Shown here: one piece after another, positions 1 to 10,788 of the stretch
Position numbering within the stretch: the stretch's first letter is position 1
Layout of the letters: each line of letters begins with the position of its first letter
From: a virus
Lineage: Monodnaviria; Loebvirae; Hofneiviricota; Faserviricetes; Tubulavirales; Inoviridae
Reading direction: 5' to 3' (one strand)
Length of the DNA stretch: 10,788 nt
IMG/VR virus record: IMGVR_UViG_2711768069_000001
The notes under the pieces: generated by a model
Told to the model about the DNA's origin: nothing
Seen by the model: the letters and a program-made list of their open reading frames with translations, nothing else
Database searches by the model: none
Made by a program: the position numbers and the translations under genes

Positions 1-180
1 TTACTTAATTTCATCCTGGATATCGATGCCTTCTGGTCCAAGATCTTCCAGTAAGGACTCAAGAATACACATCAGTCTATATTGATTTATGCCTGTACGG
101 GATGTGCTGTTTTCCCAGGCATCCCGTTCACGTCTGACCTGCTTCAAACTTTTTTCAATTTTTTCAGCTGTGATCGTCAT
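1..180 (-). CDS. Hypothetical small protein (59 aa from ATG at 180; track ORF extends to 228); stop codon is the first 3 nt of the window
   Basis: ORF track. The ATG at 178-180 overlaps the 3' end of the upstream HigA-like gene by 17 nt. Only a weak Shine-Dalgarno. No recognisable family. Confidence 0.35.
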   Translation of the reverse strand: MTITAEKIEKSLKQVRRERDAWENSTSRTGINQYRLMCILESLLEDLGPEGIDIQDEIK

Positions 181-430
181 ATTTGCCTGCTTCTGCTTTA
201 TTTTTCTGCTGTCGCAGATCATATGCATACTGAAGACGTAACCAAAAATCAGGAGTGCTTCCCATTATTGCTGCGATCGGAACGGCCTGCTCAGCGGTTA
301 ACGCCATTTTCCCTTCTAAAAAAGCTGGCTGGATGCCAGTTTCTTCGATAAATCGGTTAACACTAATGCCCATCTCAGCCAACTCTCTGGCAATAATTTC
401 GCCCGGATGAGACACATCAAATTGCTGCAT
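164..430 (-). CDS. HigA/VapI-family HTH (XRE-type) antitoxin-like DNA-binding protein, 88 aa
   Basis: Protein carries the family signature HPGEI...(HTH)...GSTPDFWLRLQYAYDLR. ATG at 428-430 with an AGGA Shine-Dalgarno 9 nt upstream. The 18-bp palindrome at 455..472 sits in its promoter region. Confidence 0.8.
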   Translation of the reverse strand: MQQFDVSHPGEIIARELAEMGISVNRFIEETGIQPAFLEGKMALTAEQAVPIAAIMGSTPDFWLRLQYAYDLRQQKNKAEAGKYDDHS

Positions 431-454
431 AACTAATCATCCTGTCAGATGCGG

Positions 455-472
455 ATTTGCGCATGCGCAAAT
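455..472. promoter_or_regulatory. Perfect 18-bp palindrome ATTTGCGCATGCGCAAAT, copy 1, about 25 bp upstream of the HigA-like start; candidate operator
   Basis: Read directly; identical second copy at 830..847. Confidence 0.55.
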
Positions 473-488
473 TATCACTTTGAGCATG

Positions 489-803
489 TTAGATCGATTG
501 TTCAAAGTAACGGGCCAGAGCCGTATAAATCAGTCGGTTTAACGGTTGTTGATCGTCTTCGGCCTGCTGTTTCGCTCGTTTGATCGTATCCGGATGGAAC
601 CAGATCCCCTGATAATCTGAGCCTTTCGGACTGGAGAAGTACCGTATGTGTACATGCCCTGCTTTTCGTTGGTTCAGATACCACTCAACGATTTCACTGG
701 CTATGTCGGCCTTTAACTCATCGCGAATGCCTGCCAGATTATTAACCGGCTGGATTAACTCATCTTCAATTTTCAGTCGGATAAACTTCAACTTTGTAGC
801 CAT
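489..803 (-). CDS. Hypothetical protein, 104 aa from ATG at 803 (track ORF extends to a GTG at 941); candidate partner or toxin of the HigA-like protein
   Basis: ATG at 801-803 is preceded by a GGGGA Shine-Dalgarno at 5 nt spacing, and the 18-bp palindrome at 830..847 lies 27 nt upstream. Position upstream of a HigA-family gene is typical of HigB-type toxins, but no toxin motif was recognised. Confidence 0.5.
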   Translation of the reverse strand: MATKLKFIRLKIEDELIQPVNNLAGIRDELKADIASEIVEWYLNQRKAGHVHIRYFSSPKGSDYQGIWFHPDTIKRAKQQAEDDQQPLNRLIYTALARYFEQSI

Positions 804-829
804 AGATTCCCCATAAGAATTGACGAGAA

Positions 830-847
830 ATTTGCGCATGCGCAAAT
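830..847. promoter_or_regulatory. Perfect 18-bp palindrome ATTTGCGCATGCGCAAAT, copy 2, 27 bp upstream of the ATG at 803; candidate operator
   Basis: Read directly; identical to 455..472, 375 bp away. Confidence 0.55.
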
Positions 848-937
848 CACGCCGTTCATGATTTACACAATCAATCAACAGTCGGTGTCTCAGTACGGCC
901 AGCTCCTCACGGAGCTGCGGGGCTGGCCGCCCTGCTC

Positions 938-2149
938 TCACCGCCTGATTTTTCTGGCCTGAAGTACAATAATGATGTCTGTTTTTGCTTTTTCAGTTGC
1001 CGTTGTTCCGAACCATGACGGCAAAAATGACAGGCCCGTATCTGCATTACTGTCTTTATTCTCAGCCAGACCACCAAGTAAAATTATGTCGCCATCCTTG
1101 AGCGAAACATCGGTGTTCACCTCCCGTTTAATGAGCGTCGGGCTGTTATTCACCCCAGTCTCTGTTTTTGCAAAATTAGACAGTTGCTGATGAATATTAA
1201 GGTCAATCGTAGCAGCCCGGATTTGCGGCTGAACGTTAAAAATTACGCCACTTGAACGATAATCAATGGACTGAACCGGACGACCATCAACATAGCTGAC
1301 CTGACCGAGTACCGGCACGTCAGATCCCACAGAAAATGATGCTTTAGAGCCATTTCTGACCCGCAATTGTGGCGAACTGACGACGTGAAAACGGCTGTCT
1401 GTTCTGAACAACTCATAAAGTGCATCGAGCGATCCAGAACTGAAACGGACAAAGTTGCTGAGTCCTTGTGCAGTACCCGTTTCTATTGTGAATTTTCCCG
1501 ACATAAGTTTGGCAGCCAGTGCCAGGCCAGAACCATTTCGCTCAGACGTCTGAACCTCAAACACGTACCCGGCGACAATAACTTCTTCGGCGGCCCGGTC
1601 GATAAGAGGAAGCAAATCTTCGACCCGCTGAATGTCTTTTTTCGTACCGTAAAAAACAAGTACATCCCCATTTCTGCTCAAAAAATCGGATGCGGTATTG
1701 TCTTTAATCATCGCAGGAGAAACATCGCCATGCCCTATTTGCCCACCATTTGAAAATGACCCGCTCACTTGTGACTGAAGAATATCAGCCAGATAAGCAA
1801 CAGAACGGTACTGTGGTGTGTAAACAAAAGAATATTTCGGGGCTTCGTATACTTTTTTCTCCTGGAGATAAAAGTAATCCACACCATTTTTTCTGGCTAC
1901 AGAGACTCCGGCATTCTGGAGATAACGCATAATAAACGTATACTCATCCATATCTGGCGTAATATTGAAATTAACTTGTCGTTTGTCCGTGATAAGTTCA
2001 GGAGAAACCATGAACGGTTTTCTCATAACTTCAGTATAAAACAAAGTAATGGCATCATTAAGCGTTAATCCTGAGAGATTCAGTATAACGCCTTTTGATA
2101 ATGCAGGTGGAATCATAAATACCATTATTATGATATAAAATAATTTCAT
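938..2149 (-). CDS. gIV: Filamentous-phage secretin pIV (gene IV), 403 aa from ATG at 2149
   Basis: Signal peptide MKLFYIIIMVFMIPPALS resembles M13 pIV MKLLNVINFVFLMF. Secretin motifs VFEVQ and LLGGL...DTGLSFLP match recalled M13 IFEVQQ and LLGGLTD...DSGVPFLS. GGGGG Shine-Dalgarno before the 2149 ATG; last gene of the Ff order. Confidence 0.9.
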   Translation of the reverse strand: MKLFYIIIMVFMIPPALSKGVILNLSGLTLNDAITLFYTEVMRKPFMVSPELITDKRQVNFNITPDMDEYTFIMRYLQNAGVSVARKNGVDYFYLQEKKVYEAPKYSFVYTPQYRSVAYLADILQSQVSGSFSNGGQIGHGDVSPAMIKDNTASDFLSRNGDVLVFYGTKKDIQRVEDLLPLIDRAAEEVIVAGYVFEVQTSERNGSGLALAAKLMSGKFTIETGTAQGLSNFVRFSSGSLDALYELFRTDSRFHVVSSPQLRVRNGSKASFSVGSDVPVLGQVSYVDGRPVQSIDYRSSGVIFNVQPQIRAATIDLNIHQQLSNFAKTETGVNNSPTLIKREVNTDVSLKDGDIILLGGLAENKDSNADTGLSFLPSWFGTTATEKAKTDIIIVLQARKIRR

Positions 2150-2150
2150 A

Positions 2151-3176
2151 TTAACCCCCAGTAAAATAGGTGACAATTTCACCATCAATGATTCCACTTA
2201 AAGTAAAACCTTCTCCGTCGAACTGATTTGCCGGTAGCGTTCTAAACCGACCATTGCTGTCTGTAAGAACAACCTTGCTGACATAATCTGATTTTAACTC
2301 CCCGGCAATACGCCAGCGCTTTGAGTACGGGGCATCAGGTTTCGCAATCTTTTCTGATGAAGGCAGTACAACCTCCGGTTCGGTATGTTTCGGCTCTGGT
2401 ACTGACTCTCCTCTAATATCCACCCAGACCGTTCTTATTGAATATATAGAAGCCAGTACAATAAATAATAAAAATGCAATTTTCACCCAAAGAAAGGCGG
2501 ATGAAAAAACGTTTTGTCTAGAGTCTGTTGTCGCTTCCATTCCGTTAGTGGTTTCATAAGATTTGTATAATTCAAAAACGGCTTTTTTGTACTGATAGTT
2601 ACGAGTACTGACTTTATTATTTTTGAATACTTTGGCACCAGAAAAAACATCGACACGATATGACTTTGATAGCCCCAAAGATTTTAGTTTGGTCATCCGG
2701 TATGTCGATTCAATACGCTCTTTAAGATACCGGGGTACACCATCTACACCCTGATTGATGATGACCAAATCACATGATACCCCACTAACAGCATGTGTCA
2801 TATGACGGTGCATTGAAATAAATCTTTTATGTGCCTCAGATAGTTTTGAGTCCGATGGCCATATTGACCATAATTCATCAAGACAAATCAGATCACCATA
2901 TTCACAAAATGCTGCTTTTTGTTCTGAAGATTCATCATCAGAGTAAAAAGGGAAGAAATCATCCTTTAATATTTCATCCGTCGATGCGAAAACAACACGA
3001 CCAGGCTGCTTAGTCTTGAATTTAGAACGACAATACTCATGTATTTTCTCTTCATTTATCCCTTTGATATTGGTGATTACACGGCGGCCTGCTGAAACCG
3101 CAGGGATAATAACACTGTAAACAACCTCGTATGTTTTACCGCTCCCCATCACACCCATATACAATGATACAGCCAT
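2151..3176 (-). CDS. gI: Filamentous-phage assembly ATPase pI (Zot-like), 341 aa
   Basis: N-terminus MAVSLYMGVMGSGKT resembles M13 pI MAVYFVTGKLGSGKT (Walker A). Internal hydrophobic segment. AGGA Shine-Dalgarno. Sits between the gVI-like and gIV genes. Confidence 0.9.
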   Translation of the reverse strand: MAVSLYMGVMGSGKTYEVVYSVIIPAVSAGRRVITNIKGINEEKIHEYCRSKFKTKQPGRVVFASTDEILKDDFFPFYSDDESSEQKAAFCEYGDLICLDELWSIWPSDSKLSEAHKRFISMHRHMTHAVSGVSCDLVIINQGVDGVPRYLKERIESTYRMTKLKSLGLSKSYRVDVFSGAKVFKNNKVSTRNYQYKKAVFELYKSYETTNGMEATTDSRQNVFSSAFLWVKIAFLLFIVLASIYSIRTVWVDIRGESVPEPKHTEPEVVLPSSEKIAKPDAPYSKRWRIAGELKSDYVSKVVLTDSNGRFRTLPANQFDGEGFTLSGIIDGEIVTYFTGG

Positions 3177-3180
3177 AAAA

Positions 3181-3468
3181 TTATCCTATTACCGGAATTC
3201 GACGAATAATAAAGCGAGTCACAAAAGCTGAAAGTATTATGTTAATCCCATCTATAACTTTAAAAACAGAGAAGAAATATTTCAGGCTATCTGGAATACT
3301 TGAAATTAACGCAAGAAGTGGGAGTTGGCGATTAACCATATCGAGAATAAGCGGCACGAATTCCTGCACAATAAAATACAATGCAAAAAACACCGTAAAC
3401 TTCACAATAACTGAGCGCAATAAAAACCCAAGAACGCCATATAAAACAGAGGTCATGATGCCAAACAT
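3181..3468 (-). CDS. gVI: Minor coat protein pVI-like, 95 aa, hydrophobic
   Basis: Small, strongly hydrophobic protein between gIII and gI, the pVI position in Ff. Call is positional plus composition. Confidence 0.65.
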   Translation of the reverse strand: MFGIMTSVLYGVLGFLLRSVIVKFTVFFALYFIVQEFVPLILDMVNRQLPLLALISSIPDSLKYFFSVFKVIDGINIILSAFVTRFIIRRIPVIG

Positions 3469-3477
3469 AAATCACCT

Positions 3478-4743
3478 TTATGCAGAAAGGATAATTCTGA
3501 ACGCTGCTATTGAGTAAATGAACAGAAAAATAACACCAATCATCGCAGCGTTATTATTTAATAATGTACAATGTGTTTCTAACTTATATTGTCCGTTAAA
3601 AACATCCAGTACAGGTTTTGGACACTCCGCATATTTAATTCTTTCGCTTTCTGCATTAAGTGCATCGGCTGAATCTTCAAAGGGGTTGAATGATAATAAT
3701 GGAGATAAAATTTCAGTACCTGCAGGTATATTTTCCAGTTCAGGCGGCCCAATACCAGGATCATCACCAAGATTAACCTGTTCTCCTGTCGATGGATTGG
3801 TTGGTGTTGTCCCTGTTGTGTCAGCAGGTAGTGTAAAATCGGGTTTGTCTGACGGTTTGAGAAAGTCAGATACAGCGGGCTTTGCAGCACCAGTTGAAGC
3901 AGTTACATCACGCGCTGTCACTGGTCTGGTGTGGTCGTATGCAAAACCAGAATACCCTGCTTCGGAGGCTGCTTTTTGCCATGCATTATTTACAACATCA
4001 GAAATAACTTCTGGCGAAAGATCTGTCTGCATTTCCGTATCTGAAATGCTATTAATAGCATCCTGTACGCTAACGGTTTTAATTACTTCATTACTACCCG
4101 GCACATAATCAGGCTGACATGTAGGCATAACCTTATTTGTACCGCAGGAAACAAGGTTTGCAGTTCGTGATGCCCAAAGCTGTGTTTTAGATGAATCAAT
4201 ATAAAATTTGATGGTTCTTAAATCAGACCTTGTCGGGTCTGCATTATATTGCTCAACTATGTATGTCTGACAGAACGTCGGATTATGCTGGCATATCGAC
4301 TGAGCTCCCTCAGTTGCTGTAACATAGCTTTCTGCGCCAATATTCCAGTAAAACCCTTTAACACCCTGCTCTCCCGTTATTTCTTTTACTTTGATTTGTA
4401 CGGAGTCCTCAGTTTCAATTAGCCATGCCACCGCACCGGAAGCGGCAAGAGCTATAAGCGTACCGCGGCTTAACAAAGCCCCTCTGAGTCCAACTGATAA
4501 CCACGAACGACCAGAGACACCTGCAACGGTATAAGCTTTCGAACCTGAAGCGGTAGAATTTAGATAACCTGAAATACCTTTTAATGTTCCGTAGTATCGA
4601 GGATCATTCGCTGAGAAACCACGCTGTGTAATTTTGTTTTTAATGGTTCCTGAAATGGTCTGATTAATAACAGCTGCGTTCTCTGCACTGTATGAATAAA
4701 AGCTAATGATAGATAACAACAATGCAATTAAAAGAGTTTTCAT
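3478..4743 (-). CDS. gIII: Adsorption/minor coat protein pIII-like, 421 aa
   Basis: Signal peptide MKTLLIALLLSIISFYSYSAEN resembles M13 pIII MKKLLFAIPLVVPFYSHSAET. Pro/Thr-rich linker and C-terminal hydrophobic anchor. AGGAGG Shine-Dalgarno. Size and position match pIII. Confidence 0.85.
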   Translation of the reverse strand: MKTLLIALLLSIISFYSYSAENAAVINQTISGTIKNKITQRGFSANDPRYYGTLKGISGYLNSTASGSKAYTVAGVSGRSWLSVGLRGALLSRGTLIALAASGAVAWLIETEDSVQIKVKEITGEQGVKGFYWNIGAESYVTATEGAQSICQHNPTFCQTYIVEQYNADPTRSDLRTIKFYIDSSKTQLWASRTANLVSCGTNKVMPTCQPDYVPGSNEVIKTVSVQDAINSISDTEMQTDLSPEVISDVVNNAWQKAASEAGYSGFAYDHTRPVTARDVTASTGAAKPAVSDFLKPSDKPDFTLPADTTGTTPTNPSTGEQVNLGDDPGIGPPELENIPAGTEILSPLLSFNPFEDSADALNAESERIKYAECPKPVLDVFNGQYKLETHCTLLNNNAAMIGVIFLFIYSIAAFRIILSA

Positions 4744-4840
4744 TTACCCTCCTAATCCTTTTATAACTGCCCAGGCACAAAGAAGACCCCAGAGAAAACA
4801 GGTAATTAGCCAGAAATGTAATATCACAGAAACTCCTGAA

Positions 4841-4858
4841 GGCAGGGTTTCCCCTGCC
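4841..4858 (-). terminator. Candidate intrinsic terminator hairpin just downstream of gVIII (7-bp GC stem, 4-nt loop)
   Basis: GGCAGGG-TTTC-CCCTGCC read directly, starting 8 nt after the gVIII stop on the transcribed strand. Ff phages have a terminator here. The downstream U-tract is weak. Confidence 0.4.
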
Positions 4859-4865
4859 CGTATTA

Positions 4866-5087
4866 TCAGGCCCCACGGATCATACGCAGAACTGTTTTTG
4901 CCCCGGCAATGGAGGCATAAAGACCAACCAAAATCCCGGCTACGGACATAATTGCCACAATTACACTGTCGAATGACACTGCATTAGTCAATGCAGTAAA
5001 ATCCACTCCGGCAGACTCTGCTGCATTAGCCAGAAAAGGTACTACGGAAGCAATAACAACAGCTGATTTCAAAATGGTCTTTTTCAT
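4866..5087 (-). CDS. gVIII: Major coat protein pVIII precursor, 73 aa from ATG at 5087
   Basis: MKKTILKSAVVIASVVPFLANA signal peptide, then a roughly 50-aa mature peptide with acidic N-terminus, hydrophobic core and basic C-terminus (KTVLRMIRGA). Same 73-aa length and architecture as M13 pVIII. Confidence 0.85.
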   Translation of the reverse strand: MKKTILKSAVVIASVVPFLANAAESAGVDFTALTNAVSFDSVIVAIMSVAGILVGLYASIAGAKTVLRMIRGA

Positions 5088-5089
5088 AA

Positions 5090-5308
5090 TTAGGCTCTCT
5101 TTATCATATTTAAAACGAGTCCAATACAGTGTGATACTAAATAAAGGACGATTACAGAGGTAAAAGCAGTTCCCCATACCAGTGCAATATCTTCTGCCGG
5201 AGGGAGCTGCTGATATGGCAACTCAGAGGAATTTAATGTTATTATCTGGCAGTTCTGCTCAGTATTGCCATCACAAATCTTACCAGTCATTATATTCTGA
5301 GAAGCCAT
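5090..5308 (-). CDS. Small membrane protein at the gVII/gIX position, 72 aa; putative minor coat protein
   Basis: ATG with AAGG Shine-Dalgarno directly after gV stop and 2 nt before the gVIII start. C-terminal transmembrane helix. Larger than M13 pVII or pIX (about 32-33 aa each). Confidence 0.5.
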   Translation of the reverse strand: MASQNIMTGKICDGNTEQNCQIITLNSSELPYQQLPPAEDIALVWGTAFTSVIVLYLVSHCIGLVLNMIKRA

Positions 5309-5317
5309 AGCGATACC

Positions 5318-5605
5318 TTATTTAGTCTGTTCTTTATTTTCCTGATATGGAATCAGAACGATTCTTCCTACCCGTAATTTCTGGAAATCACCGACGTAAA
5401 TACTGGATGGATGTAATGTATATAATCCCGCCGGGTATGGTGCCTGACCCGCGTCAAGATTCAACTTGAAGAGTTGTGGATAATCCTGGCCAAGAAAAAT
5501 ATATGCAGACTGCTCATTAATTGTATACGCCTGCCCGGTCGACTTCGACACGCCAGAACGCGTATCGGCAATGGCCTGAGACTGTTTAATTTCAATCTTA
5601 ATCAT
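5318..5605 (-). CDS. gV: ssDNA-binding protein gVp (gene V), 95 aa
   Basis: Strong similarity over most of its length to recalled M13 gVp: MIKIEIKQSQA..TRSGVS..NEQ..YP.L.K..LD.GQ..Y..GLYT.H.SS..VG.F. GAGGA Shine-Dalgarno. Confidence 0.92.
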   Translation of the reverse strand: MIKIEIKQSQAIADTRSGVSKSTGQAYTINEQSAYIFLGQDYPQLFKLNLDAGQAPYPAGLYTLHPSSIYVGDFQKLRVGRIVLIPYQENKEQTK

Positions 5606-5617
5606 TTAAATATCCTC

Positions 5618-6733
5618 TTATGCAACATGCAAATAACGTGGTTTCACATACCATGATGGAATAAAGCATTCACTTACTGATACTTCTCTCACTTTCTTAA
5701 CAATAACGGGGCTAAATTTGGAAATATTACATCGCTGAGCAATGTCAATACCTATTTTTCTAAGCCTGGCACGATGGGTTTGCACCTGTGTTTTAGAAAA
5801 ATCAAATGAGTGACCGTGCATCCACTGGATAGCATACATCGCAGTGGTATTCGCTGATCGAGTTGAGTCAACAATGCCTTCACTGATTAAATGTTCACTA
5901 ATCGTTTCAAAATCCATCGACGTCACCATAAGCTTTTTATCAAGAGCTAAAAAATCATCATGTAAATTATTGAGTATTGAATAGTCGGAAAGCCCCCAGT
6001 AAATAAGATGGTTACGTTGCAGATACCGGGATTTAAGTTTTTGCTCAAATCTGACTACGCCCTGTTCCTGACAGAAATCAATAATCTTTTTGATGTATGA
6101 AACTTCAGCTGATGAATCCCCGAATTTATTCTTTATTTTATTAAGGGAGTGAAGCTTAATTTCATGTGCTTTATTATATACAGTCGGATAAATGAGCAAG
6201 GCGTTTCCTTTTTTGGATAGCCAGTCAACTGATTTACCGTTGCTGTGTAATCGCGGCTCACTATTGCGATACCGTAATGTTGAAAGGCCCGATATATAGT
6301 CATCTACATTATCTGCTCCGACTGTTCGGTTGGATGTAATGTGAATTTCACGAATACATGCGCCATCAGTAACCGTTCCGGCCTTTTCAGTTTCACTTGC
6401 CTGTCTCTGCCACAATTTCGTACATTTTGTGAATTCCGGCAGACCAAGGTCATTCAGGATCCGGTTGTATACCTGCACACAGGCATCAACAGAAGTGTGA
6501 CCAAACAAATTGTCCAGTCTGTTCCATCGGGATGGATTTCCCGACATTTTCAGAATCGAACCTTTAATCGATATCGAAACCTGATCGCAAAAAGATCCTT
6601 TATGTTGAAACACAGGCTGATTCAGTGAACCGGCCTCCCCTGTTTCAAGCTGAATGCGCTGATAAGCCACTTCACCCAGGATAGGAAGCTGGTAACCAAA
6701 GTCCTGTTCGATGGTAAGCCAGTCAAAAAACAT
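5618..6733 (-). CDS. gII: Rolling-circle replication initiator pII-like, 371 aa from ATG at 6733 (track ORF starts at a TTG at 6817)
   Basis: Large ORF directly upstream of gV as in Ff, divergent from the repressor. GGGAGA Shine-Dalgarno before the 6733 ATG. Assignment rests mainly on synteny and size. Confidence 0.75.
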   Translation of the reverse strand: MFFDWLTIEQDFGYQLPILGEVAYQRIQLETGEAGSLNQPVFQHKGSFCDQVSISIKGSILKMSGNPSRWNRLDNLFGHTSVDACVQVYNRILNDLGLPEFTKCTKLWQRQASETEKAGTVTDGACIREIHITSNRTVGADNVDDYISGLSTLRYRNSEPRLHSNGKSVDWLSKKGNALLIYPTVYNKAHEIKLHSLNKIKNKFGDSSAEVSYIKKIIDFCQEQGVVRFEQKLKSRYLQRNHLIYWGLSDYSILNNLHDDFLALDKKLMVTSMDFETISEHLISEGIVDSTRSANTTAMYAIQWMHGHSFDFSKTQVQTHRARLRKIGIDIAQRCNISKFSPVIVKKVREVSVSECFIPSWYVKPRYLHVA

Positions 6734-6883
6734 GTGTCTCCCGGAATTGACGCGCAAGGGTCTAAACTGATCTTTAACGGTGTCAGTTATACTAAATTGG
6801 AGAGATCTCAGTGTCAATATAATTGATACCGTAAAATGTCAAAACTGACCCTCGGTGTCAGCATGCTAAAAACAGGAGGTAGA

Positions 6884-7369
6884 ATGAATGCCTGTATGAA
6901 TAAAACAGAGAGTTCACTGGTAATGGCAGCAGACAAAGCATGCGCAGAAAGGATCAAACAATCGATTCTTCAGAACTTCACGTACGATGATATTGAAAAT
7001 GAAACCGGGATCAGTGTCAGTACATTGAAACGCCTGGCATCTGGTGACCGTGAACCGAAACTCATCGAAATTCGACAGATTGCAAAAGCTACAGGAAGGA
7101 ATCCGGTTTGGTTGGCGTTTGGAAACGACGCAGGTTATGAAATTGAAACCGTGTCCGCAGATATGAAATTAGTTGAGCCAACAGCCAGGTACGAAATTAA
7201 AGGAGCTACAGATAGCTCAGCCGATCATGAAGTAAAGATCAGGGTCATCGCTGCGATAAAAGACATGCGTTTGGAAGATGTTGTTTTTATTGAAAGAATG
7301 ACAGAGTTACTCAATCTCCAGAATACAATTCAGAACATTTCTGGACGAAAAATGAAGCCGCCAAGATGA
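6884..7369 (+). CDS. Phage HTH transcriptional regulator, putative lysogeny repressor, 161 aa from ATG at 6884 (track ORF starts at 6836)
   Basis: HTH-like segment ETGISVSTLKRLASG near the N-terminus. Divergent from the replication gene, as rstR is in CTXphi. AGGAGG Shine-Dalgarno 4 nt before the 6884 ATG; start remains uncertain. Confidence 0.6.
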   Translation: MNACMNKTESSLVMAADKACAERIKQSILQNFTYDDIENETGISVSTLKRLASGDREPKLIEIRQIAKATGRNPVWLAFGNDAGYEIETVSADMKLVEPTARYEIKGATDSSADHEVKIRVIAAIKDMRLEDVVFIERMTELLNLQNTIQNISGRKMKPPR

Positions 7370-7376
7370 TAACGTG

Positions 7377-7441
7377 CCCCGGGAAACCGGGGTAAAGTTC
7401 GGGTGTCACAGAACCCCGAACCGCTTCGCGGTACAAATTTT
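7377..7441 (+). terminator. Three GC-rich stem-loops between repressor and cargo gene A; last one followed by a T-run; possible terminator or attenuator
   Basis: Stem-loops read directly: CCCCGG-GAAA-CCGGGG (7377-7392), GTTCGGG-N11-CCCGAAC (7397-7421), ACCGC-TTC-GCGGT (7420-7432) then ACAAATTTT. Hairpins 2 and 3 share bases 7420-7421, so they are mutually exclusive. Confidence 0.3.
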
Positions 7442-7463
7442 ACACACAGCAGAGGAAGGCGGT

Positions 7464-10788: not shown

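Follow-up and report, generated by a model that had tools for sequence, protein, structure and literature searches.

Predicted TraY-like and orphan HigA-family proteins at the attP-proximal end of an Escherichia coli filamentous prophage

Does a HigA-family gene on a filamentous prophage mean that a toxin-antitoxin operon is present? The window analysed here (the whole stretch of 10,788 nucleotides) is a segment of E. coli chromosome in which an inovirus prophage lies beside hipBA. Downstream of its secretin gene gIV are three small genes, the second of which belongs to the HigA family and is preceded by a gene for a 104-residue protein in the position that HigB would occupy. The preliminary description had read this arrangement as a possible toxin-antitoxin module that could stabilize lysogeny or serve as a regulatory or defence switch. 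In our analysis, the HigA-family assignment and the gene order stand, but the protein in the HigB position has a predicted ribbon-helix-helix (RHH) fold and no HigB was found, so that the small-gene region does not hold up as a HigBA toxin-antitoxin operon. The idea of a regulatory role is plausible. At a probability of roughly 0.55, we favor the reading that nucleotides 1-848 are the attP-proximal accessory and regulatory end of the prophage, made up of short cassettes that each have one and the same perfect 18-bp palindrome before them.

The prophage and its three small genes

That the DNA holds a filamentous prophage, as had been recognized earlier, is borne out by the gII-gV-gVIII-gIII-gVI-gI-gIV gene set (Table 1) and by dif or dif-like sites at both ends, as in dif-integrating inoviruses. 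In full genomes, the left boundary is a perfect dif site, GGTGCGCATAATGTATATTATGTTAAAT (L001 11662-11689), and the right boundary, at window positions 9096-9123, is a dif-like site in which the XerC arm alone is intact. Of 5426 complete E. coli genomes, 9 carry the prophage, frequently in tandem, and strain LD39-1 has it in tandem arrays. This occurrence, the tandem copies and the dif boundaries are typical of a XerCD/dif-integrating inovirus. The 104-residue protein was found in no deposited phage of the phage database, where DNA similarity is distant and confined to the gII and gIV regions, and the IKe-like phages described in the UPphi paper are without the three small genes.

Table 1. Features of the window and their positions
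Feature	Position	Strand	Remark
59-residue ORF	1-180	-	Acidic helical hairpin predicted; stop codon is the window's first triplet
88-residue HigA-family ORF	164-430	-	TIGR02607 match
Palindrome P2	454..473 (core 455-472)		Centre 33 nt upstream of the HigA-like start codon; candidate operator
104-residue ORF	489-803	-	ATG at 803; tandem RHH (TraY-like) predicted
Palindrome P1	829..848 (core 830-847)		Centre 35 nt upstream of the 104-residue start codon; candidate operator
GC-rich stem-loop	891..934	-	Directly after the gIV stop; inverted repeat I4
gIV secretin	938-2149	-	Annotated GspD; PF00263 in relatives
gV, gVIII, gIII, gVI, gI/Zot	between gII and gIV	-	
gII	5618-6817	-	
HTH_3 repressor-like gene	6836-7369	+	
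Four cargo genes		+	
hipA and hipB	9200-10788		

The three small genes are present on the minus strand where they had been placed, and RefSeq annotates exactly these three coding sequences in nine E. coli genomes. Measured against a relative in which the cassette has diverged to 72% amino-acid identity, dN/dS is 0.12 for the 104-residue gene, 0.19 for the HigA-like gene and 0.23 for the 59-residue gene. All three are thus under purifying selection, which indicates that they are real genes. A 150-residue extension of the first ORF, proposed by some gene callers, was rejected; the distant homologs are about 100-110 residues long.

The 104-residue and HigA-like genes are 58 nt apart, and the gap holds only palindrome P2; the HigA-like and 59-residue genes overlap, as had been observed, by 17 nt. 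In a pair of phages that share 95% amino-acid identity in the RHH gene, these latter two have diverged together to 72%. When the related phage L011 is compared with the window phage, nucleotide identity falls at P2, from 92-93% before it to 75-81% beyond it, and this step indicates that the HigA-like and 59-residue genes form one exchangeable cassette.

The stem-loop that follows gIV folds at -29.1 kcal/mol (z -3.56; as stable in none of 200 shuffles), with no U-run after it. It is probably a terminator or an RNA-stability element and would separate the small genes from the morphogenesis operon as a unit of their own. A sigma-70 consensus scan found no promoter, and a -10-like GATAAT touches the upstream edge of P2. 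An Rfam scan of positions 1-1200 returned nothing meaningful, which makes a toxin-antitoxin RNA from one of the known type I or type III families less likely.

The 104-residue protein and its plasmid relatives

The structural model of the 104-residue protein, a high-confidence prediction, contains two β-α-α units in one chain and thus an RHH pseudo-dimer. Structurally it is matched best by TraY, single-chain Arc and AvtR, with F TraY as the closest solved structure, and no RelE/ParE or other toxin fold is among the strong matches. The preliminary description had called for a search for exactly such a toxin fold; profile and structure searches give a tandem RHH instead. Its remark that the protein has no recognizable toxin motif agrees with our searches of Pfam, NCBIfam, PHROGs and PADLOC, in which no toxin or defence family was matched.

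At the sequence level, Arc-like and RHH matches fall in both halves of the protein and stay below threshold. They comprise DUF6364 and Arc-like PHROGs, with Antitox_RHH for some family members, and no curated RHH or TraY family was matched above threshold, nor was there any match to a TraY family. A HMMER scan of 1.84 billion representatives recovered 33 relatives at E < 1e-3, each about 100 residues long, and a profile of this family compared with the PDB matched ORF56, SvtR, omega, Arc and CopG, with a best E of 7e-4. The homologs are named "hypothetical protein", and no Pfam family covers them. We predict with high confidence, from the modelled fold, that the 104-residue protein is a TraY-like DNA-binding protein and not a toxin, and it is probably the regulator of the cassettes.

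The company kept by its relatives points in the same direction as regards TraY. A 38%-identical homolog heads the tra operon of MOBF/MPF_F conjugative plasmids, for example pYE854, where it has a TraY-like position and is present as two tandem paralogs. On the plasmids, the homologs lie beside oriT and tra genes and with a relaxase, as a relaxosome accessory protein would, whereas in the window the gene is part of an inovirus, placed between gIV and attP, with no relaxase present. F TraY itself is a monomer that holds the whole RHH-dimer fold, and it binds repeated direct and inverted sites (PMC12117103). The likeness to F TraY (PDB 9f0x and others) therefore consists of two RHH motifs in one polypeptide that mimic an RHH dimer and of the place that the distant homologs take at the head of MPF_F tra operons. 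The differences are a sequence identity of 8-11% with no match to the TraY Pfam family, a gene carried by a filamentous phage without relaxase or oriT, and candidate sites that are perfect 18-bp palindromes before genes. Different repeated palindromes are found on the plasmids, downstream of the homologous gene, which is suggestive only.

Closer to the window phage, a 63%-identical RHH gene is kept without HigA in Salmonella and Kluyvera relatives. A single-protein scan of genome contigs for distant RHH homologs returned one Kluyvera locus; a degenerate DNA pattern used for the same purpose found nothing in the genome contigs.

The HigA-like protein, the 59-residue protein and toxin-antitoxin readings

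The assignment of the middle gene to the HigA family was well founded. Its 88-residue product scores 55.6 bits against TIGR02607, "HigA family addiction module antitoxin", for which the NCBIfam cut-off is 47.7 bits, and it matches P. vulgaris HigA (4mcx) at E 3.9e-23; among the three proteins, it alone had a significant family match. Its identity to HigA of the Rts1 type is about 55-60%. The closest plasmid relatives are of the Rts1 type, are 54-62% identical and all adjoin a RelE/ParE or HigB gene; in the close relatives, this toxin partner lies upstream and not downstream. The N-terminal HPGE motif and the C-terminal FWLRLQ..YDLRQ helices are conserved.

In all 88-residue phage copies, helix 3 has a gap of four residues, with PATVSRLLAGK reduced to PA----FLEGK. 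The gap corresponds to Thr37-Arg40 of the recognition helix, which HigB-linked homologs retain. In the P. vulgaris protein, the one base-specific contact comes from Arg40, and contacts to phosphates come from Thr37 and Ser39 (PMC12266136). The phage protein thus lacks the equivalent of this DNA-reading arginine. It also has an acidic surface, and its pI is 4.8 as against 9.7 for residues 1-84 of P. vulgaris HigA. It differs from the P. vulgaris/Rts1 HigB-HigA system further in its surroundings, since the gene is preceded by the phage palindrome and not by hig operators and is followed by the overlapping 59-residue gene.

No partner toxin was found. With an Rts1-type query, tblastn detected no HigB in the window or in related phage loci, even at E 10; no toxin family matched an ORF in any frame across positions 1-1077, ten alternative ORFs included; and against the PADLOC defence models, with E allowed up to 1, the three proteins had no match. 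A HigBA operon would have a HigB of RelE/ParE fold directly upstream in the same operon, and there is none. The HigA-like protein is best read as an orphan whose ancestor belonged to a HigBA pair of the Rts1 type and which is now without HigB. Because it is conserved under selection, it has some function. Judging by the residues that it lacks, it is probably no longer a DNA-binding repressor but rather a protein binder, although a shortened recognition helix is no proof of lost DNA binding. Most simply, it would bind proteins and act independently of DNA, and the likeliest partners would be a HigB-type toxin acting in trans or the co-inherited 59-residue protein.

The AF2 model of the 59-residue protein (pLDDT 85) has two helices, at residues 5-22 and at residues 28-47, and an acidic tail that is disordered; the pI is 4.8. 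A fold search with this model gave nothing at E below 1, with generic helical hairpins alone being returned, and no family was matched in Pfam, NCBIfam, PHROGs or PADLOC. The protein is restricted to these phages. It has a 64-residue paralog with which it shares the motif RRERDAW, and a degenerate remnant of the paralog gene lies between P4 and dif in the window's own prophage. The model predicts an acidic, soluble helical hairpin that is not toxin-like.

Two toxin-antitoxin readings can be set against these data. The one proposed originally, in which the 104-residue protein is a toxin in the HigB position that is neutralized by the HigA-like protein, draws its sole support from the gene order, with the 104-residue gene upstream of a HigA-family gene. 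It has to contend with the confident tandem RHH prediction and F TraY as the closest solved structure, with the palindrome-bearing 58-nt gap that separates the two genes, with relatives that have the 104-residue protein without HigA, with plasmid homologs at the head of tra operons and with the lack of any toxin or defence family match; we consider it extremely improbable. The identification of the 104-residue protein as a HigB-type toxin is rejected by the RHH model, by the gap with its own palindrome and by the occurrence without HigA. The other reading would make the HigA-like and 59-residue proteins an antitoxin-first pair, with the 59-residue protein as a novel small toxin and the RHH protein as a third, regulatory part in the manner of omega. 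The 17-nt overlap and the co-inheritance of the two genes, which diverge as one cassette, would fit such a layout, HigA is an antitoxin family, the omega repressor is among the matches of the RHH family profile, and toxin-antitoxin modules are already known in inoviruses. Yet the 59-residue protein is an acidic, soluble, plain hairpin with no toxin-like fold or family, its 64-residue paralog occurs alone beside attP in Kluyvera and related phages that are without HigA, and in a widespread Salmonella lineage with HigA (>170 contigs) the 59-residue ORF is shortened to 28 codons and HigA is intact. Close HigA relatives, moreover, pair with an upstream RelE/ParE gene and not with a downstream gene. 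From these comparisons, such a pair appears decidedly improbable.

Known modules differ accordingly in their parts. The omega-epsilon-zeta system likewise has three genes with an RHH regulator first; here, however, there is no zeta-type or other recognizable toxin, the middle gene encodes an HTH protein of the HigA family and not epsilon, and the genes are not one operon. Fifteen sets of putative toxin-antitoxin pairs have been reported in inoviruses by Roux et al. 2019 (PMC6813254). Like PfiT/PfiA of Pf4 and other inovirus modules of this kind, the region described here is an accessory module at the end of a filamentous prophage, but those modules have a recognizable ParE/RelE-type toxin and this region does not. 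The RefSeq name of the middle gene, "HigA family addiction module antitoxin", is misleading in that it points toward a neighboring toxin. None is present here, and a false toxin-antitoxin call is thereby removed.

The palindromes and their candidate binders

The perfect 18-bp palindrome ATTTGCGCATGCGCAAAT is present in the window in two identical copies, P1 and P2, at a spacing of exactly 375 bp, where 0.09 copies would be expected. A third match with up to three mismatches was not found in the window. The earlier proposal that the first two genes have palindromic operators of their own is thus partly substantiated: identical palindromes that are not due to chance precede both genes, and the term "operator" is inferred from their position. 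Folded as RNA, the palindromes are weak hairpins (-11.3 kcal/mol and z -1.7 for P1), which favors a protein-binding site on double-stranded DNA. A literature search for the palindrome sequence found no mention in the papers that it covered.

The complete prophage has four identical palindromes, each a short distance upstream of a start codon or a gene remnant. P3 and P4 lie just past the left edge of the window, 5 nt and about 100 nt beyond the stop codon of the 59-residue gene, and are followed by dif (L001). P3 precedes a 9-codon remnant of a 62-residue gene that is intact in relatives, and P4 precedes the remnant of the 64-residue paralog. Across phages of the window type (A-type), the palindrome centres are 22-35 nt upstream of start codons in four gene contexts, and the palindrome before the RHH gene is conserved in all related phages examined. 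The Salmonella and Kluyvera relatives with the 63%-identical RHH gene and no HigA carry two palindromes of the form TTTTGCGCATGCGCAAAA, one of which is always before the RHH gene; they retain an identical 16-bp core, so that a comparison of co-variation is uninformative. In T-type relatives, some 180 nt separate the second palindrome from the gene that follows, or no gene follows it.

The tandem RHH protein is alone among the small DNA-binding proteins of the window lineage in being found wherever the palindromes occur. All these relatives have an HTH_3 repressor-like gene as well, but no palindrome is found at its own promoter or at that of gII. On these grounds, the palindromes may be assigned to the RHH protein as its operators. 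Judged from sequence, we regard binding of the palindromes by the RHH protein as about an even chance. This confidence is lowered by the presence of the palindrome in lineages that are without the RHH protein, which has no effect on the rejection of the toxin-antitoxin reading.

The wider distribution of the palindrome became apparent when 2.9 million viral contigs were scanned for the exact 16-mer. It occurs in 21 contigs, seven of which are inoviruses of three lineages; the other 14 contain a single copy each, have no Zot or gII match and vary in GC content, and we read them as probably lying near chance level. In L030, L032 and L039, a lineage in which Zot is 25% identical to that of the window, gIII starts at the ATG in the centre of the palindrome, just past the gVIII terminator. 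L032 has two further copies after gI, about 200 nt from the Ff-type nick site CTTTAATAGTGGACTCTTGT. L028 has its palindrome between gII and the gene that follows. Profile searches and blastp found no homolog of the 104-residue protein in either of these two other palindrome-bearing inovirus lineages. It follows that the element either predates the RHH gene or has a broader use, and it may be bound by a factor that is shared or comes from the host.

A different reading of the region follows from this distribution, namely that the palindromes are bound by a factor that is common to dif-type inoviruses or supplied by the host, and that the TraY-like protein is an architectural accessory and not a gene regulator, perhaps aiding nicking and replication by gpII, packaging or Xer recombination at attP. 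Such a role is in keeping with seven inoviral contigs in three lineages, two of them without RHH, among the 21 with the 16-mer, and with the L032 copies near the nick site. The half-site also has TGCGCAT in common with the XerC arm of dif, and dif-like sites occur both in the window lineage and, in the second lineage, at least in L030 and L032; this resemblance was noticed post hoc and extends to only 7 of 11 nt. TraY, whose fold is the closest, is a relaxosome accessory protein, and the small-gene cluster occupies the position corresponding to the region in which Ff phages have their origin and packaging signal, but no Ff-type nick site was found in the window. A shared factor accounts less readily for a palindrome copy number that follows the number of cassettes, from 2 to 4, and for the near-constant distance to start codons in four gene contexts, and no candidate for the factor has been identified. 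We hold this reading to be unlikely, though by no means negligible.

The favored reading, that of an attP-proximal regulatory and accessory end, would operate as follows. The first cassette would provide an RHH "dimer" packed into one 104-residue chain, as the predicted fold suggests by its likeness to TraY of the F plasmid. Two molecules might bind head-to-head on each palindrome, each placing its two-stranded sheet into a TTTGCGC half-site. Because the palindromes lie 22-35 nt ahead of start codons, the bound RHH protein would regulate its own gene together with the cassettes downstream, which would be the HigA-like and 59-residue genes here and the 62-residue and 64-residue genes in relatives. 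The second cassette would supply a HigA from an Rts1-type HigBA pair without its HigB and without four residues of the recognition helix, the DNA-reading arginine among them, together with the 59-residue hairpin, which may serve a phage function. The genes with their purifying selection, the palindromes with their positions, the predicted folds, the lack of HigB, the gap in the HigA-like protein and the patterns of co-occurrence in relatives are results of the analysis; the binder of the palindromes, the direction of regulation and the role of the HigA-like protein are parts of the model that we infer.

A bolder variant would treat the region as a plasmid-derived toolkit on a pilus-dependent phage, with a TraY-family regulator and a "DNA-blind" HigA that is retained solely to neutralize HigB-type toxins in trans; the palindrome, a hitherto unnoticed cis-element of at least three inovirus lineages, would wire the cassettes together. 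The HigA might then serve as counter-defence or anti-addiction against Rts1-type HigBA on MPF_F plasmids of the same kind or against chromosomal higB-yddM. Both the variant and this use of it seem improbable to us. An orphan HigA without its DNA-reading residues is nevertheless a compact candidate for a phage antitoxin against HigB-type toxins, and it fits recent reports of counter-defence by orphan antitoxins.

Each component of the region is of a known kind, but neither their combination nor the palindrome has been described before. Arc and Mnt of P22 and AvtR of Acidianus filamentous virus 6 are comparable as small virus-encoded RHH proteins that act at symmetric or repeated operators of their own and neighboring promoters, but they have no sequence link to the 104-residue protein beyond sub-threshold RHH matches, and their operators and target genes are unrelated. 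The unannotated family of single-chain, double-RHH proteins of about 100 residues, found in filamentous phages and at the heads of MOBF/MPF_F tra operons, introduces a structural relative of F TraY outside conjugation. The conserved palindrome, which recurs at gene starts in three inovirus lineages, is an unexplained cis-element whose binder would inform the control of accessory genes in integrated inoviruses.

The palindrome beyond the 104-aa protein

Two other inovirus lineages, both lacking a homolog of the 104-aa protein, were found to carry a palindrome identical to that of the window (see table). In three related inoviruses of one lineage (L030, L032 and L039), the central ATG of the palindrome is the start codon of gIII, placed directly after the gVIII terminator, and the encoded signal peptide reads MRKF(T/F)IYLLCLNLSLLPAFQAHA. 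In L028, the palindrome precedes the gene next after gII, at a distance of about 30 nt. On plasmid pYE854, TGATGATACAAA-type palindromes are repeated between two neighbouring paralogs of the tandem-RHH family and the next gene; the annotation calls every one of these genes hypothetical.

The half-site TTTGCGCAT of the palindromes at window 455-472 and 830-847 and the XerC-binding arm of dif (GGTGCGCATAA) have the 7-mer TGCGCAT in common. Both phage lineages with multiple copies of the palindrome are dif integrators. This likeness between the palindrome and the XerC arm may be a coincidence.

Coordinates of the features described in this part
Feature	Sequence	Position	Strand	Remarks
Terminator-like hairpin, GGCCGCTGCGA...TCGCAGCGGCC then TTTT	Window	9057-9093		Closes the plus-strand cargo operon
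dif-like site	Window	9096-9123		Right prophage junction; XerC arm intact, XerD side degenerate
Four cargo genes of unknown function	Window	7374-9028	+	Between repressor-like gene and attP
Perfect dif site	L001 (full prophage locus)	11662-11689		Beyond left edge of window
Palindromes P3, P4	L001	11885-11898, 11983-11996		Directly left of window position 1
Two neighbouring tandem-RHH paralogs	L021 (pYE854, NC_010377)	6537-6890, 7001-7321		Head of tra operon, conjugative plasmid
Palindrome copies	L032 (IMGVR_UViG_3300005046_000178)	3889-3908, 6884-6903, 6919-6938		Inovirus
Palindrome copies	L030; L039; L028	7759; 5579; 281		Further inoviruses
Antitoxin-like HTH gene	L032	8038-8412	-	Distant inovirus; adjoins dif-like site; PF21716 dnstrm_HI1420, E 3e-5, below cut-off
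Deletion variants	P0055; P0009; L002	29210-30012 (L002)		Some prophage copies
Insertion of ~700-800 bp	L011; L005; L016	1412-2228; 8448-9121; 5312-5986		RHH gene to next palindrome, some relatives

Prophage ends and cargo

At the left end, P3 is followed downstream by the nine codons (MKIFKIDVT) left of a 62-aa gene; in the related loci L011 and L006 this gene is whole. P4 is followed by a degenerate leftover of a 64-aa paralog of the 59-aa gene. An identical copy of the ~45 nt that flank the right-hand dif-like site towards hipA adjoins the true dif of the left end, and this repeated stretch is similar to the 3' end of the 64-aa gene of the phage.

Of the four cargo genes, one encodes a membrane protein of 158 aa and one a zinc-ribbon protein of 89 aa that gives a weak match to the PADLOC candidate PDC-M14A (E 3e-6); the products of the other two are 159 and 129 aa long. 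Cargo at this position varies with the phage copy: strain LD39-1 has MltR-family and DUF2971 genes here, and strain 6EVA a gene for a 369-aa protein.

Antitoxin-like genes and rearrangements

No recognisable toxin gene lies beside the antitoxin-like HTH gene of L032. Orphan antitoxin-like genes close to attP may be a recurring feature of inoviruses. Of 5426 E. coli genomes, about 1350 have a chromosomal locus that pairs a RelE/ParE toxin with yddM (HigA family) and is related to Rts1 higB; this locus is a possible in-trans target of the phage HigA-like protein.

Among the deletion variants is P0055, in which the RHH N-terminus runs straight into the C-terminal part of the 59-aa protein, with loss of HigA. 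In the tandem array of LD39-1, the RHH and HigA-like genes of the middle copy are both disrupted. The ~700-800 bp insertion of L011, L005 and L016 contains no convincing ORF and holds an internal direct repeat of 17-18 nt (TGAGCGAAGTCTTG(C/T)CA) at a spacing of 268-269 nt.

Follow-up and report, generated by a model that had tools for sequence, protein, structure and literature searches.

Two identical 18-bp perfect palindromes lie a short distance upstream of two consecutive small genes near one end of a filamentous (Inoviridae) prophage, which raises the question of what reads them. The window, i.e., the whole stretch of DNA analyzed, is 10,788 nucleotides long and contains this prophage adjoining hipBA. 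The first-pass annotation took the two copies as a shared operator, most simply for the HigA-family helix-turn-helix (HTH) protein encoded behind one of them, with hairpins of the phage ssDNA acting as origin or packaging signals as an alternative. In the following, the palindromes are assigned to a larger set of sites, and the most probable reading, which is held tentatively, is that this set constitutes the operators of a phage-borne, TraY-like ribbon-helix-helix (RHH) protein.

Organization of the prophage

The features considered are collected in Table 1. The element is rare, its left 1 kb being present in 9 of 5426 complete E. coli genomes, and the prophage occurs mostly in tandem arrays of ~9-kb units beside hipA. 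No close deposited phage was found, the best match being gII of If1 (69%), and a literature search returned no published description of either the palindrome sequence or the focal phage. The 59-aa helical protein gave no match in family and profile searches; a homologous 64-aa gene adjoins attP in L009 and L023.

Table 1. Coordinates of the features discussed (positions refer to the window unless another locus is given)
Feature	Position	Strand	Remarks
Palindrome P1	830–847 (core 831–846)		exact match; 26 nt upstream of 104-aa gene start, ~90 nt past gIV stop
Palindrome P2	455–472 (core 456–471)		exact match; 24 nt upstream of HigA-like start (ATG)
Palindromes P3, P4	L003 11982–11997, 11884–11899; L004 5261–5276, 5359–5374		copies of the core just outside the window
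59-aa helical protein	1–180	−	last gene before P3, overlaps end of HigA-like gene; RefSeq CDS in L001, L003
HigA-like orphan protein, 88 aa	164–430	−	TIGR02607 3.6e-15; shortened recognition helix
104-aa tandem RHH (TraY-like) protein	489–803	−	candidate binder; RefSeq-annotated start
GC-rich imperfect hairpin	879–947	−	directly past gIV, upstream neighbor of P1; ssDNA fold −24.8 kcal/mol, z −3.8
Secretin gIV	938–2197	−
Zot/gI	2151–3176	−
gVI	3181–3468	−
gIII-like gene	3478–4743	−
Coat genes		−
gV	5318–5605	−
gII	5618–6817	−	Phage_CRI/G2P_X_C
HTH_3 repressor gene, 177 aa	6836–7369	+
hipA	9200–10579	−
hipB	10522–10788	−
IR-GGTTGGACAAGCC element	L003 ~11800–11870 (−); L008 3050–3110; L011 4340–4415; L018 2590–2670; L045 7335–7395
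16-mer copies in other inoviruses	L034 3891–3906, 6886–6901, 6921–6936; L040 5579–5594; L107 10349–10392

Between the repressor/origin region and the attachment site lies strain-variable cargo (7374–9028), which corresponds to the 15% of the window not common to the other eight genomes. It consists here of four ORFs (158, 89, 159 and 129 aa), in LD39-1 of MltR-like and DUF2971 genes, and in PCP06021 of a 358-aa ORF. Beyond the cargo, an inverted pair of dif-like sequences surrounds a GC hairpin (window 9044–9125; L003 11600–11700; L008 3305–3400), one site reading GGTGCGCATAA-11 nt-TTATGTTGAAA and the reverse-oriented one GATGCGCACAA...GTTATGCTAAAG. No canonical dif occurs in the window. The inverted pair resembles the CTXphi-type attP used by XerCD, and this fits the tandem arrays beside hipA.

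Just past the repressor gene, a 58-nt stretch (7381–7438), which includes the hairpins CCCCGGGAAACCGGGG and GTTCGGG...CCCGAAC, matches a portion of the major intergenic region of If1 at 93% identity. It is likely the plus-strand origin paired with the If1-like gII, as it represents the only If1 intergenic homology in the window. In or beside the gII-repressor intergenic region (window 6780–6860), GTGTCA occurs three times (6780, 6811 and 6855), and the 177-aa HTH_3 repressor may use these repeats as operators. Since the same region contains neither the palindrome nor a half-site of it, the 177-aa repressor is unlikely to be the palindrome binder.

A set of four conserved sites

Scanning of the window located exact copies of ATTTGCGCATGCGCAAAT at P1 and P2, 375 bp apart, and no further match with up to three mismatches anywhere in the window. 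Two matches were reached in none of 200 dinucleotide-preserving shuffles of the window, which rules out a chance duplication. The first-pass annotation had also considered that the palindrome might be a common repeat unrelated to these genes. Among viral contigs, the exact 18-mer was found only in the focal phage, and its 16-bp core in inoviruses and as approximately 14 single matches in unrelated viral contigs, a number judged near chance level; in the viral contigs, the palindrome is thus not a common repeat. The conserved unit is this 16-bp core, TTTGCGCATGCGCAAA, which is dyad-symmetric and can be read as TT-TGCGCA-TGCGCA-AA.

The pair seen in the window is real but incomplete, as each phage unit carries four cores in L001, L003, L004 and L014–16, i.e., the same prophage in other genomes. 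P3 and P4 escaped the first-pass annotation because both lie outside the window, to the left of position 1: P3 occupies the interval 3–18 nt from it, beginning 5 nt past the stop of the 59-aa gene, and P4 the interval 101–116 nt from it, 98 bp beyond P3. In E. coli, these 98 bp contain a 9-codon remnant behind AGGAGG, the gene itself being deleted, and beyond P4 there is a remnant of an 82-aa ORF followed by the pair of inverted dif-like sites. Salmonella prophages (L020–22; HigA-like protein 89% identical) and metagenomic relatives (L023/L024; 72% identical) likewise have four cores, placed equivalently; in these, P2 is conserved (L020 and L023), P3 precedes a 60–62-aa gene within the P3-P4 interval (L020–22 and L023) and P4 precedes a 64-aa gene (L023). 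Two cores are present in Salmonella L007/L008 and metagenomic L009, one before a 103/99-aa gene and the other at the 3′ end of the 82-aa ORF, and a single core in L010, before its 104-aa gene.

Conservation of both window copies in related prophages, a check proposed in the first-pass annotation, was thereby examined across E. coli, Salmonella and metagenomic relatives, and the core is essentially invariant. At orthologous sites, variable columns amounted to 1/80 in the core versus 77/160 in the 16-nt flanks (Fisher p 3e-16; this value is only a rough guide, since the lineages share ancestry and the core itself was the query that located the sites). Among six lineages compared at P1, 28 of 32 flank columns show variation and none of the core columns does. 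The sole core variant is a C-to-T change in P2 (TTTGTGCATGCGCAAA), found in L004, L015 and L020–22. The element is thus real and under strong constraint.

Concerning the position of the sites, the first-pass annotation had described both copies as near-equivalent with respect to the genes behind them. This is correct for the window (Table 1) and general: at 12 of 14 gene-proximal sites, the palindrome center stands +32 to +36 nt from the start codon that follows, the remaining two being at +23 and +29. The proposal of a shared operator is strengthened in this part, by four sites with an invariant core and fixed spacing. A scan of window positions 1–1100 gave no consensus sigma-70 promoter and no terminator at the palindromes. 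Hexamers similar to a −10 element adjoin some copies (GATAAT at the upstream edge of P2; TGTAAT/CGTAAT at P1 of L020 and L023), none of them with a recognizable −35.

Several established types of element were considered and discarded. An intrinsic terminator does not fit, as neither palindrome appeared in the terminator scan and the T-run stands before the stem and the A-run after it. A Xer (dif-like) site comprises two 11-bp arms around a 6–8-bp central region; the palindromes gave no dif match with up to three mismatches, share only TGCGCAT with the XerC arm and have no central region, and the true dif-like pair is elsewhere. An integron attC is a 57–141-bp imperfect palindrome with R″/L″-L′/R′ cores (GTTRRRY) used by the IntI integrase, whereas the sites are 16–20-bp perfect palindromes without GTTRRRY and no integrase is encoded in the phage unit. 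A uORF or translational coupling, with the central ATG opening an MRK... leader that ends at the next start, is not a conserved pattern (in L023, MRK* and MRKSVS*; at P1, an in-frame fusion). In L019, palindromes near a distant homologue of the 104-aa protein encode AHAQQ in a DsbC-like signal peptide and were attributed to chance.

The HigA-like protein

The protein for which the operator had been proposed is a genuine HigA homologue, above the TIGR02607 cutoff and matching P. vulgaris HigA with an E value of 4e-23, and P2 is located directly upstream of its gene. Antitoxins of the HigA family are HTH repressors which, as dimers, recognize inverted repeats in front of their own operon (PMC12266136), so the arrangement recalls the hig O1/O2 operators of P. 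vulgaris Rts1. The differences from HigBA autoregulation are nevertheless considerable. All the phage copies display a 4-residue gap aligned to T37-V38-S39-R40 in the recognition helix of P. vulgaris HigA, and Arg40 is the only base-specific DNA contact of that protein (PMC12266136). No Pfam HTH match was obtained for the phage protein, and family searches found no HigB or other toxin-family match among its neighbors, the tandem-RHH and the 59-aa helical proteins. The palindromes are independent of the presence of the gene, as it is absent from L008 and L009 (two sites each) and from L010 (one site), which keep them; conversely, L025 encodes a HigA 59% identical, with an intact helix, but has no such palindrome. 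Together, the shortened helix, the missing HigB, the HigA-less relatives with sites and the site-less L025 leave HigA unsupported as the binder, and it is extremely unlikely that this protein reads both palindromes. The orphan HigA-like protein may have a role other than that of a DNA-binding repressor, e.g., as a decoy for HigB toxins.

The 104-aa tandem RHH protein as the candidate binder

The gene directly behind P1 is a different case. It occupies this position in every lineage-A locus with the site, including the HigA-less L008, L009 and L010. Structure prediction from four sequences gave a poor AlphaFold2 model (pLDDT 60), so a 40-sequence alignment from a representative search was used instead; the resulting model (pLDDT 93.3, pTM 0.86) displays a beta-alpha-alpha-beta-alpha-alpha topology. 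The protein is thus predicted with high confidence to be a tandem RHH protein, in which a single chain with two beta-alpha-alpha repeats folds as a pseudo-dimer. Its best structural match is TraY, at a sequence identity of only 9% and with no Pfam TraY match. The family profile matched in the PDB SvtR (2.3e-4), ORF56 (1.1e-3), omega and CopG; family members matched Antitox_RHH, CopG_antitoxin and Arc below the Pfam cutoffs; and residues 72–102 matched a PHROG Arc-like repressor (1e-3).

Homologues with 39–49% identity were found in 41 enterobacterial plasmids, 30 of them predicted to be conjugative. In pECL_B (MOBF/MPF_F) and in Rahnella L011, a paralogue pair lies just upstream of DsbC-pilin-TraL-TraE-TraK, i.e., in the traY position, which is held by the plasmid homologues and not by the phage copy itself. 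In two of the conjugative elements with such paralogues (L011 4806–4825, L019 3513–3532), a different perfect palindrome, ATGATACA-N4-TGTATCAT, is placed between TATAAT and the first tra start, 17–18 nt before the start; the corresponding palindrome of pECL_B is degenerate and precedes the start by ~24 nt (L045 ~7606–7627). This palindrome is likely the operator of the plasmid TraY-like subfamily, and it has the same architecture as the phage sites with a different sequence.

Another element accompanies the TraY-like gene in MOBF/MPF_F conjugative plasmids and in phages, located behind it and, in phages, inside the 82-aa ORF or its remnant. In it, an inverted repeat that varies between loci, with compensatory changes, precedes the invariant GGTTGGACAAGCC; GGCGCGTCAG follows a few bases on, except in L018 (Table 1). 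The element looks plasmid-derived, and an oriT-like or single-strand initiation role is conceivable.

Considering these data, the following mechanism is proposed. The palindromes would be the operators of a small phage regulon, with one copy before each accessory gene or cassette in the segment from gIV to the attachment site of a filamentous prophage of E. coli and Salmonella that integrates at dif. The 104-aa protein would bind each site as two monomers, with one pseudo-dimeric beta-sheet per half-site. Binding at P1 would autoregulate its own gene, and binding at P2 would co-regulate the HigA-like/59-aa pair; P3 and P4 would control the 60–62-aa and 64-aa cassettes that relatives carry and that E. 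coli has lost or retains only in truncated form. We infer the identity of the binder, the two-monomer stoichiometry and transcriptional repression by binding; the stoichiometry and the accessory-cassette regulon are suggested by the RHH gene behind P1, by the RHH fold and by the traY-position homologues of plasmids with the same palindrome architecture.

The assignment to the RHH protein gains from the fact that the 177-aa repressor has its own candidate sites and that no palindrome is present at the gII promoter. On the other hand, it is weakened by the lack of a consensus sigma-70 promoter beside the sites, by the disruption of the RHH gene by insertion sequences in L005 and L016, and by the same 16-mer in inovirus lineages with no detectable homologue of the protein. 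The co-occurrence of the sites with the RHH gene within one phage lineage represents linkage and not independent evidence. As to the disruptions, an IS3-family orfA is found in L005 (5725–6232), and L016 (1495–3183) has ~1.3 kb extra between P1 and P2, interrupting the RHH gene. The protein is therefore dispensable for prophage carriage.

The core in other inoviruses

Seven of the 21 viral contigs with the 16-mer are inoviruses. The three 16-mer inovirus lineages have only core morphogenesis genes in common (Zot and a weakly related gIII), and neither tblastn nor HMM searches detected a 104-aa homologue in the 16-mer-bearing inoviruses other than the focal phage. In L030, a complete 6.5-kb Ff/IKe-like phage, the 16-mer is at 281–296, between gII and gV, 20 nt before the gV ATG. 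In L032, L034 and L040, a gIII-like protein (MRKF...) starts at the central ATG of the palindrome, with GGGAG upstream. A third location, in L034, L087, L107, L115, L124 and L129, is the intergenic DNA that separates gI from the Ff-type nick sequence TTTAATAGTGGACTCTTG; in all of these except L034, the 16-mer adjoins a 14-bp variant, GTTTCGCATGCGAAAC. The palindrome of lineage C is ~250 nt before the Ff-type nick sequence, and the 8 bases behind it (tttctcgt) are common to P1 and the lineage-C intergenic copy. By virtue of these 8 bases, both copies are taken to be related by descent, and the palindrome site may predate the capture of the RHH gene in the focal phage.

Small phrog_2503 ORFs, mutually homologous in L030 and L034, were considered as a common binder and rejected, because IKe has the ORF without the palindrome; Pfam and PDB sequence searches did not identify them as RHH proteins. 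In an unrelated low-GC phage contig, L041, an intergenic region close to fragments of an integrase (2775–2990) contains four to five repeats of the TTTGCGCA half-site, among them the full palindrome.

Other readings of the palindromes

The recurrence of the exact 16-mer in three lineages that share little else, seven of 21 contigs with it being inoviruses, together with the tttctcgt beside both P1 and the lineage-C copy, would agree with binding by a factor that several inoviruses of one host group have in common; a host DNA-binding protein is the most plausible candidate, and the RHH gene would then be incidental. This reading is possible but unlikely: to our knowledge, the palindrome matches no known E. 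coli regulator site, its sequence was not found in the literature search, and a search of E. coli genomes did not detect lineage C. Alternatively, the palindrome could act as a nucleic-acid structure, either as an mRNA hairpin 5′ of each ribosome-binding site, with effects on stability, processing or translation, or as an intergenic cis-signal of the packaged ssDNA. The fixed distance to start codons agrees with a hairpin, as do the gIII AUG in the hairpin loop in L034 and L040, the G·U pair kept in the sense strand by the C-to-T variant of P2, and the 14-bp variant TTTCGCATGCGAAA, in which one base pair is lost symmetrically, next to the lineage-C intergenic site. However, the palindrome alone folds as ssDNA with only −6 kcal/mol (z −1.8), the minimum-energy RNA fold in window contexts leaves it unused, with unremarkable z-scores, no Rfam match was obtained, and the core is essentially invariant, with no compensatory changes over ~25 sites. 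Far stronger ssDNA structures are found at attP, where the inverted dif-like pair forms a forked hairpin (−35 kcal/mol, z −8.2), and past gIV. A structural role is thus considered quite unlikely. As regards the origin or packaging hairpin of the first-pass annotation, it is considered improbable for P1 and P2 on the grounds of this low stability and of the sole If1 intergenic homology being at 7381–7438; what stands in its favor is the homologous copy adjoining the nick site in the other lineage.

The palindromes could also be module or cassette junctions, used for exchange or insertion by recombination or template switching and not for regulation. In every lineage, they mark module boundaries (gII/gV, gVIII/gIII, gI/intergenic region, gIV/accessory genes and between accessory cassettes), and the segments between them vary among relatives in content and identity: P2-P3 is 80% identical versus 92–95% for its neighbors, P3-P4 contains a gene or is empty, and L023 carries an 800-bp insert in P1-P2. 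Yet no dedicated recombinase is present, 16 bp is short for homologous recombination, and not all breakpoints are at palindromes, as the 82-aa remnant is past P4 in E. coli and before the last palindrome in L008. Moreover, junction use alone leaves unexplained the fixed distance to start codons, so this reading is regarded as very unlikely. In a broader version, which is likewise strongly doubted, TTTGCGCATGCGCAAA would be a portable cis-element marking gene or module starts in at least three enterobacterial inovirus lineages with different regulators, read by a common factor (a host protein or the ssDNA/mRNA form), with cassettes inserted beside it. The palindromes as operators of the TraY-like RHH protein remain the preferred reading.

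The strong hairpin past gIV (Table 1) is an observation of a different kind. Part of it reads CAGCTCC-GTGA-GGAGCTG, where relatives show loop variation of the GNRA type, and its sequence is conserved in L008, L010, L020 and L023, in L010 without the secretin gene before it. This hairpin may serve as a packaging signal or terminator.

Comparison with known systems

Structurally, the closest relatives of the candidate binder are F-plasmid TraY and the single-chain tandem-RHH proteins VirC2 and AvtR. TraY recognizes imperfect GA(G/T)A arrangements and no perfect palindrome of 16 bp, and the phage protein, in contrast to TraY, sits in a filamentous phage without a relaxase. KorA/KorB (IncP) and omega (pSM19035) are multi-operator regulators of mobile elements, and omega is an RHH protein. 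In functional logic, they and ArtA (pSK41) are the closest, with several identical perfect palindromes before several genes and a small repressor encoded among them; here, likewise, identical dyad-symmetric sites were found before several transcription units, at a fixed position and four per phage. The sequences and proteins are unrelated, however, and the focal site occurs also in phages without the RHH protein. ArtA, too, is an RHH protein (PMC2777438).

With the intergenic hairpins of Ff and IKe phages, the palindromes share the location of P1 behind the last morphogenesis gene, where Ff phages keep cis-signals, and the above-mentioned proximity of the lineage-C copy to the nick sequence. 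They differ in that three of the four focal copies are between genes, outside an intergenic region; the focal phage unit has no Ff nick motif, and both IKe and If1 lack the palindrome motif. The annotated intergenic stem-loops of IKe measure 18–56 nt and the Ff packaging signal ~78 nt, versus the 18 nt of the focal hairpin. On the preferred reading, the palindromes would be an undescribed operator-like set of a general kind that is already known.

Significance

An easy misannotation is corrected here, since the putative HigA antitoxin has no detected HigB partner, carries a defective recognition helix and is an unlikely regulator. The recurrence of the 16-mer at gene starts of unrelated inoviruses could point to a shared host factor or to a cassette-junction mechanism. 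Were the core a portable cis-element, it would give filamentous phages a simple means of capturing and expressing cassettes; those of the focal phage would comprise, among others, the HigA-like gene and the TraY-like gene of plasmid origin, the latter together with its IR-GGTTGGACAAGCC element. If the preferred reading is true, a TraY-like tandem-RHH protein and four identical operators would form an autonomous circuit controlling accessory genes, namely those carried into E. coli and Salmonella by a dif-integrating filamentous prophage, and a protein family of the relaxosome type would have been recruited by an inovirus.

Follow-up and report, generated by a model that had tools for sequence, protein, structure and literature searches.

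A temperate filamentous phage at the dif site of Escherichia coli, very probably a mosaic relative of CUS-1 and YpfΦ with an If1-type replication module

CUS-1 from Escherichia coli O18:K1:H7 and YpfΦ (CUS-2) from Yersinia pestis combine an RstR-like repressor, inverted XerC/XerD sites, tandem arrays at dif, a Zot protein and their own secretin (PMC4266046; PMC10354491). CTXφ of Vibrio cholerae has a folded (+)ssDNA attP with two inverted dif-like sites, an integration outcome that fits strand exchange by XerC only, with a dead hybrid site and a regenerated dif, and also tandem arrays, a divergent repressor by rep, a Zot-type pI and cargo beside attP (PMC5357621; PMC4439123). In dif-integrating inoviruses of Vibrio, the variable regions called pHVRs (about 1-2 kb) occupy a fixed slot and often carry anti-phage genes (PMC12715192).

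Here, we compare these systems with an element found in a 10,788-nt stretch of DNA, the window. In a single judgement that covers a temperate prophage at dif, its mosaic make-up and a CTXφ/YpfΦ-type integration, we consider it very probable that the window holds most of a dormant, intact temperate filamentous inovirus in the E. coli chromosome, at the dimer-resolution site dif and adjoining hipBA. The window phage shares all the CTXφ traits listed above but differs by its E. coli host, by its own secretin, a distinction rightly drawn in the earlier note, and in that a LexA-box search of the phage found none. With CUS-1 and YpfΦ it has the layout in common. The site is dif, beside hipA in E. 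coli; one strand carries small terminal ORFs, secretin, Zot, DUF2523 protein, pIII, pVIII, single-stranded-DNA-binding protein and Rep, and the other the HTH regulator, variable ORFs and attP. An inverted-site attP, a regenerated dif, tandem arrays and an own secretin, without integrase, are common to all three. The union of repressor, dif integration and own secretin, which had been implied to be new, is thus already known from CUS-1 and YpfΦ (PMC4266046; PMC10354491), and the phage is a new mosaic relative of these, not an M13 derivative.

Direct comparison was made with the prophage of strain UTI89 (O18:K1:H7), taken as CUS-1 by serotype, location and published gene layout, without a CUS-1 reference sequence. 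Its dif/hipA site and layout are identical to those of the window phage, and its morphogenesis proteins are 32-52% identical overall (pIV 52%, pI 42%, pVI 51%, pVIII 52%), the HTH domain reaching 57%. Outside attP, nucleotide similarity is confined to two short stretches of about 68-69%, and no CUS-1-type strain was among the matches of the window-phage search that gave nine complete genomes. In the protein comparison, Rep and gV had no match in the UTI89 prophage. The two replication modules are unrelated: that of the UTI89 prophage has a distantly gII-like Rep, another DNA-binding protein and no el56 (a conserved element described below), that of the window phage a Rep of If1 type, el56 and a gV of Ff/IKe type. 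The cargo and the accessory module after pIV (in the window phage, a HigA-like HTH protein and four palindromes) differ as well, and a copy of 43 bp of host flank is present in the window phage but not in the UTI89 prophage.

Extent and gene content

In a contig that matches the window at 100% identity, the full prophage measures 9,432 bp (window -319 to 9112) and so extends about 320 bp to the left of window position 1. The interval 938-7369, to which the earlier note was confined, accounts for no more than roughly two thirds of it; the HigA-like regulatory module, el56, a 1.6-kb cassette of exchangeable cargo and attP all lie outside. The inovirus gene set is nonetheless complete within 938-7369, with all core genes on the minus strand (Pfam, PHROGs). 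The morphogenesis, export and coat genes are:

938-2149, minus strand: pIV-type secretin, outer-membrane export channel, 403 aa (Pfam Secretin 7e-25; PHROG 1012 'protein IV of M13' 7e-124)
2151-3176, minus strand: pI/Zot assembly ATPase, 341 aa (Pfam Zot 2e-25; PHROG 197 2e-65)
3181-3468, minus strand: DUF2523 minor coat protein in the pVI position, 95 aa (Pfam DUF2523 1.5e-13)
3478-4743, minus strand: pIII-position adsorption protein, 421 aa (PHROG 7187 and 3942 match the C-terminal part)
4866-5087, minus strand: pVIII-type major coat protein, 73-aa precursor (PHROG 2186 virion structural protein 2e-18)
5090-5308, minus strand: conserved membrane ORF in the pVII/pIX position, 72 aa, with a C-terminal membrane segment (PHROG 3679)

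For pI, pIV, pVI and pVIII, the closest proteins come from inoviruses of gut metagenomes (41-49%) and from other dif prophages of E. coli (42-61%). For pIV, identity is 49% to the former and 52-61% to the latter, to which the pVI-like protein shows 51-54% and pVIII 45-57%. The best phage matches of pI by tblastn (41%) place it in a Zot clade that includes CTXφ and Vibrio and Xanthomonas phages, with no Ff, If1 or IKe among the 25 matches listed or in the organism tally of its 96 match records. In pIII the C-terminal domain is conserved, and alignment to relatives (27-38%) is limited to it; the N-terminal receptor-binding part is unique. The 72-aa membrane ORF is 51% identical to the ORF in the matching position of the A37 circular phage record, and the MS20655 phage, whose Rep is RstA-type, shares 60% in pIV and 43% in pI.

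Rep, gV, the coat genes, pI/Zot and the secretin are intact, and the HTH regulator gene is divergent. Domain searches found an integrase in no ORF of the element. The proposal of a temperate inovirus prophage is supported.

Replication module and regulators

5318-5605, minus strand: gV-type single-stranded-DNA-binding protein, 95 aa (Pfam Phage_DNA_bind 2e-24)
5618-6733, minus strand: rolling-circle replication initiator Rep, If1-type, 371 aa (Pfam G2P_X_C, Phage_CRI)
6734-6835: divergent rep/HTH control region with short CGGTGTCAG-type repeats (two copies each, weak evidence)
6836-7369, plus strand: XRE-family HTH protein in the rstR position, putative phage repressor, 177 aa (Pfam HTH_3 6e-07; PHROG 3557 3e-24)
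7376-7431: el56, conserved 56-bp element with three hairpins on the phage (+) strand

Rep is 72% identical to If1 ORF320 and 73% to the Rep of the A37 phage, with no meaningful BLASTP match to M13 or IKe gII and no detectable similarity to RstA of CTXφ. By tblastn this Rep type occurs in 22 phage records, none of them Ff. A sequence 96% identical to el56 over 50 nt lies in the major intergenic region of If1, in equal orientation, and the element is also 96% identical in the A37 phage. It was not found in M13 or IKe, shows no significant likeness to the ori(+) that was mapped by experiment in CTXφ, and is unlike ig-1. It is also present in phiAFP1 and in metagenomic inoviruses carrying If1-type Rep, and in this comparison its place is always upstream of rep and follows a small divergent ORF. 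No change occurs in hairpin 2, and hairpin 3 shows compensatory changes in six of its seven pairs. Being conserved, syntenic and found together with this Rep family, el56 is probably the cognate (+) origin of If1-type Rep. Within the joint judgement given above, the phage would be a mosaic in which morphogenesis and export genes (pVIII, pIII, DUF2523 pVI, pI/Zot, secretin), HTH gene and attP from the enterobacterial dif inoviruses typified by CUS-1/YpfΦ are joined to a separate replication module (Rep, el56, gV). We also observed that el56 tracks the If1-type Rep family.

The divergent HTH regulator that had been described was found at the rstR position on the plus strand. Its match to the RstR family is weak and below cutoff; it would presumably act as the repressor, and the CGGTGTCAG-type repeats may be operators. 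The accessory module comprises:

1-180, minus strand: small ORF, 59 aa, last gene of the module (ORF list; the window starts at its stop codon)
164-430, minus strand: HigA-family HTH protein, 88 aa (NCBIfam TIGR02607, 55.6 bits, cutoff 47.7; HigA in RefSeq annotation)
456-471: perfect 16-bp palindrome TTTGCGCATGCGCAAA, candidate operator, one of four copies
489-803, minus strand: ORF, 104 aa, with a weak ribbon-helix-helix-like C-terminus (annotated CDS in relatives)
831-846: second in-window copy of the TTTGCGCATGCGCAAA palindrome, candidate operator, upstream of the 104-aa ORF

The 88-aa protein is, by its family, probably a regulator. The palindrome occurs twice without mismatch in the window, where 0.01 copies would be expected, and has two further copies in the intergenic region directly to the left. 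Family matches of the 104-aa ORF are weak only (Arc-like, DUF6364). The 59-aa ORF has no family match; it lies inside the tandem repeat unit and is annotated in PCP06021.

Attachment site and route of integration

9031-9057, plus strand: attP site A, dif-like GGTTCGCACAA-TGACG-TTATGCTAAAG, bottom strand of the folded attP(+)
9058-9090: GC-rich hairpin GGCCGCTGCG, loop, CGCAGCGGCC, between sites A and B
9091-9112, minus strand: phage part of attP site B, XerD-like arm TTATGTTGAAA and 11-nt spacer TGTCATACACG; 9112 is the final phage base
9113-9123, minus strand: XerC arm GGTGCGCATAA of a non-canonical hybrid site, chromosome side of the crossover (exact match)
9124-9166: chromosomal flank of 43 bp, of which the phage has its own copy adjoining its XerC arm

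The integration at dif that had been proposed is real, and a Xer-type mechanism, with no integrase in the element, is supported, but the att sites lie outside 938-7369. The hybrid site (9092-9123) is on the hipA side, in the position that dif has relative to hipA in K-12; the regenerated, perfect dif lies to the left of the window, 309 bp from position 1. A perfect dif stands at the far end both in the PCP06021 array and in the single prophage of the window-identical contig; it would stay usable, which would explain the tandem arrays. The attP(+) is compact, with a fold of 93 nt against about 150 nt reported for CTXφ (PMC5357621). In silico it forms a forked XerC/XerD substrate (dG = -32.6 kcal/mol, z = -8.5) capped by the GC hairpin, which also resembles a bidirectional terminator. 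Site A is kept in every lineage examined; the spacer of site B varies between variants, its TGT start and CG end being constant. The sister phage A37, a 7,439-bp circular record, has a double-site attP, and its junctions are as predicted.

Within the same joint judgement, integration is very probably of the type proposed for CTXφ and YpfΦ, and would depend on Xer. In the packaged (+) strand, the inverted dif-like sites around the GC hairpin would pair into a dif-like forked stem bearing a bulge of 5-6 nt. The XerC of the host would exchange one strand pair with dif, and replication would then fix the insertion. The hybrid site thus formed next to hipA would be dead, and the opposite end would have a perfect dif, which could serve both chromosome resolution and further integrations.

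Alternatively, the double-stranded replicative form might integrate without a folded strand, either through Xer recombination of the VGJφ type at site B or through RecA. The 43-bp copy of the hipA-side flank beside a perfect XerC arm does give the phage about 54 bp of homology, seen as direct repeats around the prophage, and the authors of the YpfΦ study likewise turned to homologous recombination to explain how array size changes (PMC4266046). The flank is however missing from the A37, MS20655 and UTI89 phages, whose junction pattern is identical. In duplex form site B would have a spacer of 11 bp, whereas known Xer sites have 6-8 bp. Moreover, all lineages have kept the inverted partner of site B together with the hairpin, the fold recurring in six variants or lineages (z = -7.4 to -9.4), and spacer differences between variants begin exactly at the XerC cleavage position. 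We therefore find a duplex route improbable, and retain the folded-strand route.

Descent, activity and cargo of the phage

The earlier note had seen an Ff-type core in the element, and a phage derived from Ff (M13, f1, fd) that gained a repressor and a Xer attachment site would account for some features. BLASTP against M13, If1 and IKe relates gV (53% to M13 over 86 aa, E = 3e-28; 52% to IKe) and the secretin to Ff and IKe; the latter is a real but distant homologue (26-30%; 26% to M13 over 285 aa, E = 5e-18). The gene order matches, as had been noted, but this order is the generic one of inoviruses. Rep belongs to a different family, and the asserted likeness to M13 in pI (40% in the 37 N-terminal aa, confined to the Walker A/P-loop region, E = 0.07) and pIII (26% in a 95-aa stretch that takes in the signal peptide, E = 0.026) is not significant. 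For pVIII it is restricted to the 25-aa signal peptide (52%, E = 7e-4), and the DUF2523 protein has no match to pVI of M13, If1 or IKe. The placement of pI with Zot and the likeness of the morphogenesis genes to other E. coli dif prophages (42-61%) also argue against an Ff origin, which is largely refuted and to which we accord very little probability. To our knowledge, Ff phages are non-temperate and have neither attP nor repressor, and If1 (Infulavirus) is not known to integrate; no attP was found in its genome. Apart from Rep and el56, If1 differs from the window phage: its gV is without a match, pI is weakly similar in its N-terminal part (26%, E = 0.004), pIV shows 21%, and BLASTP gave no significant match for pIII, pVI and pVIII. 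Another reading is that the prophage is domesticated or defective, its virion output lost, and is kept for its cargo or regulators. Degraded IMEX remnants are common at the dif/hipA locus, neither a free circular record nor a virome contig of this exact lineage turned up in the databases searched, and the window-identical contig has a single copy; in the strict CTXφ model, a single copy yields no virions by origin-to-origin rolling-circle replication. Against this, all core ORFs are intact and of equal length between assemblies, copies 99.7-99.9% identical with at least five different cargo cassettes are found in unrelated strains, and the sister phage A37 is known as a circular record. Heterologous tandem arrays, in which neighbouring copies in related genomes carry different cargo, point to repeated recent integrations. 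Decay is thus unlikely, if less so than the two alternatives above, and the intact prophage would be expected to produce virions.

Such copies occur in nine complete genomes of differing sources, eight of which have at least two, and the exact variant of the window appears in 87 blocks of the assembly index. Their most variable part is:

7432-9030, plus strand: variable cargo cassette, low G+C (30-38%), four ORFs (7464-7850, 7860-8129, 8129-8608, 8645-9028)

Unrelated cargo replaces this cassette in copies otherwise 99.9% identical, the breakpoint falling exactly at the end of el56. The cassette of the window matches no complete E. coli genome or plasmid at the nucleotide level; its second ORF (7860-8129) encodes an ECs_2282-family zinc-ribbon protein with a weak PDC-M14A match, and the cargo found in this slot includes DUF2971/PDC-S31. 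A fixed variable slot of about 1-2 kb in a dif-integrating inovirus recalls the Vibrio pHVRs, but these lie between zot and xafT, whereas the slot of the window phage, in which no XafT homologue was found, lies between repressor/el56 and attP. Finally, unlike those of the pHVRs, the boundaries of this cassette (el56 and the attP hairpin) recur within dif-targeting transporter IS elements of the ISKpn21 type.

Gene content and extent of the prophage

The right end of the window consists of hipA and hipB and thus belongs to the E. coli chromosome at the replication terminus. The foreign DNA occupies window positions 1 to about 9112. Among 5,426 complete E. coli genomes, the majority match the window only from about 8930 or 9035 on, and the rest of the window is carried by only 9 of them. 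Pfam and PHROGs searches, combined with the order of the ORFs, gave the following features.

Main features of the window
938-2149, minus strand: pIV secretin (Pfam/PHROGs search)
2151-3176, minus strand: pI/Zot (Pfam Zot, 1.7e-25; PHROG 197, 1.9e-65)
3181-3468, minus strand: DUF2523 pVI-like protein (Pfam/PHROGs search)
3478-4743, minus strand: pIII (Pfam/PHROGs search)
4866-5087, minus strand: pVIII (Pfam/PHROGs search)
5090-5308, minus strand: 72-aa membrane ORF (Pfam/PHROGs search)
5318-5605, minus strand: gV (Pfam Phage_DNA_bind)
5618-6733, minus strand: Rep (Pfam G2P_X_C and Phage_CRI)
6836-7369, divergent from rep: XRE-type HTH gene
7376-7431: el56, a conserved element of 56 bp directly 3′ of the HTH gene
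9200-10522: hipA
10522-10788: hipB

The earlier note was right in describing inovirus genes that follow the canonical order and are accompanied by a divergent regulator. Indeed, the element has the attributes of Inoviridae: its modules are canonically arranged and encode a Zot/pI-type assembly ATPase (Pfam, PHROGs), a rolling-circle Rep, a ssDNA-binding protein and a small major coat protein that bears a signal peptide. No tRNA was found in the window and no Rfam family was matched. The element is a real, intact, temperate inovirus, and the prophage is probably active.

Its extent had been given as 938-7369. While the core genes do lie at these positions, this span leaves out an accessory module, four palindromes, el56, the variable cargo cassette and attP. 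PCP06021 carries three head-to-tail copies of a 9,000-bp unit that takes in window 1-937 and the gene downstream of the HTH gene. One of its copies is 99.9% identical to the window over 1-7431 and 99.4% over 9035-10788, and is unrelated to it solely in 7432-9034. An exact look-up of the cargo protein retrieved a contig of GCA_014186995.1 (L026) that is 100% identical to the window and in which the prophage is present as a single copy. In L026, a perfect 28-bp dif is found 309 bp to the left of window position 1, the sequence further out being K-12-type chromosome, and the distance between the two XerC arms is 9,432 bp. The position of this dif and the spacing of the arms place the element between window -319 (negative positions lying to the left of position 1) and 9112.

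The omitted accessory module is composed of three genes, encoding a 104-aa ORF, a HigA-family HTH protein that passes the NCBIfam cutoff, and a 59-aa ORF. A 16-bp palindrome, TTTGCGCATGCGCAAA, occurs in four exact copies, at 456-471, 831-846, and 18 and 116 bp to the left of window position 1 (L026 1756 and 1854). These copies lie on either side of the 104-aa ORF and of the pair formed by the HigA-like gene and the 59-aa ORF, and are probably an operator set of a second regulatory module. The divergent rep/HTH region (6757-6861) also contains short repeats (CGGTGTCAG twice, and CTCAGTGTCA) and a 35-nt imperfect inverted repeat; they may be candidate operators of the repressor, being too short to carry weight. 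No LexA box is present anywhere in the window.

Affinities of the core and related dif prophages

The core had been described as Ff (M13)-like, and a search of its proteins against inovirus genomes had been proposed. We compared every core protein with those of M13, If1 and IKe (BLASTP) and found gV to be M13-like, Rep to be If1-like and the rest not to be Ff. The gV protein is of Ff type, with 53% identity to M13 (E = 3e-28) and 52% to IKe (E around 1e-28 to 1e-30 for the two). The resemblance to M13 also holds, at a distance, for pIV (26% over 285 aa, E = 5e-18). It does not extend to the other morphogenesis proteins: pI aligns with M13 only over the first 37 residues around the P-loop (E = 0.07), pIII and pVIII align only in the signal-peptide region (E = 0.026 and 7e-4) and not in their bodies, and pVI has no match in M13, If1 or IKe. 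Homologues of the Ff pI, pIII, pVI and pVIII are thus not found, nor is a gII-type replication initiator with an Ff origin, as the best alignments of Rep with gII cover 15-44 aa (E = 0.017 or worse).

The Rep protein shares 72% identity with ORF320 of If1. This type of Rep occurs in 22 of 50,697 phage records, which comprise If1, Alteromonas phiAFP1, gut and saliva metagenome inoviruses and some Pseudomonas and Vibrio phages, and none of the 22 is an Ff phage. The pI protein is grouped in a Zot clade with CTXφ, Vibrio and Xanthomonas phages; its best match (41%) is in metagenomic inoviruses, and the best match of pIV (49%) is in the same set. Ff, If1 and IKe are absent from the 25 pI matches listed and from the organism tally of the 96 match records. 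A pI scan of genome contigs, with one genome per species and close relatives alone detectable, returned Betaproteobacteria relatives at 35-41% only. When the core was run against deposited phages with megablast, nothing matched, and it was only the sensitive DNA and protein searches that were informative. These mixed affinities do not support an “Ff core”. Judged from the alignments, the phage is not Ff-derived and is a mosaic in which gV is the sole Ff/IKe-like part. This corrects an easy misreading of such prophages as “M13-like” or “GspD/Zot toxin” loci.

UTI89 (O18:K1:H7, the CUS-1 serotype) carries at dif/hipA a prophage of the published CUS-1/YpfΦ layout, and served here as a stand-in for CUS-1 and YpfΦ, which are 99% identical to each other over 7.1 kb. 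YpfΦ/CUS-1 has a size of 8.7 kb, with 13 ORFs in two orientations, an RstR-like regulator, both Zot and secretin, and inverted XerC/XerD sites; it forms tandem arrays of 2-4 copies with an intact dif regenerated at one end and variable ORFs beside the regulator (PMC4266046; PMC10354491). A repressor, dif integration and an own secretin, whose combination had been presented as unusual, were therefore already known to occur together. Our element has the same dif integration and the same 13-ORF, two-orientation layout with RstR-like regulator, Zot and secretin (compared with PMC4266046 and the UTI89 prophage). The attP is also of the same type, and dif is regenerated in both. However, no close sequence relationship with the UTI89 stand-in was found: identities are 52% for pIV, 51% for pVI, 52% for pVIII, 42% for pI, 32% for the C-terminal domain of pIII and 57% for the HTH domain, and nucleotide similarity is limited to attP and two short stretches. 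The Rep and gV of the window have no counterpart in UTI89, which lacks el56 and whose Rep is distantly gII-like. CUS-1/YpfΦ thus appears as a related chassis in a separate lineage.

The likeness to Infulavirus (If1) lies in replication, with the If1-type Rep (72%) and el56 (96% over 50 nt), and not in structure or assembly: pI is 26% identical over 125 aa (E = 0.004), pIV 21%, and gV, pIII, pVI and pVIII have no significant match. The phage is therefore best described, at the level of its sequence, as a CUS-1/YpfΦ-like chassis with an If1-type replication module.

Two further lineages are found at dif. In MS20655 (L031, NZ_CP082080.1, about 1574011-1587400), a dif-integrated inovirus forms tandem copies whose unit measures about 8.5 kb. 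Its morphogenesis genes are related to those of the window (pIV 60%) and its attP is related and of the same type, whereas its Rep is RstA-type (35% to CTXφ RstA). This lineage occurs in 3 of the 5,426 genomes, and UTI89 is not among them, which led us to reject its identification as CUS-1. The sister phage of A37 is present both as a prophage at hipA (L007, partly tandem) and as a circular record of 7,439 bp (L010, NZ_CP195780.1), which is annotated as a plasmid. This circle, very likely the replicative form of the phage, contains the double-site attP; in the prophage, the inter-copy junction has the phage flank and the hipA junction the chromosomal flank. E. coli hosts several separate dif-integrating filamentous phage lineages, of which at least four were seen (this one, A37, MS20655 and the CUS-1-type prophage of UTI89). 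They have in common the morphogenesis chassis and a nearly identical attP hairpin, with replication modules swapped.

Integration at dif

No canonical dif was found in the window with up to 3 mismatches. The site is a hybrid, its spacer being 11 nt long, and it was located through its XerC arm.

Sites of attP
9031-9057, plus strand: site A, GGTTCGCACAA-TGACG-TTATGCTAAAG
9091-9123, minus strand: site B, the plus strand being the reverse complement of GGTGCGCATAA-TGTCATACACG-TTATGTTGAAA

The plus-strand order over 9031-9123 is site A, a GC hairpin and site B. In site B, the XerC arm matches exactly, lies at the K-12 dif position and is followed by a K-12-identical flank. On the phage (+) strand, which is the minus strand of the window, the region is predicted in silico to fold into a forked stem with paired XerC arms, a 6-nt bulge on the top strand, paired XerD arms and the terminal GC hairpin (dG = -32.6 kcal/mol, z = -8.5); the in silico folds of six variants have z from -7.4 to -9.4. 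Such an attP, with a pair of inverted dif-like sites whose (+)-strand fold is a forked hairpin that exposes an XerC and an XerD arm, is typical of CTXφ-type IMEX. Cleavage by XerC after the top-strand XerC arm would produce, on the hipA side, a junction in which the chromosomal XerC arm is followed by the phage spacer and, at the far end, a junction in which the phage XerC arm is followed by the dif spacer and XerD arm, which makes a perfect dif. Both predicted junctions are seen in the PCP06021 array and in L026. As in CTXφ-type IMEX, the XerC-arm side is a non-canonical hybrid with an 11-nt spacer and a perfect 28-bp dif is regenerated at the other end (the far end of the PCP06021 array, L009, and L026). 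The site-B spacers all start with TGT, like the dif spacer TGTATA, and then diverge (TGTCATACACG, TGTACGACACG, TGTCATACGCG, TGTGCTACACG, TGTAACACGCG and TGTACGACTCG); that of MS20655 is a 10-nt variant, TGTCAACGCG. Also in keeping with this type, domain searches of the ORFs of the 9.4-kb unit gave neither an integrase nor a recombinase domain.

Tandem arrays complete the pattern, with three copies in PCP06021 and at least two copies with different cargo in TO73 and at a further locus, L029. Eight of the nine complete genomes have the element in at least two places, the contig of the window itself having one copy. The same pattern was described for CTXφ-type IMEX (PMC5357621) and proposed for YpfΦ (PMC4266046). 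From these comparisons, we infer a CTXφ/YpfΦ-type, Xer-dependent mechanism of integration. The attP module of ~94 bp is present in 652 of the 5,426 genomes.

A phage-borne 43-bp copy of the chromosomal hipA-side dif flank adjoins the XerC arm, with 39-43 of 43 positions identical (window 9124-9166; L026 1564-1606; L001, a further locus, 5692-5734). It is absent from the A37, MS20655 and UTI89 phages. The prophage is consequently bracketed by ~54-bp direct repeats, through which RecA could, hypothetically, excise a single copy and regenerate a complete replicative form. The flank copy may be the trace of a past aberrant excision or may provide such a RecA-dependent route. Searches of plasmids and IMG/VR for a free circular form of this lineage returned chromosomal fragments alone. 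In 43 of 87 index blocks with the cargo protein of the window, the longest carrying contig is only 5-10 kb, as expected of collapsed tandem arrays or high-copy replicative forms in short-read assemblies.

The 56-bp element and its cargo slot

The el56 sequence is 96% identical to a stretch of the major intergenic region of If1 and to the A37 phage, far above the rep genes of these two phages, which are about 69-71% identical to the window in nucleotides. It is absent from M13 and IKe. Its core is found in phiAFP1 (97.6% over 41 nt), although the phiAFP1 Rep is only 51% identical, and in three metagenomic inoviruses. Seven of the eight phage records with el56 belong to the 22 with this type of Rep, and the gene order is in every case rep, small divergent ORF, el56. 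The (+) strand of el56 forms three hairpins: hairpin 2 (GTTCGGG, loop GTTCTGTGACA, CCCGAAC) is nearly invariant, and the structure of hairpin 3 is kept through compensatory changes at 6 of 7 pairs. The core sequence was in no paper of the literature searched. We lean towards el56 being the (+) origin or Rep recognition element of the If1-type Rep family; it would then provide a candidate origin for a widespread, unstudied family (If1, Alteromonas phiAFP1, gut-metagenome inoviruses).

Other roles were weighed. A packaging signal is unlikely because el56 is common to phages with unrelated pI and coat proteins. We rejected an assignment to the ISNCY element, as el56 lies outside the transposase gene, is about 95% conserved against about 82% for the IS, and occurs in IS-free phages including If1. 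An origin of CTXφ was also rejected, because this Rep shows no similarity to RstA and the only sequence in common with ig-1 is a non-significant 9-mer. The single “CTXφ” match is in V. cholerae JS9803 (L019 1936-1972, AF416590.1; 92% over 37 nt), beside the CTX core in 2 kb of uncharacterized DNA just beyond attRS, and hence does not support a CTXφ origin. No Rep homologue was found beside it in the 1.9 kb available; the match hints that the CTX core has a neighbour in this Vibrio IMEX array, an unrecognized element whose origin is of If1 type. Finally, el56 may be a host-primed minus-strand origin.

Whether (+) origin or Rep recognition element, el56 borders a variable cassette. In the window, the cargo (7432-9030) is of low G+C and contains four ORFs, one encoding an ECs_2282-family zinc-ribbon protein; PADLOC and Pfam gave no confident function. 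Near-identical copies elsewhere hold a 358-aa protein, an MtlR-like protein with a DUF2971 protein (PDC-S31, E = 4e-48) or a 250-aa protein, and an IMG/VR contig holds a further variant. The breaks in homology coincide exactly with the end of el56 and the start of the site-B spacer. The attP region, which is about 90-95% identical, moves together with the cargo. Hypervariable defence-gene regions of Vibrio dif inoviruses were already described (PMC12715192).

The unit formed by el56, cargo, site A, hairpin and the XerD arm of site B is also found in three phage-less contexts, between an ISNCY/IS1202-family transposase gene and the right inverted repeat of the element (L006 1362-4175, L011 about 3420-5560 and L012 about 4001-4925).

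Cargo of the IS-borne units
E. coli 2021CK-01361 chromosome: AbiJ-NTD4/DUF7014 protein
IncFIA plasmid pECO-816c: ThsB-like TIR protein and PDC-M50A protein
Klebsiella IncF plasmid: Fic/Doc protein

The 2021CK-01361 element shows a 5-bp duplication and, at its termini, imperfect repeats of 50 nt; its distance to the XerC arm of the true dif is 5 bp. The element fits the published ISKpn21-type “transporter IS”, which target dif and carry unrelated passenger genes (bioRxiv 10.1101/2022.12.17.520857; PMC10132070); neither of these two papers mentions phages. The presence of the unit in ISKpn21-type elements on IncF plasmids probably explains why el56 matches 423 plasmid records.

The break pattern would be the product expected of CTXφ-style origin-to-origin replication across heterologous arrays, and homologous recombination in the conserved flanks would fit it equally. 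Tentatively, and as a rather unlikely reading, the dif locus of Enterobacteria might be a cassette exchange, in which el56 and the attP hairpin bound a portable 1-2-kb slot, mostly of candidate anti-phage genes, shared by temperate inoviruses and dif-targeting ISKpn21-type IS that also move it onto IncF plasmids. In phages, rolling-circle replication driven by Rep, running from one origin to the next across heterologous tandem prophages, could shuffle cargo and attP together, in the way that CTXφ hybrids form; the exact coincidence of the breaks with the end of el56 and the point of XerC cleavage would then be explained. As the slot holds candidate defence genes and recurs with unchanged boundaries in dif-targeting IS on conjugative plasmids, it could be a way for small defence genes to pass between phages, chromosomes and plasmids.

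At L006 (4193-7392), a further integrase-less element was observed between the IS and hipA, with a dif-like hybrid boundary, a copy of the 43-bp flank that has diverged, and a gene for a TolA C-terminal-domain protein; this protein could act as a decoy against the pIII of filamentous phages.

Follow-up and report, generated by a model that had tools for sequence, protein, structure and literature searches.

A cluster of three short hairpins at positions 7375-7431 of the window (the whole 10,788-nt stretch of DNA analysed here) is very probably the core of a plus-strand, rolling-circle replication origin of a filamentous phage, in which the replication initiator, Rep, nicks within the loop of the middle hairpin, H2. 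The element is about 57 nt long and accompanies one family of filamentous-phage replication genes (Pfam G2P, the Ff gene II family). Its hairpins are most likely an ordinary, previously unlabelled phage part instead of a switch dedicated to controlling the cargo beyond it. This gives a testable origin and a predicted nick site, unlabelled in the records examined, for a widespread lineage that includes phage If1, dif-integrating enterobacterial prophages, and phages of Alteromonas, Vibrio and many metagenomes; among the papers searched, none contains the element's sequence.

The window is an integrated filamentous (inovirus) prophage, identified from its open reading frames (ORFs) and from the annotation of a near-identical E. 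coli locus, a sister prophage. On the − strand it encodes the pIV secretin (938-2197), pI/Zot (2151-3176), pVI (3181-3468), a pIII-like protein (3478-4743), the G5P single-strand-binding protein (5318-5605) and Rep (5618-6733); because the phage genes are on this strand, the packaged (viral) strand is the window's − strand. Rep, assigned to the Ff gene II family of initiators by its Pfam matches (G2P_X_C, 6.6e-26; the G2P N-terminal domain Phage_CRI, 9.7e-8) and annotated in the sister prophage as a phage/plasmid replication protein, is the protein expected to nick H2. Divergent from rep, on the + strand, is an Xre-type helix-turn-helix (HTH) repressor-like gene (6836-7369; Pfam HTH_3, 5.7e-7, and annotation), for which a start at 6884, preceded by AGGAGG, is more likely than the one at 6836. 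The hairpins follow its stop at 7369. A spacer (7432-7463, + strand) then contains the point at which identity to sister prophages breaks, a run of four T's and the ribosome-binding site of gene A (GAGGAAGG, 7452-7459), and leads into a cargo slot (7464-9028) in which ORF calling found four co-oriented + strand ORFs: gene A (7464-7850, with its ATG at 7464), 7860-8129, 8129-8608 and 8639-9028. A HigA-family antitoxin gene lies in the left part of the prophage (164-430).

The intergenic region between rep and the repressor gene (6780-6880) carries four (G)TGTCA repeats, three of them exact GTGTCA, together with a strong promoter-like site on the − strand (6817-6789, TTGACA-17-TAGTAT) and a + strand TATAAT at 6819-6824; it looks like a divergent switch with operators. 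We dropped the idea that the GTGTCA repeats share a protein site with the H2 loop (GGTGTCACAG), as the repeats are unconserved in relatives.

Three adjoining GC-rich stem-loops between the repressor stop and the gene A ATG, as the original prediction had described, are present in our folds and are backed by covariation. H1 (7375-7394) has, as read on the + strand, a CCCCGG/CCGGGG stem with additional G.T and T-A pairs and a GAAA loop. H2 (7397-7421) reads GTTCGGG-GTTCTGTGACA-CCCGAAC on the viral strand, with an 11-nt loop. H3 (7421-7431) reads CCGC/TTC/GCGG on the + strand and CCGC-GAA-GCGG on the viral strand, where it forms a G-N-A triloop of the d(GCGNAGC) type. All three were seen both in the + strand RNA fold and in − strand DNA folds, with a single-sequence folding signal that is marginal (z −1.8 for RNA; z −2.2 for − strand DNA). 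It is the comparative data, unlike single-sequence folding, that lead us to regard the hairpins as secure.

The element recurs in diverse filamentous phages and beyond. Copies 93-98% identical to it occur in the 'major intergenic region' of If1, in Alteromonas phage phiAFP1 and in a 7.4-kb circular E. coli replicative form, with the same polarity relative to rep in all three. A megablast search with 6700-8200 against complete E. coli genomes matched the phage part to about 7433-7437, beyond which the cargo differs; a separate piece of about 70 nt (7381-7451) matched in 659 complete E. coli genomes, and the element is also present, again at 93-98% identity, in 439 plasmid records. Scanning with the exact H2 pattern recovered 29 inovirus-size viral contigs and 26 genome contigs, the latter from Enterobacterales, Vibrio, Salinivibrio, Aeromonadaceae, Neptuniibacter and Cellvibrionaceae. 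H2 was identical in all 47 distinct copies, a figure to be read in light of the copies having been gathered by the exact H2 pattern; the family was likewise collected with patterns anchored on the H2 loop itself (GTNACACCC), which inflates apparent loop conservation.

H1 varies in sequence across these copies while its pairing is kept. It forms a stem of 4-10 bp in 42 of the 47 copies, 38 of these with a 4-nt loop, despite 23 distinct 5' arms; the copies that fail to pair are mostly truncated at the junction with an insertion sequence (IS). Six of its seven pairs show changes on both sides, with 87.7% of cells paired and 72 doubly changed, and the covariation score of 0.240 compares with 0.101 in shuffles and was reached by none of 500 of them; slid registers all scored far lower. 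The H2 stem changes in the same manner across Rep homologs, where at least six fully complementary variants (GTTCGGG/CCCGAAC, GTTGGGG/CCCCAAC, GTTTGGG/CCCAAAC, GTCCGGG/CCCGGAC, GTGTGGG/CCCACAC and GGTGGGGG/CCCCCACC) enclose a loop near the consensus GTTCTGTNACA; in this wider set, too, a CTTT linker and a variable H1 come after H2. With the stems of both H1 and H2 covarying across the family, the hairpin structure is, as far as comparative evidence can indicate, under selection. H3 is an accessory part of the origin, restricted to a subset of the family: its viral-strand loop may be GAA, GCA, GGA or GTA, the middle base being free, and its stem covaries once, to CCC/GGG, and it is missing in L004, L024, L026, L042, L046, L048, L062 and most loci of the fuzzy-match Rep-linked set. 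We also tried to pick the functional strand by loop chemistry and by the balance of G.T and C.A exceptions, and rejected this approach as its signals contradict one another: H1 has its GAAA loop on the non-viral strand and H3 its GNA loop on the viral one, and the H1 exceptions, G.T and C.A, are found in both orientations.

In phages the element travels with rep. At every pattern-found locus with a detectable Rep homolog (34-100% identity) rep starts downstream of the element, and the polarity is the same throughout, whatever is found between the two: an Xre repressor gene, a small ORF (Arc-like or other), or none, as in L042 and L062, where the element is 40-55 nt from the rep start with no gene between. 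The reverse test gave the same association. We fetched 80 viral loci by Rep alignment and scored the 63 with at least 900 nt upstream; 61 of these carry an H2-type hairpin on the rep-sense strand, at a median of 417 nt upstream, and just one H2-type match fell elsewhere. L146 holds a degenerate H2 copy that was recovered by fuzzy matching only. The module is kept beside the same rep family in about a hundred other phage contexts, whatever the cargo downstream.

Within this association, the loop of H2 follows Rep. Loop GTTCTGTGACA pairs with Rep proteins at 52-100% identity in Enterobacterales, Alteromonas, Neptuniibacter and Aeromonadaceae, and loop TTCCTGTTACA with Rep proteins at 34-42% identity in Vibrio, Salinivibrio and Cellvibrionaceae. 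By these sequence comparisons the loop variant tracks the Rep clade across host orders, not the host, which argues for recognition by Rep and not by a host primase or polymerase. One contig (IMGVR_UViG_2695420578; L017 and L148) has two distinct H2-type hairpins, GGTTCGGG-TTCCTGTTACA and GGTTGGGG-TTACTGTTACA, and may contain two origins or two adjoining elements.

The H2 loop also resembles a known nick site. Both it (GTTCTGTGACA) and the gene II nick-site loop of M13/f1 (GTTCTTTAATA) have 11 nt, and 8 of the 11 positions are identical. In M13 the plus origin consists of stem GAGTCCAC, loop GTTCTTTAATA, stem GTGGACTC, a TT spacer and the inverted repeat GTTCCAAACTGGAAC; the viral strand of the window has stem TTCGGG, loop GTTCTGTGACA, stem CCCGAA, a CTTTA spacer and the inverted repeat CCCCGGTTTCCCGGGG. 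In the f1 origin, gene II protein nicks TT/AA in the loop of the first of two loop-forming regions (PMC11765958). Modelling on the f1 site GTTCTTT/AATA, we predict a Rep nick at GTTCTGT/GACA in the − strand, where the complements of 7408 and 7407 meet. H1, the second inverted repeat, lies 5 nt 3' of H2 on the viral strand; by analogy it would be the counterpart of the second loop of f1 (A2, the beta/gamma repeats), and we predict that Rep binds there, making it a candidate binding or specificity site.

Several other features are shared with the Ff phages f1, M13 and fd. The initiators are members of one protein family, marked by the N- and C-terminal G2P domains of Pfam; the viral strand has the origin upstream of the gene for the initiator; and the nick palindrome is followed by a short inverted repeat and then by A/T-rich sequence. 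The two nonetheless differ in their stem sequences, which are unrelated, and in the spacer to the second repeat, 5 nt here and 2 nt in Ff. Part of the window's family has the GNA mini-hairpin H3 as an extra, 5' of the nick hairpin; the family usually has a divergent regulator gene between origin and rep; and the window's origin abuts a cargo slot and a Xer-dependent attP, where that of Ff abuts the packaging signal and minus origin.

Homology with the Ff phages suggests the following course of replication. Rep would bind at two places, the inverted repeat of H1 and the palindrome of H2, on either the double-stranded replicative form or a tandem prophage, and would nick the viral strand within the 11-nt H2 loop, at the predicted GTTCTGT/GACA. 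Primed by the free 3' end, synthesis would run leftward across the repressor gene and rep and on through the structural genes, and a second cut at the same site would release one genome length of single strand, to be closed into a circle.

The original prediction took the hairpins for a leaky terminator or attenuator in messenger RNA, coupling cargo expression to the lysogenic state. A transcript running from the repressor gene would indeed meet them before gene A and, like those of Rho-independent terminators and attenuators, they are GC-rich hairpins between two co-oriented genes. The statement that no obvious promoter precedes gene A agrees with our consensus scan, which found no promoter-like site in the 31 nt between H3 and the gene A ribosome-binding site; this silence is weak evidence, because the promoter of the repressor gene itself also escapes the scan. 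Many relatives have a co-oriented ORF that begins 10-160 nt (median 46.5) past H2, although the survey behind this was mechanical, and is noisy and weak as evidence. The T-run, however, amounts to four T's (7438-7441) beginning six bases past the H3 stem, and is absent in most relatives, whose bases after H3 are variable and mostly A-rich (GCAAA, CGAAAA or TCAAAA in most). The window thus differs from Rho-independent terminators and attenuators in that no U-tract adjoins any of its stems; nor did a scan of the + strand from 6600 to 9300 find a terminator-like site, or a search of the whole window against Rfam 15 (E up to 1) give a match within 7370-7463.

An attenuator would also be expected to switch between structures, and two of the hairpins had been described as mutually exclusive. 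H2 and H3 share only base C7421; the one real competition in the RNA fold is that H3, with a probability of 0.14, is outcompeted by pairing of 7420-7426 (ACCGCUU) with AAGGCGGU at 7457-7463, the end of the gene A ribosome-binding site and the spacer before the start codon. The pairing of a hairpin arm with a ribosome-binding site speaks for regulation, but it cannot be conserved because its partner is cargo-specific sequence; it may be chance or a cargo-specific translational feature. An alternative pairing between H1 and H2, when forced, reaches −21.0 against −34.3 kcal/mol, a cost of 13 kcal/mol, and no conserved alternative of this kind is possible because the 3' arm of H1 varies. Further, the module is retained where the gene upstream is an unrelated one or is missing, and where the cargo is unrelated; unlike a terminator's hairpins, those of the window are conserved with the replication gene of the other strand and not with the genes flanking them; and the H2 loop is homologous to the Ff nick site. 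We therefore regard a leaky terminator or attenuator as very unlikely.

On the plus-origin reading, the structures exist because this is a replication origin, and any effect on cargo transcription would be secondary. Since the origin sits past the 3' end of the repressor gene, a repressor transcript must cross it to reach the cargo, and since the origin has no canonical terminator, co-transcription of repressor and cargo is likely. Read-through, the other component of the original prediction, is plausible and not contradicted by the sequence, with no terminator-like site and a short gap to the gene A ribosome-binding site; co-transcription would plausibly be a by-product of the layout instead of the purpose of the hairpins. 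The conserved 'structured leader' before cargo and defence-like genes, in these phages and on IncF plasmids, is accordingly not to be read as an RNA regulator.

Could the cluster, or part of it, instead be the complementary (minus) strand origin, an ssi signal on the packaged strand? In that case it would be read by a primase or RNA polymerase of the host, which would convert the incoming single strand to double-stranded DNA. The hairpins are compact and stable on the viral strand, the viral-strand H2 loop contains CTG, and the element is also found on conjugative plasmids, which likewise enter cells single-stranded; H3, moreover, is a GNA mini-hairpin of the kind found in G4 and phiX174 origins. 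The matches in If1 and conjugative plasmids suggested a G4-type primase origin in particular, a candidate that we rejected as the G4 origin sequence has no resemblance to the element: G4 oric has three stem-loops with a CTG just 3' of stem-loop I, and no CTG follows the 3'-most viral-strand hairpin here. Against a minus origin of any type, the loop variant goes with the Rep clade across host orders, the H2 loop resembles the plus-strand nick loop of Ff and not its minus origin, and plasmid copies are often truncated in H1 at the IS junction. Literature searches on ssi signals and minus origins returned nothing usable. A minus-strand origin appears improbable to us as the identity of the cluster; parts of the cluster could serve as one, or as a packaging signal, alongside the plus origin.

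The packaging alternative concerns H1 and comes from Xanthomonas phage phiLf. The phiLf origin has two adjacent stem-loops, of which the one beside the nick hairpin has a GCGNAGC triloop, and a GC-rich hairpin of 20-26 nt directly after the origin stem-loops, SL4, is the packaging signal (bioRxiv 10.1101/2023.12.30.573655). In phiLf and phiLf-UK, as in the window, a nick hairpin, a GCGNAGC hairpin and a GC-rich hairpin thus form a row of consecutive short stem-loops, and H1, likewise GC-rich and of similar size, keeps its structure while its sequence shifts between phages. The order of GNA and nick hairpins is, however, reversed in the window, and the recognition sequence differs (CTTG in phiLf); in this comparison the function of the window's element is deduced from its sequence. 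We noticed no sequence resemblance to the phiLf consensus, and the second loop of f1, which binds gene II protein, is an equally good analogy for H1. That H1 is a packaging signal beside the origin is, in our judgement, unlikely.

The position of the proposed plus origin is like that in CTXphi. There, too, ori(+) (Ig-1) lies directly past the 3' end of a divergent repressor gene (rstR), comprises several hairpins, one of which the initiator nicks in its apical loop, and is near a folded single-strand attP used by XerCD (PMC4439123, PMC8265649); it is used from tandem prophages (PMC4439123, PMC8265649). Ig-1 differs from the window's origin in its length of 167 bp, its requirement for HU, and its candidate nick hairpin, which in a computed fold has the loop CTAGTATT. 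Comparing Ig-1 with the element gave no homology beyond short motifs. We considered and rejected homology of the two, as a flanking 28-mer and a TGTCACAG motif are all that they have in common and the candidate nick hairpin differs. Separately, V. cholerae O139 sequence AF416590 (L005) contains at 1880-2060 a Vibrio-type origin copy with about 30 nt of CTCGCTAGCGCTCAAACACTGGCGCGCTACG on each side; in CTXphi CTCGCTAGCGCTCAAACACTGGCGCGCTACG comes after rstR at the start of Ig-1, which suggests that two different filamentous elements adjoin at this locus or have formed a hybrid there.

The far end of the cargo slot is marked by a second structured element (9031-9123, − strand). Two inverted dif-like arms (9031-9051 and 9096-9123), found by arm-only patterns, surround a GC hairpin (9059-9089); the viral strand of the whole forms a forked hairpin that has a 6-nt bubble (dG −32.9, z −8.3), and the − strand has an exact XerC arm, GGTGCGCATAATG, at 9111-9123. 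From its sequence it looks like a CTXphi-type single-strand attP, forming the right prophage end next to hipA. A search of the window for dif found none within 3 mismatches. The opposite prophage end has a perfect dif in the sister strain 6EVA (L001), and therefore the phage integrated at dif. The host genes hipA and hipB come after the dif-like structure, the hipBA toxin-antitoxin locus directly adjoining the attP end (9200-10788). Rfam's sole weak matches in the window, miRNA-like, fall on the attP hairpin (9041-9106).

The cargo slot is hence the interval between ori(+) and attP, with variable content. Among three near-identical phages (those of the window, L001 and L030) each has a cargo unrelated to the other two, and the break points coincide exactly with the outer edges of the origin and the attP; on the origin side, identity of the window to sister prophages stops at 7433-7437. 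The window's own cargo had no match in 5,426 complete E. coli genomes. Gene A matches no Pfam family, and the product of the second cargo ORF (7860-8129), a zinc-ribbon protein, has a weak match (2.9e-6) to the candidate defence family PDC-M14A. Defining the slot in this way aids the location of accessory genes and the design of origin vectors and satellite assays.

The same two elements bracket cargo on plasmids. Alongside the 439 plasmid records with the origin element, 495 have the first attP arm and hairpin, mostly on conjugative IncF plasmids. At plasmid loci L003 (4001-5105), L008, L010 (5001-5890) and L011 variable cargo lies between origin and attP elements, consisting of defence-like genes, for an STM4504/PDC-S32 family protein or a TIR-domain protein, or of genes for hypothetical proteins. 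The plasmid loci examined have no rep gene nearby and usually lack the second attP arm; such copies are either relics or have another function. We tentatively propose, as a rather doubtful extension of the origin reading, that the origin and the folded attP delimit an exchangeable cargo cassette, one able to pass from filamentous phages to large conjugative plasmids and back. In a stronger version, the Rep of a resident phage may nick the plasmid copies, mobilising the cassette in single-stranded form for XerCD to insert; in another, transcription from the repressor gene across the origin may both express the cargo and silence the origin in lysogens.

A transposase gene annotated as ISNCY, present as diverged copies (73-82% nucleotide identity), ends about 30 nt before the origin at several loci (L010, 3572-4972; L003, 2488-3877, frameshifted; and the left flanks of L008, L011, L059 and L067). 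The shared flank of the IS, ending in TTCAATGATATTATATACAAAGG, abuts or truncates H1; either the IS targets the H1 hairpin, or IS, origin and cargo travel together as a single unit.

Some members of the family have unusual arrangements. In If1 (U02303; L002) the 1.2-kb 'major intergenic region' (563-1768) holds ORFs on the complementary strand: one encoding an IS200/IS605 TnpA-like protein (771-1214), one of 64-67 aa that ends just before the origin element (1280-1483), and one of 62 aa just past it (1594-1782). Tandem full-length prophages occur at L007, L027 and L044. Salinivibrio sp. ES.052 (NZ_FSRI01000003; L046, L053 and L054) has a tandem array with a period of 3,649 nt, whose unit seems limited to rep, g5p, an Xre-type regulator and the origin, and which resembles an RS1-like satellite of a filamentous phage.
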